64,000 nt of DNA from Calditrichaceae bacterium (GCA_050173015.1 JBFXLE010000004.1:32001-96000); one strand, 5' to 3'. Shown: positions 1-64,000, counted from the stretch's first letter. A program made the numbers and translations. The notes: a model not told the origin generated them from the letters alone.

Positions 1-13
1 TGAAGAAACATGG

Positions 14-125
14 TAAGTTAACTCTGAAACTTGAGAAGTTACGCCGGAAACTTCTGAAGTTACTCCGGAAAGTTCTGAAGTTACGCCGAAAAGTTCTGAA
101 GTTACAAACGTAACCCGGGAAGTTT
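14..125. repeat. 21-bp tandem repeat (GAAGTTACNCCGGAAANTTCT-like), ~5 units
   Basis: GAAGTT recurs at 35, 56, 77, 98 and 119 (exact 21-bp period), with a degenerate TAAGTT at 14. Confidence 0.85.
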
Positions 126-428
126 CATACTCCCGCTCCCGGACGCTCGTATATAAGGCTTCTCAACATTTTTATTTGAAGCGCTGTTGACAGGAAAATG
201 AAACCGGGATTCAACCCCAAATACTGATAGCAACAATTTGATCCGATCTCGTGCCGGATATCAGACAATAAGAAAAAATGGTTTGGAGTATGTTCTGAGA
301 TACCCTTATACTGTTGAACGGAAGAGCGAACTGATTCCAACGATTAATTATTCGAATATTAGAAAATATTGATAAATAACAGAAGCGCCTGATTAATATC
401 ATATCATATTTTTTGAATGGTCTGAGAT

Positions 429-1004
429 ATGGGTAAACTCAAAAAATTTTTGCTGTTTGAACAACATGTGTGCCCCTGGTGGCTGGCATATTCATGGGAT
501 CACCGTTTACGAAAACTAATACATAATCCTGAAAAAATCCTTAAGCCATATTTATCTGAAGGTGATATTGTCGCGGATGTCGGATGCGGAATGGGATTTT
601 TCTCAATCGCGGCGGCAAAATATGTTGGTTCATCAGGGCGGGTTTTCTCCGTTGATGTCCAACAAAAAATGCTTGATATTCTGCAAAAACGGGCGCAATA
701 TTCTAAACATACACTCCCGATTACATCCATATTAGCTGATCGGGTTCACCAAATGATTACGGACCCAATAGATTTTCTCTTAAATTTCTGGATGTTGCAT
801 GAAGTTAATGACAAAACAGAATTTCTTAATTATTGGCACAGACAATTAAAGCAAGGTGGAAAATATTTGCTTGTTGAGCCGAAGATTCATACTTCCCGGA
901 AATCATTTGAGGAAGAAATACGCCTATGTGAATCAGTAGGCTTTGAAAAAATCGAAAGGCCCATTATTCGAACAAGCCGCGCGGTACTTTTTCGCAAAGT
1001 ATAA
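429..1004 (+). CDS. Class I SAM-dependent methyltransferase
   Basis: Motif I VADVGCGMG; acidic end of beta2 (SVDVQ); MLHEV; LKQGG. Confidence 0.9.
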   Translation: MGKLKKFLLFEQHVCPWWLAYSWDHRLRKLIHNPEKILKPYLSEGDIVADVGCGMGFFSIAAAKYVGSSGRVFSVDVQQKMLDILQKRAQYSKHTLPITSILADRVHQMITDPIDFLLNFWMLHEVNDKTEFLNYWHRQLKQGGKYLLVEPKIHTSRKSFEEEIRLCESVGFEKIERPIIRTSRAVLFRKV

Positions 1005-1017
1005 AACGATTGTAAAA

Positions 1018-1093
1018 GTATAACCGATTCATCATTCCGGCAGCCCCCGGATCCCGCGTGTCGGACGCGTCGGGAAAATGTTGCCCGTAAACG
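1018..1093 (+). other. Decayed attC-like site
   Basis: GTATAAC-5nt-CATCATTC...GAAAATG-6nt-GTAAACG keeps attC box geometry right after a gene; R' is mutated. Confidence 0.35.
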
Positions 1094-1495
1094 CTGTCTG
1101 TACGCCTGAGGAACTACCCGTCATTCGGAAAATTTCAAATTTGTCGAAGAGCAGGGTGTTCATGTCAGGGATAAATAGTGAACTTCCGCGTAAATTGCCC
1201 CCGGAAATACAGATCTACAAAAAGAAACTCTCATCGAGGAATTGTTTGAGCTTATTACATGGTTTCATACGATAGAATGATCGTCTGAAAGCGATGCTAA
1301 GTAACACGAAAACCGATTTTTGATGCATTATCGGATGCAATCAGCATATTGGGAAGAATGATTATTTCAAATCATTGAAGACGCGTATCTGATCTGAAAT
1401 GAGAAAAAACGCATTATACACGGTTGGAGTCAGAATTTAAACACGTCCGTTTACTACATTTTGCAATAAAAAATTACACATAAAGGAGACCAGCC

Positions 1496-2098
1496 TTGCG
1501 AAAAATCATCGTTCTCACCTTTGTTAGCCTCGATGGCGTGATCCAGGCGCCCGGCGGGCCTGAAGAAGATATTTCCGGCGATTTTAAGTACGGAGGCTGG
1601 ACCGCTCCGTATTTTGACGAATTTGCGGGTGAATTGATGGAAAAGCAGATGAGTAAGCCTTTTGAGTTATTGTTGGGCAGAACTACCTTTGAAATCTTCG
1701 CCTCATACTGGCCGCGCCATAGCGCCGGGTGGCCCGGTGTCAATGAAACAAAAAAATATGTGGTCGCGCGCGGGGAAATGAAGCTTGATTGGGAAAATTC
1801 GATTCTTCTCAAGGATGACGTTGTTTCAAAAATAAAAAAACTCAAAGAACAGGACGGTCCTGATTTACAAGTTTATGGTAGTGGTAATTTCGTTCAAACT
1901 CTCTTAAAGCATGATTTGGCTGATGAACTGTGGCTCAAAATCTTCCCGGTAACACTCGGGTCGGGAAAGCGCTTGTTTGCCGCGGGAACGAGTCCTGCAG
2001 CTTTCAAATTAACGGAGAGCAAAGTATCGCCGCTTGGTGTCATTTTTGCTAATTACAAACGCGCCGGCGAAGTGAAGACGGGTTCTTTTGGGGCATAG
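1496..2098 (+). CDS. Dihydrofolate reductase/RibD C-terminal family protein
   Basis: FVSLDGVIQAPGGP, LLGRTTF, VYGSGN, PVTLGSGKRLF; TTG start after AAGGAG. Confidence 0.9.
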   Translation: MRKIIVLTFVSLDGVIQAPGGPEEDISGDFKYGGWTAPYFDEFAGELMEKQMSKPFELLLGRTTFEIFASYWPRHSAGWPGVNETKKYVVARGEMKLDWENSILLKDDVVSKIKKLKEQDGPDLQVYGSGNFVQTLLKHDLADELWLKIFPVTLGSGKRLFAAGTSPAAFKLTESKVSPLGVIFANYKRAGEVKTGSFGA

Positions 2099-2157
2099 AT
2101 AATGGTGCCTGTATTGAGAATATCCACTCCGCCAAAAACACGGATACCCGGGGACAA

Positions 2158-2772
2158 ATGAACAAAAACATCCAAAACGGAATGAATCCGAAGGTTGACT
2201 TTTTTTTCAGAAAGGCCAAAAAGTGGCGGGAAGAATATGAGAAGTTGAGAACCATCGTCCTTGATTGCGGGCTAACCGAAGAATTGAAGTGGGGCGTTCC
2301 TTGTTACACATTGCAAAACAATAATATCGTTTTAATACATGGTTTTAAGGAATACTGCGCGCTTCTGTTTCACAAGGGCGTCCTGTTAAAAGATGTAAAG
2401 GGGATTTTAATCCAACAAACCAAAAATGTGCAGGCCGGGCGACAGATTCGCTTTACCAATATTCAGGAAATAGTCGGGATGGAAGCCGATCTGAAAACCT
2501 ATATTTATGAGGCAATTGCAGTTGAAAAAGCCGGTCTGCAAGTGAACTTAAAAAAGACTTCAGACTTTACCATACCGCGGGAATTTCAAAAGGTTTTGAA
2601 TGAAGACCACGCCTTAAGAATCGCGTTTGATGCACTGACACCGGGACGACAAAGAGGATACCTTCTTTATTTTGCTCAACCCAAACAAACCAAAACCCGG
2701 GAGTCAAGGGTTGAAAAATGTATACCACAAATTCTTGATGGAATTGGGTTAAATGACCGGAAAACGCGTTGA
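2158..2772 (+). CDS. YdeI/OmpD-associated (DUF1801+OmdA) protein
   Basis: LKWGVPCY, GFKEYCALLF, LTPGRQRGY; the start may be 2182. Confidence 0.9.
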   Translation: MNKNIQNGMNPKVDFFFRKAKKWREEYEKLRTIVLDCGLTEELKWGVPCYTLQNNNIVLIHGFKEYCALLFHKGVLLKDVKGILIQQTKNVQAGRQIRFTNIQEIVGMEADLKTYIYEAIAVEKAGLQVNLKKTSDFTIPREFQKVLNEDHALRIAFDALTPGRQRGYLLYFAQPKQTKTRESRVEKCIPQILDGIGLNDRKTR

Positions 2773-3155
2773 GAAATTATGTCAGGTCGGCGCCTGATTT
2801 TTTCATCACCCTGACGCTTCCGGCCGCGGCGTGATTTTAGAAATTTGAGTATTGACACATCTTTTAAATTTTCTCAAGTTAGATTCCTGAGAGCAACGCA
2901 AAATTTCATACAGTTAATCGGGTCGTATCCCGTTATAAGCGCCGGAGCATATAAAGTATGTCGTGGCTCAAAGTTTTTGTACGCGGATAAGGCGCGTATT
3001 GATTTATTTAAATAAAATCTCGTAAATTAGAATTGCCTGATTGGTTGTCATAGTTTTCCAACGCATTAAAAATAATTTTATTATATCTTTGTTTATATAT
3101 GATGCTAAATTTTACTGGCTTTCAAACCGGACCGGGAATTGAAAAGGATATCTAA

Positions 3156-3554
3156 ATGAGAAAGATAATATTTTTGTTGTGGATCGTATTTATCAGTTTG
3201 CTAATCAGTTGCGATGAAAACTCACGTTTGAGTTTAGCATTTTCACCACCCAAATGTACACTCGCGGAATTGGAAAAAAAGGACTATACTCCGGGTAGTT
3301 TTGCCCGTATCAGTTATAAGGCAACAAATGTTAGCGATCCCATTGCCTTCAGTGTCGCATGTATAATAAAACTAAAAAAGGGAAATTTAATTGTAGACCG
3401 GAGCAGCGTATATTTTGGAACACTTGAATCAGGTGAATCATCCATAGAAGATGCTGTATTTTCAAAAATAAAAACACATACAGAATATGACGATGTCGAA
3501 ATTACCTTATCATGGTACGATGCAAATAATGAATATTACGAAAAGTCATATTAA
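3156..3554 (+). CDS. Hypothetical lipoprotein (Ig-like beta fold likely)
   Basis: Signal peptide II ending LLISC; RBS AAGGA; beta-rich sequence. Confidence 0.7.
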   Translation: MRKIIFLLWIVFISLLISCDENSRLSLAFSPPKCTLAELEKKDYTPGSFARISYKATNVSDPIAFSVACIIKLKKGNLIVDRSSVYFGTLESGESSIEDAVFSKIKTHTEYDDVEITLSWYDANNEYYEKSY

Positions 3555-3609
3555 TTTCACATAACCCGGGAAACCTTATTTGCTTTTCAGTCTTTATTTC
3601 TACAAAAAT

Positions 3610-3820
3610 TCATCCCTCCGGGATTGGGATTAATGAATAAATTGAAAACTCTGGGTTGATGTAACAATGTTAAATAGATTGGATATGGAAACCCGACGCC
3701 GGAGGCGTCACAGCTTAGTAGAATAGGGATTCCGTGGTGTGTTGTTCGACCCCGACGGGGTCGCAGAAAGATGTGGTGTCTGTTTTTCTATTAACGTGTA
3801 ATCCCTTCGGGATTGGGAAT
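3610..3820. repeat. REP-like palindromic element (family 2)
   Basis: Hairpins ATCCCTCCGGGAT, GACGCCGGAGGCGTC, CGACCCCGACGGGGTCG, AATCCCTTCGGGATT; partial homologous copy at ~16050-16120. Confidence 0.65.
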
Positions 3821-4133
3821 AAGCGTATGTATTAAAACCCGGAGTGTCTAAAAATTGTAATGAGAAAGGTTTAAAACGTTTGCGCGAAAGTTAAGCCACC
3901 CTTGAAAATTTCATCCTTTTGTTTATAATAATAACGTTATTATTTCATCTTTTGTCTTTTTGCTTCAATCATTGAAAATGTGTACAAAGTTGATTTTGAT
4001 ATAGATGTCAGCTCATTTTTTGGATAATATTTCAGGCCGGTTTTAAGAAAAAAAGAAAATAATGGTTTTGGTTGTTTTCAAAAAGGTCCTGGTCTATTCA
4101 GCGTAGGAGCGTATTGTTCCCGACGGATAATTT

Positions 4134-4211
4134 TTCTAATATTGGAAACATTTTTTTTTCTAACATTAGAATAAGTTTTCTATATTTAGAAAAAGTTTTC
4201 CAATATTGGAA
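4134..4211. promoter_or_regulatory. Four phased 14-bp palindromes TTCYAATATTRGAA (operator-like)
   Basis: Copies at 4134, 4158, 4178 and 4198, spaced 24/20/20 bp, 65 bp upstream of the 4277 start. Confidence 0.65.
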
Positions 4212-4276
4212 TAAAATGATAATTAACAGAGACATCTAATTAATATGTTAGCCCTTAATATAAAAGTTACAGGTAT

Positions 4277-5518
4277 ATGAAGATGAAATTGATTACGACA
4301 ATATTATTAGTAATTTTTGTTTTTGGATCTGCTTTTTCCCAATCATCTTACACTGGACAGACAGTAGAAGACTTATTCGACTTGCCTGAAGAAGAAATAA
4401 ATATCGGGGTTGCTTCTCTAGTTTTGGCAAAAGAATTCTATCCTGATATGAACGTTGATTTCTTCCTTTATAGTTTTGATTATATGGCTCAACGATTTAG
4501 TGAAGTGTTTGGACAATATGAAAATCCTGATGAAAGAGTGCGTGCCTTGAACACATATTTTTACAAATCAGGTTTTTGGAATGATGGGATAACTTTCAGT
4601 TATGATGATGACGATTTACATGTGACCAAATTAAGTAACAGATTTATTAATGGTTATATTGCAACGAAGAAAGGCTCCTGCATTACGATGCCTTTGCTTT
4701 ATGTAATAATCGGTGAAAGGTTAGGATGGCCGATATATCCTGTTCGTTCAGCAAAACACTTCTTTGTTCGTTATATTCCAAAAGAATTGTCTTTTAACTT
4801 CCAGCAAAATATTGAAACCACCAATGGCGGTTCATTTATATCTGATGAGCAATATAAATTAGACGTTCAAATTCCTGACAAAGCGATTGAGAACGGTGTC
4901 TATTTACGAACTCTTTCAAAAAAAGAATATTTAGCATCCCTTCTTTTAATCAACGCCAATCAACATCTTGAAAATAACAACATTGAAATCGCCAAAAATT
5001 ATTTTAGAATCGCAATTAGATATGATTCTACTTTATCATCAGCCTATTGGAATTATGCCCTTATTCATTTTGCAGAAGCAAGAAAATTAGAAGAAGAACT
5101 ATATAACGAACAACAAACAGAAATTTCTTATTATGAAATTCAAGCGATGAATAAGAAGAATCAGTATATATATCCAAACCAGAATAAACCGACACAAAAG
5201 AATCTTATGGATTATTTGAAGATTAAAACACCTGATAAAGCCGCTTTTGAGACTTTTAACCATACGATTCCAGAGACTAAAGAAGTCAAATCCACGTCAA
5301 ATAAAAATATCTCGCTAACTTCGAATCAGAAAATAGAATTACAAACTTCACTGATGGAAATTGAAGAAAAATATAAACCAAAAATTCTTGCCAAACTTGA
5401 TGTTTATCGTGAGTATAAAAATAAAGCAGAAGAATTGGGAATTGTAACAAAGTATCCATTAGAGTTTTTTATTAAACAATCAGAAAGTCTAAAGCGATTT
5501 AAAGAGAAAGGAAATTAA
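4277..5518 (+). CDS. Secreted transglutaminase-like (SirB1/Transglut_core2-type) protein with TPR-like region
   Basis: Signal peptide; GSCITMPLLY...LGWPIYPV...HFFVRY...NIETTNGG gives a Cys-His-Glu triad; helical TPR-like AKNYFRIAIRYDSTLSSAYWNYA. Confidence 0.8.
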   Translation: MKMKLITTILLVIFVFGSAFSQSSYTGQTVEDLFDLPEEEINIGVASLVLAKEFYPDMNVDFFLYSFDYMAQRFSEVFGQYENPDERVRALNTYFYKSGFWNDGITFSYDDDDLHVTKLSNRFINGYIATKKGSCITMPLLYVIIGERLGWPIYPVRSAKHFFVRYIPKELSFNFQQNIETTNGGSFISDEQYKLDVQIPDKAIENGVYLRTLSKKEYLASLLLINANQHLENNNIEIAKNYFRIAIRYDSTLSSAYWNYALIHFAEARKLEEELYNEQQTEISYYEIQAMNKKNQYIYPNQNKPTQKNLMDYLKIKTPDKAAFETFNHTIPETKEVKSTSNKNISLTSNQKIELQTSLMEIEEKYKPKILAKLDVYREYKNKAEELGIVTKYPLEFFIKQSESLKRFKEKGN

Positions 5519-5519
5519 G

Positions 5520-6281
5520 ATGAGATGGTTATCACTATCCACAATTTTATTATTTGTTTTGTCAAACCTATTATTTGCTGGTCGTTATTATGATGCCGCA
5601 ACTGGAAGGTTTATGCAAATTGATCCCCATTCTTCCAAATATCCATCTGTAAGTCCCTATAATTATACTTTAAATAATCCTCTTAAAAATATTGATCCGG
5701 ATGGTAAGGATGTTTTGGATGCAATTACGGGCAAACCTTTAACAGTTACTGAAATGACATCAAGAACAAAAAACCTAATAACGCAAATGAATTCATCATC
5801 AAAAGGTATTTTTGCTTCAAACGTTATTACTACTCATTCAAATTTTAGAGAAGATTTATACCAAATATGGGGTGGTCGCCAAGTAGACTGGGGTGGCACA
5901 ATGGGTTTTACATTTTTTGGAACTCAAACTGGATATCCAAGATATACAATGAATACAATGTTTACTTTAAATAATGAAAATATTAATGCCGGTTGGACTA
6001 CTCAAATGACAGCCTCTCCTTCATTACAATTAAATCCTGCGTTATCTAATGATTACAATCAAAACATATATAATTTGTCATTCGGTGCAACAACATTTGA
6101 TGCAGAAGGTAATTCTGTTCATTCTGATTATGTTATTAAAATAACTGGTACAATTGCTGAGATTAACTTCGCACTTGCTGGTACTGGGTATGAATTATAT
6201 AAAAATGATAAGGGTAAATATATATTTAGACAGATTGTAGAAGATAAGGAAGAAGATGAGAAGGAAAAGAATGATGAATAG
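5520..6281 (+). CDS. Signal peptide + RHS-associated core + unknown C-terminal (putative toxin) domain
   Basis: 20-aa hydrophobic leader then GRYYDAATGRFMQIDP...SPYNYTLNNPLKNIDPDG; no YD repeats. Confidence 0.85.
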   Translation: MRWLSLSTILLFVLSNLLFAGRYYDAATGRFMQIDPHSSKYPSVSPYNYTLNNPLKNIDPDGKDVLDAITGKPLTVTEMTSRTKNLITQMNSSSKGIFASNVITTHSNFREDLYQIWGGRQVDWGGTMGFTFFGTQTGYPRYTMNTMFTLNNENINAGWTTQMTASPSLQLNPALSNDYNQNIYNLSFGATTFDAEGNSVHSDYVIKITGTIAEINFALAGTGYELYKNDKGKYIFRQIVEDKEEDEKEKNDE

Positions 6282-7095
6282 AATTATAATTTTATCTTTA
6301 GTTGTTTTTTTTTCAAATTGTAAAATGAATGAAATTGATAGCCAAAAGAATATGATATTAATTCCTGGTGGTTCTTTTTTTATAGGTACTGATACATCCA
6401 CTGCAATTAAGTTTGCTAATAATAATCCAACTTTATGTGATTTTTCATGGTTTACAGACCAATTTCCGAAACATAAAGTTTCAATAGATACATTTTATAT
6501 CGATAAATATGAAGTAACCATTGGTGAATACGAAGATTTTATTTCAGCAACTAATTATGTTTCTATCGGTGATTGGAAAAGTTATTATAATTTCCTAAAG
6601 GATTCATTAAAATTAAATAAGAATATTAGAAACTTTCCCATAGCAGGTATCACTTGGGATGATGCATTTGAATATTGTAATTGGAAAGGAAAAAGATTAC
6701 CAACAGAAGCTGAATGGGAATATGTAGCAAAGGGTAGAACAAAAGATTTAGCATACCCGTGGGGGATGTACTATGATTCTTCAAAAGGAAATGTTCAAAA
6801 TATTAAAGGCCCACTACCAGTTGGTAATTTCTTACCTAATAGTTACGGTGTTTTTGACCTTGGTGGGAATGTTCAAGAGTGGTGCTATGATATATATGAC
6901 AAAGATTATTATGCCATTGCAGACTCAATAAACCCAAAAGGTCCAAAGGAAGGCCTAAGTAGAGTGGTCAGGGGGGGAAGTTGGTATCTAAATGGGAAAT
7001 TTTATTCAAGGTCTGCTACGAGATCAACTACATTGTATAAAGATAATTATATTAATCTAGTCGGATTTAGATGTGCCAAAAACTATAAAGACTAA
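6271..7095 (+). CDS. FGE-sulfatase (SUMF1/PvdO-fold) lipoprotein, putative immunity/binding protein
   Basis: Lipobox-like FFSNC; IPGGSFFIG, YEVT, RLPTEAEWEY, GNVQEW, RGGSW, GFRC; start overlaps the upstream stop. Confidence 0.85.
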   Translation: MMNRIIILSLVVFFSNCKMNEIDSQKNMILIPGGSFFIGTDTSTAIKFANNNPTLCDFSWFTDQFPKHKVSIDTFYIDKYEVTIGEYEDFISATNYVSIGDWKSYYNFLKDSLKLNKNIRNFPIAGITWDDAFEYCNWKGKRLPTEAEWEYVAKGRTKDLAYPWGMYYDSSKGNVQNIKGPLPVGNFLPNSYGVFDLGGNVQEWCYDIYDKDYYAIADSINPKGPKEGLSRVVRGGSWYLNGKFYSRSATRSTTLYKDNYINLVGFRCAKNYKD

Positions 7096-7111
7096 TTATA
7101 GTGTAATTTAG

Positions 7112-7215
7112 GGCTAACCAATCATTCGAGCTGACGGGAAACGCGGGGGATGATTTTCGGTTTTATCTTTAAATTTTGGGCTACTTATTCCCGCAGCTCA
7201 ATTCTAACGTTAGTG
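7112..7215 (+). other. attC recombination site (intact)
   Basis: R'' GGCTAAC, 5 nt, L'' ATTCGAGC (extra C), TGACGGGAA/TTCCCGCA stem with a bulge, L' GCTCAAT, 6 nt, R' GTTAGTG. Confidence 0.9.
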
Positions 7216-7312
7216 TCCTTCTTCAATATTCAGCTTATTACATATTTATGGAAATATTGTTTTAATTGTTCTGCGTTGTACTATTTATATTGTTTTTTAT
7301 CCATACAGCTTC

Positions 7313-7378
7313 ACATTACAAATCGCCCAGGTTGACCGGCGCGGACGACACGCCGTCAAGTTAACTCAAAGGTTGGGC
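7313..7378 (+). other. Degenerate attC site
   Basis: ACATTAC-5nt-GCCCAGGT TGAC...GTCA AGTTAAC-6nt-GTTGGGC. Confidence 0.55.
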
Positions 7379-7756
7379 GTCAAGGCGGTGTATTATTGCT
7401 CCATTTGATTTCAAACTCCCGGGAAACCCACCGCGTTTCAGGAGATTCAATATTTCTACGCGGCAAAACAAACTGCCCGGACAGCGCTTCCATAGGCTCA
7501 CATTCATGAACACGCGTACGGACATCGATTTGCTTATCGCCGGAGTGGTACTTACCATCATTTATATACGTTTAGAAAATCCGGCCTTTGTGATTGGAGT
7601 TCATGCCTTGATAAGTCAGCCGTTTAATATGATAGAGCCCCTTTTCCCATGCATATATGTCAAGCGGAATTTGGGACAATCCTATGTGAATACCGGGTAG
7701 AAAGATGAATTCAATAGGATCAAATTTATATAAATTCTTGTATAATTTTAAAAGGC

Positions 7757-9493
7757 ATGGAGAAGATGTTGAACTCAGATATCCTCAAACAAAAATTAGC
7801 CGCGATTGACGGGAAGGATTACGCGGCCTATCAGTCACTCTCAGGGATATACGAGTTCAATCTGTTTACGCTCATTATTCAGCGAATACCCAAAGATCCT
7901 TATGCTCCGCCACATACCGGTATATACCGTATTCAGGTCCGGCGAGATGACCAACGCGTGGTCGGTCTGAATATAAAATCCAAATTACAAAAGACCGCGT
8001 GCGCTGATTTCCTGGCGAGATATTTTTTTAACGCCTGTCAGAAAATTTCCAAAGGTATTCGTGGAACCGGATTCAGCGGATTGATCACCATTAATCAACC
8101 GGGTCAGGCCATTTTAGAAAGAAACAGTGTGGTCATCACGGATGATATGATTGAAACACGCTGCTTTTTAGGACTCCCCGCCGATGGCAGGAAAATTATT
8201 TCTGAAATTGCCGAAAACATGCTGTTCAATGAGCTTCCGGATATTGTAAACGAATCATTTTTAGATAAAAATATTGATCATAAGGCGCTGAGGGAACACA
8301 TCGATGCGGCGGAGGATGCCGCTTATCTTCGCGCTTATCTTGATTCTCTTGATCTGATCGCGTTCATCGCTGATAATTCCATCCTCCCCCGCGAAAGCGG
8401 AACGAGTGATAAACCCATGTCCGGTAAGTCGGCGATCCCGTTTTCTTCACCGGCCGGTCTGATCAGGGAGATAGAACTTCCGCATGCCGGTAAGGTCAAA
8501 GGTATGGGTATCCCCGGGGGGATCACACTGATCACGGGAGGAGGCTATCATGGGAAATCGACTTTGTTAAAAGCGCTTGAGACCGGTATTTACAATCATA
8601 TCCCCGGGGATGGACGTGAACGATGCGTATCAAACGCGCAAACCGTTAAAATACGGGCATATGGCGGAAGAAGCGTTGTAAAAACAGATATATCCCCTTT
8701 TATTAAAAATCTTCCTTTTCAAAAAGATACCACATCCTTTTGCACCGGGAATGCCAGCGGAAGTACATCACAGGCAGCGAATATAATAGAGGCGATTGAA
8801 GCGGGCGCCGAGGTGTTGTTAATGGATGAAGACACATGCGCGACAAATTTTATGATCCGCGATCATAAGATGCAGCAATTGGTGAACAAGAATGATGAAC
8901 CGATCACGACTTTTATCGATAAGGTAAGACAACTTTATGTAGAAAAAAACATATCAACCGTTTTGGTATTGGGCGGTGTGGGTGATTATTTCGATGTATC
9001 CGATCAGGTGGTTCAGATGATAAATTACCGGCCATTGGATATGACTTCCCGCGCGCGTCAAATTGCCGACATGTTTCCCGCAAAACGTAAAGTTGAGGAT
9101 GAAGCGTATCCTTTTCATATCCGGGAGCGGATTCCAATATCTGACAGCATTGATCCACTCAATCAATATGGAAAATTTGCCATCTATGCTAAGGAAGTTC
9201 ATCGATTAAATTTTGGAAATCAGGTAATCGATCTTACTGATTTGGAACAGCTTACAGAACTGTCACAAACAAAAGCCCTGGGATACGCGATTGAATATGC
9301 TAAAAAATACATTGATAAAAAAACATCATTGCGTGAGGTCGTTCATCTGGTGATAAAAGATATGGACAGGAATGGAATCGATATCATCAGCGATAAAATT
9401 TCCGGACATTTTGCCTGGTTTAGAGGGCTTGAATTAGCTTTCGCTTTAAATCGGCTCAGAGGTTTTGATGTTATTCAAAAAGAGCGGGGATGA
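7757..9493 (+). CDS. ABC-class ATPase domain protein (ABC_ATPase family)
   Basis: Walker A GGGYHGKST, ASGSTSQA, Walker B LLMDEDTCATNFM, LPRESG. Confidence 0.9.
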   Translation: MEKMLNSDILKQKLAAIDGKDYAAYQSLSGIYEFNLFTLIIQRIPKDPYAPPHTGIYRIQVRRDDQRVVGLNIKSKLQKTACADFLARYFFNACQKISKGIRGTGFSGLITINQPGQAILERNSVVITDDMIETRCFLGLPADGRKIISEIAENMLFNELPDIVNESFLDKNIDHKALREHIDAAEDAAYLRAYLDSLDLIAFIADNSILPRESGTSDKPMSGKSAIPFSSPAGLIREIELPHAGKVKGMGIPGGITLITGGGYHGKSTLLKALETGIYNHIPGDGRERCVSNAQTVKIRAYGGRSVVKTDISPFIKNLPFQKDTTSFCTGNASGSTSQAANIIEAIEAGAEVLLMDEDTCATNFMIRDHKMQQLVNKNDEPITTFIDKVRQLYVEKNISTVLVLGGVGDYFDVSDQVVQMINYRPLDMTSRARQIADMFPAKRKVEDEAYPFHIRERIPISDSIDPLNQYGKFAIYAKEVHRLNFGNQVIDLTDLEQLTELSQTKALGYAIEYAKKYIDKKTSLREVVHLVIKDMDRNGIDIISDKISGHFAWFRGLELAFALNRLRGFDVIQKERG

Positions 9494-10032
9494 AACAGAT
9501 ACGGGCGTAACCACTTTATTTGCCTGACCGTGGTTGTTACCGGAGCGGCAATCGGCGCCACGAAGGGCAATATGGGGCTTTGGGTTTCCGTGGGCGTTGC
9601 GCTTAGCATTGGTTTCTGAGCTCTTGTTGCTGAATGGCCCATAGAAAGTATGATGAATCTTGAGTGCCAATTCCGGAAAAAATACTAAAAGGGTCTCCAA
9701 CCCGCGGATTGCTCTCCCATTGATGAAATTTCGCAAGTTGATGATGAAGTTGGGAGGAAAATAGCCTTTAGCCGGAATCTTTTTATGACCTATCAGTTAA
9801 ATACAAGTGAGACTAAAAGCCGTCTGTCGGATAAAAATAAATGGCCAGGCAAAAGTGGGAAATGTGATCCCTATAACGGTTTTGGTACAGCCCGCCGACG
9901 CGTATATAAGCGTCGATGAAAAAATGTTTAAAGTGGTGTGCATCTATGGCTGAACCCGGGCGACTACGCGGCGTACGAGGTTGGTTGAACGTATCCAATA
10001 AATATCTACGGGTCAGGTAACAGGAGAAAAAG

Positions 10033-10761
10033 ATGGCTGACAAACAAAAAGGGGATGAGAAGAAGCAGGCGGATTCCCTGTCTCAACCACAGGTAATCAG
10101 AGATGTTTTTATAGTAGGTTCCCCGATCATAGTGTTTGGGATCATCGGAAACCTGATTGGACTGAGTACCCTGGCGGGGGGCGCCGTCATCAATCTGGGC
10201 TACCTAATCATGATTGTTGTCGGGGCGGGTTTACTTCAAAAGCGGAATAGCGGCTGGCGGGAAATCGGATTGAATAGACCGGCCGGATGGCTAAAAACCG
10301 CATTGTCAGGTGTCGCGGTATTTGTCGGCGCGGTCGTTCTCTTTCTCGCGGTACAGGGCATCGCTGTTGGTTTGCTGACGGCGTTGGGTTTGACTCTGGG
10401 TGAAATAGATCAGAGCCGGTTTAACCCCATTGAAGGCAATTTACCAATGTTCATTTTAATGGTCGCCTTGGCATGGACCACTATCGCGTTTGGTGAGGAG
10501 CTTTTCTTCCGCGCCTTTCTCATTAGCCGCATGGTTGATTTTACCCGGATTGATAAAGGTTACGTCATCTGGATCGCGGGGGCTGTTTTTGGGGCGGCGC
10601 ATTTCGCGGAGGGCCCGGTGGGTGTCCTGGCAAATGCTTCATTTGGTGTTTTTTTTGGGTGGATTTATCTGCGAAGCGCGCGAAACCTGTGGATCACCAT
10701 TATTGGTCATGGATTATTAAATACACTTCGTTTTAGCCTTTTGTTCGCCGGAGCGGCATAG
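10033..10761 (+). CDS. CPBP (CAAX/Abi) intramembrane glutamic endopeptidase
   Basis: EELFFR, FGAAH, HGLLN motifs; multiple TM helices. Confidence 0.9.
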   Translation: MADKQKGDEKKQADSLSQPQVIRDVFIVGSPIIVFGIIGNLIGLSTLAGGAVINLGYLIMIVVGAGLLQKRNSGWREIGLNRPAGWLKTALSGVAVFVGAVVLFLAVQGIAVGLLTALGLTLGEIDQSRFNPIEGNLPMFILMVALAWTTIAFGEELFFRAFLISRMVDFTRIDKGYVIWIAGAVFGAAHFAEGPVGVLANASFGVFFGWIYLRSARNLWITIIGHGLLNTLRFSLLFAGAA

Positions 10762-11034
10762 CAGTTCTACCGCCAACCGTTTAACGGTGCCGTGAGATCT
10801 CTGACAGTGTCGGGGAAAACCCGGTTGTGTTATAAAGATTGATTTGCGGTTAATCCTGACAGGTAAATATAGTGATGTGAAATCCGAAGAGAATATTTGC
10901 CTGAAAATTCATATATTACAATCCAGGTAGAATAGAAATGGATGTATCTAACGGAGTGCGTCTAAAAACTATTGGGTGGAAGAATCTCATCATTCCATTT
11001 TACAACGAGATGATAATTATTAGGAAGGGTACAC

Positions 11035-11565
11035 GTGTCTATATATCAGAAAATCGGCAGAATAGGACCAAAGTATTTCAGCAAGGCAAAGCTCTTTAAA
11101 TACGGATTTAACTACTTACCCATGTATAGAAGAAGCACGGCAAGGGTCACGGATGTATCGGAAGACCTTTTAACGGTAAAAATAAAGCTGCCCATTAACT
11201 ACAAGAACAGAAATTACGTCGGATCTATTTTTGGCGGCAGCATGTTCTCTTCGGCAGACCCGATCCCGATGGTTCAGCTTATCAATATTCTGAAAAATGA
11301 ATACATTGTATGGGATAAGTCAGCCGAAATATATTTTAAAGCGCCGGCCAGAGAAGCTCTTTACGCCGAATTTATCTACTCGCGATCAGAGTTGGATGAA
11401 ATAAAGAAACAGGTTTCGGAAAATGGCGAAACGGAAATTGTAAAAACCACTCTGTTTACAAATAAAGACAGGGCTAAAGTTTTTTGTGAAGTCAAAAAAA
11501 CAATATACATCGCATCGAAAGAACACTTTAAGAAAAAGCGTCAGGCAAAAGTAAAAGAGCTGTAG
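11035..11565 (+). CDS. DUF4442 hotdog-fold/thioesterase-like protein
   Basis: NRNYVGSIFGGSMFS, VWDKSAEIYFKAP. Confidence 0.85.
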   Translation: MSIYQKIGRIGPKYFSKAKLFKYGFNYLPMYRRSTARVTDVSEDLLTVKIKLPINYKNRNYVGSIFGGSMFSSADPIPMVQLINILKNEYIVWDKSAEIYFKAPAREALYAEFIYSRSELDEIKKQVSENGETEIVKTTLFTNKDRAKVFCEVKKTIYIASKEHFKKKRQAKVKEL

Positions 11566-11797
11566 TTATTTAATGAATGGCAATCTCTCACAGCCTCCCA
11601 CGACCGATGTTCATTTTTTAATCCGATGCTCCATCTGACCCGGATGCGGCAGTTCAATGACGATACAAGCCATATTTAACTCCGCACTGGATTTTTATGT
11701 CAAATTCCTCTATCATTTAATTGAATTGAAGATGTTATATGGTTTATTGATCCGGGATTACGGTGAAAAAACCGCGTCTTCGTTAAGGATATTTTAT

Positions 11798-12424
11798 ATG
11801 AAACTTATTTTCGCGGGACTTGGAAGAACCGGAACGACATCCCTGGTAAAAGCGATGGAAATTCTGGGGTTGTCGGTTCTGGCTCAGGAAAAACTTTTCC
11901 GGAACAGAAAAGCGCACAGAAATGTGAATGATAGCCTGAGAGGCAAAGCCGATCTTGATCCGGATATATTTTCGGGCATTGATGTAACCATCGGATGGCC
12001 GCTCTGTTTTTTATTTAAAGAGCAGCTTGATCGTTTTCCCGATGCCCATTGTATTCTGAATGTGCGTGAACCGGAAAGATGGTTTGATAGCGTTGAAAAA
12101 ACCTGGGATCAAATCAGGATAATACGCAAAGCCCGCTACGTACCTAAAATACGTGAAATCAACGCGACACTGGATTATATTCAGGAAAGATTCGGAGGGG
12201 CTCCCGAGAAAAAGCGCTGGATTGAAGCGTATCACAATCATCTAGCTCTGGTAAAATCAACGGTTCCTCCTGATCGCTTAACCGTTTACCAAATTCACGA
12301 AGGATGGGATCCTTTATGCGAGATTCTCGGTATCGAAGTTCCGCAAGTAGAGTTTCCAGTCAAAAATACCGGCAAAAGCGGTGAGCTTGGGAAAAAACTG
12401 AAAAATTTATTTGGTATCGGATAA
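11798..12424 (+). CDS. Sulfotransferase family (Sulfotransfer_4-like)
   Basis: AGLGRTGTTSL P-loop, WFDS, GWDPLCEILG, FP; start moved to MKLIF. Confidence 0.8.
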   Translation: MKLIFAGLGRTGTTSLVKAMEILGLSVLAQEKLFRNRKAHRNVNDSLRGKADLDPDIFSGIDVTIGWPLCFLFKEQLDRFPDAHCILNVREPERWFDSVEKTWDQIRIIRKARYVPKIREINATLDYIQERFGGAPEKKRWIEAYHNHLALVKSTVPPDRLTVYQIHEGWDPLCEILGIEVPQVEFPVKNTGKSGELGKKLKNLFGIG

Positions 12425-12482
12425 TAAACAATCATTTTGACAGACAATGCAAATTTATCAATTGAAAAAGGAATTATGAACC

Positions 12483-13430
12483 TTGCGAAATGAATCAAAT
12501 ATCCTCAATTCCATTGGAAACACGCCGCTCGTTGAACTAAAGCATGTGGTGCCGGATGGCTGCGCGCGCATCCTCTTAAAGCTCGAAAGCCACAATCCGA
12601 CGGGCAGTATGAAAGATCGTATGGCGCGCGCCGTGATAACAGGAGCCGTTTCGCGCGGTGAGCTGGTTGTCAAAGGAACCGTTGTTGAATACACGGGGGG
12701 CAGCACCGGCACTTCGCTGGCGTTTGTGTGCGCCGCCATGGGGTATCAGTTGTCGATTGTTACGTCCGACGCGTTCAGCAGGGAGAAGCGGGATCATATG
12801 CGCGCCCTTGGGGCTCAGGTTCTTGAACTCCCGAGCGATGGAGGTAAAACGACTAAAGAACTGATACAGCGGATGATTGCAAAGGCCAGGGAGCTCAGCG
12901 CCTCCCCCAATTCTTTTTTTGCGGATCAGTTTAACAATCCCGACGCCGCTTCAGGCTATGTGTCCATGGCTGAGGAAATCTGGGAACAATCGGGCCAAAA
13001 TGTAGATGCTTTTGTCCAGTCGGTGGGCACGGCGCAATGCATCACCGGCGCATCCGGCGCTTTGCGCGGACTCAACAGCGCTATTCATATAACCGCCGTT
13101 GAACCCGCTGAATCTCCGGTACTGTCAGGCGGGCAGCCCGGTCCCCATAAAATTGAAGGTGTCGGCCCGGGATTTATTCCGCCAATCTGGACGGCCGGTC
13201 TGGCTGATGAGATTGTTCAGATTTCAACCGGTGACGCCAAAGAGATGGCCAGACGTCTGGCAAGGGAAGAGGCCATATTCGCGGGCACATCTACCGGCGC
13301 CAATGTTTTAGCCGCCATCCGGGTCTCGGCGCGCCTGGGTTCCAGACATACGGTCGCCACCGTCGCCTGTGACTCGGGGCTGAAGTATTTGTCAACCGAT
13401 CTGTACGCTTTCACCGATCAGATAGTTTAA
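12483..13430 (+). CDS. PLP-dependent cysteine synthase family protein
   Basis: IGNTPLV, NPTGSMKDR (PLP lysine), GPHKIEGVG, CDSGLKYLST. Confidence 0.9.
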   Translation: MRNESNILNSIGNTPLVELKHVVPDGCARILLKLESHNPTGSMKDRMARAVITGAVSRGELVVKGTVVEYTGGSTGTSLAFVCAAMGYQLSIVTSDAFSREKRDHMRALGAQVLELPSDGGKTTKELIQRMIAKARELSASPNSFFADQFNNPDAASGYVSMAEEIWEQSGQNVDAFVQSVGTAQCITGASGALRGLNSAIHITAVEPAESPVLSGGQPGPHKIEGVGPGFIPPIWTAGLADEIVQISTGDAKEMARRLAREEAIFAGTSTGANVLAAIRVSARLGSRHTVATVACDSGLKYLSTDLYAFTDQIV

Positions 13431-13447
13431 AAAAAGCGGATCACAAT

Positions 13448-13837
13448 ATGGCACCCTTGATTGAAACCAAAAGGCTGATTCTAAAAGCATTATCGCGCGG
13501 AGATGCGTCCCTCATGTACTCTTACCGCTCCGATCCCGAGGTAACGCGCTATCAGTCGTGGCATCCGGCGAGTGAACATGAAGCGGAGTCGTTTATTATA
13601 GAGACAAATAAAACTGATTTTAATACGGTGGACACATGGTTTCAGCTTGGCGTCTATCTGAAATCAACCGGGGAACTGATCGGGGATATCGGTATTCATT
13701 TCCTCGCTCCGGATAACCGGCAGGCGGAGATCGGATTCACCATTGCTCCAAAACATCAGCGCAAAGGATATGCCACCGAAGCGGTTGCGCAGGTTTTCAG
13801 ATTGAATCAAAATCTCCCGATTGAATTCGTGGTTTAG
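13448..13837 (+). pseudogene. RimJ/RimL GNAT acetyltransferase, C-terminally truncated
   Basis: IETKRLIL, EIGFTIAP, QRKGYATEA; ends at 129 aa without the usual C-terminal N..S..L motif; the last codons come from a degenerate REP. Confidence 0.7.
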
Positions 13838-14970
13838 ACAGGAGACCATGTAGCCAATAATTTTTGCACAATATAAACCTGGCGAACTAATCTAGAACGG
13901 GGGTGAAAATGAAAATCAGCGTACTAACCCATGACTTTAGTCATGGGTATAAGATGAGACAGAACAAATAAGAAACCGATTCATCGGTTTCAATAGAAAG
14001 GACATGATGTCTAAACGCACACACACAGCCTGTTATATACACCTGATTTGGGGAGTAAAAGACAGAGCGCCGCTTTTATCTTCAAATGAAGTTCAGAAAA
14101 AGGTAAATCACTATTTTCAAAACTATTTAAATGAGTTGGAAATAAACCTTATAGGGTTACACACAAATTCAGATCATGTCCATTTGTTAATTGAACTGCC
14201 ATTAAACAGAACCATACAGGATATTGTAAAACTTCTAAAAGGCAGTTCATCACATTGGATAAATCAGAATGATATTATTAAAATGAAATTTGCCTGGGCG
14301 GTGGGTTACGCCGCCTTTACGGTGTCTAAATCGAATGTCTCAAAAGTAAAAAGATATATCCTGAATCAGAAGGAGCACCATAGAGAAGCCACTTTTACTC
14401 AAGAGTACGAGAAGTTCATTGCAAACCGATAAATCGGTTTCTGAGGACTTCAGATGGTCCACAAACCCCACGATTAAAATCGTGGGTTAAGTAAGAGGAC
14501 ATGTAGCCAATAATTATTGTTCAATAAAAATGCGGTGTACTAAGCCATAACGATGGTGAAAATGAAAATCAGCATACTAACCCATGACTTTAGTCATGGG
14601 CATGAGACGCTGCAGCAGCAAAAAGAAACTGATTCATAGGTTACACAGGTATTTAGATAGGTTCACAAACCCCACGATTAAAATCGTGGGTTAGGCAAGA
14701 GTCCATGTAGCCGATGACATTGACGGAATAGAAATCAGGTGTACTAACCCATGACTTCAGTCATGGGTATAAGACACGGCAGAAGCAAAAAGAAACTGAT
14801 TCATAGGTTGCACAGGTATTTAGATAGGTTCACAAACCCCCACGATTAAAATCGTGGGTTAGGCAAGAGTCCATGCAGCCGATGACATTGACGGAATAAA
14901 AATCTGGTGTACTAACCCATGACTTCAGTCATGGGTATAAGACACGGCAGAAGCAAAAAGAAACCGATCA
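13808..14970. repeat. REP/REPIN tandem array (alternating inverted REPs, ~167-bp unit)
   Basis: TAACCCATGACTTYAGTCATGGG at 13925, 14578, 14745, 14913; inverted CCCACGATTAAAATCGTGGGTTA at ~14467, 14671, 14839 (degenerate at ~13814). Confidence 0.9.
14004..14432 (+). mobile_element. tnpA: IS200/IS605-family Y1 HUH transposase (REP-associated, RAYT-like)
   Basis: HLIWGVKDR, DHVHLL (HUH), LKGSSS, WAVGY, YILNQKEHH; flanked by REPs. Confidence 0.9.
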
Positions 14971-15276
14971 GCATGTCCTACTTGCTTGAGAAGATACATG
15001 ATGCCCTGATAAGTTAATACCTGTATGCAACCGATCGATCAAAGCTGAATTCCGTCCGCCGGTTCCTGCTGGGTGTTTCTATTAAATTGTCAATCTTTTT
15101 TTCTTTGTTTTTGCCATTTCTCCAACTGTGAGTTATATTTATTTCAACTTTTTTCCAAACACCGCTGCATCAGCAGCCTTTGACATATTTATCATCATCT
15201 TCGCAATACAAAACAAAAGAATATTTAGTGTGGTGCCTATTTAATCCCATCCGGTATAAACAGGCATTTTTTTTGG

Positions 15277-15558
15277 GTGGTTAATAATTTAAAAAATAAC
15301 CCCCTAACCCCCTTTATTCTGGCCATGGTTACCGGTGACCGTCAGGAAAGAAACATTAACAAAATTACACGGGACAAAGCCTACACCTATTTAAAAGACG
15401 CGGTGGACGCGGTACGCGATTGCGGGCAGTATGTATTCTGGAGGAACGAGCAACGCTTAAAAGGTTATATCAGTCAGTACCGCAAACGTTGGACCAAGGC
15501 AAAGGATACCGGGAACAATGCCGTCACCGAAGAAGAAGCATCTTATAATTTAATGTAA
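15277..15558 (+). pseudogene. Probable 3' fragment of a hypothetical protein gene
   Basis: Protein-like C-terminus (RDKAYTYLKDAVDAVRDCGQYVFW); the 5' end lies in homopolymer-rich sequence with a weak GTG start. Confidence 0.4.
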
Positions 15559-15764
15559 ATAACACGCTTCCAGCTATTAATTGCAATAGTGATTGATAGC
15601 CGGGAACTTTTTTATTGAACGTAAACGACTTCCGGGTTTCCCGAAAGAAAATATCTCGCCCCCCCGTAAAAAATAAATTCTAAGAATAGAAAGTATCATT
15701 TTCCCAATTAGCTTTATCTGAATTCACAGATCTGAATGATCAGATTCATTACAAAGGGGAGCCT

Positions 15765-15975
15765 AAAAACCGCGGAGGGACGGGTCACACTCCGGAGGGA
15801 AGGAGCAAACTTCGGAGGGAAGGGGCACAACTCCGGAGGGAAAGGGTACAATACCGGAGGGACTGGGTACAACCCCGGAGGGAAGGGGTACACCCCCGGA
15901 GGGACGGGTAAAACTTCGGAGGGGAGGGGTACAACCCCGGAGGGGAGTCCAAAAATACCGGAGGGAAGGTTCAAA
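15765..15975. repeat. G-rich 20/21-bp tandem repeat (CCGGAGGG core), 10 units
   Basis: GGAGGG at 15774, 15794, 15814, 15835, 15856, 15877, 15898, 15918, 15939, 15960. Confidence 0.9.
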
Positions 15976-16049
15976 ATTGACAAAAAAGAGAAATATTCAG
16001 GTTAAAAATGTAAAATATGATGTAATGATCTTTGAAATAATAGGTCAAG

Positions 16050-16120
16050 CCCGACGCTGTAGGCGTCGCATCTTTGTAGAACAGGATTCCCGAGGTAATT
16101 GTACGACCCCCACCGGGATG
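16050..16120. repeat. Partial copy of REP-like family 2
   Basis: CCCGACGCTGTAGGCGTCGCATCTTTGTAGAACAGGATTCC...CGACCCC aligns with 3692-3753. Confidence 0.6.
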
Positions 16121-16310
16121 AGCAACGATATAAGGGATATATAAGTCAATATATCAAGCCTCATAATAAAAATCGCTCAATTATCCGGCAGGAATGTTTT
16201 CCATCTGTTTTATAGTTACTAGTTCAAATGCCGGTAATTTCTAATATTTTTGAACTTTTTACTGGGGACACACACCAAAACATACATGAAAAATGCAGGG
16301 GGGAGCCAAC

Positions 16311-16757
16311 ATGAATCATTCAACTCAATCAGAACAGGGACACAAGTTGCTAAAATACGGGATTTTGCTGTTTTTATTAGGATTACTAACCGGATTTGTA
16401 ATACCGGCGATGCAGAATCCGCGCATGGGACTGTCAAGTCATCTTGAAGCGGTGATGAACGGTATGTTTTTGGTTTTGCTGGGAATCATCTGGCCCAAAT
16501 TGCGTCTGTCAGACAGATTGCTTAAATGGTCATTCTTTCTTGCCCTTTTTGGCACATATACGAACTGGATAACCACTTTACTGGCGGGAATTTGGGGTGC
16601 CGGCGCGGACATGATGCCCATTGCCGCCGGTGGATTTTATGGAGTCGCCTGGCAGGAGGCACTGATTAAATTCGGATTAATTTCTTTGTCCTTAGCGATG
16701 GTCATTGTAAGTGGGATGTCGTTTTGGGGGCTGAGAAGCGGCGCTTCAAACAGTTAA
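16311..16757 (+). CDS. Four-TM membrane protein, styrene-oxide-isomerase (StyC)-like
   Basis: SSHLEAVMNG resembles StyC AHSGPALNG; RBS GGGAG. Confidence 0.55.
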   Translation: MNHSTQSEQGHKLLKYGILLFLLGLLTGFVIPAMQNPRMGLSSHLEAVMNGMFLVLLGIIWPKLRLSDRLLKWSFFLALFGTYTNWITTLLAGIWGAGADMMPIAAGGFYGVAWQEALIKFGLISLSLAMVIVSGMSFWGLRSGASNS

Positions 16758-16870
16758 GAAATTCCAATTTGACAGAATTCATTTACTTTAAGACATTTAA
16801 GTATATAATTTTGATCCTGAATATCGGGAAGAAATTTGAATATTATAAATATTTATGAAAGAGGTGGAAA

Positions 16871-17302
16871 ATGAAAAAAGGTGATAAGCCTGTAATCGTA
16901 GAGCAAAGCTTTAAAAGACCGGTCTTGGATGTTTGGAACGCCATCACGAATTTAGATTTGATGAAGAAATGGTACTTTGATAATATTCCCGCGTTTAAAG
17001 CGGAGGTGGGGTTTAAAACTCAGTTTAATGTCACCAATGAAGGAAGAAATTTTCTGCACCTTTGGGAAATCACAGAGGTCGTGCCACAGAAAAAAATCGC
17101 CTATTCCTGGAAATTCAGGGAATATCCGGGTGAGGGATTAGTGGAATTTCAGATATCCCAAAAAGATGATATGACGCATTTAAAGCTAACCAACAGTTTT
17201 ATCGAAAATTTTCCTGATGGTATTCCCGAGTTTACCAGAGAAAGTTGTACCGCGGGATGGGAGTATTTTATACAACAAAGATTAAAGGAATATTTGGGAT
17301 AA
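16871..17302 (+). CDS. SRPBCC/AHSA1 domain protein
   Basis: VWNAIT...KKWYF, IAYSW, GWEYF. Confidence 0.85.
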   Translation: MKKGDKPVIVEQSFKRPVLDVWNAITNLDLMKKWYFDNIPAFKAEVGFKTQFNVTNEGRNFLHLWEITEVVPQKKIAYSWKFREYPGEGLVEFQISQKDDMTHLKLTNSFIENFPDGIPEFTRESCTAGWEYFIQQRLKEYLG

Positions 17303-17592
17303 AATACCAAACAGGCCATCAAAAATTATACGGACAGAGTTTTCAGTGATGCAATATCAGCCTGAGCTGCAAATGATCCGGTGGATAGCATTTTTTAATA
17401 CCGTTGGTCCGGTCCGGGAAAATTTTTCGTACGATTGGTGAATTGTCAATTATTTGCTCCGGTCGGAAGAGTGTTTTCTGAATTGACCCGAAATTTGGTA
17501 TATGCATCTTCACGGTTTTAGCTGCTGAACCTCCCCTGCCGGCGCGCGAATATTTGATGTATACCGGCTTCCCTGATGAGGAAAATAATGTT

Positions 17593-18474
17593 ATGTCATT
17601 AGCCCGAATCATTGTGATAACTTCACTGGCTATGATTGCATTCGCGGGAAATTCGCTGCTCTGCCGGATCGCTTTTAAAGAAACCGACATTGATGCAGCC
17701 AGCTTCACCACCATCCGATTAATCTCGGGCGCGGTGATGCTCTGGGTGGTCGCCCGCATACGGGCCGGGAAGCATGTCGGTAAGGGCAGTTGGCTGTCGG
17801 CAACGGCGTTGTTTGTCTATGCGGCCGGTTTTTCCTTCGCCTATCTGAGTTTGTCTGTGGCAACCGGAGCGTTGCTGCTCTTTGCTTCTGTTCAGGCGAC
17901 GATGATCGGGTATGGCATCTGGACAGGAGAACGGCTGCTTAAACTGCAGATCATCGGTCTTATTTGCGCTCTGGTAGGCCTGGTTGGTTTTTTGTTGCCG
18001 GGGATCTCAGCGCCGCCGTTATATGAGTCCGTCCTAATGTTGATTGCCGGGGGCGCGTGGGGCATTTATTCAATAAGGGGGAAGGCGACGGGTGATCCCA
18101 CCCGGATAACGGCGGGGAATTTCCTTCGCGCGGTTCCTATCGCTGTAGTTTTGAGCATATTAATGTTGGATCATTCCTCTTTGGATGTCCCCGGATTTTG
18201 GTACGCGGTTTCTTCCGGCGCCGTTGCGTCAGGAATTGGTTACGCTATATGGTACGCGGCATTACCGTTCTTGTCAGCGACAAACGCGGCAACAGTCCAA
18301 CTCAGTGTTCCGGTCATAGCGGCCCTGGGTGGCATTGTGTTGCTTGGGGAGCATATGACCTTACGCTTAGCGCTGTCGTCTGCCGCAATTCTCGGCGGAA
18401 TTGCCCTGGTAATTCGTGTGAGGCAGCATGGTTTATCGCCCGATGAACCGCTTCAGGCGGCTTCAAAAAATTAA
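17593..18474 (+). CDS. DMT/EamA family transporter
   Basis: AFAGNSLLCR, GYAIWY, QLSVPVIAA...LGE; about 10 TMs. Confidence 0.9.
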   Translation: MSLARIIVITSLAMIAFAGNSLLCRIAFKETDIDAASFTTIRLISGAVMLWVVARIRAGKHVGKGSWLSATALFVYAAGFSFAYLSLSVATGALLLFASVQATMIGYGIWTGERLLKLQIIGLICALVGLVGFLLPGISAPPLYESVLMLIAGGAWGIYSIRGKATGDPTRITAGNFLRAVPIAVVLSILMLDHSSLDVPGFWYAVSSGAVASGIGYAIWYAALPFLSATNAATVQLSVPVIAALGGIVLLGEHMTLRLALSSAAILGGIALVIRVRQHGLSPDEPLQAASKN

Positions 18475-18629
18475 ATGATATTATACTCTACAAATTAGTT
18501 TACGCCACAGGCTTCTATCACCGCTGAAGAAATAAAAGCCGGTGAAAGTATGTTTATTTAAGCATCACCAAATAAAATCGTAAGAGTTGACAACAAATAA
18601 CAGTGATTACCCCTAAAAAGAACGTCAAC

Positions 18630-18718
18630 GGCTGGTCATTGACCTGACGGACGACAGGGGTAACGACACTTTCCGCGATACCGAAGCGTGTTTTTAGTCC
18701 GAGGTATTAATGTTGTGA
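18630..18718 (+). other. Decayed attC-like site
   Basis: ATTGACCTGACGGAC pairs imperfectly with GTCCGAGGTATT, followed by GTTGTG just before the next RBS. Confidence 0.3.
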
Positions 18719-18731
18719 ATCGGAAGGAGAA

Positions 18732-19184
18732 ATGATCATGTCAACCGGCACCGTACAGCTTCACCGGGTACTCCGCGCGAGTCCGGAACGTATTTACCGG
18801 GCTTTTTTAGACGCTGAGGCGATGGCTAAGTGGCTTCCGCCATTCGGCTTCACGTGCAGAGTTGATCATCTGGACGCCAAAGTCGGTGGTACTTACAAGA
18901 TGTCCTTTACGAACTTCACAACAGGCAAGGGTCATTCCTTTGGCGGTGAGTATCGTGAACTGGTGCCATTCGAACGAATTCACTACACGGACCGTTTTGA
19001 TGATCCAAATTTACCCGGAGAAATGCGGACGATGGTCACGCTGAAACCGGTATCCTGCGGAACGGATTTAAATATCGTACAGGAGGGGATTCCGGAACTC
19101 ATTCCCCTGGAGATGTGCTATCTCGGCTGGCAGGAATCGCTCGCGCAGCTCGCGAATCTGGTCGAGCCCGAAATCACGGATTAA
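18732..19184 (+). CDS. SRPBCC family protein
   Basis: LHRVLRASPERIYRAF, KWLPP, GWQESL. Confidence 0.9.
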   Translation: MIMSTGTVQLHRVLRASPERIYRAFLDAEAMAKWLPPFGFTCRVDHLDAKVGGTYKMSFTNFTTGKGHSFGGEYRELVPFERIHYTDRFDDPNLPGEMRTMVTLKPVSCGTDLNIVQEGIPELIPLEMCYLGWQESLAQLANLVEPEITD

Positions 19185-19297
19185 GATCGCGATATTTTGC
19201 CCCTTGTCCCGGCTCACTACTTTAGCAGATTCATAACTTAAACAGATGTTTTTTTGAGATCAACTTAACTTTACTTATCAGAAAAGGAGTAATTCTA

Positions 19298-19615
19298 ATG
19301 GCTCAATATATTATTACTTACCTGGGAGGTAATCAACCATCCAGTCCCGACGAAGGTAAACGGCACTTCGCGAAATATAAAGAGTGGTTGTCATCGCTGG
19401 GAGACTCCGCGGTGAGTCCCGCTAATCCGATCAAGAATACGAGTACTGTAAACTCTGACGGTACCGTCACTTCGAAAAGTATAACTTCAATGTCCGGTTA
19501 CACGATCATTGAAGCTGAATCGAAAGAAACCGCGCTAAAGATCGCGAAAACCTGCCCGTTTCTTGAAATCGGCGGTTCTCTCGAAGTATCAGAATTAATG
19601 AAGATGCCCTTCTGA
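19298..19615 (+). CDS. YciI family protein
   Basis: SGYTIIEAES...AKTCPFLEIGGSLEV. Confidence 0.8.
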   Translation: MAQYIITYLGGNQPSSPDEGKRHFAKYKEWLSSLGDSAVSPANPIKNTSTVNSDGTVTSKSITSMSGYTIIEAESKETALKIAKTCPFLEIGGSLEVSELMKMPF

Positions 19616-19765
19616 ACAAGATTTCTGAAAATGGCTGCATCCGTCAGCCGGGTGTTTACAATATCGCTGTACATGACTCAGATTCTGCCGACGACGAACA
19701 ATACAGATTTTGACAGAAATTAAACCATTTTAAAAAAAAATACACAAATCTGTAAAGGAAAGAAG

Positions 19766-20200
19766 ATGATAACAATCAATCCATATTTAACATTCAGCGG
19801 GCGCTGTGAAGAAGCCTTCCATTTTTACAAGTCTGTATTTGGCGGTGATTTTCTCTATGTGGGGAAATATGAGGAAATGCCTGCAAATCCGGAGTACCCG
19901 CTTTCAGATGCCGACAAAGAAAAAATAATGCATATTTCATTACCCATCAGTAAGGAGACGGTTTTAATGGGAAGTGATTCTGTCCAGTCATTTGGCGAAG
20001 CCAATAAAGAAGGAAATAACTTTTCCATTTCGATAAATACTGATTCTGTAGAAGAAACGACAAGAATTTTCAACGCGCTTTCAAAAGACGGAAAAATCAA
20101 AATGCCTCTGGATAAAACATTTTGGGGAGCCTATTTTGGCATGTTTACCGATAAATTCGGCATACACTGGATGGTAAATTGCGAACTAAAGGGTGAATAA
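19766..20200 (+). CDS. VOC/PhnB family protein
   Basis: PYLTFSGRCEEAFHFY, IMH, TFWGAYFGMFTDKFGIHWMVN. Confidence 0.9.
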   Translation: MITINPYLTFSGRCEEAFHFYKSVFGGDFLYVGKYEEMPANPEYPLSDADKEKIMHISLPISKETVLMGSDSVQSFGEANKEGNNFSISINTDSVEETTRIFNALSKDGKIKMPLDKTFWGAYFGMFTDKFGIHWMVNCELKGE

Positions 20201-20275
20201 GATGCCATCCGAAATAGGGATGAAAGAGCTAACGGACCCGGGAAGGTGGGATGATCAAAATGTCTGAACTCAATT

Positions 20276-20749
20276 ATGACGCCTGTGACCGTTATTAAGC
20301 TTGGCGACAAAGATTCAGATAGATTCCTAAAGGTCATCAGAATCTTTGAACAAGTGTTCGATATGGAGAATTTGGTTCTCCCCGGCGACGTTCATCTCCG
20401 CGATCTTTTAAAGAGTGATCATTTTTTTGTTTTCGCGGCAATGTCCGGTGATAAAGTGATTGGCGGTTTGACGGGGTATATTCTGGAGCAATATTATTCC
20501 GTTAAACCGCTGGCGTATATATTTGATCTTGCCGTTGACGCTGAATACCGGAGACAGGGTGTTGGCGGAAAATTAATGGCGGAAGTCAGGCAATATTTCA
20601 CCAAAAATGGTTTCGAAGAGGTCTTTGTCCAGGCGGATATGATTGATGATGACGCGGTAAATTTTTATCGTTCAACCGGACCGACCAATGAAGAAGATGT
20701 TATTCATTTTTACTACACACTCAATGAAGCCAAAAGACGGGATAAATAA
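20276..20749 (+). CDS. GNAT acetyltransferase, AAC(3)-I-like
   Basis: VIGGLTGYIL, YIFDLAV, RRQGVG, FVQAD..DDDAVNFY, VIHF. Confidence 0.75.
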   Translation: MTPVTVIKLGDKDSDRFLKVIRIFEQVFDMENLVLPGDVHLRDLLKSDHFFVFAAMSGDKVIGGLTGYILEQYYSVKPLAYIFDLAVDAEYRRQGVGGKLMAEVRQYFTKNGFEEVFVQADMIDDDAVNFYRSTGPTNEEDVIHFYYTLNEAKRRDK

Positions 20750-21166
20750 ATGGAGCTAAAAAAACTGGTCAAACTATGGTTTGAAAAATGGGAAGCCGGT
20801 GACTTTCATCGTTTGCCCATATCTGAATCATTCAAACATACCAGCCCTTTCGGGACAATAGACGGGAAACGGGAATACATCCGTCTGGTTGAAGCAAATA
20901 AGGATAAATTTCTGGGTTACCGCTTCCGGATACACGATGAAATCTACGATAACGCGAAGGCCTGTGTACGCTATACCGCTATTCAGGGAGAATTTAAATT
21001 AGATGTTAGTGAATGGTATTATGCCAAAAATGATTTGATCGAATCAATCGTATCCTACTATCACATTGGAGAGATCCGTGATGACCGGAAACTTTCCGGG
21101 GCCGGGGGTGTGATGACCGGAACCGATATTAAAGAAAATTTGCAAGATACAAATTTCATCTTGTAA
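20750..21166 (+). CDS. SnoaL/NTF2-like protein
   Basis: WFEKWEAGD, FKHTSPFGTIDG, IESIVSYY. Confidence 0.75.
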   Translation: MELKKLVKLWFEKWEAGDFHRLPISESFKHTSPFGTIDGKREYIRLVEANKDKFLGYRFRIHDEIYDNAKACVRYTAIQGEFKLDVSEWYYAKNDLIESIVSYYHIGEIRDDRKLSGAGGVMTGTDIKENLQDTNFIL

Positions 21167-21268
21167 CTTATACTAGAATCAGCCGCCCACCGCAACGGCG
21201 TTAAGGCGATATCAATCATAATAATAATAGGATGGCGCGCTCGGGTTTGGAGTTTCAGTAGGGCAAAC

Positions 21269-21332
21269 CACAACCGGGATCATGTCAACCGGATGGGGTA
21301 CACGCCTGCGTTTTTATTTCGAACGTTAACAG
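21269..21332 (+). other. Decayed attC-like site
   Basis: TCAACCGGAT...TTATT-TCGAAC-GTTAACA just upstream of the next RBS. Confidence 0.35.
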
Positions 21333-21351
21333 GATAAGGGAAGAATATAAC

Positions 21352-21933
21352 ATGAAAAAATTTAGCGTATTATGCGTGGTCATATTTTTTGCTATTGCCA
21401 CTGTAATAGCTGCTCCCAGGTCTGATTCGGCAGACGATCTGAAGAAATCCAAAAAGACAAAACCTGGAGCTGAGACCATATTAAAATCCCTTGTTGGTTC
21501 ATGGGAAGGTGTCTGCCGTACCTGGTTTCGTCCCGGAGAACTCGCCGACGAATCCAATGTGAAGGGGGAATTCAAACTCATTCTCAATGGACGCTTTTTG
21601 CGACATACCTACGAAGGAAAAATTCAGGGAAAGCCCCGCCACGGAGAGGAAACGATCGCGTTTAATTCCGTCAGCCAAAAGTTTCAGATATCCTGGTTCG
21701 ACGATTTTCATATGAATTACGGGATCATGTTTTCCGAGGGCGAGGGGAGTGAGACAGGATTTATAGTTGCCGGTAAATATGATGTCGGACAGGATCAATC
21801 GCCCTGGGGCTGGAAAACCGTATTCGAACTAATCGATGATGAGCACCTGACCATTACCGCGTATAATGTGACGCCGGATGGCAGAGAGGCAAAGGCCGTG
21901 GAAACACGGTACACGCGGGAAAATCGCAGATAA
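21352..21933 (+). CDS. DUF1579 family secreted protein
   Basis: Signal peptide; LVGSWEG, SWFDDFHM, WGWKT, ETRYTR. Confidence 0.8.
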   Translation: MKKFSVLCVVIFFAIATVIAAPRSDSADDLKKSKKTKPGAETILKSLVGSWEGVCRTWFRPGELADESNVKGEFKLILNGRFLRHTYEGKIQGKPRHGEETIAFNSVSQKFQISWFDDFHMNYGIMFSEGEGSETGFIVAGKYDVGQDQSPWGWKTVFELIDDEHLTITAYNVTPDGREAKAVETRYTRENRR

Positions 21934-21979
21934 TGATACTTTTGGAAAAAGATCATTCAGATCTCAGAAAGGAATAATC

Positions 21980-22264
21980 ATGGCGAAATTAAAGAAAATC
22001 GGAGTAAAGTTTTCTGCCAAATTGCAGGCTGTTGTAATGGGGATTGCCGGTTTGATTGCCGGAATACTGTACTCATTTGGCGGGCTATTGTACGACCTGA
22101 TTACAACCGGTTCGGTAAATACAGGTACAGCTCTCGCCTTTTTGGCCCTCATTGGCATGCCGCTGCTTTTTTCAGCTTTCGGTGTGATTATCGGTTTGGT
22201 TGAAGCGATAATTTACAACATGTACGCGAGACGCTTTGGGGGAATAGAAACGGATTTTGAATAA
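21980..22264 (+). CDS. Small two-TM membrane protein
   Basis: RBS GAAAGGA then MAKLKKIG; two hydrophobic helices; YN..A..FGGI tail. Confidence 0.65.
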   Translation: MAKLKKIGVKFSAKLQAVVMGIAGLIAGILYSFGGLLYDLITTGSVNTGTALAFLALIGMPLLFSAFGVIIGLVEAIIYNMYARRFGGIETDFE

Positions 22265-22429
22265 CAAACCATCGGTCGGAAATCACGAGTTTTTGGTTGC
22301 GGACCAGATGGAAAACAGCAAAGGGGATGTTGTATTAATATTTTCAGTAAATGAGTGTCCGCGGAAATATCTTTGCTTAATTAAAAGCCAGGCGGGTCCT
22401 GGTTATGAGTATTTTACAAAGGGGGATTC

Positions 22430-22885
22430 ATGAAAATTTTAAATTATACTATCCATATCAACGCGCCAAAAGAAAAAGTTTGGAAAACGATGACCGATTC
22501 AAAAAAATACAAAGAATGGACAAAAGTTTTTTCAGATAATTCATCTTTTGTCGGCGAATGGAAAGAGGGCACCCATATCAAATTTATTGATGCGAATCTG
22601 GGAGGCACCAAAGCCTTTCTGGTAGAAGTAAAACCCTTTGATTATATTCTGGCCAGACATGTAGCCATTATCCGCAAAGACGGAACAGAGGATACGGAAA
22701 GTGATGTCGCGAAAAGCTGGATAGATTTGACAGAAGAATACACATTCAAAGAAAACAAAGGCGAAACAGACCTATCCATTGAAATGAGATCACACGAGGC
22801 TTATGTAAATATGTTTAATGAAAACTGGCCAAAGGCGTTAAAAATTTTAAAGAAAATTTGTGAACAGAGTGAAAAGGAATCCTGA
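22430..22885 (+). CDS. SRPBCC domain protein
   Basis: INAPKEKVW, YKEWT, WPKALKILK. Confidence 0.85.
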   Translation: MKILNYTIHINAPKEKVWKTMTDSKKYKEWTKVFSDNSSFVGEWKEGTHIKFIDANLGGTKAFLVEVKPFDYILARHVAIIRKDGTEDTESDVAKSWIDLTEEYTFKENKGETDLSIEMRSHEAYVNMFNENWPKALKILKKICEQSEKES

Positions 22886-22886
22886 T

Positions 22887-23423
22887 TTGAGCCATGATAC
22901 AGAAAAAGAACAAAGTGTTTCTTTCCCCGAACTGAGTACAGACCGTCTGATTTTAAGACAAGTAAAGGGGGATGATGATAATGAAATATTCCGGCTTCGC
23001 TCAGATGAAAAAGTTAATATGTTTCTTGACAGACCGGGAGCCGAAACCATTGTAGACGCCCAAAAATTTATCCATAAAATTAATGAGGGTATTTCCAAAA
23101 ACGAATGGTTATATTGGGCGATCACTCTAAAGAACAGCAATAAGCTTATCGGTACAATTTGTCTCTGGAATCTTTCCGTAAAGCATTCCAAAGCTGAAAT
23201 TGGTTTTGAACTATTGCCGGAATATCAAGGGTTGGGAATAATGCGCGAAGCGTTGGCGAAAATTATTGAATATGGCTTTGAAAACAAAAGTCTTCATTTG
23301 ATTGAAGGCGAGGTTGATCCGGAAAATAAAAAATCCGTAAAATTATTAAAAAAATTCGGTTTTGTTTATACACGAAAGTCAAAAAATACAGTTATATATT
23401 CTCTGTTTAGCCGTGATGAATAA
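22887..23423 (+). CDS. RimJ/RimL GNAT acetyltransferase
   Basis: TDRLILR, AEIGFEL, QGLGIMREA, N..S..LL...GF; probable TTG start at 22887. Confidence 0.85.
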   Translation: MSHDTEKEQSVSFPELSTDRLILRQVKGDDDNEIFRLRSDEKVNMFLDRPGAETIVDAQKFIHKINEGISKNEWLYWAITLKNSNKLIGTICLWNLSVKHSKAEIGFELLPEYQGLGIMREALAKIIEYGFENKSLHLIEGEVDPENKKSVKLLKKFGFVYTRKSKNTVIYSLFSRDE

Positions 23424-23434
23424 CTGGAGGAAAA

Positions 23435-24283
23435 ATGTCAAGAGCGTCCGGGATAGTATCTTTTATCTGCTTTCTTTTGGTAACGAATATTTACTCTCAG
23501 GAAATCTCTTATAACGAATACACTTACGCGGAGAAAAACGGTATCCGATTAAATGCATACGTTTTCGCCACCGATGAGGTGAAAGCAAAAGAAGAGAATC
23601 CGGTGATTGTAATATTTCACGGAGGCGGCTGGACCATGGGAGAGCCTTCCTGGGCTTTTGGACGGGCAAAACATTTCGCTAAGATCGGATTTGTAGCTAT
23701 TGCCGCGCACTACAGACTGTCAGATAAGAAGAATATCACACCGCTTGACGCGATGGATGACGCGCGTGATATAATCAAATGGATTAGAAAAAATAAAAAA
23801 ACGTTGAAAATTGATCCGCATAAATTAGTAGGATATGGATGGTCGGCAGGGGCGCATTTAGTGACCTCGGCGGCAATTTTTGGTGAACCGGATTTGCGGG
23901 TGAATTCAATCCCTGATGCGCTTATTTTAGTTTCACCCGCCGTATCTCTGGAAGAGGATGCCTGGTTTAATACGCTGTTAAAAGACAAAATTGAAGCAAG
24001 AACCGTATCACCGGATGAAAATGTAAGAAAAGGTCTGCCGCCGACGTTGATTCTTCAGGGCAGAGATGATACGGTTACTCCCTTGTCAGGCGCGCAAAAA
24101 TTTACAAATCGAATGAAAAAAGACGGAAACGATTGTGAGTTAATCATTTATGATAAAGTCGGGCACCTGTTTACTCCGGCTGGAGAACCTGATAACGGAT
24201 ATCCGAATCCGGACCCCGAAATCCAACAGGCTGCCTATGAAAAAGCCGATAAATTTTTAAGGAAATTGGGATATATAAAATAG
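23435..24283 (+). CDS. Secreted alpha/beta hydrolase (esterase)
   Basis: HGGGW, GWSAG nucleophile, D(TVTP) and GH; signal peptide. Confidence 0.9.
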   Translation: MSRASGIVSFICFLLVTNIYSQEISYNEYTYAEKNGIRLNAYVFATDEVKAKEENPVIVIFHGGGWTMGEPSWAFGRAKHFAKIGFVAIAAHYRLSDKKNITPLDAMDDARDIIKWIRKNKKTLKIDPHKLVGYGWSAGAHLVTSAAIFGEPDLRVNSIPDALILVSPAVSLEEDAWFNTLLKDKIEARTVSPDENVRKGLPPTLILQGRDDTVTPLSGAQKFTNRMKKDGNDCELIIYDKVGHLFTPAGEPDNGYPNPDPEIQQAAYEKADKFLRKLGYIK

Positions 24284-24868
24284 ATTTCGCCTTCCGACGG
24301 CACAGGGAAAAAAATTATAGCTGACACTCCGTTTATCGCCAGACCGTTTCACGCCCCGGCATAGTTGTATCATCAAATATTTGAATAATAGTGGGGATAT
24401 ATGAAGGATTCCTGGGAAACAGGTGATTTTTGCATAATATAGATTAAACAAAAAAACAGCAAACCTGTTAAAAATTGTTATATGGTTCCGGTCTTTTAAG
24501 AAATATTTATCGACTTGTGACAGACCAAAATCAATGGCCACTATTACCACTGTATTCAATAACCGGCTAAATAATTTGTATGGCTGATTCCTGAGTCTTA
24601 ACAATAGAAAAACTACCGCAATTTCGTCTTTTTCTGCCATCATCAATCAGATTGAATCGCGATAAAACGATTGGAATTAGCTAACTATCTAAAAATATCT
24701 TTTTTGTTGCCTGTTTTACAGAATTACTATAAATTGAATTTCAAATATACTCTCACACAATCTGTTACGGGATGGATATCCCTGAGCGCCAGGCTCCGGT
24801 ATTCTTTCGATATATAGATTAAATCTGTTTGGGATGATCTGCCAAAACATAAAAATCATGGAGAAAAA

Positions 24869-26053
24869 ATGAGGACTGTAGCGGTATTTTTATTGCTATT
24901 TTACACCGTTTTGTTTGCCGGTGATGATGACAGGGTTGATATCAGCGCCCAACAAATTTTTTATCCTCAGGGTTTTACGCTCCCATCGTATCATAGTATC
25001 GGATTTTCAGATGGTAATTCATCCATCGTCTCAGAAATGATCAGCGCCAATCCCGCGACAATTACAAAGTTTAACAACGTTCAATTCGGCATGGAGTACG
25101 AATACGCCTCGGAAATTGATAACGCGATTTATTCGGATGTTGGGCATTCAAGAAATTATCAATGGGTGCCGGTATCATTTGGATCACATTTTGAAACCAA
25201 AGGTTTCCATTTTGGTTTGGGATTTTATCAAAAATATTCATCCAGTTTAGATTTTGAGCCAATACCGATAACATCGGTAAACGATCCGGATGGTGGTGAT
25301 GGATTGACCGTGACCCCGGAAATGGAGTCTTCCATTTTTACTTTTGGGGGTGTCACGGCATACAGTTTTCAAAATTTAATTGCGCAGAATGACGCTTTAT
25401 CCGTTGGTATTCAATTGAATGTTGATTATTTATATTCGAGCGAGGAAGTGCTGAGCGCCGAAGCGACGAGAACCGGATCGGATATTACATGGAAACTGGG
25501 GTTAAATTATGAGGTGTCAGATCTTTTTAGTCTCGGATACATTTACGAATCCGGCATGGATATGAGCGGCACTTACGAGATCGAGAATTTATACGTTAGC
25601 AATGATTTAGAAACACGATATAATCAAAGTAGTCAGATTTCAAATGACTTTACGGCAAAACTTCCATCCAGATCGATCATCGGCCTCTCAATTTACCCGA
25701 CAAACCAGATGGCAATCGCGGGTACAATCACACAAGTTCTTTGGGATGATGTAAACGAACTTGTGGATAATAACTATGAATTTTCTTTGCACACGATTTA
25801 CGGGATCAGAAACAATATGGCGCTGACCCTGGGCATTTACAGGAATGAAATGACCATGAAAGAGGATTACCCTGTAGAATTTGACCGGGAGAAGGATTAT
25901 ACCTTTCTGAACGCGGGAATCAAGTATCGGCTCAGGAGATTGGATTTTCAATTTGAAATTTATGACAGTCATTGGGAATCTTTGTCTTCGATGGAGAGAA
26001 CCATTTATAAATTTGGTATTGGCTACATGTTTGGGGCTGATAAGTTCATGTAA
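24869..26053 (+). CDS. Outer-membrane beta-barrel (FadL/OmpP1-like)
   Basis: Signal peptide, NPA motif, amphipathic strands, terminal FGIGYMF. Confidence 0.65.
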   Translation: MRTVAVFLLLFYTVLFAGDDDRVDISAQQIFYPQGFTLPSYHSIGFSDGNSSIVSEMISANPATITKFNNVQFGMEYEYASEIDNAIYSDVGHSRNYQWVPVSFGSHFETKGFHFGLGFYQKYSSSLDFEPIPITSVNDPDGGDGLTVTPEMESSIFTFGGVTAYSFQNLIAQNDALSVGIQLNVDYLYSSEEVLSAEATRTGSDITWKLGLNYEVSDLFSLGYIYESGMDMSGTYEIENLYVSNDLETRYNQSSQISNDFTAKLPSRSIIGLSIYPTNQMAIAGTITQVLWDDVNELVDNNYEFSLHTIYGIRNNMALTLGIYRNEMTMKEDYPVEFDREKDYTFLNAGIKYRLRRLDFQFEIYDSHWESLSSMERTIYKFGIGYMFGADKFM

Positions 26054-26468
26054 TCCCATTCTACTCATTGTACTGCAAATATTACATCTCAGAACCGGTA
26101 AATTTCTGGAGGAGATGGAAAAAGACACATTAATTTATCAGGAGAGTTTTTCTACACCGCTGAGCGAAAATTATGACCGCTATTTCGGCTTCCGCCTAAC
26201 CGGATATTATTATGATGAGCCTCTCTCCCTGCGGGAAATAAATGAAAATTTAAATTTAGAAGGATTCTTTTATTTTTACGCGAATACCATCCAATTATAT
26301 TAAAGAAAACGTCTCATACCTATCGTTTGAAATGTATAAAAAAGAAGATGCATTTTGATGATATATTTGATATTATTAACAGTCGGTTGTATTGAATATT
26401 AAAAGACAAATCATCATGTCTCCCGGACAATCGGGAATGCTCTAAAAAATTTATTCCGGAGTCTTTTA

Positions 26469-27161
26469 ATGGAAAAGCAAAAATCATCAAAAATCGTTCG
26501 CGGCCTGTTGTTTGTTTTTTTTCTTTTGACCGTATTATTTACACTTTTCAGCGGAATTGGCACCTACTGCGCCGCTTTTGATACGGAAAAGTATCCGAGT
26601 ATGCTGGCGCTCCTGCCGTATCAATGGTTGTATCAGATTCTCTTTTTTGTCAGTATCGCCGTCGGTGTATGGGGATTATGGGAAATCATATCCTTTATTC
26701 GTAAAAAATCGAATGTGTACCGCAACGCCATCATCATTTTGAGCATCGGGCTGACCGCGGCGGCCATACAAATGATTACATCTGAAATCGCGCGAGGTAA
26801 TTCCATACCGGTCAATTTCCGTGTCTATTTCACTTTATTCACCCTGCTGCTTTTTTTACTGGTGCGTTATACTTCTCTTTGGCAAAAGAGCGGATTCTCC
26901 CTGAACAATAATTCCGGCGGACCGGGGATGACCGCCCTGTCATCAGCCTTGCTGATTGGCGGATTGGGACTGTTAACCATGCATATCTGGGTCGGGAATA
27001 GTCATTTCGCGTCGGATGGCTACAATTGGGTCAATGATTTAAGAATGCCTTTGAATCTATCCGGATGGGGAATGATCTTCTCGGGGGCGGTTTTACTCTT
27101 GAATTCCGTCAGAAAAAAAATGAAAGCATCAAAGGAATCCATTATCGTCACAGGCCGGTGA
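26469..27161 (+). CDS. Hypothetical multi-TM membrane protein
   Basis: About six hydrophobic segments; RBS GGAG. Confidence 0.7.
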   Translation: MEKQKSSKIVRGLLFVFFLLTVLFTLFSGIGTYCAAFDTEKYPSMLALLPYQWLYQILFFVSIAVGVWGLWEIISFIRKKSNVYRNAIIILSIGLTAAAIQMITSEIARGNSIPVNFRVYFTLFTLLLFLLVRYTSLWQKSGFSLNNNSGGPGMTALSSALLIGGLGLLTMHIWVGNSHFASDGYNWVNDLRMPLNLSGWGMIFSGAVLLLNSVRKKMKASKESIIVTGR

Positions 27162-27174
27162 CCCAAAAAAGATA

Positions 27175-27212
27175 AAAAGCTTGTGAAGCAATTGTTTCAC
27201 AAGCTTTTCTTT
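27175..27212 (+). terminator. Intrinsic terminator
   Basis: AAAAGCTTGTGAA / TTCACAAGCTTTT stem followed by T-rich sequence. Confidence 0.75.
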
Positions 27213-27366
27213 ATGTTTTATCCGGGTCGTTTTTCGTTCCCGATGACCTCCGGGTTCTTCCGGGTATTCCACCCTTCCATAGCAACCATCTGACCACATT
27301 AAAGATTCTCTCCTTATTATGCCATTTTGTTTTATTTAAATTTGTTGTATAATTGAAATCGAACTT

Positions 27367-28740
27367 ATGTTTGGAAACCAGGAAATGAAAAAAACAAATT
27401 TAATCCCTCCCGGCTCCTTTACGGCCAAATACAATCTGGTGATTGTTATGTTTATCATCGCGATTTTACTCTCGCTGATATTTTACATGATTCCGCTGGG
27501 TGTGTTTAGTAAGATGAATGAGCCTGTTGTTATATATTTCGCGGACAATATTACTCCGGCGCATGAGAAAATAATCGATCAATTTAACAAAAAATATTCA
27601 GACAGGGTAAAAGTAATCCCAATTGATATCCCTTTTAGTAAATTTTCAACGAATGAACGCAAAGAATTGATCGCCAGAACACTGCGAAACAGTAACAATA
27701 GAATCGATATATTTACCGTAGATCAAATCTGGGTGTCGCGTTTTGCAAAATGGGCAAAACCATTATCACTCTATTTTTCCAGGAAAGAGATTGAGCCCAT
27801 TATACCGGTGGCTCTAAAGACCTGTTATGATGACCGCGTTCTGGTCAGTATTCCTCTGCATATTGATATTGGAGTGATGTATTACCGTAAAGATCTACTG
27901 AAAAATTTCGATAATCCGCCGGAAGCGGAACGAAGTCTGCAAAACTCGATTACCTGGAATAAATTCATTGGCCTTAAACGGCATCTAAAAACTTCCAATC
28001 CCTTTTATGTTTTTCAGGGCGAAAATTATGAAGGGCTTGTGCTGCAATTTATGGAAATCAGCGGTTCGGGTCTTGGTAAATTTATAACCGGGGATTCTAT
28101 AAGACTGCAACAGCCGGAGCTTGTTCAGAGCTGTTCACTGCTCGTCGGACTGGTTAATCAATACAAGCTTTCGCCTCCCGAAGTGACATCATTCAATGAA
28201 AATTTAAGCTATGAGTACGCGTTTAAAAATGATGCCGTTTTTTTTCGCGGCTGGCCCGGTTTATTGCGCGAGGCATCCAATTTCCCGGGAGGCAAAGAAA
28301 AGGCGCTGCTTCTCGGTGTAGCGTCCTTGCCGCGGCTGGATGGAAATAATCCGGTTTCGGCGCTTGGCGGATGGAATATGATGATTTCAGAAAATTCAGG
28401 TAAAGTCGATGAAGCGGTGTTGTTCCTGAAATATATATTATCGGATGAAGCCCAGAAGATTCTTTACGAAACGGCCGGATTTTTGCCTGTTCTCAAAAGC
28501 GTGTACGATGATACCACGATTACAAATGATAATGTTCATCTCTCGTATTTTAGAAAACTGATTGACCGGGGAATTTATCGTCCCGCTCATCCCGAATACA
28601 CCAAATTATCAAATATTTTATCCGGATATCTTTACCGGGCTGTCAATAACGAGTTGAGCCCGGAAGAAGCGTTACGATTAGCCGAAATGGATATTAACGC
28701 TCAAATTTCGTTTGATAAAAATAAAGTTTACAATTTTTAG
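27367..28740 (+). CDS. Membrane-anchored sugar-binding protein (ABC SBP fold, orphan)
   Basis: DQIWVSRFA, MYYRKDLL, YEGL, FFRGWP, LGGWN; no ABC permease nearby. Confidence 0.85.
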   Translation: MFGNQEMKKTNLIPPGSFTAKYNLVIVMFIIAILLSLIFYMIPLGVFSKMNEPVVIYFADNITPAHEKIIDQFNKKYSDRVKVIPIDIPFSKFSTNERKELIARTLRNSNNRIDIFTVDQIWVSRFAKWAKPLSLYFSRKEIEPIIPVALKTCYDDRVLVSIPLHIDIGVMYYRKDLLKNFDNPPEAERSLQNSITWNKFIGLKRHLKTSNPFYVFQGENYEGLVLQFMEISGSGLGKFITGDSIRLQQPELVQSCSLLVGLVNQYKLSPPEVTSFNENLSYEYAFKNDAVFFRGWPGLLREASNFPGGKEKALLLGVASLPRLDGNNPVSALGGWNMMISENSGKVDEAVLFLKYILSDEAQKILYETAGFLPVLKSVYDDTTITNDNVHLSYFRKLIDRGIYRPAHPEYTKLSNILSGYLYRAVNNELSPEEALRLAEMDINAQISFDKNKVYNF

Positions 28741-28751
28741 GGATCTGAATA

Positions 28752-30215
28752 ATGAAAATATTTAATAAATTCACCAATTACCATTTTCAGGTAAGGCATT
28801 TGATCATCCTGTTCGCGATTCTCTTATTATTTCAGACCCTGCTATCATATATCAATACGACTTTTGCCAATAATTTGATCACCAAAACAATGGATCTATA
28901 TCGGAGAGATTCCGCGGAAAATTTCGCTGATGTCACGGCAATGTCCCTTGAATTATTATTGGAGCATGAATTAAGCGTAAGTCATTCACGGGAAAGCCGG
29001 AAAGTGACCGTTCGGGAGTTTAATATCATATTATACCAACAAACCCTCAAGGAAAATGTAAGCAATCTGTGTTTGATTCTCAGCAAAGATGACAAAATTT
29101 ACGCGATTGACGACGGTAATACCCTTTATAACTTTTTCTTTGAAAAAGAGTTTACCGCATCCGTGGATAACGAGAAATATCAGAATGACGTAAATTATTA
29201 TGCGGAGCACAAGGAAGAGTTCTTTAAAAACGAAAAGATTGTAAGTTTCCTCGATGATCAGCAACAGTTTAATGTATTTGTACCCTTTGGTCCGTTGGGA
29301 GAATTTACCGGCGCGGTCTTTATGAAAATTTCACCGGATTTCAGTAATATCACAACCGAAATCAGCTCGGTTTCGGGGGAGGCCGGAGCGATTTTCTCGG
29401 CTTTGATTCTTCTGACCTTACTGGCGAATTTTTATATGAGCTCGTATATGCTCAATGAACGAGACACCGCTCAGCAGCTCCTTTTTAATGAGCGCCAGGT
29501 TCAGATCAAACGACAGATTGAACACGAAAAGGAAGCCTTGTTTACAAAACGAATTTATCACGCGCATCATAAAGCCGAGAAAATAATGGGCTTTATCAAA
29601 ATGGATATTCGATCGCTTAACGCGAATAATATTAAAAGTTTACAGGAAAAAATAATTAAATACGCAAATTTTGTTTCCCGGGTAATTTATGATATGAAAT
29701 CCTATGAACCGCCCATAAATGTGATCCGGAATCCCGCCTTTCAGACCAATCTCAATGAGGTGGTGCGATTTATTGTGCGGAATATATTTCTCCGGTCCTA
29801 TCGCCTGGGAGCGGAGCCGAAATTTGATCTCGCGCTGGAAGAAAATTTGCCGAACATTCCTTTCAACGAATATGTGGTTTGGGAAATTATTGAACCATTG
29901 ATCCAGAATGGTATCGAACATAGTTCCCGTGATGATATTACCATCAGAATTGAATCATCTCTGAAGGCCCCCGAAAATCAGATCTTTTTGACCATATCTG
30001 ATAACGGCAAGGGAATTGATCCTGAAATGCTTGTGGATGACGGGAACGGCATAAAACGGATATTTTTAGAAAATACCACATCAAAAATGGGGCAGAATTC
30101 CGGTTACGGATGTTACCTGGCCTATGAAATAAGCCGGAAATGGTGCGGTTGGGCGCTTGACGCAAAGAATTCTGAAACGGGCGGCGCCGTGTTTACAATA
30201 AAAATCACCGTTTGA
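28752..30215 (+). CDS. Sensor histidine kinase with atypical H-box
   Basis: Two TMs around a periplasmic domain; YHAHHKAEK; N box LIQNGIEH, DNGKG, GYGCY, GGAVF. Confidence 0.85.
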   Translation: MKIFNKFTNYHFQVRHLIILFAILLLFQTLLSYINTTFANNLITKTMDLYRRDSAENFADVTAMSLELLLEHELSVSHSRESRKVTVREFNIILYQQTLKENVSNLCLILSKDDKIYAIDDGNTLYNFFFEKEFTASVDNEKYQNDVNYYAEHKEEFFKNEKIVSFLDDQQQFNVFVPFGPLGEFTGAVFMKISPDFSNITTEISSVSGEAGAIFSALILLTLLANFYMSSYMLNERDTAQQLLFNERQVQIKRQIEHEKEALFTKRIYHAHHKAEKIMGFIKMDIRSLNANNIKSLQEKIIKYANFVSRVIYDMKSYEPPINVIRNPAFQTNLNEVVRFIVRNIFLRSYRLGAEPKFDLALEENLPNIPFNEYVVWEIIEPLIQNGIEHSSRDDITIRIESSLKAPENQIFLTISDNGKGIDPEMLVDDGNGIKRIFLENTTSKMGQNSGYGCYLAYEISRKWCGWALDAKNSETGGAVFTIKITV

Positions 30216-30227
30216 CAGGAGACCAAA

Positions 30228-31676
30228 ATGCGCGATGAAATAATAAAGCTGTTAGTAATTGAAGACGAAGAATTTGACGTTGTGCGCGTTAGTAATACAT
30301 TAAAACCATTTGAGCAAAAAATAAATATTGTTGAAGTCGTTTCAAGCGGTAAGGCGGCGATTGAATGTCTGAAAGATAGCGATAAGAATTTTGATGTGGT
30401 CGTAATGGATTATCAAATATCCGGCGCGTTGTATGGTGATGATCTGATCCGCGAACTCAAGAAAATAGATCCCACCATTCAAATACTGGTAATCACAAAA
30501 ATGACGATCAACCAGGCGGATCTTCATTTCGCGAATCAATTAATATCCGGCGGCGCCTTTTGGTTTGGCACAAAATATCCTGGCGATATCGAAAATTATA
30601 TTTACCAGCCTACTGATTTTGTACTCAGCATCATCAACGCTTATGAAAAAAAACAAATGGAACTGGAGCAAATCCAATCACGCAAAAAACTTGACCAAAA
30701 TATTGATCAAATCATGAACAGGATGAAACTCATCGGCAATTCACCGCCGATGATGGAACTGGCAGAAAAAATTCAAAAATATTCGACTCCCAATGCCAAT
30801 GTTCTGATTTTAGGGGAGTCAGGCACGGGAAAGGAATTGGTGGCCCGTAATCTGCATTATTTGAGTCCGAGAAAATATGAAAATTTTATTACGGTTAACT
30901 GCGGCGCGATCCCTAAAGAATTGATTGAGAGTGAATTGTTTGGCTTTGAAAAAGGCTCATTCACCGGAGCGAAGGAAGCGAAATCCGGTTTATTTGAACA
31001 GGCGGATAAGGGCACCATATTTTTGGATGAAATTACAGAATTACCTCCTTCGGCGCAGGTTAAATTATTACGTGTTTTGCAGGAAGGCGAAATTGATAAA
31101 ATCGGCCGTAAACATGTGTATCATGTGGATGTGCGCGTCATCGCGGCGACAAACAAGGATATAGGAGTGCTGCTCGAAGAAAAGGCTTTCCGGGAAGATC
31201 TATACTACCGTCTGAATATATTGAGGATCAAGGTACCGGCGTTGCGTGACCGAATCAGTGATATTCCGGTCCTGATAGAGCATTTTTTACATATGTACAG
31301 TGACGAAATGGGAATCGGTATTCCTAAAATTGACAACGAAGCGATGGAGATATTAACCGGCTTCCCCTGGCCGGGTAATGTGCGTCAACTTAAAAACACC
31401 ATGAATCGTTTGGTTTTATTGAGTACAGACGAAATAACCAAAGAATTGATTCAAAGCAGTATTGAAATGGATGACCGGGCCCGCGGTGATCTGATATCCA
31501 TGTCCGGTTTCAGAATGAGCCAAATTTTACCCCTAAAACAGGTCGAGGTGGAATTCCGCAAACGATACGTGGAATATGTGCGCAATAATTGCGGCACTGA
31601 TGCCGAGGCCGCGGAGAAACTTGGTTTCGCGCCGCCAAATTTTCATCGCATATGTAAAGAACTTGGATTAAAGTAA
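30228..31676 (+). CDS. Sigma-54-dependent response regulator (NtrC family)
   Basis: REC (EDEE, MDY), GESGTGKE, ESELFG..KGSFTGA, FLDEI, DLYYRL, WPGNVRQL, C-terminal HTH. Confidence 0.95.
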   Translation: MRDEIIKLLVIEDEEFDVVRVSNTLKPFEQKINIVEVVSSGKAAIECLKDSDKNFDVVVMDYQISGALYGDDLIRELKKIDPTIQILVITKMTINQADLHFANQLISGGAFWFGTKYPGDIENYIYQPTDFVLSIINAYEKKQMELEQIQSRKKLDQNIDQIMNRMKLIGNSPPMMELAEKIQKYSTPNANVLILGESGTGKELVARNLHYLSPRKYENFITVNCGAIPKELIESELFGFEKGSFTGAKEAKSGLFEQADKGTIFLDEITELPPSAQVKLLRVLQEGEIDKIGRKHVYHVDVRVIAATNKDIGVLLEEKAFREDLYYRLNILRIKVPALRDRISDIPVLIEHFLHMYSDEMGIGIPKIDNEAMEILTGFPWPGNVRQLKNTMNRLVLLSTDEITKELIQSSIEMDDRARGDLISMSGFRMSQILPLKQVEVEFRKRYVEYVRNNCGTDAEAAEKLGFAPPNFHRICKELGLK

Positions 31677-31691
31677 TCAATTCGCGGAAGA

Positions 31692-31780
31692 CTGATCACG
31701 TTCCTGATAACACTGATCAAGAGAGATTATTATTATTTTTGATAATTATTAGTTATCTTTTTTGATAACTTTTTTATCCT
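31692..31780. promoter_or_regulatory. Candidate upstream activator sequences (TGATAA/TTATC repeats)
   Basis: Several TGAT(A/C)A and TTATC half-sites, including GATAA-N7-TTATC, ~120-200 bp upstream of the -24 box. Confidence 0.45.
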
Positions 31781-31898
31781 CCGCCATCAATGTTGACCAA
31801 CATATCCTAATTTTTTTTTTTTCTTATCCCTCTTGTAACAAGCTATTACATGAAATCTAAGCAGAGCGTTAAAATCCAAATCGGAATAATCTGAAAAC

Positions 31899-31913
31899 TG
31901 GCACGGAGTTTGA
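31899..31913 (+). promoter_or_regulatory. Sigma-54 -24/-12 promoter
   Basis: TGGCAC-GGAGT-TTGA (consensus TGGCAC-N5-TTGC), directly downstream of an NtrC-type gene. Confidence 0.7.
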
Positions 31914-31960
31914 CCTATTGAAGTTGATTAATTCGGATAGAAACGACTTTAAGGTTTCCC

Positions 31961-33523
31961 GTGATGATTACCCGGAGTGTGTTTGACAACATTGTAATTC
32001 TGGTTTATATGATCTCTGTATTGAGTGTCGGAGTCTATTATTCCAGGTACAATAGGAACAGCACCGATTATTTTTTAGGCGGCAGAAAATTCGGCTGGAT
32101 AACCATCGGTCTGTCACTATTCATCGCGAATATTGTTATTGAACAATTTATCGGAATGTCCGGATTAAATAATGGAAACGGTATCCTAGCCGGGTATCTT
32201 GAGTTTCTGGCGGCCGTCTTAATTCTTCTTTCCATTTGGGTTTTGATGCCTGTCATTTTTAAATCGAATATTTTTACAATTTCCGAACTGTTTGAACAGC
32301 GATTTAATCCCGCAAGCAGAATATATATCACCTCTGTCACTCTCATTATTTTTGTAATAACAAATCTAACCATAAGCCTGTATGTCGGTTGTTTTTTATT
32401 AAATAAAACAATGGGCTGGGATATGGTGACATCCGGAGTCGTATTGATTGTTGTGACAGGTATCTATTCTATAACCGGGGGAATGAAAGCAGTGATGTAC
32501 ACGGGTGTGTTGCAGGCCGTAATACTTCTATCCGGTTTACTCATGCTTATGTTTTTCGGTCTCGGTGAAGCGGGAGATTTGAACGCGATACTGACCCGGT
32601 CGGAAACTGTTTTTTCAATATTCCACCCATTGAATGATCCTGATCTCCCCTGGACCGGGGTGTTTTTTGCCTTGCCCGTCCTGGGAATATGGTATTGGTA
32701 TATTGATCAATTTGTCGCCCAGAGAATGATCGCGGCGGAAAATATAGGTCAGGCCCGTAAAGGCGGTTTTTTTGCCGCGGGACTGAAAATATCATCCATA
32801 TTCCTGATCGCTTTTCCTGTGATTATCGCTGTTTCCCTTTTTCCGGAAATTTCACCCGATCAGGCGTTTGTGGCGCTGACCATGAGCCATATCATACCCT
32901 TTGGAATAAAAGGACTGGTGATATCGGGGATTCTGGCGGCTGTGATGTCCTCTATCGGACATTGTTTCAATGGTTCTTCAACATTGATCACGATGGATTT
33001 TTATCGGCGATTAAAACCGGCGGCTACTGAACACGCGCTTGTTCTGACCGGGCGGCTCACGTCCGCGTTTTTTGCGCTTCTCGCCATTATTATCGTTTTG
33101 TTAATCAGGAATCTGGATTTCCAGATGCTGAAATTTTTAATCATTCTTTATGTCTATATCACACCACCTGTAGCAGCCGTATTTCTGTTGGGTGTTTTAT
33201 GGAAATCAATTTCCGGACCAACCGCTTTGTGGACGATGATTACCGGTCTGGCAATAAGTTTGGCCCGGGTATTGATGATTATAATGAGCAACGAAATTTA
33301 TTCCGTTTCCTGGCTTGATTGGTTTGTACAGATTAATCCATTGAATTATGGTCTATTCTTATTCGCGTTCTCACTTTTGTTGATGAGTGTGCTTACGCTG
33401 ACGGAAAAAATCAGGAATTATAAGAAGGACAATGCGCCTGTTGCCGGGTTCAGTGAGCCTGAGACCGAAGAGATGAGTACCGGAAAGAAAAAATCCTTGG
33501 GTCACTTGAACTCACGGATTTAA
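31961..33523 (+). CDS. Sodium:solute (SGLT-like) symporter, divergent
   Basis: DYFLGGR, EQFIG, GGMKAVMYT, WYW.IDQ..AQR, AAVMSS, TMDFY. Confidence 0.85.
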   Translation: MMITRSVFDNIVILVYMISVLSVGVYYSRYNRNSTDYFLGGRKFGWITIGLSLFIANIVIEQFIGMSGLNNGNGILAGYLEFLAAVLILLSIWVLMPVIFKSNIFTISELFEQRFNPASRIYITSVTLIIFVITNLTISLYVGCFLLNKTMGWDMVTSGVVLIVVTGIYSITGGMKAVMYTGVLQAVILLSGLLMLMFFGLGEAGDLNAILTRSETVFSIFHPLNDPDLPWTGVFFALPVLGIWYWYIDQFVAQRMIAAENIGQARKGGFFAAGLKISSIFLIAFPVIIAVSLFPEISPDQAFVALTMSHIIPFGIKGLVISGILAAVMSSIGHCFNGSSTLITMDFYRRLKPAATEHALVLTGRLTSAFFALLAIIIVLLIRNLDFQMLKFLIILYVYITPPVAAVFLLGVLWKSISGPTALWTMITGLAISLARVLMIIMSNEIYSVSWLDWFVQINPLNYGLFLFAFSLLLMSVLTLTEKIRNYKKDNAPVAGFSEPETEEMSTGKKKSLGHLNSRI

Positions 33524-33635
33524 CCTGTTTAAGGCGATTTAATAATCAAAGGAAATACCATATTTCCATATGCAGATTAAAATTAAAAGTCAGTTCGTGT
33601 CTAATTAATCAAAAACCGTATAACGGAGGTAAACT

Positions 33636-35165
33636 ATGAAGTCAACATTGTTACTTTTAGTGTTTTCGTTTTTTCTGGTGTCCGCTGGTATGGCCCAAGA
33701 TATCAACGTAACTTTTCAGGTGGATCTGAAAGTTAAGACAGCAGAAGGTTTGTTTGTCCCTGGTACTGATGGCGTAAGTGTTCGCGGCAGTTTCATGAAT
33801 GAAGCCGGCTATGATGGTGACTGGTTCCCATCCGAAGGCGCCTTTTGGCTGAGCGACGCCGATGAAGATACCATTTACAGCGCGATAATACCGATCGACG
33901 CGGCGAGTGTAGGCACTTTGTTTGAATATAAATTTCAAATTAATGATGCCATTTGGGAAAATGATCCAAACAGATCCTTTACATTGTCCGATCAGGATAT
34001 GATCCTCCCTGTTGTTTTGTTTGACCGTGATAGTGTTGTCACTATTCAGGTTACCAACACACTTAATTTTACAGTGGATTTATCAAACATTTATGGAACC
34101 GGCAGCGGCTATTTTGATCCGGATGTCGATCAGTTGCGTCTTGAAGGTCTGGATTGGGTTGGAGCCATTGTCATAGCCGATCAAAGCGAGCGTGTGTTTA
34201 CAGAAGATCCGTTCAGCCCCGGCATTTTTCACACGACAATGGTCATTCAGGGTGTGGAAGGTGATGAGACAAAATATAAATGCAAAGCCTCTCCGGAAGA
34301 AGATTTTTTCAATTGGGGCTGGGAAATAACACCGGATTATTGGTACACGATTCAGCCGGATGGCTATGAGGCGGATATTCCGGTATTCACACCGAATGTG
34401 TTCCCGGTTCAGCCTCCACTGACCGAAGAAGTTACCATTCTTTTTCAGGTGAATATGAGCGATGCTTATAATGTTTATACAGATGAAAAAATTGATCCTT
34501 CAGTCATTGAATGGGTTGGATTAAAGGGTCAGAATTCCGTGCTTGGCAGTTGGGGTGGCGATTGGCTGTCTTCAGATACTCTTGCGACGGATTCAACTGA
34601 TATAACCATGCATGTTTTAAATGATGACGGCAAAAATGGCGATAAAGCGGCCGGTGATAATATCTATTCTAAGAGTATTACTTTTCCTGTTGGCAATGAC
34701 GGTGGCCCCGGTCTTTACAAGTACGGCGCGTTTTATGCCGGCGCGGAGACAATTAATGGTGGTCAGAAGCCGCTTGACAACGAAATGCATGGCACAGATC
34801 ACTGGACTAATGTAAAGGTCGCTGACATTACGGAAGTCATGGACAATTTTGGTTCACTTGAACCTGTCACGGCCATTTCTGATGATCCACGCTTTATTCC
34901 CGAAAAAATACATCTGGCTCAAAATTATCCAAATCCGTTTAATCCTGTAACTACGATTAACTATTATTTACCGGGTCATGACCGTGTGGAGCTGGCTGTA
35001 TTTAATATTCTTGGGCAAAAAGTTTCCACTTTGGTAAACGGTATGCAGAGAGCGGGAGAGCATACTGTACAATTGAATGCTACTGATATGGCATCGGGTG
35101 TATATTTTTACCGGTTAAGCACTTCGACTCAGACCATTACAATGAAAATGCTGTTGGTAAAATAA
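33636..35165 (+). CDS. Secreted multi-module carbohydrate-binding-like protein with T9SS type-A CTD
   Basis: Three VTFxVD...YK modules; C-terminal QNYPNPFNP...ASGVYFYRL...KMLLVK; strong RBS GGAGG. Confidence 0.8.
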   Translation: MKSTLLLLVFSFFLVSAGMAQDINVTFQVDLKVKTAEGLFVPGTDGVSVRGSFMNEAGYDGDWFPSEGAFWLSDADEDTIYSAIIPIDAASVGTLFEYKFQINDAIWENDPNRSFTLSDQDMILPVVLFDRDSVVTIQVTNTLNFTVDLSNIYGTGSGYFDPDVDQLRLEGLDWVGAIVIADQSERVFTEDPFSPGIFHTTMVIQGVEGDETKYKCKASPEEDFFNWGWEITPDYWYTIQPDGYEADIPVFTPNVFPVQPPLTEEVTILFQVNMSDAYNVYTDEKIDPSVIEWVGLKGQNSVLGSWGGDWLSSDTLATDSTDITMHVLNDDGKNGDKAAGDNIYSKSITFPVGNDGGPGLYKYGAFYAGAETINGGQKPLDNEMHGTDHWTNVKVADITEVMDNFGSLEPVTAISDDPRFIPEKIHLAQNYPNPFNPVTTINYYLPGHDRVELAVFNILGQKVSTLVNGMQRAGEHTVQLNATDMASGVYFYRLSTSTQTITMKMLLVK

Positions 35166-35325
35166 GGAAATATTTCCTAAACGAAAATGAATGGTGAGAG
35201 CTGTGATATAGTCATCAAAAATTAGTTAAGAAATTGACAGGGTAGCATGAGAAACAGAAAGAAGGCTCTGTGACTTTGTTATCCTGTCTTTAATAATAAT
35301 TCATAATTAGCCGAATAGAAATTCA

Positions 35326-38085
35326 ATGAAATTTTATTTAATGATAGTACGGATCATGCTGCCGGGATTATGTTTGTTTTCATTTCTGCAGGCGGGTGTG
35401 ACAGGAAAGATTGCCGGCGCCGTGAAAGATATATCTACCGGAGAACCGCTTGCCGGAGTGAATATTGTAGTCGAAGGCAAAAATATTGGCGCCGCCACCG
35501 ATCTGGATGGATATTTTGTGATTTTAAATGTACCTCCCGGTGTCTATACCGTTTCGGCATATTCGATCGGATATGTCACAATATCCATGCAGAATGTAGA
35601 TGTATCCATCGATCTAACCGCGCGGGTGAATTTTGATCTTCAGCAAACGACTCTTGAGTCTTCAGAGACGGTGGTTGTAGAAGCGGAACGCCCGATTATT
35701 ACGCGTGACCTGACCGCGAGTACCGCTGTTGTGGGCAGCAGCACAATTGACGCCCTTCCGGTGACGGAGCTCAGCGAGATATTGGAGCTGCAGGCGGGTG
35801 TTATCGACGGCCATGTTCGCGGCGGGCGAAGCGGAGAAGTAGTTTACGCGATCGATGGTGTTCCCGTAACGGATACCTATGACGGATCGACTGTCGTTGA
35901 TGTCAATACCAGCGCGATTCAGGAGTTACAATTTGTAAGCGGCGCGTTTAACGCCGAATATGGTAAAGCGCTGTCCGGTTATGTTAATATCGCCACGAAA
36001 GAGGCCAGCAATAAATTGGAAGCCGGCATTACCAGTTACGGCGGTGATTATATCAGTAGTCACACCGATATTTTCAGGGGAATTGACCGCTTTGATATAA
36101 CGGCGATCCGTGATATTGAGGGTTTTGTGAGTTTACCTTTAGTAAAAGATAAACTTTCCTTTTATGGAAATGTACGATATATATATTTTGATGGCTGGAT
36201 GAACGGTAAAAAGGTCTTTGAACCCTGGGATATTACCGTTAATAAGGGACCGAGCGAACCGATAGAGGATCGTTATGATATTCAGTCCAGCGGTGACGGA
36301 AAATATGTATCAATGAACTGGAACAGAAAAATAAACGCGCATACTAAATTAACCTATACTCCATTTGCCGGGATAAAGCTGAACTATAATCTGATGTTGG
36401 AAAAAGTCGCCTATCAGGACTATGATCATAGTTTCTCCTATAATCCAGATGGTGATTTTCAACGCTTTCGTAACGGCTTTACAAATATTTTGGGTATGAC
36501 GCATGTTCTTAATGCGGCCACATTTTACCAGTTCAACCTCTCATATTTCAGCAAAGAATATAAACATTACGTCTATGAAGATCCTTATGATTCACGTTAT
36601 ACTCACTATGATCTGTTGAATCAACAGCCGCAGGATGTGCCCAGTTTTTTAACCGGGGGTACAAAGAATCAGCATTTTTACCGTAAAACAAATACATATT
36701 CGGCAAAACTGGATATAACATCCCAAATTACCAAACGGAACCTGATAAAAGGCGGCATTGAGTTCAGCAGGCATAAACTTACATACGACAATTATTATTT
36801 GTTGCAGGAGGCAGGTCTGCCGAGCCCGTCGGAAAGCGGAGATCCATTTGTGAAAACACGGATCCCGGATCCGGATAATCCGAGCGAAAATCTTTCGATT
36901 GACCGCTACACCCGTGAACCCATGGAGATATCCGCTTATTTGCAGGATAAAATTGAATTTGACCAGTTGATCATCAACCTGGGTCTCCGGTATGATGTTT
37001 TTATGCCCGAAGGGCAAATATTATCTGATCCCTCGGATCCTGATATTTATCGCCCTAAAAGACCGGAAAACATCGAGAAGACCATAGAGGAGAGATCAAC
37101 CTACTGGTACAAAGACGCGTCGATCAAATCGCAATTCAGTCCGCGGTTGGGAGTTTCCTTTCCGTTCAGCACAAACGGGGTCTTTCATTTTTCATACGGT
37201 CATTTCTTCCAGATACCAAACTTCGAACTGCTGTACCAGAATCCGCAATATAAGTTCGGCACCGGTACCGGAAATCTCGGCATCGCGGGTAATCCCGATC
37301 TGAAACCGGAACAAACCATAAATGGGGAAGTGGGCTTTTCCTATGGTTTAAACAGAAGCCTGTCAATTGATATTACGGGATATTTTCGTGATATCCGTAA
37401 CTTAGCGGGAACACGCGCCGACGAGATATATATGTTTGGAGGATCGGGAAGCTACAGCCAGCTTGTTAACAGTGATTTTGGTTTCGTCCGGGGAATAGTT
37501 TTTACCCTGGATAAGCGATTCAGTGATAACTGGTCGGCAAAAATTGATTATACCTTCCAGACGGCAAAAGGAAACGCTTCCGATCCGGCAGCGACCAGAA
37601 ACCAGCAGGTTAGCGGCCAGGAGCCTGAGATTCAGTTGATAAATCTGGATTTTGATCAAACGCATACGGTTAACGCCACATTTAATTATGTCACAAATAA
37701 CCGGTGGGGAATAAGTGTGATCGGGCGATATGGCAGCGGAATGCCATATACACCTTCACAATCGATTGACATATCCAAGCTATTGACGAACTCAGAAATA
37801 AAACCATCATTTTATAATGTGGATTTGAAGCTCCGCAAGGATTTAATCATCAACACGCGCGCGGTTACCTTTTTTGCGCGAATTTATAATTTGTTTGATT
37901 TTAAAAATGAGATAAATGTTTACAATGACAGCGGCACAGCTGATTTTACTCTGGAAGAATATTTACGGCAGCAGCAGGATCTGCCGGCTTTGGTGAATAC
38001 GCTGAATGAATACTACCGCATTCCTTATTATTATTCTGAGCCGCGCCGGTTGGAATTGGGTTTAACCCTTCAATTATCTAATTAA
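35326..38085 (+). CDS. TonB-dependent receptor with N-terminal carboxypeptidase-regulatory-like domain
   Basis: GKIAGAVKD, VRGGRSGEV, GAFNAEYG, SPRLGVSFP, PRRLELG. Confidence 0.92.
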   Translation: MKFYLMIVRIMLPGLCLFSFLQAGVTGKIAGAVKDISTGEPLAGVNIVVEGKNIGAATDLDGYFVILNVPPGVYTVSAYSIGYVTISMQNVDVSIDLTARVNFDLQQTTLESSETVVVEAERPIITRDLTASTAVVGSSTIDALPVTELSEILELQAGVIDGHVRGGRSGEVVYAIDGVPVTDTYDGSTVVDVNTSAIQELQFVSGAFNAEYGKALSGYVNIATKEASNKLEAGITSYGGDYISSHTDIFRGIDRFDITAIRDIEGFVSLPLVKDKLSFYGNVRYIYFDGWMNGKKVFEPWDITVNKGPSEPIEDRYDIQSSGDGKYVSMNWNRKINAHTKLTYTPFAGIKLNYNLMLEKVAYQDYDHSFSYNPDGDFQRFRNGFTNILGMTHVLNAATFYQFNLSYFSKEYKHYVYEDPYDSRYTHYDLLNQQPQDVPSFLTGGTKNQHFYRKTNTYSAKLDITSQITKRNLIKGGIEFSRHKLTYDNYYLLQEAGLPSPSESGDPFVKTRIPDPDNPSENLSIDRYTREPMEISAYLQDKIEFDQLIINLGLRYDVFMPEGQILSDPSDPDIYRPKRPENIEKTIEERSTYWYKDASIKSQFSPRLGVSFPFSTNGVFHFSYGHFFQIPNFELLYQNPQYKFGTGTGNLGIAGNPDLKPEQTINGEVGFSYGLNRSLSIDITGYFRDIRNLAGTRADEIYMFGGSGSYSQLVNSDFGFVRGIVFTLDKRFSDNWSAKIDYTFQTAKGNASDPAATRNQQVSGQEPEIQLINLDFDQTHTVNATFNYVTNNRWGISVIGRYGSGMPYTPSQSIDISKLLTNSEIKPSFYNVDLKLRKDLIINTRAVTFFARIYNLFDFKNEINVYNDSGTADFTLEEYLRQQQDLPALVNTLNEYYRIPYYYSEPRRLELGLTLQLSN

Positions 38086-41000
38086 TGAAGCAGAGGGTTT
38101 TGATGAAGAACAGCAGTATATATATTTTTTTAATTTTCATGGTATTTGTCCTGACAGGATTTAATCAATCATTTGGCCAGTATGAAAAAAGTACACCGAC
38201 AGCCCGGAGGGTGGGAAATCATAATGGCAACCAGGTACGGACAACTTTTACGAATTATGGTGTGATTGGCCAGCCCGGAAGTCAGGGAACTAATTGCGCC
38301 TGGAAGTATGACGCCAACGGATATGCCACTGATATACAGCCTCTTGTGGGCGTCCGCCTTCCCATCCGTGATTATCGTGTCGCGGGAGTGTATGACGGTG
38401 TGCCAGATACGCTGTTTTCAGTCATTGGCTGTAATGCCGACCGCTCCGGGGTGCCCGATTATGATCCGGGTGGCGGTCAGTTTTGGGGATTTGAACCGAT
38501 CCCCGGTTTTTTTAATCCATCCCTCGATGCATTAGGTATCGGCGTGGCCATGAATCATCTCCCGCAAACCTGGCCCGCGTATTGGCCGGATCATCCTGAT
38601 TGGATAGGTAGTAACGGAAGCGCGGAATGGAATGGTTACTTCGGCCGCGGCGTGGAGAATTCTGATCAGGAGAGTTATTTTTTGATGGATGATGCCAATG
38701 ATCTGAAAATGTGGCAGCGCTATCAATTCTTGCCCGACAGTAATGATACAAGCCGCAAGGGACAGGGAATTCAGGTGGCTGTTCGGGGTATGCAATGGTC
38801 CAATTTTCTGGCGCAGGATGTCATCTTCTGGGTTTATGAAATTACGAACGTGGGGACGGAAGTTTATGACCAGGCTTCTTTTGGAACTTTAATAGGCACT
38901 TATCTGGGTGTCGGGCCCCAGGGCGGAACGGAATGGATGGATGACGCTTCATTCTTTAATGTCCGCGAAGCGATCGTTTATACCTGGGACTTTGATCAAT
39001 ACATCAATCCTTCGGCGAATCCCAAATGGCAGCCCAATCCATATGAAGTCGGTTATATCGGATACGCGTTTCTGGAATCTCCGGGTAACCCTTACGATGG
39101 CATTGACAATGACGGGGACAACGCGCCCAGTGGTTCAGCTCCGTATTTTAATGAGGGAGACTTTGTTCCGCGGACAGTCAAGGCCGGTGATCGATTAATT
39201 TTGATCAATAAGGATACCTATGAAAGGACTTTATTTGTCATGCCCAATGAGCGGACTAATGTTGTCTCTCTCGGCAAGACATTTACACTTATCCCCGATA
39301 CAACTATCCTTGAAGAAGGTAATATGAAGCTTGGAGGCACGTCGGGTTTAACCATTAACAAAAACGCGTTTGATGGTCTGGATAATGATCTTGACGGAAT
39401 GATTGACGAAAATTACCAATTGCATTATCGTCAGTATAAAGAAACCACAGAGGGGAAAGTACTCATAGATACGCTGGCTCCGGTCCAGCATTTTGATTAT
39501 ATCAACGGTATCGGTCTCAACGATCTTTTAATCGACGAAGCCAGGGATGACGGTATTGACAATGATGGTGACTGGGATCCGATGGTGGATGATGTGGGCG
39601 CGGACGGGAAGCCCGGCACCGGCGATTATGGCGAGGGTGATGGTCAGCCCACAAGCGGTGAACCACATTTTGATCAAAAAGATGTGGATGAATCTGACCA
39701 GCTCGGTCTCACCAGTTTTGATTATTTTGTTCCTTCAACAGATATAGATATGAGTGATGAAAAAGAGATGTGGGAACGATTGCGTCCGGGCCGGTTTGAT
39801 GTGCCCGAGTCGATTGTCGATAACCGCGCGGTCAGGGGAGAGGACGGCGATTTTATTTTCGGATCGGGTTATTTCCCTTTACTTCCGGGAAAAACAGAAC
39901 GATTCTCGATGGCTTTAGTTTTCGGTGATGACTATGAAGCTGTTGTACGCAGTAAGAATATTGCTCAGTTGATATATAATTCTAATTACAATTTTCCAAG
40001 ACCCCCGACAAAACCAACTTTGACAGCGGTTCCCGGGGACGGCAGTGTGACATTGTATTGGGATAAGGAAGCCGAAAAATCTTATGATTTCTCTTTGCAG
40101 GAATTTGATTTTGAGGGGTATAAGATATACAAAAGCACGGATCCCGGTTTTTCCGACGCGAAAGTTATATCAAATGGTTATGGACAAATTGTTGACTATA
40201 AACCCTTTGTCCAATATGATCTCAATAATTCAGTAAGCGGTTTTTTTAATTCAGACCCATTGTTATATGAGCTCAGCAGCGGTAAGCCATTTTATCTTGG
40301 CAATGACAGCGGTATTAAAAACAGTTTTGTCGATACCGATGTGATCAACGGACGCACTTATTATTATGCCGTAACAGCGTATGATCGCGGAGATGAAACC
40401 GAATCAATTTATCCGTCGGAAAACACAAAAACCATTTATCGTGACGCGGCGGGCAATCTGGTTCTTGATAGAAATACCGCGGCTGTCACGCCGACCGCTC
40501 CGGTCGCCGGTTATGTGACTCCTGAATCCGGACTTTCCGCTGACCGTGTCGCGGGGTATTCGACATTTATACCCTTCGCCGAAATCGTTGATCAAACCAA
40601 TCTGAAACCAACAACTTATGAAATATCATTTTTAGACTCACTGATCCGGGATGTGCCGGTTGCATTCGCTTATAATATCGTTGATTCAGCGAGCGGTGAT
40701 ACGGTTTATTGGGGGAACACCAATCTGCAAAAGGAAAACGGAGATGTCTTTGACGGCATTCGCTTCTCTTTCAATACACGATATCAGGTATTGGATAGCG
40801 TGCGGCTTGATACATCGAAGAGCGGCTGGAATAATGAAAGAAACGATAATCTTGTTCCGGTCGTTTCAGAATTTAAATTCGGAAATATTGTCAGTACCCG
40901 ATTCCCGAAAGATTATTTGTTCGTATTTTATGAAGAGAGAAACCAGACATCTTCCCGGTTACCTCTAATTTTCGGCACCAGTTCTCCTCTTCAAACCATT

Positions 41001-41639
41001 GCCACAAATTTTGCCGTTTATGATGTAACGGATTCTACCAATCATAAAAAAATCCAATATGGCTTTGTGGAGTCGCCAAGCACACCAAAGGATACCCTGA
41101 GTCATTTTGACAGCGTGTATTTATCAAATGAGGACGGAAGTCAGCTATCATGGCGCATAACATTTACAAAACCGCCTGCCTGGCTTGGTGTTGATGCTGC
41201 CGTGCCACAGGAAGGCGATAGCCTGTATTTGTCATTTTTTAAACCGTTTACTTCAAAAGACCGGTTTGTATATCATTCCAAATTGGCAAAAGTGGATTCT
41301 AAACTCGCGCGGGACGAAATGGACGATATCCGGGTAGTTCCCAATCCTTATGTGGTGACCAATGTGTATGAAGAACCGCTTCCGTCTCAGGTGCGTGGCA
41401 GGGGAGAACATGTGGTGAATTTTATAAACCTACCCGCCGGTTCGACGATTCAAATCTTTGCTTCAAACGGATATCATGTAAGAACAATCCAACACACCGG
41501 CAATTTGTTTGACGGTACAAGCACATGGGATTTAAGGACAAAAGAAGGATTGGATGTGGCCGCCGGCGTTTATTTTTACGTCATTGAAGCGCCCGGAATC
41601 AAGCAGAAAAAAATGGGTAAATTAGCAATCATTAAGTAG
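38085..41639 (+). CDS. Large secreted protein with Asp-rich DGxDND repeats, Fn3-like region and CTD
   Basis: Three DGxDNDxD motifs; FEGYKIYKS, YYYAVTAYD; IRVVPNPY...WDLRTKEG..VAAGVYFY...KLAIIK. Confidence 0.8.
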   Translation: MKQRVLMKNSSIYIFLIFMVFVLTGFNQSFGQYEKSTPTARRVGNHNGNQVRTTFTNYGVIGQPGSQGTNCAWKYDANGYATDIQPLVGVRLPIRDYRVAGVYDGVPDTLFSVIGCNADRSGVPDYDPGGGQFWGFEPIPGFFNPSLDALGIGVAMNHLPQTWPAYWPDHPDWIGSNGSAEWNGYFGRGVENSDQESYFLMDDANDLKMWQRYQFLPDSNDTSRKGQGIQVAVRGMQWSNFLAQDVIFWVYEITNVGTEVYDQASFGTLIGTYLGVGPQGGTEWMDDASFFNVREAIVYTWDFDQYINPSANPKWQPNPYEVGYIGYAFLESPGNPYDGIDNDGDNAPSGSAPYFNEGDFVPRTVKAGDRLILINKDTYERTLFVMPNERTNVVSLGKTFTLIPDTTILEEGNMKLGGTSGLTINKNAFDGLDNDLDGMIDENYQLHYRQYKETTEGKVLIDTLAPVQHFDYINGIGLNDLLIDEARDDGIDNDGDWDPMVDDVGADGKPGTGDYGEGDGQPTSGEPHFDQKDVDESDQLGLTSFDYFVPSTDIDMSDEKEMWERLRPGRFDVPESIVDNRAVRGEDGDFIFGSGYFPLLPGKTERFSMALVFGDDYEAVVRSKNIAQLIYNSNYNFPRPPTKPTLTAVPGDGSVTLYWDKEAEKSYDFSLQEFDFEGYKIYKSTDPGFSDAKVISNGYGQIVDYKPFVQYDLNNSVSGFFNSDPLLYELSSGKPFYLGNDSGIKNSFVDTDVINGRTYYYAVTAYDRGDETESIYPSENTKTIYRDAAGNLVLDRNTAAVTPTAPVAGYVTPESGLSADRVAGYSTFIPFAEIVDQTNLKPTTYEISFLDSLIRDVPVAFAYNIVDSASGDTVYWGNTNLQKENGDVFDGIRFSFNTRYQVLDSVRLDTSKSGWNNERNDNLVPVVSEFKFGNIVSTRFPKDYLFVFYEERNQTSSRLPLIFGTSSPLQTIATNFAVYDVTDSTNHKKIQYGFVESPSTPKDTLSHFDSVYLSNEDGSQLSWRITFTKPPAWLGVDAAVPQEGDSLYLSFFKPFTSKDRFVYHSKLAKVDSKLARDEMDDIRVVPNPYVVTNVYEEPLPSQVRGRGEHVVNFINLPAGSTIQIFASNGYHVRTIQHTGNLFDGTSTWDLRTKEGLDVAAGVYFYVIEAPGIKQKKMGKLAIIK

Positions 41640-41648
41640 AGAAAATCG

Positions 41649-42656
41649 ATGATTAAAAATACTGTCTATATATGTCTTATAATTTGCTCTCTGGTCCTTA
41701 ATGCTTTCGGCCAAACGAAAGTAGGGACAACGGCAGCTAATTTCTTAACCATACCTATCGGCGCCCGCGCTACAGGTATGGGGGGAGCCTTTGTCGCTAT
41801 AGCGAATGACGCGACGAGCGCGTATTGGAATCCGGCGGGATTGACGCGTCTAAGCGGAAATCAAATAAACGCGACGCATACACCATGGCTGGTAAATACG
41901 AATCTGAACTGGCTGAGTCTGGTGATGAAATTCGGGGAAAATGCATTGAGTGTCAGTATCAATCAACTCGACTATGGCAGTGAAGAAATTACAACCGCCG
42001 ACGCGCCGATGGGTACCGGGCAGAAATGGGAGGCGATGGATTTGTCCTTCGGTATTTCATACGCCAGGGAACTGACCGACCGTTTTTCATTTGGAACGAC
42101 TTTTAAAATTATTCAACAACAGATTTGGCACGAGACCGCTAATGCGATAGCCATGGATGTCGGTCTTATGTACAATACGGAATTCAGGGGGTTGACCATC
42201 GGGATGAATATCTCAAACTTTGGATCGGAATTGCAAATGACCGGTAAAGATCTGCTGCAGCCTGTTGATATTGATCCGGGAAATAGCGGAAATAACGATA
42301 ATATTGTGGCCAACATGGATACAGATTCCTGGCCTCTGCCATTGGCTTTTACGGTAGGGCTTGGTGTGGATATTTTTCAGAACGAAAATTGGCGCGTTAC
42401 GATGGCCAGCGACGCCACACATCCCAATAATCAGAAACTGCATATGAATCTTGGAACAGAGTTTTCCTGGCGTGAGATCCTTGCGTTGCGCGCGGGGTAT
42501 AATTCCATGTTTAAGGAAGAAGCGCAGGAGGGATTCGCTTTTGGATTTGGTCTCAATTATCCTTTCGGTGATTTAATAGTTTCATTAGATTATAGTTATA
42601 TGGAATTCGGAGTTTTTAATCCGATTTCACGTTATTCGTTAAATTTGCAATTTTAA
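41649..42656 (+). CDS. PorV/PorQ family outer-membrane protein
   Basis: FLTIPIGARATGMGGA, YWNPAGL, LRAGY, terminal Phe. Confidence 0.88.
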   Translation: MIKNTVYICLIICSLVLNAFGQTKVGTTAANFLTIPIGARATGMGGAFVAIANDATSAYWNPAGLTRLSGNQINATHTPWLVNTNLNWLSLVMKFGENALSVSINQLDYGSEEITTADAPMGTGQKWEAMDLSFGISYARELTDRFSFGTTFKIIQQQIWHETANAIAMDVGLMYNTEFRGLTIGMNISNFGSELQMTGKDLLQPVDIDPGNSGNNDNIVANMDTDSWPLPLAFTVGLGVDIFQNENWRVTMASDATHPNNQKLHMNLGTEFSWREILALRAGYNSMFKEEAQEGFAFGFGLNYPFGDLIVSLDYSYMEFGVFNPISRYSLNLQF

Positions 42657-42728
42657 GAACTGATTTTGGGTGTTATCCTGATCTGAAAATGGCAACAATC
42701 ACTCAAATGGAAAATGAAGGGAATCTCT

Positions 42729-44366
42729 ATGCAATTTGGCACCATTGATTATATCGTCTTTATCGGATATCTCCTTCTTATCGTCGGACTTGGTTTATGG
42801 GTATCACGTGACAAAAAAGGCCATATCAAAGACTCAAAAGATTATTTTCTTGCCAGTAAATCCCTGCCATGGTGGGCCATTGGCGCGTCCCTGATCGCCG
42901 CGAATATCTCGGCTGAGCAGTTTATTGGCATGTCCGGTTCGGGCTTTGCGATAGGCCTTGCCATCGCCTCGTATGAATGGATGGCGGCTATTACACTGAT
43001 CATCGTCGGGAAGTTTTTTCTCCCGATATTTATTGAAAAGAAACTGTACACTATTCCTGAATTTATTGAAAAGCGTTTCAGTACAAACCTGAAAACAATT
43101 CTTGCTGTTTTCTGGGTGGCGCTCTTTATATTCGTAAATCTCACCTCGGTGCTGTTCCTGGGAGGGAAGGCTCTGGATACCATTATCGGAAACGGTGACG
43201 GCAATTATATCATCTATGCCATCATATTCCTGGCATTTATAGCCGCTGCTTATTCTTTGTACGGCGGTCTCTCCGCTGTCGCATGGACTGACGTTGTACA
43301 GGTCGCGCTTCTGGTGATCGGCGGTTTAATTACATCGGTAATCGCGCTGAATCATGTCACACCCGAAGGTGGAGTGTTTGCCGGATTGGCTCATATCTAC
43401 GATCAGGCCGGGGATAAATTCCATATGATACTCTCCAGAGATAATCCAGAGTTTTTTAACCTGCCCGGGATAGCCGTTCTGATTGGCGGTATGTGGGTGG
43501 CGAATCTCTACTATTGGGGTTTTAACCAGTATATCATTCAGCGGACACTGGCGGCTAAATCGCTTAAAGAAGCTCAAAACGGTATCGCGTTCGCGGCATT
43601 CCTGAAATTAATTATTCCCGTAATCGTCGTGATTCCGGGAATCGTTGCTTATGTCCTATACGCGCAGCCGGAAGGAACCGCCGTTATTGAGGGCGTCAGA
43701 GAGGCTTTTAGTAACGGAAACGGCGGGATCAATTACGATAAAGCTTATCCGTGGCTGATCAGCGTATTTATCCCGACGGGATTGAAGGGACTGGTATTGG
43801 CCGCGTTGACCGCAGCGATTGTGTCTTCGGTCGCCTCTATGCTTAACTCCACATCGACGATATTTACCATGGATATTTTTAAACCGTATATCAATAAAAA
43901 CGCGTCAGAGAAACAGCTTGTCAGCGTTGGCCGGATCGCCGCGTTTGCCGCTTTGCTGATTGCCGTTTTTATGGCGCCGGTCATGGGTAATATTCCACAG
44001 ATGTTTCAGTATATCCAGGAATATACCGGTTTAGTCAGTCCGGGAATTCTGGCGGTATTTCTGATGGGTTTGTTCTGGAAAAAAGCCACCAACAAAGGAG
44101 CAATAGCGGGGGTTCTCTCATCCATCGTTATCGCGCTCGTTCTTAAGAGTCAGGTTGTTGATTTACCATGGATGGATCAGATGTTCTATACGATGCTGAT
44201 AACAATGGCAATAATCGCGGGTGTGAGTTTGACGACATCTGAAAGCTCCGATGATCCAAATGCGATTCAACTGGAACCGAAGATGTTTCAAACTTCCCAG
44301 GTGTTCAACATCAGCGCTTATATTGTTTTGATTGTTTTGGTGGTGCTGTACACTGCATTCTGGTAA
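42729..44366 (+). CDS. Sodium/glucose-galactose symporter (SGLT)
   Basis: ANISAEQFIGMSGSG, ASYEW, YYWGFNQYIIQR, AAIVSS, FQYIQEY. Confidence 0.93.
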   Translation: MQFGTIDYIVFIGYLLLIVGLGLWVSRDKKGHIKDSKDYFLASKSLPWWAIGASLIAANISAEQFIGMSGSGFAIGLAIASYEWMAAITLIIVGKFFLPIFIEKKLYTIPEFIEKRFSTNLKTILAVFWVALFIFVNLTSVLFLGGKALDTIIGNGDGNYIIYAIIFLAFIAAAYSLYGGLSAVAWTDVVQVALLVIGGLITSVIALNHVTPEGGVFAGLAHIYDQAGDKFHMILSRDNPEFFNLPGIAVLIGGMWVANLYYWGFNQYIIQRTLAAKSLKEAQNGIAFAAFLKLIIPVIVVIPGIVAYVLYAQPEGTAVIEGVREAFSNGNGGINYDKAYPWLISVFIPTGLKGLVLAALTAAIVSSVASMLNSTSTIFTMDIFKPYINKNASEKQLVSVGRIAAFAALLIAVFMAPVMGNIPQMFQYIQEYTGLVSPGILAVFLMGLFWKKATNKGAIAGVLSSIVIALVLKSQVVDLPWMDQMFYTMLITMAIIAGVSLTTSESSDDPNAIQLEPKMFQTSQVFNISAYIVLIVLVVLYTAFW

Positions 44367-44463
44367 TAAAAATTGTATGGATCGGAATGGATCCTGACCA
44401 ACGGTTGTAAATGTTCTCGTGTTTAACAATGCCGAAAGAAATATTTTGAAGGAAAACAAAAGG

Positions 44464-46233
44464 GTGTTGACAAAGAATTTAATATATTTGTGGAGTTCTT
44501 TTTTTATTTTATCATGCGGATCGACGGTCTCAGATGAATTTTCTCCCCTGATACATGAATCAGGACGCTGGTTTGCGGAGGTCCGGACGGAAAAAGCAAA
44601 TTACAAGGATGGAGAAAAAGTCAGCTTTCTGCTGTCATTCCATGATAAACCGCAGCAGGAATCTGAAGTTTTTATTCGTTACCGATATCTGAATACCGTT
44701 TTGGATTCTCAAACAATAAAGACACCGGACAGCCTGGGTATTCACTGGCAATGGAATCCCCCGGCTCATGATTTCAGGGGGTATTTGACTGAAATATTCC
44801 TGAAGTACAATAACCGCGTATTAGATCAAATCAACATCGCGATTGATGTTTCGTCTGACTGGAGCCGTTTCCCTCGTTATGGTTTCCTTTCACGCTATCC
44901 CGAACTGAGTCAAAGCGCCATTGATTCTGTTATGCGCCGTTTGAATCGTCATCATATAAACGGGATTCAGTTTTATGACTGGCATTTTAAACATCATATG
45001 CCCCTGAGCACAAAGGACGGGCAAGTGACGGATACCTGGCCTGATATAGCCAAACGGCCCATACATCGCGAGACGATTGAAAAATATATAAAAGCTTGCG
45101 CTAAGTATGGTATGAAATCGATGGCCTATAATCTTTTGTATGGAAGCTGGGAGGACGGGCCGCGGGACGGAGCGCCCGCGAGTTGGCGGTTGTATCGCGA
45201 CCAAACTCAGAAGGAACCGGTTAAAATTGATTTTGATTCGAGCTGGTCAAGTGATATTTATTGGATGAATCCGGACAATAGGGACTGGCAGAATTATATT
45301 TTTCATCAGACTGAAAAAGTGTTTAACGCGTTACCATTTGATGGCTGGCATGTGGATCAGCTGGGTGACTGGGGGAAGATGTGGACGGCTGATGGCAGGG
45401 AAATCATGCCGGATACGACATTTGGAGATTTTTTGACATCCGCGCGTCAATATCTCAATCGACCTCTGGTTATGAATGCTGTATCGCAGTACGGACAGGA
45501 AGAGATTGCCGCAAGCCCGGTCGAATTTCTGTACTCCGAAGTCTGGGACCCTGACAGTACATACGCTGATTTGCTAAAGATTATCCGGCAAAACGATACC
45601 CTTGGAAATTCCCGGTTAAAGACTGTGTTCGCGGCATATGTGAATCAGGGCCTTGCCGAAAAGCCCGGCATGGCGAACACCGCTTCCGTTTTATTGGCTG
45701 ATGCCCTTATCTTTGCCGCGGGTGGAGATCACCTCGAATTGGGAGAGCATCTGCTGGTTCATCCATATTTCCCGAATAATAATCTTAAAATGGATGCCGC
45801 GTTACAAAAAAGTATGCTCGATTATTATGATTTTATGGTAGCGTATCAAAATATTTTAAGAGGGAATTTAAAAGACTCAGACATGAAAATTGAATCGGAC
45901 CAAAGGATTGAATTGAGTAAGGTACCGGAGCAGGGTAAAATATGGTATTCCGCTAAAACGGATAATCGGCGGAGCGTCGCGCATCTGGTAAATTTTTCAT
46001 CGGCCAAAACGATGAACTGGCGTGATGATAAGGGAATACAGACCGAACCGGATCTGATTAATCTATTGTCCATTTCATTTAATAGTACATCGCCCATACG
46101 TCAGATTTGGTATGCCTCTCCTGATTTTAATTCCGGTTCCCCTTTTACTATACCTTTCAAACAGGACGGAGATAAGATATTCCTGAAGCTGCCGCGATTC
46201 AGATACTGGTCTATGCTGGTGATGGAACAATAG
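44464..46233 (+). CDS. GH66 dextranase-type lipoprotein
   Basis: DVSSDWSRFPRYGF, QFYDW, DGWHVDQLG, YSEVW, YDFMVAYQN; lipobox ILSC; start approximate. Confidence 0.88.
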   Translation: MLTKNLIYLWSSFFILSCGSTVSDEFSPLIHESGRWFAEVRTEKANYKDGEKVSFLLSFHDKPQQESEVFIRYRYLNTVLDSQTIKTPDSLGIHWQWNPPAHDFRGYLTEIFLKYNNRVLDQINIAIDVSSDWSRFPRYGFLSRYPELSQSAIDSVMRRLNRHHINGIQFYDWHFKHHMPLSTKDGQVTDTWPDIAKRPIHRETIEKYIKACAKYGMKSMAYNLLYGSWEDGPRDGAPASWRLYRDQTQKEPVKIDFDSSWSSDIYWMNPDNRDWQNYIFHQTEKVFNALPFDGWHVDQLGDWGKMWTADGREIMPDTTFGDFLTSARQYLNRPLVMNAVSQYGQEEIAASPVEFLYSEVWDPDSTYADLLKIIRQNDTLGNSRLKTVFAAYVNQGLAEKPGMANTASVLLADALIFAAGGDHLELGEHLLVHPYFPNNNLKMDAALQKSMLDYYDFMVAYQNILRGNLKDSDMKIESDQRIELSKVPEQGKIWYSAKTDNRRSVAHLVNFSSAKTMNWRDDKGIQTEPDLINLLSISFNSTSPIRQIWYASPDFNSGSPFTIPFKQDGDKIFLKLPRFRYWSMLVMEQ

Positions 46234-46242
46234 GAGATTTTA

Positions 46243-48291
46243 ATGCTTTTTCGGCTGAAAAATATATGGCGTGTAACATTTTTGGTGATGGTGGTATTCA
46301 CACTGCAATCCCGCGCGGATAGCCTGGGTGAAATCAGGACAGATCAGGCCAGATATTCACCCGGTGATAGTGTAAACTTTAACCTTGAAATAACGGAATT
46401 ACCTGGTAATTCCATCTTAAAAATTGAATATCTCTTTCTAAACAGGGTTGTTGACAGCGTTTCATATTATCCGGGAAACGCGGGTAATTTTGAATGGGTA
46501 TGGCAGACGCCCAATGATGATTTTCGGGGATATTTGGTGGTTATTTCCCTCATGCAGGATGCCGTGATAAGTGACAGGACCGTCATCGGGGTGGACGTGT
46601 CCTCCGATTGGAGCCGTTTCCCGCGTTACGGTTTTTTATCCGCGTATCCGTACTTAAGTCAGGCCGGTGTTGACGCGACCATAGCCGAGTTAAACCGCTA
46701 TCATATTAACGGAATCCAATATTATGACTGGCATTATAAACATCATCTCCCGTTAAAGGGAACACCGGAAAATCCCGCCGGTACCTGGCCCGACATTGCC
46801 AACAGGACAAATTATTTCGCGACAATCAAACGGTACATCGATACCGGCCATCTGCATGGTATGAAAGCCATGGCCTATAATTTACTTTACGGCGCCTATG
46901 AAGACGCGCAAAATGATGGTGTACAGGATGAATGGCGGCTTTTTAAAGACACTTTTCATTCTGACCCTGATTTTCATGATTTACCGGATACATGGGCCAG
47001 TGACATCTATTTAATTGATCCATCCAATCCCGCTTGGAAAAATTATATTTTTGATAAAATGTCCGATGTTTTTGAGGCGTTACCCTTTGACGGTTGGCAT
47101 ATTGATCAGTTAGGTGACAGAGGGGCGCGTTATAACTACAGCGGCCAGCGGGTGGATCTTAATCAAACTTTTTTACCGTATATAGAACAAACGAAGGATG
47201 CCATGGATGTTTCGCTGGTGATGAATGCCGTCAACCAGTATGGGCAGCAGGATATCGCGAAAAGTCCGGTGGATTTTCTGTACACGGAAGTCTGGTGGCC
47301 CAATGAAACCTATTCAGATCTCGTCTTTATCATTCTGGATAACGCCTCCTATTCCGAAAATAAGCTGTCGACAGTATTGGCCGCCTATATGGATCGTTCA
47401 CTTTCTTCCCAAAGCGGCTATTTTAATGCTCCGGGCGTTTTTTTGACGGACGCGGTAATATTCGCCGCGGGCGGATCGCATCTGGAATTGGGAGAGCATA
47501 TGCTTGCCAATGAGTACTTTCCCAACAACAATCTGCAGATGTCTGAGGATCTGAAAAATCAATTGGTTCATTACTATGATTTCCTGGTGGCATATCAGAA
47601 CCTGCTGCGTGACGGCGGCGATTTTAATCAGGTTTATCTTACATCGGAAAACGATATTTCAATTAAATATTACGCGCAAAAAGGGAGTGTGTGGAATTTT
47701 TCAAAACTGAAAGGTGATTTGCAGATTTTTCATTTAATCAATTTTAAAGACGCCACTTCACTTAATTGGCGGGACGATACAGGCACACAGCCGGAGCCTG
47801 AAACAATCTCAAATACACCAGTCTATTTTACGACTCAGGAAAAAGTAAAATCCCTATGGCTGGCCACTCCCGATTTTAATGGCGGTAATCCCGAAAACTT
47901 ACTTTTTAGTCAGAAGAATGACACGGTTTATTTTGAAATACCGTATTTAAAGTATTGGGATATGCTTGTGGCTGAATATGATGTGAACACGGGCATTGAT
48001 GATGGTGATTTAATCTATCCGGGACAAGCCAGGATGCTGGGCAATTACCCCAATCCGTTTAACCCGGAGACCCGGATCAGTTTTGAGCTGAATGCGTCGA
48101 TGCATATCGAGTTGTCGGTTTATAATATCGCGGGGCAAAAAATCGCGACTTTGGCGAATCAAAAATTTACATCAGGGCAGCATTCCGTTTCATGGAAACC
48201 GGAAAGCAGTTTGGCCAGCGCGGTTTATTTTGCCGTTCTTAAAACAAATGAGGGCAACGTACTTTTTCACAAACTGCTCTATTTAAAATAA
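46243..48291 (+). CDS. GH66 dextranase-type enzyme with T9SS CTD
   Basis: Same GH66 motifs (QYYDW, DGWHIDQLG, YTEVW, EYFPN); NYPNPFNP CTD. Confidence 0.9.
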   Translation: MLFRLKNIWRVTFLVMVVFTLQSRADSLGEIRTDQARYSPGDSVNFNLEITELPGNSILKIEYLFLNRVVDSVSYYPGNAGNFEWVWQTPNDDFRGYLVVISLMQDAVISDRTVIGVDVSSDWSRFPRYGFLSAYPYLSQAGVDATIAELNRYHINGIQYYDWHYKHHLPLKGTPENPAGTWPDIANRTNYFATIKRYIDTGHLHGMKAMAYNLLYGAYEDAQNDGVQDEWRLFKDTFHSDPDFHDLPDTWASDIYLIDPSNPAWKNYIFDKMSDVFEALPFDGWHIDQLGDRGARYNYSGQRVDLNQTFLPYIEQTKDAMDVSLVMNAVNQYGQQDIAKSPVDFLYTEVWWPNETYSDLVFIILDNASYSENKLSTVLAAYMDRSLSSQSGYFNAPGVFLTDAVIFAAGGSHLELGEHMLANEYFPNNNLQMSEDLKNQLVHYYDFLVAYQNLLRDGGDFNQVYLTSENDISIKYYAQKGSVWNFSKLKGDLQIFHLINFKDATSLNWRDDTGTQPEPETISNTPVYFTTQEKVKSLWLATPDFNGGNPENLLFSQKNDTVYFEIPYLKYWDMLVAEYDVNTGIDDGDLIYPGQARMLGNYPNPFNPETRISFELNASMHIELSVYNIAGQKIATLANQKFTSGQHSVSWKPESSLASAVYFAVLKTNEGNVLFHKLLYLK

Positions 48292-48307
48292 AAATTACTG
48301 AAACGAG

Positions 48308-50968
48308 GTGGGAGTGAGACGATCCAGTTTATTTATAATAATGATATTAATGATTGCCGGTTCATGTATGCAGTCAAAAATCTACAAGTCAGAAAAGTTT
48401 GAAATAACCCAAAACAAAGTGGTTCAGGGTCAATACTACGCGGAAGCGGTTAGCCCGGAACATATCAAATCCACTTATCAAAGTGATTTCAAAACTCCTA
48501 CTAAAAGAGAAATATTTTTTAAATTCAGTTTAAATGGCGGAGATAACGAGCGTTTTCCGGGAGAAGATCACCGGATTATTCTGGATGATAACAGTCAGGA
48601 TATGATATCAGAGATCTACCTTTTTGGGGAAAATGATCCGGATCAGGTCATTCACTCAAAAGTAACAGGCGCTCCTGAATTATACAAAGCGGTATTGGTC
48701 ACTTTCAGATGTGATATGAATAATGTGTTAAACGCATTCAGGACGAACGGATTTTACATTACCAAAACCGGCGAACGCATAACCAGGGAACAGTTCAATG
48801 GACTTTATATCGCCGGCGCCCAGTTACCACTCACCTGGGAATTTGGTTCTCTGAGCTCAAAGGATGAATTTCGGTTAAACGATGAAGATGGTGACGGCAT
48901 CTTTGAAATAACACTCAAATTTAACCCAACCCAGGTTGAAAACGACAAGGAAGGCGAATGGAGCTTAAGTACAGATATATCATCTCTGCCTCAATATAAA
49001 TCCGGCATTCCAATTATGGATGCATTGTACAACTTATCTTTGGAAGAATTGTTGCTGGATATCCGGGAAGACGGCGCCTTTATGGCGGGTCAAAAATGGC
49101 CGGGTGTGTGGACGCGCGATGTCAGCTACAGTATTTTACTTTCGCTGGCCGCCATAAGGCCCGATGCCGCCAAAAAGAGTTTGATGAAAAAGGTTCAGAA
49201 CGACAGGATCATTCAGGATACAGGAACGGGCGGTTCCTGGCCGGTTTCCACCGATAGAATGACCTGGACACTGGCGGCCTGGGAAATCTATCAGGTTACC
49301 GGAGATCAGGATTGGTTACGGTACGCGTTTGGCATAATCAAAAACTCAGCCCGGGATGATCTGGCTACGGCGTTCAATCCGTCAACCGGTTTATTTTATG
49401 GTGAATCGTCTTTTTTGGACTGGAGGGAACAAACCTATCCTTTGTGGATGGATCCCAAAGATATCTATAAATCACAATGTCTGGGGACAAATGCCGTTCA
49501 TTTTCAGACCTATCATATTTTAGCTCAAATGGCAGAGATTTTGGGCGAAGACGGAAATGACTATCGTACCCGTGCCATTCAAGTGAAGGACGCGGTAAAC
49601 AAATGGTTGTGGCTTCCTGAAAAAGGGTATTACGGGCAATATTTATATGGCCGGACATTTCTGACTCTATCCCCTAAATCCGAAACCCTCGGTGAAGCAT
49701 TAAGCATAATATTTAATATCACCGATGAAGACCGGCAAAGTTCGATTATGAGTAACATGCCTTTAACTGAATTTGGACCGGTCTGCATATATCCGCAAAT
49801 CCCGGATTTACCTCCATATCACAACAATGGTATCTGGCCATTTGTTTCGGCATACTGGACCTGGGCGGCAGCAGAAGCGAAGAATGTCAAAGCGGTCGAA
49901 CACGGCCTGGCCTCGGTTTACCGCAGCGCCGCTCTGTTTCTGACCAACAAGGAAAATATGGTCGCTCAATCGGGTGATTATCTGGGAACCGAGATCAATT
50001 CGGACCGGCAATTGTGGAGTGTCGCCGGTAATCTGGCGATGACATACCGCGTATTTTTCGGAATGCGCTTCACTCCGGATTCCCTACGATTCAATCCGTT
50101 TATTCCCGAGTCATATGCCGGATTAAAGGAGCTGAAGAATTTTCCGTTCCGAAACGCGAGCCTTAATATTACAATTAGCGGTTTTGGAGATGCTATCAAG
50201 GAAATTCAACTGGATGGAGAAAAATTGGAACATGCCGCGATTCCCGGCAGCATAACGGGACAACATACAATCGCCATCATTATGAACGGAAAACTGCCGG
50301 CGAATACAAGGATCAATCTGGTTGAAAATTATACCGCACCGCAAACTCCCGTAATAAAAGTTGATCAGAACGCGCTGGTTTGGCAACCGGTCAGTCCGGA
50401 CGCGGAATACATCATTGTAAAAAATGGCAGAGAAGAGGCCAAAAGTAAAGAAACCGTATTTAAACTTCCCGATTCGAATGAGCGCGCGGAATACCAGGTG
50501 AAAGCAATTGACCCTAAAGGTTATGAATCATTTTTAAGTGAACCGGTATTGGTGAATATGGAAGAAAAAACACTGTACGCGTACCCGCCGCGGAATCAGT
50601 CAGCCGGCAAAGACGCTTATCTTGTATTGAGCAAAACTAAAAATATCCGTATTGATTTGCGGGTGAAGATTGATGAGTCCGGCACCTACAGTATCGACTG
50701 TTTTTACGCGAACGGCAACGGACCAATCAATACAAACAATCAATGCGCCATCCGTACACTGGTAATTGATGGAACGGTCGCGGGCAAAATGGTGATGGCG
50801 CAGCGCGGCACCGAAAAATGGGACGATTGGGGGTATAGCAACAGTATTCTCAGGAATTTTGATAAAGGCGCGCACACCATCACTTTGTTATATGACGCGA
50901 CCGATGAAAATATGAACGGTGAAGTAAATACGGCGCACCTGCAACATATCCGTTTGTTTAAGATATAG
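48308..50968 (+). CDS. Six-hairpin glycoside hydrolase lipoprotein (amylo-alpha-1,6-glucosidase-like) with CBM-like modules
   Basis: Lipobox AGSC; WPGVWTRD, QDTGTGGSWP, GESSFLDWREQ, YHNNGIWP, QLWSVA; CBM35-like tail YANG...WGYSN. Confidence 0.8.
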   Translation: MGVRRSSLFIIMILMIAGSCMQSKIYKSEKFEITQNKVVQGQYYAEAVSPEHIKSTYQSDFKTPTKREIFFKFSLNGGDNERFPGEDHRIILDDNSQDMISEIYLFGENDPDQVIHSKVTGAPELYKAVLVTFRCDMNNVLNAFRTNGFYITKTGERITREQFNGLYIAGAQLPLTWEFGSLSSKDEFRLNDEDGDGIFEITLKFNPTQVENDKEGEWSLSTDISSLPQYKSGIPIMDALYNLSLEELLLDIREDGAFMAGQKWPGVWTRDVSYSILLSLAAIRPDAAKKSLMKKVQNDRIIQDTGTGGSWPVSTDRMTWTLAAWEIYQVTGDQDWLRYAFGIIKNSARDDLATAFNPSTGLFYGESSFLDWREQTYPLWMDPKDIYKSQCLGTNAVHFQTYHILAQMAEILGEDGNDYRTRAIQVKDAVNKWLWLPEKGYYGQYLYGRTFLTLSPKSETLGEALSIIFNITDEDRQSSIMSNMPLTEFGPVCIYPQIPDLPPYHNNGIWPFVSAYWTWAAAEAKNVKAVEHGLASVYRSAALFLTNKENMVAQSGDYLGTEINSDRQLWSVAGNLAMTYRVFFGMRFTPDSLRFNPFIPESYAGLKELKNFPFRNASLNITISGFGDAIKEIQLDGEKLEHAAIPGSITGQHTIAIIMNGKLPANTRINLVENYTAPQTPVIKVDQNALVWQPVSPDAEYIIVKNGREEAKSKETVFKLPDSNERAEYQVKAIDPKGYESFLSEPVLVNMEEKTLYAYPPRNQSAGKDAYLVLSKTKNIRIDLRVKIDESGTYSIDCFYANGNGPINTNNQCAIRTLVIDGTVAGKMVMAQRGTEKWDDWGYSNSILRNFDKGAHTITLLYDATDENMNGEVNTAHLQHIRLFKI

Positions 50969-51084
50969 AAGCAGGGGAAGATTGGCGTAATGGTAATATT
51001 CTTTTACAATGCGCCTGTCACAACAAATAGTCAGAATATTTAGTAAATCACTGACATCTTACTTATCGAAATTTTCAAATGCTT

Positions 51085-51131
51085 ACCGGTATGAGAAGGG
51101 AAATATGTTTCATTTCTCATGCCGGTTTTTT
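51085..51131 (+). terminator. Intrinsic terminator closing the glucan locus
   Basis: ACCGGTATGAGAA / TTCTCATGCCGGT followed by a T-run. Confidence 0.75.
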
Positions 51132-51281
51132 ATATGGAATTAACCGATGCAGTTCGAACAAAGCTCTATATATTAATTTTTTTTATTCTCCTTTTTCAGT
51201 TAAACAATTATATATTGGTAGAGGTAAAGCATTCATGTTTCAGGATGAGCGATTCTATTGTATAATGAATGGGGATAATCT

Positions 51282-51537
51282 ATGAATTTGAAACCGGCCG
51301 CTGAAATAATTGTCGCGTTGGTAACCGCCGCTTGTGTGATTTTCATTGCAATCCTGTTTAAACAAGTCCTTCATATTCAGGCCGATTTTTTAATGTCAAA
51401 CGGCCCATCGTATTTATTTATTATCTATATTCTGACAAGAGAGCAGGCCAGAAAATCTAAATTTGATAAACCAGTATAATTGGAGTTTAGCAATAATAGG
51501 CATTTCTTTTTTAACCATAATAGTACACATTATATGA
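51282..51537 (+). pseudogene. Small three-TM membrane protein with a 1-nt frameshift
   Basis: Removing one A at ~51478 restores ...KPVYWSLAIIGISFLTIIVHII*. Confidence 0.55.
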
Positions 51538-51562
51538 TGATATACTCGCCGGGTGGATAAAA

Positions 51563-52105
51563 ATGAGATATATTTCCCTGCTTCGCGGAATAAATGTAAG
51601 TGGTCAGAAGAAAATCAAAATGGCTGATTTAAAATCTATGTATGAGTCGCTTGGATTTAAAAACGTCATTACGTACATACAGAGCGGAAATGTTATATTT
51701 GATGCCGAATCACTGAACAGGGGCGAATTAAAAATAAAGATTGAAAAAGCGATAGAGCATAAATATACATTTCATGTTTCTGTGGAGATTCGAACGGTCA
51801 GTGAATTTGAGAGTATTATAAAAAACTGTCCCTTCGGCCCTGTTGACCCGGCGGAGGAAGGCGCGAAATTATTAGTGACATTTTTTTCATCACCGCCATC
51901 CGGAATAAGGATTTCCGATATTCAAAACTATGCGGACGCGTCAGAAAAATTAATCGTGAGTAATAAAGAGGCATATCTGTACTGCCCAAACGGCTATGGG
52001 AAAACAAAACTGTCGAATGCCTTTTTAGAAAAAAAGCTTGGTGTCGCGGCAACAACGCGAAACTGGAAATCTGTTCATAAATTGTATGAATTAGCTCAAG
52101 GGTGA
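51563..52105 (+). CDS. DUF1697 family protein
   Basis: LLRGINVSG, TYIQSGNV, TTRNW. Confidence 0.92.
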   Translation: MRYISLLRGINVSGQKKIKMADLKSMYESLGFKNVITYIQSGNVIFDAESLNRGELKIKIEKAIEHKYTFHVSVEIRTVSEFESIIKNCPFGPVDPAEEGAKLLVTFFSSPPSGIRISDIQNYADASEKLIVSNKEAYLYCPNGYGKTKLSNAFLEKKLGVAATTRNWKSVHKLYELAQG

Positions 52106-52243
52106 AATAATAATGAACAAAGGATAGTTTGGACAATAATTAAAAAGGAAGCATCCCCGGTGATTTACACCGCCGCGGCGGGTTGATGATCAATAAAACC
52201 GGTTTAGATTAATGACAGGAGCGCAACACTGGATTCAAACTAT

Positions 52244-52729
52244 TTGACAGTATATAAATATAATGGCGCGCGTTCTATGGTTTTGCTGCATGAGCATTAT
52301 TTAAAATCACTCCTTCGGACCTGGCGGGAAGCCAAACGCGTCAATTTAGCTCTTCCGGAAACAGAAGATTCAGATTATCAATCATTGGATACGCTTCTTA
52401 AACATATTTTTAGATCGGCAAGGGGTTATATGATTTGGATGTGCGATAAATTAAATCTTCCGGATCCCGACATCAAAGCTGTACCTGAAACGGATATCAT
52501 TGAAAACGCGGCAAATGAGTATCTTGATCACCTTTTAGAAAAATGGCGTATGCCTCTGTCCGAAATAGAAGAGGATAAATTTCATTCACCGACTTTTACA
52601 TCCCGTTGGGGAGTTGAATATTGTATTGATGCCATGCTAGAGCACGCGGTGATGCATCCGATACGCCATGAATTTCAGCTAAAAACTTTGATGACTATTA
52701 ACCAAAACAAGTCAGAAAGTATTAAATAG
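52244..52729 (+). CDS. DinB-like four-helix protein
   Basis: LLKH...MLEHAVMHPIRHEFQL. Confidence 0.7.
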   Translation: MTVYKYNGARSMVLLHEHYLKSLLRTWREAKRVNLALPETEDSDYQSLDTLLKHIFRSARGYMIWMCDKLNLPDPDIKAVPETDIIENAANEYLDHLLEKWRMPLSEIEEDKFHSPTFTSRWGVEYCIDAMLEHAVMHPIRHEFQLKTLMTINQNKSESIK

Positions 52730-52780
52730 GAAAACATAAAAAACAATGGGCATTACACATCAAATGATAAGGAGTAAGAA

Positions 52781-53206
52781 ATGAAACGTAAAGCATCAGC
52801 GGTTTGGAAGGGTGGTTTAAGAGGCGGACAGGGAGCTCTGTCCACAGACAGCGGTGTACTTGCCGGGACGCAATATTCATTTAGTACACGATTTGAGAAT
52901 GGAATCGGTACAAATCCGGAAGAATTAATCGGGGCAGCCCATGCAGGTTGTTTTTCGATGGCTTTGTCTGGTCAGTTGGAAAATATGGGTTTTGCGCCGG
53001 AAAGCATCAACACACAAGCGGCCGTAAAACTCGAAAAAACGGATGCCGGTTTTACCATTACACAAATACATCTGGAAGTTAAAGCGAAAGTTCCGGGAGC
53101 AGACCAGGAAAAATTTGAAACGGCGGCAAAAAACGCTAAATCCGGATGCCCTGTATCACGGGTATTGAATGCTGAAATCACAATGACTACTATTCTCGAA
53201 TCATAA
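52781..53206 (+). CDS. osmC: OsmC peroxiredoxin
   Basis: TNPEELIGAAHAGCFSMA, CPVSR. Confidence 0.93.
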   Translation: MKRKASAVWKGGLRGGQGALSTDSGVLAGTQYSFSTRFENGIGTNPEELIGAAHAGCFSMALSGQLENMGFAPESINTQAAVKLEKTDAGFTITQIHLEVKAKVPGADQEKFETAAKNAKSGCPVSRVLNAEITMTTILES

Positions 53207-53258
53207 AAAGAATAAATTAATACATACAGGACGAACCATTCAGACCTTGATTCGACAG

Positions 53259-53300
53259 AAAGCTTATCCCGACCCGATTTTGATGGTCGGGTATGCTTTT
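53259..53300 (+). terminator. Probable intrinsic terminator
   Basis: AAAGC..CCCGACC / GGTCGGG..GCTTTT. Confidence 0.55.
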
Positions 53301-53370
53301 GTCTGAAAGAAGTTTATAGCAATCCGTCAAATTTCATCCGGTTCGGATCCGGGTTAAAGGAGTCTTTCGC

Positions 53371-53838
53371 TTGTTGCACATTTTTGTAGATGCGGACGCG
53401 TGTCCGGTTAAACAGGAAATCTATCGCGTCGCCAAACGATATGACCTTAATGTCACATTAGTAACAAACACATGGATGCGTGTACCGAATGAGCCATGGC
53501 TGGCGCTGGAAATTGTCGGTGACGGCCTGGACGCGGCCGATGATTGGATCGCCGAAAATGTGAAGTCAGACGATATCGTAGTCACAGCCGACATACCACT
53601 TGCCAGCCGCTGTCTGAAACAGGGAGCGCGTGTTATTGGTTCAACCGGAAAACCGTTTACCGATAGTAATATCGGTGAAGCTGTGGCGACCCGTAACCTT
53701 TTGTCCGAGCTGCGCGGCGCGGGAGAGATAACAGGCGGTCCGCCACCGCTGCAGAAGCGCGACCGGTCACGATTTCTTCAGCAGCTTGATGATGTGATTC
53801 AATCAATCCGCCGAAAGCAACGGCTCAAATCCGACTGA
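53371..53838 (+). CDS. YaiI/YqxD (UPF0178) family protein
   Basis: IFVDADACPVK, DAADDWI, TADIPLA. Confidence 0.93.
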   Translation: MLHIFVDADACPVKQEIYRVAKRYDLNVTLVTNTWMRVPNEPWLALEIVGDGLDAADDWIAENVKSDDIVVTADIPLASRCLKQGARVIGSTGKPFTDSNIGEAVATRNLLSELRGAGEITGGPPPLQKRDRSRFLQQLDDVIQSIRRKQRLKSD

Positions 53839-54198
53839 TCACCGGATCCTCCAGGACGTTTGTCCGAAAACAGATAGCTGCCGTAAAAATCTGTTCACTA
53901 ATGTTTCTGCTGTTTTGCTGACCTTTTTATCACTAATTCTATTACGACGGAATTCCCCTTTTTTACTTTTTTATCAATATAAATAATAACATTTCCATAA
54001 CTTTCCGTATTGTCTTTAATGATAAAATATATGTGGCACCGATGGCTGCAGATAGATGGTCTGTTGAGCCCGGTAATAGACTTGTTGGCTCGTCTGTGAC
54101 ATGAAAGCAGGTAACTGGAAAATTATTTTCCACTCTCCTAATCCCGAGAAATATTATGCCGATTATCCATGATGAAATAATCATTAGGGAGGTAATTC

Positions 54199-54870
54199 AT
54201 GCGTTATGGTGTTCTTTTAATTCTTGGATTATTTGTTTTTCTGAGTTCCTGTGCAACGGTACCCCCGCCTTCGGAAATTGACGATGAAACGGATCTTGTC
54301 CTGGATCTGCCGCCGTATTCCGGTGAGAAACTTACCATCGCGGTCCTCGATTTGCAAAACCAAACCGAATTTGACGACCCGAGAATCGGCCGGGGAGTCG
54401 CCAACATGTTAGTAACCGCGCTGGTAAATTCCGATCGTTTTACCGTAGTGGAGCGAAATTCTGAAGCGATTCAAAAACTGCTGGAAGAACAGGCGCTCGG
54501 GTTAAGCGGAGTGGTGGACGCGGCTACAGCAGCCAAAGTGGGTAAAATGTTAGGAGCGAAAGGTGTAGTCATCGGGGAAGTCAGCGAATTCGGTATTCGA
54601 AAAACCGGAGCTTTCGTGGGAGTCGGGGGGCAAAAAACCATTACAACCAGGGTTGTCATTGACGCGCGCATGGTGGATGTGGAAACAGGAAGAATTATGA
54701 TGGCTTCCCCGGGTATTGGTAAAAGCAGAACAAGCACTTCGGGAATCGCTCTGACATTCGAATTCGGAACAACCGGATTTGACGAAACGACTATCGGTAT
54801 GGCCACCAGGAAAGCGGTAAACCAGATTGTCAAAAAATTTGCCATGACATTCAACCCGACTAATATTTAA
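54199..54870 (+). CDS. CsgG/HfaB family lipoprotein
   Basis: Lipobox LSSC; FTVVER, EEQAL, GKMLGA, DARMVDVETG. Confidence 0.85.
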   Translation: MRYGVLLILGLFVFLSSCATVPPPSEIDDETDLVLDLPPYSGEKLTIAVLDLQNQTEFDDPRIGRGVANMLVTALVNSDRFTVVERNSEAIQKLLEEQALGLSGVVDAATAAKVGKMLGAKGVVIGEVSEFGIRKTGAFVGVGGQKTITTRVVIDARMVDVETGRIMMASPGIGKSRTSTSGIALTFEFGTTGFDETTIGMATRKAVNQIVKKFAMTFNPTNI

Positions 54871-54919
54871 TGTTAGTGTCTCAATAAAGACACTATTGAT
54901 TTAATTTCATGGAGGATGT

Positions 54920-55825
54920 ATGAAAAGGACTATTTTGTATTTTCTTCTGTTTTTAACGATTGGTTTTATGACTGTTCACGCGGATGACAACACTACGGAT
55001 TTTAAGATTACCCCGCCGCCGGTATCATGTATCAAGTTTTTTCCAGGAGTAAAACAGTTCTCAGTCACGGGTATTTATTATAAAATGGGAGAACTTGAGG
55101 GTCAGACGGGATCCAGTGACAGTCCCGTCGCGTACGGGTTTAACGCGAATTACGCGTTTTCCTCTCCTAGTACCTTATTTGGAGCTCAAAACGGTGGAAT
55201 CATTACTTTCTCTTATATGAGAATCACCATGCCGGCGGGTGCTTCCGAAATTTATGATGAGGATATAAATACCAATTCTTTTAATTTGGGTTATACCGCG
55301 GTGTTGGATCTGATTAACGGGGAGAAAAGAGATATTGCCGGAGAAATAATCGCGCTCAAACCCACATGGGCGGTGTTTTTTGGCAGCTCTATCAATTACT
55401 TCAGTCTGAACATGGGGCCTTTGTATCAGGCATTCGGGCATTCACAGGATATCAAAGCCATAAACCTTATAACGAGTCTTTCTTTGGGCTCGGCTGCTGA
55501 TTTTCCTATCGGATCCCATATTGCCCTGGTCCCATTTATCCGTTATACAATGAATATAGCGCAAACCATTATGGATGTGCCTGAACCATTTAATCCTGAT
55601 AAGCTATACTCGGAAACTTATACATCAGACTACAGTTATCTGGATTATGGTATGGATATCGATGTCAGGCCTTTCAGCAATTCACCGGACTGGATCATCA
55701 GTCTGGGAACTGCAATGGCCCAGGTGGAAGGAATGAAAAACGGTAATCTTCTCATCACTTTGGGCATCAAACATGAAATTGGCAAGTACTACAGCAGCAC
55801 AACGGTAGGACCCGCGCTTCATTAA
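54920..55825 (+). CDS. Hypothetical secreted/outer-membrane beta protein
   Basis: Signal peptide (VHA), amphipathic strands, RBS GGAGG. Confidence 0.6.
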   Translation: MKRTILYFLLFLTIGFMTVHADDNTTDFKITPPPVSCIKFFPGVKQFSVTGIYYKMGELEGQTGSSDSPVAYGFNANYAFSSPSTLFGAQNGGIITFSYMRITMPAGASEIYDEDINTNSFNLGYTAVLDLINGEKRDIAGEIIALKPTWAVFFGSSINYFSLNMGPLYQAFGHSQDIKAINLITSLSLGSAADFPIGSHIALVPFIRYTMNIAQTIMDVPEPFNPDKLYSETYTSDYSYLDYGMDIDVRPFSNSPDWIISLGTAMAQVEGMKNGNLLITLGIKHEIGKYYSSTTVGPALH

Positions 55826-55843
55826 TTCCATGATCCCATTCAA

Positions 55844-55885
55844 AAATCATACCCTCCAGCCATCTTGGTCGGAGGGGTATGATTT
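55844..55885 (+). terminator. Intrinsic terminator
   Basis: AAATCATACCCTCC / GGAGGGGTATGATTT. Confidence 0.7.
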
Positions 55886-56127
55886 ATTCAATTCATTTAA
55901 GTGATTTCGAAAAATTATTTGATTTCCATTTTTTAAGTTAACCGGATTTACATCTACCAATTATTTGATCATTTGCTAAATGAAACCGGAATTATTCCCT
56001 AAGATTTAATAGTTAAACAGACAAAAGCCTGTGTCCGGATTCTTGTGATGTTTTGTAAAAATCAAAGTTGGAATCAGGTCTTAGCGCGGCGAAGAATGGT
56101 TAAATTATTTTTATCAGGGGATAAATT

Positions 56128-57213
56128 ATGTCTGAGAAAATCCGTTTTACAGAACAGACAGGTTTCTATCAGGAACTGAGGTCACGGGTCAATGAGTATT
56201 TCACACAGAACAAACTGACACAAACCGGAGGATGGCGCATCTTTTTAAAAGGCTCCATCATCTTTTCACTCTTTATTACATCTTATGTTTTACTTGTGTT
56301 TTTTACGACCTCATGGATAATGGCGATTATTTCAGCTTTTGTTCTTGCCCAGGGATTCGCCCTGATAGGCTTTAATATTATGCATGACAGTGTGCACGGC
56401 AGTTTTTCAAAAAACAAAAAACTAAATAAAACGCTTGGTTATACCCTGGATTTGATCGGCGGAAGCAAAAGGTTGTGGTATCATAAACACAATATTTTAC
56501 ACCATACTTATACAAATATTGCCGGGGTGGACATGGATTTGGATTCAAACGGTCTGCTGAGATTAAGCCCAAACCAAAAATGGCGCCCCTGGCACCGGTT
56601 ACAGTTTTTATATGCTTTTCCCATGTACAGCTTATTAACACTTTCGATGATTACTTTTACCGATTTTCATAAATTCTTTAACGGCCGCATAGGAAATTAT
56701 AAACTGCCAAAGCCATCCGCCGGTGAAACAACACTCTTTTTATTAGCTAAGATTTTCTATTTTGTATATACTTTGATAATCCCACTGTTTTTTAACCCGT
56801 TTCTGTATGTAATCGGTGTTTTTTTACTGGTTCATCTCATTCTTGGATTCACATTTTCTATCGTTTTTCAGCTTGCCCACACGGTTGATGAGAATGAATT
56901 TCCGGTTGTTGATAATGAAAGCGGAATAATAGAAAATGAGTGGGCTATTCACCAGGCTCAGACAACGGCAAATTTTTCACCTAAAAGCCGACTGGCGAAT
57001 TGGTATCTCGGAGGATTAAATTTTCAGATTGAACATCATTTATTTGCTAGAATTAGTCATGTGCATTACCGGAAGATCAGCAGGATTGTCCAAAATGTCT
57101 GCACTGATTTCGGTATAAAATATACATCCTATTCCAATATTTTCAAGGCGATAATGGTTCACTGGAAATGGCTTTATATGATGGGCAAAAAACCGGCTCT
57201 TATCGTCGAATAG
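56128..57213 (+). CDS. Membrane fatty acid (acyl-CoA) desaturase
   Basis: His boxes HDSVH, HNILHH, QIEHHLF. Confidence 0.92.
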   Translation: MSEKIRFTEQTGFYQELRSRVNEYFTQNKLTQTGGWRIFLKGSIIFSLFITSYVLLVFFTTSWIMAIISAFVLAQGFALIGFNIMHDSVHGSFSKNKKLNKTLGYTLDLIGGSKRLWYHKHNILHHTYTNIAGVDMDLDSNGLLRLSPNQKWRPWHRLQFLYAFPMYSLLTLSMITFTDFHKFFNGRIGNYKLPKPSAGETTLFLLAKIFYFVYTLIIPLFFNPFLYVIGVFLLVHLILGFTFSIVFQLAHTVDENEFPVVDNESGIIENEWAIHQAQTTANFSPKSRLANWYLGGLNFQIEHHLFARISHVHYRKISRIVQNVCTDFGIKYTSYSNIFKAIMVHWKWLYMMGKKPALIVE

Positions 57214-57733
57214 TTAATAAAGAAGGGGTGTTCATTTTGGAATATCCCTTCATCTTTTCCTAATGCGCGGGTATATTAATCGATGTTGATAAGCCGAACT
57301 TCTGCGGTGAATTTAAACCGGATTGCGGTATTATTTCCATTCCTCAGCCAATTTGTTCCGGCATTAACGCGTGATGGTAGTTTATAAAGGCCTGCTGTCA
57401 CTTTCTTGTAAAAAGCATACCCATTTATCTAATTTAGATTTGAGCTCCTAATTTCTTAAGATGATTATCAGATAGCTCATTCTGCTCAGTTAACCGCACA
57501 GTTTGTAAATCGTAAGCAATCTTTTATTTTTAATATTTAGATGTTTAGAAATGAAATTATGTATATTATATCCGCAAATTAGAGTGTGATGATGTGAATA
57601 AGATCTGCGCGCCCGTGGTATGTGGATGGTGATGCGTTTTGGTTCGCTTTCTTTTTAAATAGAGATTATTTTCAGATATGAACATGGATGGCCGTTCTAA
57701 TCATGTTTCATTTTACAGAAAAGACATCCTGCT

Positions 57734-59911
57734 ATGATAAAGAAAACGTTTGGAACATTTGCCGGGGTATTTACACCTACAACATTAACGATTTTAGGTG
57801 TAATAATGTACATCAGACAACCCTGGGTTGTTGGAAATGCCGGCATTGTTGGGGCTTTGATGATCGTATTACTGTCTGTGGCAATCACCTTTACTACGGC
57901 CCTGAGCTTGTCTTCCATCACTACCAATGTCAGAATTGGCGCGGGCGGCGCTTTCAGTTTAATATCGCAATCGCTTGGTCTCGAAATTGGCGGGGCGATC
58001 GGCATTCCATTTTACTTCGCCCAGGCCATTGCCGTGGCCATGTATATTTTTGGATTCAGGGAAGGTCTTCAAACGCTTACTCCTGATGCCAGTCCTTTGC
58101 TTCTCGATATGGCTGTTTTTGTTTTGGTGATGATCATTGCTTTCATAAGTACAAGCTTTGCGTTTAAAATTCAATATGTCATTTTAGGTGTTATCGCTCT
58201 GTCATTAGTCTCAATATACGGCGCCTTATTTGTGAATGAGCTGAATTATAATGTCGAGTGGTTTGGTAAATATCCCGGGTCTGTTGAAAATAATTTTAGC
58301 GGTTCATCATTTTGGGGCGTGTTTGCCGTATTCTTTCCGGCAGTGACAGGCGTTATGGCCGGTTCCAATATGTCCGGTGATCTGACCAATCCAAGGAAAA
58401 GTATTCCGTATGGTACCATCTCTTCAGTCATTATTACCACGATTATTTACATCAGTTTAATTTTTGTCGCGGCCGTACTGGCAACGCCTGATGAATTATC
58501 ACAAAACTACAATCTGTTTATTGATAAAGCCCTATTCAGTCCAATTGTGTTGGCGGGTCTATTAGGCGCGACACTTTCATCAGCGCTTGGCTCTTTCGTC
58601 GGTGCGCCGAGAATCTTGCTGGCATTGGGAGAAAAAAATATTCTTCCTGAAAGCCATAAACTAGCCAAAACTTCAAAAAGAGGTGAACCGGTCAATGCGA
58701 TGCTGGTAACAGCAGTCATTGTTTTAGTCGGAATTTCGCTCAGAGACTTAAATACGATAGCACCTCTGTTAACCATGTTTTTTATGATCACCTACGCGAT
58801 GGTGAATGTTGTTGTGCTGGTGGAACAAACACTGGCATTGCCCAGCTACCGGCCAACATTAAAAGTCCCAATCGTGATACCGACGATTGGCGCTTTCGGT
58901 TCGATTGCGATAATGTTTGTTATGAATGTGATCGTGGCGTTGTTTTCGTTAATATTTATTGTGTTTTTTTATTTTTATCTGGTGAAAAAAAATATCAAAT
59001 CAGCAGCGGGCGACTCGCGTAGCGGGTTATTTACCGCCCTGGCGGAATGGGCCACTAAAAAGACGAATAACCTGCGTCCGCAAAGAGAAGTGAGATCATG
59101 GCGTCCCGATTTACTCATACCTATGACTATGCCAAAAGATATAAGAAGTTCTTTTAAACTTATTCAGTCAATTGTCTCCCCGAAAGGTTCCATTAAAATT
59201 TTAGTTCTCAGAAATGAAAATGAATCTGAACAAAGAAATATGGAAAGTTTCCTTAAAAATGCAATTCAAAAATTTAAAGAAAGTGAATTGCCTGTGTCTT
59301 TTACGGTAATTGATAATACTGATTTTAATAATACCATAAATATCAGCATGCAGTCCTTAAACGCCGCGTTTTTTAAGCCAAACGTTCTTTTTATCACTGT
59401 TGACGCAGCAAATTCTAATAAGGACTATTATGACAGACTTTTGATAGACGCCAAAAAAAATAACTTTGGCGTGATTATATACGTGCCATTTTCAACCGCC
59501 GGTTTAGCTATCGAAAAAAATATTAATTTATGGATGACCAACATACCGGCCGATTGGAAGGAGACCTTTAGCGTTAAAAATAATGATTTATCGACGCTGG
59601 TCTCCATACTGATTTGCCGGAATTGGAAGGGATCTATTGATGTACACCTTTTAAATAATGATCCTCTGCTGGCAATTACAGATGAAGATATTGAAGACTT
59701 TCGGGTGATGGTTAGGTTTCCAAGTAAGACGACAATTGACGTTAAAACCGGCAATTTGATTGAAAATGTTAAAAAAGAACGAAATACCGATATAAATATT
59801 ATTAACATTGATCAGGGTATGACTATTGATGATATGGTTAAGATTGTGATTGAATCCCGGATCTCTGCCATATTTTGCGCTGATTCAGAATACGAAAACG
59901 TTCTGGTATAA
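57734..59911 (+). CDS. Cation-chloride cotransporter (SLC12-like) / amino-acid permease
   Basis: FGTFAGVFTP, GGAFSLISQSLG.EIGGAIG, FFPAVTGVMAG.NMSGDL, SWRP and a cytoplasmic C-terminal domain. Confidence 0.88.
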   Translation: MIKKTFGTFAGVFTPTTLTILGVIMYIRQPWVVGNAGIVGALMIVLLSVAITFTTALSLSSITTNVRIGAGGAFSLISQSLGLEIGGAIGIPFYFAQAIAVAMYIFGFREGLQTLTPDASPLLLDMAVFVLVMIIAFISTSFAFKIQYVILGVIALSLVSIYGALFVNELNYNVEWFGKYPGSVENNFSGSSFWGVFAVFFPAVTGVMAGSNMSGDLTNPRKSIPYGTISSVIITTIIYISLIFVAAVLATPDELSQNYNLFIDKALFSPIVLAGLLGATLSSALGSFVGAPRILLALGEKNILPESHKLAKTSKRGEPVNAMLVTAVIVLVGISLRDLNTIAPLLTMFFMITYAMVNVVVLVEQTLALPSYRPTLKVPIVIPTIGAFGSIAIMFVMNVIVALFSLIFIVFFYFYLVKKNIKSAAGDSRSGLFTALAEWATKKTNNLRPQREVRSWRPDLLIPMTMPKDIRSSFKLIQSIVSPKGSIKILVLRNENESEQRNMESFLKNAIQKFKESELPVSFTVIDNTDFNNTINISMQSLNAAFFKPNVLFITVDAANSNKDYYDRLLIDAKKNNFGVIIYVPFSTAGLAIEKNINLWMTNIPADWKETFSVKNNDLSTLVSILICRNWKGSIDVHLLNNDPLLAITDEDIEDFRVMVRFPSKTTIDVKTGNLIENVKKERNTDINIINIDQGMTIDDMVKIVIESRISAIFCADSEYENVLV

Positions 59912-59961
59912 CACATAATCCGTTGCGGTAAGCTCAATATTCAGTTTAATGCGGAGTAAAC

Positions 59962-60864
59962 ATGACCTTTCAGGATCTGTACAGTCAATTAAAAGCCGCT
60001 TACAACGAATCAAACTTAAATTATATTACTACACGAATTATTGAACTGTATCGCCATAATAATGATGCGGCAATATTAAAACTTGGCAGAAAGATAAAAG
60101 AATTCGCCGAGCTCGATAGCTCAAAGGCAAATCGGCTGTTTAGCCAATTAATCTTGCTTTACCATCCCGACAAATTAAACTATTACCGGAATATGCTTGA
60201 AAAGTATCATTTGCAAAAGGATCATGAGAAATTAAGTCAGTTCACGCATATATTTATAATTCAGGAAGCCCTGAACACCTCAATTGTTCATAATAATTTT
60301 GATTATGAAAACCTTTATTATTCTCAGGTGCAATATGGGCTGGATGAAGATGATCTGAGTTCAATGGGTCAAACAGACTCATTGGAAAATGGATGGGATA
60401 ATGAGGTTGCCGCGGTGCCCGATGATCGTTTTATTGATTTTCTCAGGGCTTTTCAGAATCAAGAAAACATAGATTTTAATATTAACTCTCCTGATTTTAT
60501 CCTGGAACAGCTGGTGGGGGAACTTGATTTGTCTGATTCAAATATTGGTGATCTAAAAGGCGTGGAATACTGTAAAAATATTACATCCATAGATCTTTCC
60601 CGCAATCAAATAATTGATATTTCAGAACTAAGTGAGCTGGTGAACCTGGAGTCTGTTTATCTTTCAAATAACTATATTTCCGATATTTTCATTTTATCAA
60701 ACCTGATAAATTTAAAATATATCGATCTGTCTTTTAATGACATGTCTGATATAGAGCCGTTAATGGATCTGGATAAGCTTGAATATTTAAATGTCATCGG
60801 CAATGTGGTCCCGGTTGAACAAATCAATAGAATGCGAAAGAGAGGCGTAGTCGTTATTGACTAA
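59962..60864 (+). CDS. Leucine-rich repeat protein with N-terminal HPD-motif helical domain
   Basis: LILLYHPDKL; ~5 LRRs (LDLSxNxIxDI). Confidence 0.8.
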   Translation: MTFQDLYSQLKAAYNESNLNYITTRIIELYRHNNDAAILKLGRKIKEFAELDSSKANRLFSQLILLYHPDKLNYYRNMLEKYHLQKDHEKLSQFTHIFIIQEALNTSIVHNNFDYENLYYSQVQYGLDEDDLSSMGQTDSLENGWDNEVAAVPDDRFIDFLRAFQNQENIDFNINSPDFILEQLVGELDLSDSNIGDLKGVEYCKNITSIDLSRNQIIDISELSELVNLESVYLSNNYISDIFILSNLINLKYIDLSFNDMSDIEPLMDLDKLEYLNVIGNVVPVEQINRMRKRGVVVID

Positions 60865-60956
60865 ACCAATCTATTGATCTTTCTTCAACAATGTCTGAAA
60901 AAGGCAGTAAATTTTATTGGCTGCTGTAAATTTCCAATACAATTTCGATTTGTTTC

Positions 60957-61607
60957 ATGAATATTGAGGGAATAATGATTTTATCCGCCATCTCTGTTCT
61001 GGTTATAATCACGGCTATCTTACATATCATTGCCGATTATAAAAAACAACGATATCAAACTTATATATTTAAACCGCTGACCATTGGTTTGATTATTTTG
61101 ATCGCGTTTATTCAACCGGCCGAGGTTTCTCCGGCTTACCGATATCTGATTATTGCCGGTTTATTCTTTGCTTTTATCGGTGATATTTTTTTGATGCTGC
61201 CTTCGGATCGATTTCTATTTGGGCTGTCCAGTTTTTTTGTTACTCATGTTTTTTACATCGTTGCTTTTTTAAGTGATTCAAGTTTCCCGGTAAGTTATAT
61301 ATACCTCATACCGGGTTTAATTTTGAGCGTCGTCTTTTTAAAAATATTACTTCCTCATGCGCGTCTGAAAACAGTCCCGGTTATAATATATTCCATGATC
61401 CTGGTGTTTTTGCTCTGGCAGGCGACCGGCCGGATGGAAGAGATGTTTACACATAGTTCAATCATCGCGTTGATCGGAACACTCTTATTTGTTTTTTCTG
61501 ATGTCGTTTTGGCATATAACCGGTTTGTGAGAAAATTCAGGAGCGCGCAATTAATCATTTTGAGCACATACTATACAGCCCAATTATTGATCGCTTATTC
61601 TGTATAG
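60957..61607 (+). CDS. YhhN/TMEM86 lysoplasmalogenase family
   Basis: FKP, GDIFLM, FF..H..Y, SD..LA..RF, TYYTAQ. Confidence 0.9.
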   Translation: MNIEGIMILSAISVLVIITAILHIIADYKKQRYQTYIFKPLTIGLIILIAFIQPAEVSPAYRYLIIAGLFFAFIGDIFLMLPSDRFLFGLSSFFVTHVFYIVAFLSDSSFPVSYIYLIPGLILSVVFLKILLPHARLKTVPVIIYSMILVFLLWQATGRMEEMFTHSSIIALIGTLLFVFSDVVLAYNRFVRKFRSAQLIILSTYYTAQLLIAYSV

Positions 61608-61831
61608 TATTTTTCTTTACTTAAAGATAAAGAATATGACCAATGAAAGGATTTCAGATGATTAAATATGGAAATGGTATCTGTTTTTTAGATTGTTTTC
61701 GACGAGATGGCGGTGTTCAATGCCTGTAAAACAGTGTCATCCGGTCTGTTTGCAATAGACAATTAAATTCCAGACAACGATCACCCTAATTTTTTATTTT
61801 TTTCTTGACTTCATAATTTTTTTTAATATCT

Positions 61832-61851
61832 TCTACTATAAAAATAGTAGA
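61832..61851. promoter_or_regulatory. Probable BlaI-family operator
   Basis: Palindrome TCTACTAT-AAAA-ATAGTAGA downstream of TTGACT(-35)/TATCTT(-10), just before the BlaI-family gene. Confidence 0.65.
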
Positions 61852-61868
61852 TAAACTATGGCAATAGG

Positions 61869-62267
61869 ATGATTGTTATGAAAGAAGTGAATCAAAATCT
61901 TACACCCCTCGAATGGGAGATTATGGATATCATCTGGGAACTTAAAAAAAGCCTGTCCGTACGTGAAGTTTTGGAAACAGCCTATCCTGACGGTAATAAG
62001 GCTTATACCACTGTTCAAACTGTGATGAACAATCTTGAAGCAAAGGGCTTCCTCAAAAAAGAAAAAATTGGACTTGTAAATTTTTATAAACCGCTCATCT
62101 TTCATAAAGATATGCTCAGAAAAGAAACATCTCAGTTTGTGAAACGGGTGTTCGGCGGTTCATTTCCGGGGCTTGTTAATTATCTGATTGACTCCAAGGC
62201 GCTAACAGAAGAGGAAATCAACGACCTGAAAAAACTCATCGCCGAAAAGGGAGAGGGAGAATCGTGA
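61869..62267 (+). CDS. BlaI/MecI/CopY family repressor
   Basis: LTPLEWEIMDIIW, AYTTVQTVMNNLEAKG, FGGS. Confidence 0.92.
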   Translation: MIVMKEVNQNLTPLEWEIMDIIWELKKSLSVREVLETAYPDGNKAYTTVQTVMNNLEAKGFLKKEKIGLVNFYKPLIFHKDMLRKETSQFVKRVFGGSFPGLVNYLIDSKALTEEEINDLKKLIAEKGEGES

Positions 62268-63574
62268 TGGTAAGTCTGCTAAATGATATCAGTCTGCATT
62301 GGGCCAATCTATTCTTAGCGATGATAGTTCAGAGTTCTGTCTTTGTTTCCCTGATCCTTTTTTTTCTCCATATGATGCGCCATAAAGAAGCATGGTTTTT
62401 AAAATCTGTTACCGTTGTCGGTTTAGTTAAATTAGTTGTGCCTCCGTTTCTCATATCTGACCGCGTGAATGAAGCGATTATTTCAGGAATGGGTTGGCTT
62501 CCAATCATCACCGTTTTTCCGAATGCGAAAGTCGATCCTGTTGAGCAATTATCCTTATCCGGTTTCGTTTTTCTCTCCTGGCTGGGCATTTGCTTAATTC
62601 TGCTAATCGCTGTTTCCATACGTCATTTGGCGTTTCGCTATGGGTTTCGTGATATAATACCGATAGATAATCCGTTGAGTCACCCGGATGAGCGCGATTT
62701 AAAGATCATGTTTCTGCAATCAAAGAAAGTACACAGTCCTTTTGTAATCGGTTTGTTCAGGCATAAAATCATTCTACCGGCAAACTGGTCGCAATGGAAT
62801 AGTCAGACACAACGCGCCATTATTACTCATGAAATCGGTCACATCAGGCAAGGAGATCGATGGTTGAATTTGTTGAAAATATTTGTCCTTAGTATCCATT
62901 TTTTCAATCCGCTCGCCTGGATACTAACGCGTAAATTAACCTGTTTCAGCGAAATTTTATGTGATGAGGTATCATTAAAGTCAAACGGATTTGGGAGAAA
63001 AGCATACGCGCGTGTTTTATTGACGATTGCCGAAGAAACCGGAGGGAGGTTAACCGGCGTCTCGGCGCTAAATTTCTCCAGGACCCATCGTTTACTAAAA
63101 ACCCGTATTACCTATCAGTTAAGTCAAAAAGAGGAGACAATGATGAAGAACTCAACATGGGCGAACCGGATCACTATTCTGGGGCTGTCGCTAATGGTCA
63201 TTCTGTTTTCCTGGCAATGCAGTAATGATAACAATGCCGCGCCAAGCGAAACCAAACAGCAGATTTCATCAGTCGTGACACAATCCGATGCCATGGACTT
63301 TTCAAGTGTGGATGTTAAGCCGGAACTGGTTAAGAAGGAAAGACCGGAATATCCTGAAGACGCCAGAAGAGGAGGCATTGAAGGAACCGTTATTGTCGCG
63401 GTCACCATTGATGTTGATGGATCGGTGACAGAGGCCAGTATATTAAAATCGGTACCACTGCTTGATCAGGCTGCCCTTGATGCCGCCAGGATGGCGCAAT
63501 TCACACCCGCGGAGCATGACGGGAAAAAAGTAAAAGTGACAATGAAAATTCCGTATCAGTTCAAACTAAAATAA
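62264..63574 (+). CDS. M56 (BlaR1-type) peptidase fused to a TonB C-terminal domain
   Basis: SPF, HEIGHIRQGD, FFNPLAW, E.LCD; PEYPEDARRGGIEGTV...FTPA..DGKKV. Confidence 0.9.
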   Translation: MMVSLLNDISLHWANLFLAMIVQSSVFVSLILFFLHMMRHKEAWFLKSVTVVGLVKLVVPPFLISDRVNEAIISGMGWLPIITVFPNAKVDPVEQLSLSGFVFLSWLGICLILLIAVSIRHLAFRYGFRDIIPIDNPLSHPDERDLKIMFLQSKKVHSPFVIGLFRHKIILPANWSQWNSQTQRAIITHEIGHIRQGDRWLNLLKIFVLSIHFFNPLAWILTRKLTCFSEILCDEVSLKSNGFGRKAYARVLLTIAEETGGRLTGVSALNFSRTHRLLKTRITYQLSQKEETMMKNSTWANRITILGLSLMVILFSWQCSNDNNAAPSETKQQISSVVTQSDAMDFSSVDVKPELVKKERPEYPEDARRGGIEGTVIVAVTIDVDGSVTEASILKSVPLLDQAALDAARMAQFTPAEHDGKKVKVTMKIPYQFKLK

Positions 63575-63583
63575 TGATACCCC

Positions 63584-63618
63584 TGGTCTTAACTCCATCC
63601 GGATAGGTTTTAAGACCA
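63584..63618. terminator. Hairpin between convergent genes
   Basis: TGGTCTTAA / TTAAGACCA stem. Confidence 0.5.
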
Positions 63619-63706
63619 TTCGTGTAAGCCCGGGCTTTATTTTAACATCAATAATGACATCACTATTAACTCAAGTGTCTTCGTTGCATTCATTTTCAAA
63701 GATGTC

Positions 63707-64000
63707 TCAGTATTCATCCAAATCAATGACCAGAAAGGCATTTAAATTATCAGTTACAAAAGTTTTTACCCATACCGGTAACTCGTGGCCGTCTAAAAGT
63801 GGAATATCATTGCGATAGACATCATCCAGCCATTTCCGGCTTTTTTCGGTGATCGCGCGCCACATATTTGATTGTCTCAAAAAGCGGGTCCGGAGAATCT
63901 CGAAAACCAGAACGGTGGAAAGCAGCGTAAATAAATCGACATTCTGCCCTGTTTTGATGTTTTTTGAGAGTTTTTGAATTGTATTCAAATCGAGTTTAAG
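63707..64000 (-). CDS. C-terminal end of a protein running off the window (possibly VIT/vWA type)
   Basis: Frame open to the window edge; TLLSTVLVFEIL...W....KSRKWL resembles C-termini of VIT-vWA proteins. Confidence 0.45.
   Translation of the reverse strand, partial: LKLDLNTIQKLSKNIKTGQNVDLFTLLSTVLVFEILRTRFLRQSNMWRAITEKSRKWLDDVYRNDIPLLDGHELPVWVKTFVTDNLNAFLVIDLDEY

What the first reader, a model, noticed from the sequence alone, without database searches (positions are those of the whole stretch)
4248..7209. Shell-less 'mini-Rhs' toxin system (transglutaminase + signal-peptide Rhs core + FGE-fold lipoprotein) carried as one integron cassette
Seen: three tightly coupled genes (1-nt gap, then an overlap), each with an export signal. 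Gene 2 fuses a Sec-type signal peptide directly to the RYYD...DPDG Rhs-associated core and a ~190-aa C-terminal domain I cannot recognise, with no YD-repeat cage and no PAAR/VgrG. Known: Rhs cores autoproteolyse at DPxG to release a toxin whose immunity gene lies immediately downstream, normally from ~1,400-aa caged proteins. Inference: this is a minimal Sec-exported polymorphic toxin. The Cys-His-Glu transglutaminase/TPR partner may process, crosslink or chaperone it in place of the cage, and the lipoprotein would be the immunity factor for an envelope target.
Basis: partly seen in the sequence, partly recalled or inferred. Interest (0 to 1): 0.9.

Follow-up and report, generated by a model that had tools for sequence, protein, structure and literature searches.

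The report
Cage-less Rhs toxin cassette with helper
A mobile three-gene unit encodes a very short exported Rhs-type toxin, a conserved transglutaminase-like helper and a probable lipoprotein antidote; the same helper-toxin pair recurs across several bacterial phyla and seems not to have been described.

Summary
Three co-directional, coupled genes lie at 4277-7095:
- g1: an exported Transglut_core2/TPR protein.
- g2: 253 aa, made of a signal peptide, only the last ~42 residues of the Rhs-associated core, and a 190-aa C-terminal domain (CT) of unknown fold.
- g3: an FGE-fold lipoprotein lacking both catalytic cysteines.

- In 28 of 31 related loci (about 20 assemblies, several phyla), a g1 relative is followed directly by a 180-330-aa leader + core stub + variable-CT protein.
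- In 29 family members the leader and stub are constant and the CT diverges right after DPxG. Ten of the 29 match Pfam families in that slot, mostly named toxin or effector domains.
- Cys/His/Glu(Asp) are kept in 32 of 32 g1-type proteins.

The cassette claim holds in an integron-like sense.
- Position 4247 ends a junction repeated 11 times in the genome.
- Its 8-mer is reverse-complemented at 7111, which opens an attC-like hairpin.
- An independent metagenome carries the gene starting at 4249 behind unrelated DNA.
- No canonical integron integrase is present.

Still inferred: toxicity, g3 as immunity (position plus one co-occurrence), and what g1 does (binding prediction only weak).

Earlier scan notes reported integron-like arrays elsewhere in this genome, but not this system. 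Verdict: a new variant of polymorphic toxin systems.

The parts
3901..4250 (+). Dispersed non-coding 'platform' repeat. Its last ~60 nt form a conserved junction that ends in ...ATATGTTA; similarity to all other copies stops there.
   Evidence: blastn finds copies on C1, C7, C10, C20, C45, C4 and others. The alignment of 12 copies is. A pattern search finds 11 copies genome-wide. The best sigma-70-like match in the region (11 of 12) is at 3902-3929, but the number of promoter-like sites is no higher than in shuffles.
4247..4254 (+). Crossover core GTTAGCCC; the cassette begins at 4248.
   Evidence: Similarity among the junction copies ends here. Its exact reverse complement lies at 7111-7118. 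A contig of run X4 matches from 4249 onward and carries unlike sequence before that point.
4248..7208 (+). The cassette: three genes plus the attC-like site, 2961 nt.
   Evidence: GC is 0.27-0.35 against about 0.42 for the genome.
4277..5518 (+). g1: exported transglutaminase-like/TPR protein (413 aa). Signal peptide 4277-4339, Transglut_core2 4478-4855 (Cys135, His161, Glu180), TPR-like helices about 4919-5152, low-complexity linker, C-terminal helical hairpin 5321-5509.
   Evidence: The best Foldseek match of the model is menin.
5520..5579 (+). g2 signal peptide (residues 1-20, ending LFA|G).
   Evidence: Read by eye; 29 of 29 relatives carry the same type of leader.
5580..5705 (+). g2 Rhs-core stub (residues 21-62): GRYYD ... 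PxxxxDPDG.
   Evidence: TIGR03696 model positions 35-75 of 76. The invariant residues are listed. They are encoded by several synonymous codons. pLDDT is under 50 when the protein is folded alone.
5706..6281 (+). g2 C-terminal domain (residues 63-253, with an acidic tail) and stop codon; the putative toxin.
   Evidence: Only 8 relatives among 1.84 billion representatives. The AF2 model is confident over most of 63-242. No solved fold matches.
6256..7095 (+). g3: FGE-fold lipoprotein (279 aa; Cys22 at 6319-6321; alternative start at 6274); the putative immunity protein.
   Evidence: Its 58%-identical relative P0165 shares contig count and longest contig with the CT relative P0283.
7111..7214 (+). 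attC-like site. The outer pair is GGGCTAAC / GTTAG; the inner stem is GAGCTG(A)CGGGAA / TTCCCGCAGCTC with one bulged base; about 50 nt lie between the arms.
   Evidence: Fold (z-score only -0.8 to -1.1). Complementarity to 4247-4254. The same ~100-nt element, bounded at 7113-7213 and 7116-7204, lies inside two other contigs of run X4.

Best explanation
The stretch 4248-7208 is one gene cassette of an integron-like capture system. It carries a complete Sec-dependent, cage-less, Rhs-derived polymorphic toxin module.

**Shown**
- g2 is built as signal peptide, then a 42-residue stub of the Rhs-associated core, then an exchangeable C-terminal domain.
- g1, an exported transglutaminase-like/TPR protein with a fully conserved Cys-His-Glu(Asp) set, is the conserved upstream partner of such toxins across several phyla.
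- Leader and stub stay constant while the C-terminal domain is swapped.

**Inferred mechanism**
1. Both proteins cross the inner membrane by Sec.
2. Signal peptidase exposes GRYYD... at the N-terminus of g2.
3. The stub does not fold on its own. It is held by the g1 protein in a menin-like transglutaminase/TPR pocket.
4. g1 then escorts the toxin and most likely processes it at or near the DPxG-Lys junction with its thiol active site, doing the job that the YD-repeat cocoon and its aspartyl autoprotease do in classical Rhs proteins.
5. The released C-terminal domain acts on the envelope of competitors.
6. The catalytically dead FGE-fold lipoprotein g3, translationally coupled to g2, binds and neutralises it in the producer's periplasm.

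**My odds**
- Polymorphic toxin module with a dedicated g1-type partner: about 0.8.
- g1 binds the stub: about 0.55.
- g1 cleaves it: about 0.3.
- g3 is the cognate immunity protein: about 0.6.
- Mobilised as a cassette: about 0.8.
For: **Pairing**
- 28 of 31 loci with g1 relatives (28-58% identity; Ignavibacteriota, Bacteroidota, Melioribacteraceae, a KSB1 bin, Balneolales, Cloacimonadales) have a 180-330-aa leader + core-stub protein as the next gene. The regex found 25 and 3 more were read by eye.
- The three exceptions are L028 (the contig ends there), L040 and L041.
- None of 9 more distant Transglut_core2 loci (L043-L051) has a stub within 7 kb.
- Several loci repeat the unit in tandem or string several toxin + small-ORF pairs behind one g1 (L014, L023, L036, L037).

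**Polymorphism**
- The alignment of 29 relatives is conserved to residue ~62 and unalignable afterwards.
- Pfam finds families in the CT slot of 10 of the 29: TseH-like 3, Ntox44 2, Peptidase_M91 2, Tox-REase-9 1, DUF5675 1, DUF3750 1. An eleventh member has only a weak OCRE hit.
- This CT also occurs behind a classical ...FGARYYD core (P0282).

**Selection on the stub**
- Its invariant residues use 2-5 synonymous codons across 19 genes. The conservation is therefore at protein level and is not just a DNA recombination handle.

**g1**
- Cys135 and His161 are kept in 32 of 32; position 180 is Glu in 29 and Asp in 3.
- The AF2 model has mean pLDDT 82.
- Its best solved match is menin, which I recall as a transglutaminase-like + TPR peptide-binding scaffold (8ig0_B, E 5e-3, prob 1.00, TMq 0.38).

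**Binding**
- Complex prediction of g1 22-413 with stub 21-68 gave weak support: score 0.57 (runs 0.57, 0.64, 0.00), best of 3 controls 0.01.
- In the tool's calibration the mark was reached by 58 of 80 solved complexes and 2 of 110 mismatched pairs. At 0.60 or under it was reached by only 7 of those 80 and by both mismatches that passed.
- The runs agree in at least 34% of contacts, and the partner's pLDDT is at least 33.

**g3**
- FGE fold.
- Leu and Tyr stand where human FGE has its two cysteines (that these are the catalytic pair is my recall).
- The lipobox Cys is nearly invariant in the subfamily.
- The g3 relative P0165 and the CT relative P0283 both list 6 contigs with a longest contig of 3271 nt.

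**Cassette**
- The junction is conserved in 11 copies.
- 6 of the 11 have the exact reverse complement of their GTTAnnnn 8-mer 0.8-4.5 kb downstream, followed by GTTA 76-135 nt later.
- The boundaries at 4249 and 7113-7213 are seen in other sequence contexts in run X4.
- In L025 an integron-integrase-like recombinase (TIGR02249, 243.7 bits, cut-off 265) lies 100 nt upstream of such a unit and is co-oriented with it.
- The distribution is patchy: a g1 relative was found in 5 of 86 genomes of the phylum, but not in the same-genus genome, which is 94% complete.
Against: - No experiment exists, and the toxicity of this CT is untested.
- The CT matches no Pfam or NCBIfam family and no solved fold: no Foldseek hit at E <= 1e-3 and best VIA Z 3.2. 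It shows no obvious catalytic motif.
- The canonical cleavage motif is PxxxxDPxG[LWF] (passages of bioRxiv 10.1101/2024.02.26.582050). Here the residue after G is K 20, R 3, Q 2, N 2, E 2 of 29, never L, W or F. The N-terminal half of the core domain is also absent. Rhs-type self-cleavage is therefore doubtful, and cleavage of any kind is unproven.
- The binding prediction is only a weak pass, and one of the three runs scored 0.00.
- At 279 aa, g3 is larger than the small ORFs that follow other mini-Rhs genes. None of 80 generic FGE-family loci has an Rhs core nearby. The contig of the closest CT relative (P0002, 3657 nt) does not appear among the g3 relatives.
- No route across the outer membrane is identified.
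- No integron integrase passes the cut-off in this genome. My strict attC scan found no regular attC series in the window. The hairpin at 7105-7220 is no more stable than shuffles.
Confidence: 0.7

Rival explanations
1. The module is the same, but g1 is a non-cleaving escort or anchor, like MafA for MafB in Neisseria. It holds the stub and presents the whole toxin at the cell surface or hands it to an export route. Its conserved Cys-His-Glu would serve binding or another reaction, such as cross-linking to an envelope component.
For: - Zhang et al. 2012 (PMC3482391, section 19, passages read) proposed peptide-binding anchoring for the transglutaminase domains fused to RHS-repeat toxins.
- They also describe a conserved upstream lipoprotein, MafA, for MafB toxins.
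- Some g1 relatives appear to be lipoproteins (L015, L017 and L022 start ...LIGCN or ...LISCN).
- The nearest solved fold, menin, is to my recollection a non-catalytic scaffold.
- The binding prediction passes only weakly (0.57, best control 0.01, with the counts given under the best explanation).
Against: - The fused transglutaminase domains of Zhang et al. had lost catalytic residues. Here Cys, His and Glu/Asp are kept in 32 of 32, which argues for chemistry.
- Nothing here separates cleavage from anchoring.
Confidence: 0.3
2. g3 is not the immunity protein. It is an accessory or independent passenger of the cassette, for example a glycan- or protein-binding lipoprotein needed for delivery, and immunity is absent or encoded elsewhere.
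For: - g3 is 279 aa, whereas most ORFs after mini-Rhs genes are 100-200 aa.
- The FGE family is huge, with 7943 of 8000 scored candidates matching, and none of 80 generic family loci shows an Rhs core.
- No FGE-type immunity family is mentioned in the held text of Zhang et al. 2012: 0 occurrences of sulfatase, FGE, formylglycine or DUF323.
Against: - g3 overlaps the end of g2, the usual toxin-then-immunity order (gene order described in PMC3482391).
- Both FGE cysteine positions are lost, which leaves a binding scaffold.
- The g3 relative P0165 and the CT relative P0283 share contig count (6) and longest contig (3271 nt).
- Both genes are single-copy in the genome.
Confidence: 0.25
3. The unit is not an integron-type cassette. 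The matching ends are chance, or belong to another kind of mobile or repeat element.
For: - No integron integrase passes the cut-off in the genome.
- No regular attC series is present in the window.
- 8-mer complement pairs are common by chance: 54 observed in the window against about 99 in shuffles.
- The hairpin z-score is not significant.
Against: - The 8-mer sits exactly where 11 junction copies lose similarity.
- 6 of the 11 copies show the same start / reverse-complement / GTTA geometry. By my own estimate, an exact 8-mer is expected in roughly 0.08 of 5-kb stretches.
- Run X4 has the gene starting at 4249 behind unrelated sequence, and has the 7113-7213 element alone inside other contigs.
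- An integron-integrase-like recombinase lies directly upstream of such a unit in L025.
Confidence: 0.15
4. g2 is a dead orphan fragment of a classical rhs gene that happens to be open, and the three genes have no joint function.
For: - The genome has a classical orphan array. Five ORFs of 304-369 aa on C26 carry the last YD repeats; the script's RYYD pattern marks three of them, and the protein search aligns a core in all five.
- The stub covers only half of the core model.
Against: - g2 has its own ATG 1 nt after the g1 stop, in another frame.
- The signal-peptide-type leader is conserved in 29 of 29 relatives.
- The arrangement recurs in 28 of 31 loci across phyla.
- The invariant stub residues are encoded by varied codons.
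Confidence: 0.03
5. The system is not an antibacterial toxin. It would be an envelope-remodelling or adhesion module: an enzyme (g1), its secreted substrate (g2) and a lectin-like lipoprotein (g3).
For: - The CT has no recognisable toxin fold.
- To my knowledge, the FGE/C-type-lectin-like fold serves as a binding scaffold elsewhere. Weaker matches for g3 include PorK/GldK and the Treponema denticola variable protein.
Against: - In relatives, the same slot holds toxin or effector domains such as TseH-like, Ntox44, Tox-REase-9 and Peptidase_M91.
- The slot is exchanged independently of g1, as in polymorphic toxins.
Confidence: 0.07

Closest known systems
Classical Rhs / YD-repeat polymorphic toxins (T6SS-linked Rhs, WapA, the TcC component of Tc toxins)
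   Same: - Carries the Rhs-associated core signature RYYD...PxxxxDPxG.
- Has an exchangeable C-terminal domain directly after it.
- A gene in the immunity position follows.
- The same CT also occurs behind a classical core (P0282).
   Different: - No YD-repeat cocoon: the whole protein is 253 aa and has no RHS_repeat hit.
- No PAAR or VgrG.
- Only model positions 35-75 of 76 of the core are present.
- The L/W/F residue after DPxG is absent in 29 of 29.
- A Sec signal peptide is fused directly to the stub.
Sec-dependent RHS toxins with an N-terminal inactive transglutaminase domain (Zhang, de Souza, Anantharaman, Iyer and Aravind 2012, PMC3482391, section 19; passages read)
   Same: A transglutaminase-fold module is combined with an Rhs-type toxin and a signal peptide.
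   Different: - There the domain is fused, is followed by an array of RHS repeats, and has lost catalytic residues.
- Here it is a separate upstream gene of the Transglut_core2/TPR type, no repeats exist, and Cys/His/Glu(Asp) are kept in 32 of 32.
MafA-MafB-MafI loci of Neisseria (as described in PMC3482391, section 37; passages read)
   Same: Same operon logic:
- a conserved, exported, non-polymorphic upstream gene;
- then a toxin made of a signal peptide, a conserved N-terminal part and a polymorphic C-terminus;
- then immunity;
- with extra toxin-immunity pairs downstream.
   Different: - No sequence relationship.
- MafB-N is described as a globular domain restricted to Neisseria. Here the constant part is a 42-residue Rhs stub, and the pair spans several phyla.
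Orphan rhs-CT/immunity modules
   Same: Made of part of the core, a CT and the following gene. This genome has such an array on C26.
   Different: - The orphans keep the last YD repeats and the full core, and lack a leader.
- g2 has its own start, a signal peptide and a dedicated partner gene.
Integron cassettes and integrase-less attC clusters (CALINs)
   Same: - Crossover at G|TT.
- The start of the cassette is complementary to the inner end of its own attC-like hairpin.
- One bulged base in the inner stem.
- A cargo of promoter-less, co-oriented genes.
   Different: - No IntI passes the curated cut-off in the genome.
- The related recombinase in L025 scores below the cut-off, in two stretches, and is co-oriented with the cargo.
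- The junction 'platform' is dispersed in 11 copies.
- A three-gene, 3-kb cassette is large.
Menin (structural analogue of g1 only)
   Same: The g1 model and menin align over about 260-310 columns (E 5e-3 to 1e-2, prob 1.00, TMq 0.35-0.40). That menin combines a transglutaminase-like domain with TPR helices around a peptide-binding pocket is my recall.
   Different: - Eukaryotic nuclear scaffold.
- 12-17% sequence identity.
- The match is weak and says nothing about function.

Membership tests
Rhs / YD-repeat toxins | YD (RHS) repeats forming a shell | tested here: not met
   Pfam finds no RHS_repeat in g2 at E <= 0.1. Only 20 leader residues precede the stub.
Rhs / YD-repeat toxins | Rhs-associated core domain (TIGR03696) | tested here: met
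   41.7 bits against a cut-off of 32.5, but only model positions 35-75 of 76 are matched.
Rhs / YD-repeat toxins | Cleavage motif PxxxxDPxG[LWF] (motif as given in bioRxiv 10.1101/2024.02.26.582050) | tested here: not met
   PxxxxDPxG is present in 26 of 29. The next residue is K 20, R 3, Q 2, N 2, E 2 and never L, W or F; g2 has K. Cleavage itself cannot be tested here.
Polymorphic toxin systems (sense of Zhang et al. 2012) | Constant N-terminal part with C-terminal domains that differ between relatives | tested here: met
   Alignment A1 of 29 sequences; leader identity 54-80% against no CT similarity, apart from P0002.
Polymorphic toxin systems (sense of Zhang et al. 2012) | Recognised toxin domains in the variable slot | tested here: met
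   For the family: 10 of 29 members match Pfam families in that slot, namely TseH-like, Ntox44, Peptidase_M91, Tox-REase-9, DUF5675 and DUF3750. For g2 itself: none.
Polymorphic toxin systems (sense of Zhang et al. 2012) | Cognate immunity gene directly downstream | tested here: inconclusive
   g3 overlaps the end of g2. One matched contig count and length links relatives of g3 and of the CT. Binding and protection were not tested.
Integron gene cassette | attC-type site with paired outer and inner repeats and crossover at G|TT, and a cassette start complementary to it | tested here: met
   The same geometry holds at 6 of 11 junction copies. The boundaries are seen in other contexts.
Integron gene cassette | Integron integrase (IntI) in the genome | tested here: not met
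   The best TIGR02249 match is 87.6 bits against a cut-off of 265. Only Xer-like genes and short decayed fragments were found.
Transglut_core2 (PF13369) | Pfam model above the gathering score, with the papain-like Cys/His/acid set | tested here: met
   46.5 bits against 23.5. Cys135 and His161 are kept in 32 of 32; position 180 is Glu in 29 and Asp in 3. The function of the bacterial family is stated as unknown in PMC10318531 (passage).
Formylglycine-generating enzyme (active FGE) | FGE-sulfatase fold | tested here: met
   Pfam E 5e-50; human FGE chains at E 4e-35.
Formylglycine-generating enzyme (active FGE) | The two active-site cysteines | tested here: not met
   In the HMMER alignment to human FGE, g3 has Leu and Tyr at the ...MCHRSYC... 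positions. That these two cysteines are the catalytic pair is recalled, not taken from a call.
T9SS ring lipoprotein GldK/PorK | Full-length match above the equivalog cut-off | tested here: not met
   TIGR03525 gives 110.3 bits against a cut-off of 350, over the C-terminal part only.

The most novel reading that the evidence does not exclude
The exported transglutaminase-like/TPR protein is a dedicated enzyme that has replaced the Rhs cocoon.
- It captures the unfolded 42-residue core stub in a menin-like pocket.
- It uses its invariant Cys-His-Glu set to cut the toxin at the DPxG-Lys junction, or to link it transiently.
- This would define a two-partner activation and export pathway for polymorphic toxins in Ignavibacteriota, Bacteroidota, Calditrichota and their neighbours.
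- The pathway would spread between phyla as cassettes of an integron-like system with a non-canonical recombinase.
- It would also give the first function for a bacterial branch of the Transglut_core2 (SirB1-type) family.
Probability: 0.3. Interest if true: 0.85.

Novelty: new variant of a known kind. Interest (0 to 1): 0.68.

Why it matters
- **Rhs biology.** Rhs toxins are understood as cargo sealed in a YD-repeat cocoon that cuts itself open. Here the cocoon is gone and only the last 42 residues of the core remain, kept under protein-level selection and always paired with a separate exported enzyme-like protein. If that protein binds or processes the stub, it shows another way to handle and release polymorphic toxins. 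It would also explain what the conserved end of the core does apart from plugging the shell.
- **Transglut_core2.** This is a testable functional context for a bacterial branch of Transglut_core2. A 2023 survey of papain-like folds lists the function of that family as unknown (PMC10318531, passage read).
- **Immunity scaffolds.** An inactivated FGE fold would be added to the scaffolds considered as immunity proteins.
- **Gene capture.** Whole toxin-immunity modules appear to travel as single cassettes of an integron-like system between phyla.

Tried and rejected
- **Strict attC scan.** A scan of the whole window (RYYYAAC...GTTRRRY with paired ends) gave 9 hits, none forming a regular series, and missed the site at 7111 because its outer repeat is GTTAGTG. 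Reading all intergenic regions up to 27 kb showed no common attC.
- **Rfam.** No match at gathering thresholds in the window.
- **CT searches.**
  - ESM Atlas: no usable hit; its own model is poor, pTM 0.26.
  - Foldseek against PDB: nothing at E <= 1e-3.
  - VIA-align against 48,161 chains: best Z 3.2.
  - JGI metagenome contigs: 299 pattern matches, none confirmed.
  - A first attempt with alignment A4 failed for lack of a conserved stretch.
- **g3-subfamily scan of metagenome contigs.** It returned only generic relatives of 26-39% identity. None of the 80 has an Rhs core, so it could not test co-variation of g3 with the CT.
- **Rejected co-occurrence.** P0287 and P0293 both sit on 504-nt contigs. 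I rejected this link because P0293 is an internal FGE fragment and the two cannot fit on one 504-nt contig.
- **Integrase remnant in the platform.** tblastn with the L025 recombinase found nothing significant at 3901-4250 (best E 4.8).
- **Expression.** No RNA holder is listed for 3900-7300.
- **Promoters and terminators.** Numbers in 3500-7800 equal those in shuffles.
- **Literature.** Searches for a description of the pair found only Zhang et al. 2012 on fused inactive transglutaminase domains.
- **Earlier scan notes.** Look-ups by place, by sequence and by words gave nothing on this system.

Full report
**1. What is there**

The window is C4:32001-96000 of a 4.34-Mb, 54-contig genome. Earlier notes of this scan assign the genome to the Calditrichaceae (unchecked by me).

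At 4277-7095 lie three + strand ORFs:
- g1, 4277-5518, 413 aa.
- g2, 5520-6281, 253 aa.
- g3, 6256-7095, 279 aa.

There is a 1-nt gap between g1 and g2 and a 26-nt overlap between g2 and g3.

- **g1** matches Pfam Transglut_core2 (46.5 bits, cut-off 23.5, residues 68-193) and weakly TPR_16.
- **g2** matches only NCBIfam TIGR03696, the Rhs-associated core (41.7 bits, cut-off 32.5). The match is confined to residues 21-62 and to model positions 35-75 of 76. There are no RHS repeats, PAAR or VgrG.
- **g3** is an FGE-sulfatase-fold protein (E 5e-50).

By eye, g1 and g2 start with classical signal peptides and g3 with a lipoprotein-type leader and Cys22. No signal-peptide predictor was available. 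The unit has 27-35% G+C, against 39-45% for the contigs of the genome.

**2. g2 belongs to a family of cage-less Rhs toxins**

A search of 5.8 billion proteins found 41 relatives of 148-303 aa. An alignment of 29 of them shows the pattern below.
- A conserved leader is followed by GRYYD...GRF/W...DP...PxxxxDPxG. The invariant residues are G21, R22, Y23, Y24, D25, G29, R30, D35, P42, P54, D59 and G62.
- All similarity is lost directly afterwards.
- All 29 have a tripartite signal-peptide-type leader ending x-F/A-A|G.
- Pfam recognises families in the variable part of 10 of the 29: TseH-like 3, Ntox44 2, Peptidase_M91 2, Tox-REase-9 1, DUF5675 1, DUF3750 1.

This is the architecture of a polymorphic toxin.

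The stub is not merely a DNA handle for recombination. Across 19 genes its invariant residues are written with 2-5 different codons.

It departs from the canonical Rhs cleavage motif PxxxxDPxG[LWF] (passages of bioRxiv 10.1101/2024.02.26.582050). The residue after G is K 20, R 3, Q 2, N 2, E 2, and never L, W or F.

g2 is not an orphan rhs fragment. True orphans exist in this genome on C26. They keep the last YD repeats and the full core, and have no leader.

**3. The transglutaminase-like gene is the conserved partner**

g1 has at least 215 relatives in the word-limited search, all with Transglut_core2. In at least 13 cases the longest-contig length of a g1 relative equals that of a g2 relative.

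A scan of one genome per species returned 40 loci.
- Among the 31 with g1 relatives (28-58% identity, about 22 assemblies), the next + strand gene in 28 is a 180-330-aa protein with a hydrophobic leader, an RYYD/HRYFD/ARYYN...DPxG stub and a variable C-terminus. The gaps run from -23 to +314 nt; the largest follows a g1 split by a frameshift. My pattern found 25, and 3 more were read by eye: L029, L030, L032.
- The assemblies are labelled Ignavibacteria/Ignavibacteriota, Melioribacteraceae, Cytophagia/Bacteroidota, a KSB1 bin, Balneolales and Cloacimonadales.
- The three exceptions are L028 (the contig ends 189 nt after g1), L040 (Elusimicrobiota; a core-bearing ORF lies two genes further on) and L041 (Oligoflexus).
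- Nine more distant Transglut_core2 loci, mostly Proteobacteria, have no stub within 7 kb.
- Some loci repeat the whole unit three times (L023, L036, L037). L014 strings three toxin + small-ORF pairs behind one g1.

The C-terminal domain moves independently of g1. g1 relatives 87-90% identical to ours go with unrelated CTs. The only full-length partner with our CT (P0002, 49% over the CT) goes with a g1 of 77% identity.

Cys135 and His161 are kept in 32 of 32 g1-type proteins, and position 180 is Glu in 29 and Asp in 3.

**4. How g1 might work**

- The AF2 model of g1 is good: mean pLDDT 82, with a disordered linker at 297-344.
- Its best solved matches are all menin (E 5e-3 to about 1e-1, prob 0.93-1.00, TMq 0.30-0.40 over about 230-310 columns in the well-superposed rows). 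From memory, menin is a transglutaminase-like + TPR scaffold that binds short peptides in a central pocket.
- In the AF2 model of g2 the stub (residues 10-62) has pLDDT under 50, while the CT is mostly confident. The stub therefore probably needs a partner to fold.
- Complex prediction of g1 22-413 with g2 21-68, both as alignments, gave weak support: score 0.57 (runs 0.57, 0.64, 0.00), best of three controls 0.01.
- In the tool's calibration the mark was reached by 58 of 80 solved complexes and 2 of 110 mismatched pairs. At 0.60 or under it was reached by only 7 of the 80 and by both mismatches. The runs agree in at least 34% of contacts, and the partner's pLDDT is at least 33.
- With the genomic pairing as a prior, I put binding at about 0.55.
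- Whether the conserved thiol set cuts the toxin, cross-links it or does something else is open. I favour processing near the DPxG-Lys junction (about 0.3) over a purely passive escort (about 0.3). The remainder is undecided.

Zhang et al. 2012 described transglutaminase domains fused to Sec-dependent RHS-repeat toxins. Those domains were inactive, and the authors proposed peptide-binding anchoring (PMC3482391, section 19; passages). The present system is a split, repeat-less version with the active site intact. The operon logic also parallels MafA-MafB-MafI (same paper, section 37).

**5. The C-terminal domain and g3**

The CT (residues 63-253, ending in an acidic tail) is rare.
- It has 8 relatives among 1.84 billion representatives.
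- One of them lies behind a classical ...FGARYYD core (P0282), and another is a full-length mini-Rhs on a 58-kb contig (P0289).
- Its model matches no solved fold: no Foldseek hit at E <= 1e-3 and best VIA Z 3.2.
- It has no cysteine and no evident catalytic motif.

Its activity is therefore unknown. That it is a toxin rests on the slot it occupies.

g3 is closest to genuine FGEs (E 4e-35).
- It has Leu and Tyr at the two cysteine positions of human FGE, so it is probably a binding protein rather than an enzyme.
- Its 12-member subfamily keeps the lipobox cysteine.

Support for immunity is limited to two points: the overlapping downstream position, and one co-occurrence. The g3 relative P0165 (58% identity) and the CT relative P0283 both list 6 contigs with a longest contig of 3271 nt.

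Points against immunity:
- None of 80 generic FGE loci carries an Rhs core.
- The contig length of P0002 does not recur among g3 relatives.

A lipoprotein immunity factor would point to a periplasmic or envelope target.

**6. The cassette claim**

- Window 3901-4250 is a dispersed repeat.
- Twelve aligned copies share a ~60-nt junction ending ...ATATGTTA and lose all similarity at that point. Each is followed by a different gene.
- A pattern search finds 11 such junctions in the genome. For 6 of them, ours included, the exact reverse complement of the 8-mer GTTAnnnn lies 0.8-4.5 kb downstream and is followed 76-135 nt later by GTTA. By my own estimate, about 0.08 per 5 kb would be expected by chance.
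- In our case GTTAGCCC at 4247 pairs with GGGCTAAC at 7111, 16 nt after the g3 stop. That opens a hairpin with an inner 12-bp stem, one bulged base and a closing ...AACGTTAG at 7204-7211. This is the geometry of an attC site and of a cassette circularised at G|TT.
- Public contigs give independent support.
  - A microbial-mat run (X4) has a 966-nt contig that matches 4249-4677 with 19 differences and carries unlike sequence before that point.
  - The same run has two other contigs that hold only 7113-7213 or 7116-7204.
  - A marine run (X2) holds the cassette almost unchanged (2 substitutions and 2 one-base gaps in 2589 nt) in the same context, while the downstream flank 7386-8300 differs at 35 of 915 positions.
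- In L025 a co-oriented recombinase sits 100 nt upstream of a g1-g2-type unit. Its best model is the integron integrase (243.7 bits, below the cut-off of 265, in two stretches).
- The own genome has only Xer-like genes and short decayed fragments of that recombinase type.
- g1 relatives were found in 5 of 86 genomes of the phylum at E <= 1e-20, at only 32-40% identity. None was found in the same-genus genome, which is 94% complete. Relatives in Ignavibacteria reach 55-58% identity.

Together with the low G+C, this indicates horizontal acquisition. It agrees with the earlier scan notes on integron-like arrays with a non-canonical recombinase elsewhere in this genome. I checked those notes only in part.

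**7. Verdict**

This is a real, widespread and, as far as six literature searches show (supplements not seen), undescribed variant of Rhs-type polymorphic toxin systems: a cage-less toxin with a dedicated transglutaminase-like partner, here packaged with a probable lipoprotein immunity gene as a single integron-like cassette. The architecture, the pairing, the polymorphism and the boundaries are shown. Toxicity, cleavage, the partner's chemistry, immunity and the export route across the outer membrane are inferred.

Noticed in passing
window 3901-4250; also C1:72668-73020, C7:75001-75492, C20:76579-76925, C20:79831-80354, C45:259-547, C4:205248-205532 of the genome: A ~350-nt non-coding 'platform' is dispersed in the genome and ends in a conserved junction (...ATATGTTA). 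The junction occurs in 11 copies, each followed by a different gene set. On C5 a partial copy (153484-153638) is followed directly by a decayed recombinase 3' fragment (153649-153786; 65% identical to the L025 recombinase over 46 aa).
   Followed up: partly
window 3590-3840: Short G+C-rich hairpin modules (such as CCCGACGCCGGAGGCGTC and GACCCCGACGGGGTC) form a mosaic repeat with dozens of copies on many contigs, often in tandem (C34, C15, C20, C4:196-198 kb).
   Followed up: no
window 5-88 and 15764-15978: Two arrays of 21-nt tandem units (GAAACTTCTGAAGTTACNCCG-like, and units ending in CCGGAGGGA) lie in intergenic DNA.
   Followed up: no
window 13779-14968: A repeated ~167-nt unit containing the perfect palindrome ACCCATGACTT(T/C)AGTCATGGGT, in at least 4 copies, lies between small ORFs. 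A 1.86-kb ORF-poor stretch follows (14433-16292).
   Followed up: no
genome C26:54246-62443 (minus strand): A classical orphan Rhs array lies at a contig end. Five ORFs of 304-369 aa keep the last YD repeats, and each is followed by a 123-151-aa ORF with hydrophobic segments. The script's RYYD pattern marks three of the five, and the protein search aligns a core in all five.
   Followed up: partly
L025:5993-6904 and L036:3513-6601: In L025 an integron-integrase-like recombinase that lacks the score of true IntI sits directly upstream of a transglutaminase/mini-Rhs unit and is co-oriented with it. In L036 two such recombinase genes precede an IS91-family transposase (470.8 bits), which lies upstream of the units.
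   Followed up: partly
L012:428-2961 and 8291-9188: In one Cytophagia contig, two transglutaminase/mini-Rhs units lie between genes with prepilin-type N-termini and a PilO-like ORF. An FGE-fold gene fragment 49% identical to the C-terminus of g3 lies at the contig start. This may hint at an export route. It was seen in this one locus only.
   Followed up: no
window 4573-7163 versus 7386-8300, run X2: In an independent marine metagenome the cassette is about 99.9% identical to the window, while the downstream flank differs at 35 of 915 positions. The cassette may be younger than its surroundings, or it may be shared between strains.
   Followed up: no
window 7757-9493: The next gene downstream encodes a 578-aa ABC_ATPase/MRB1590-type P-loop protein (PF09818, E 5e-120). 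A 550-nt non-coding stretch separates it from the attC-like site.
   Followed up: no
C-termini of mini-Rhs relatives (alignment A1): Many unrelated C-terminal domains end in a Lys/Glu/Asp-rich low-complexity tail. The tail of g2 overlaps the start of g3. The tails may reflect a conserved toxin-immunity junction rather than a function of the toxin itself.
   Followed up: no
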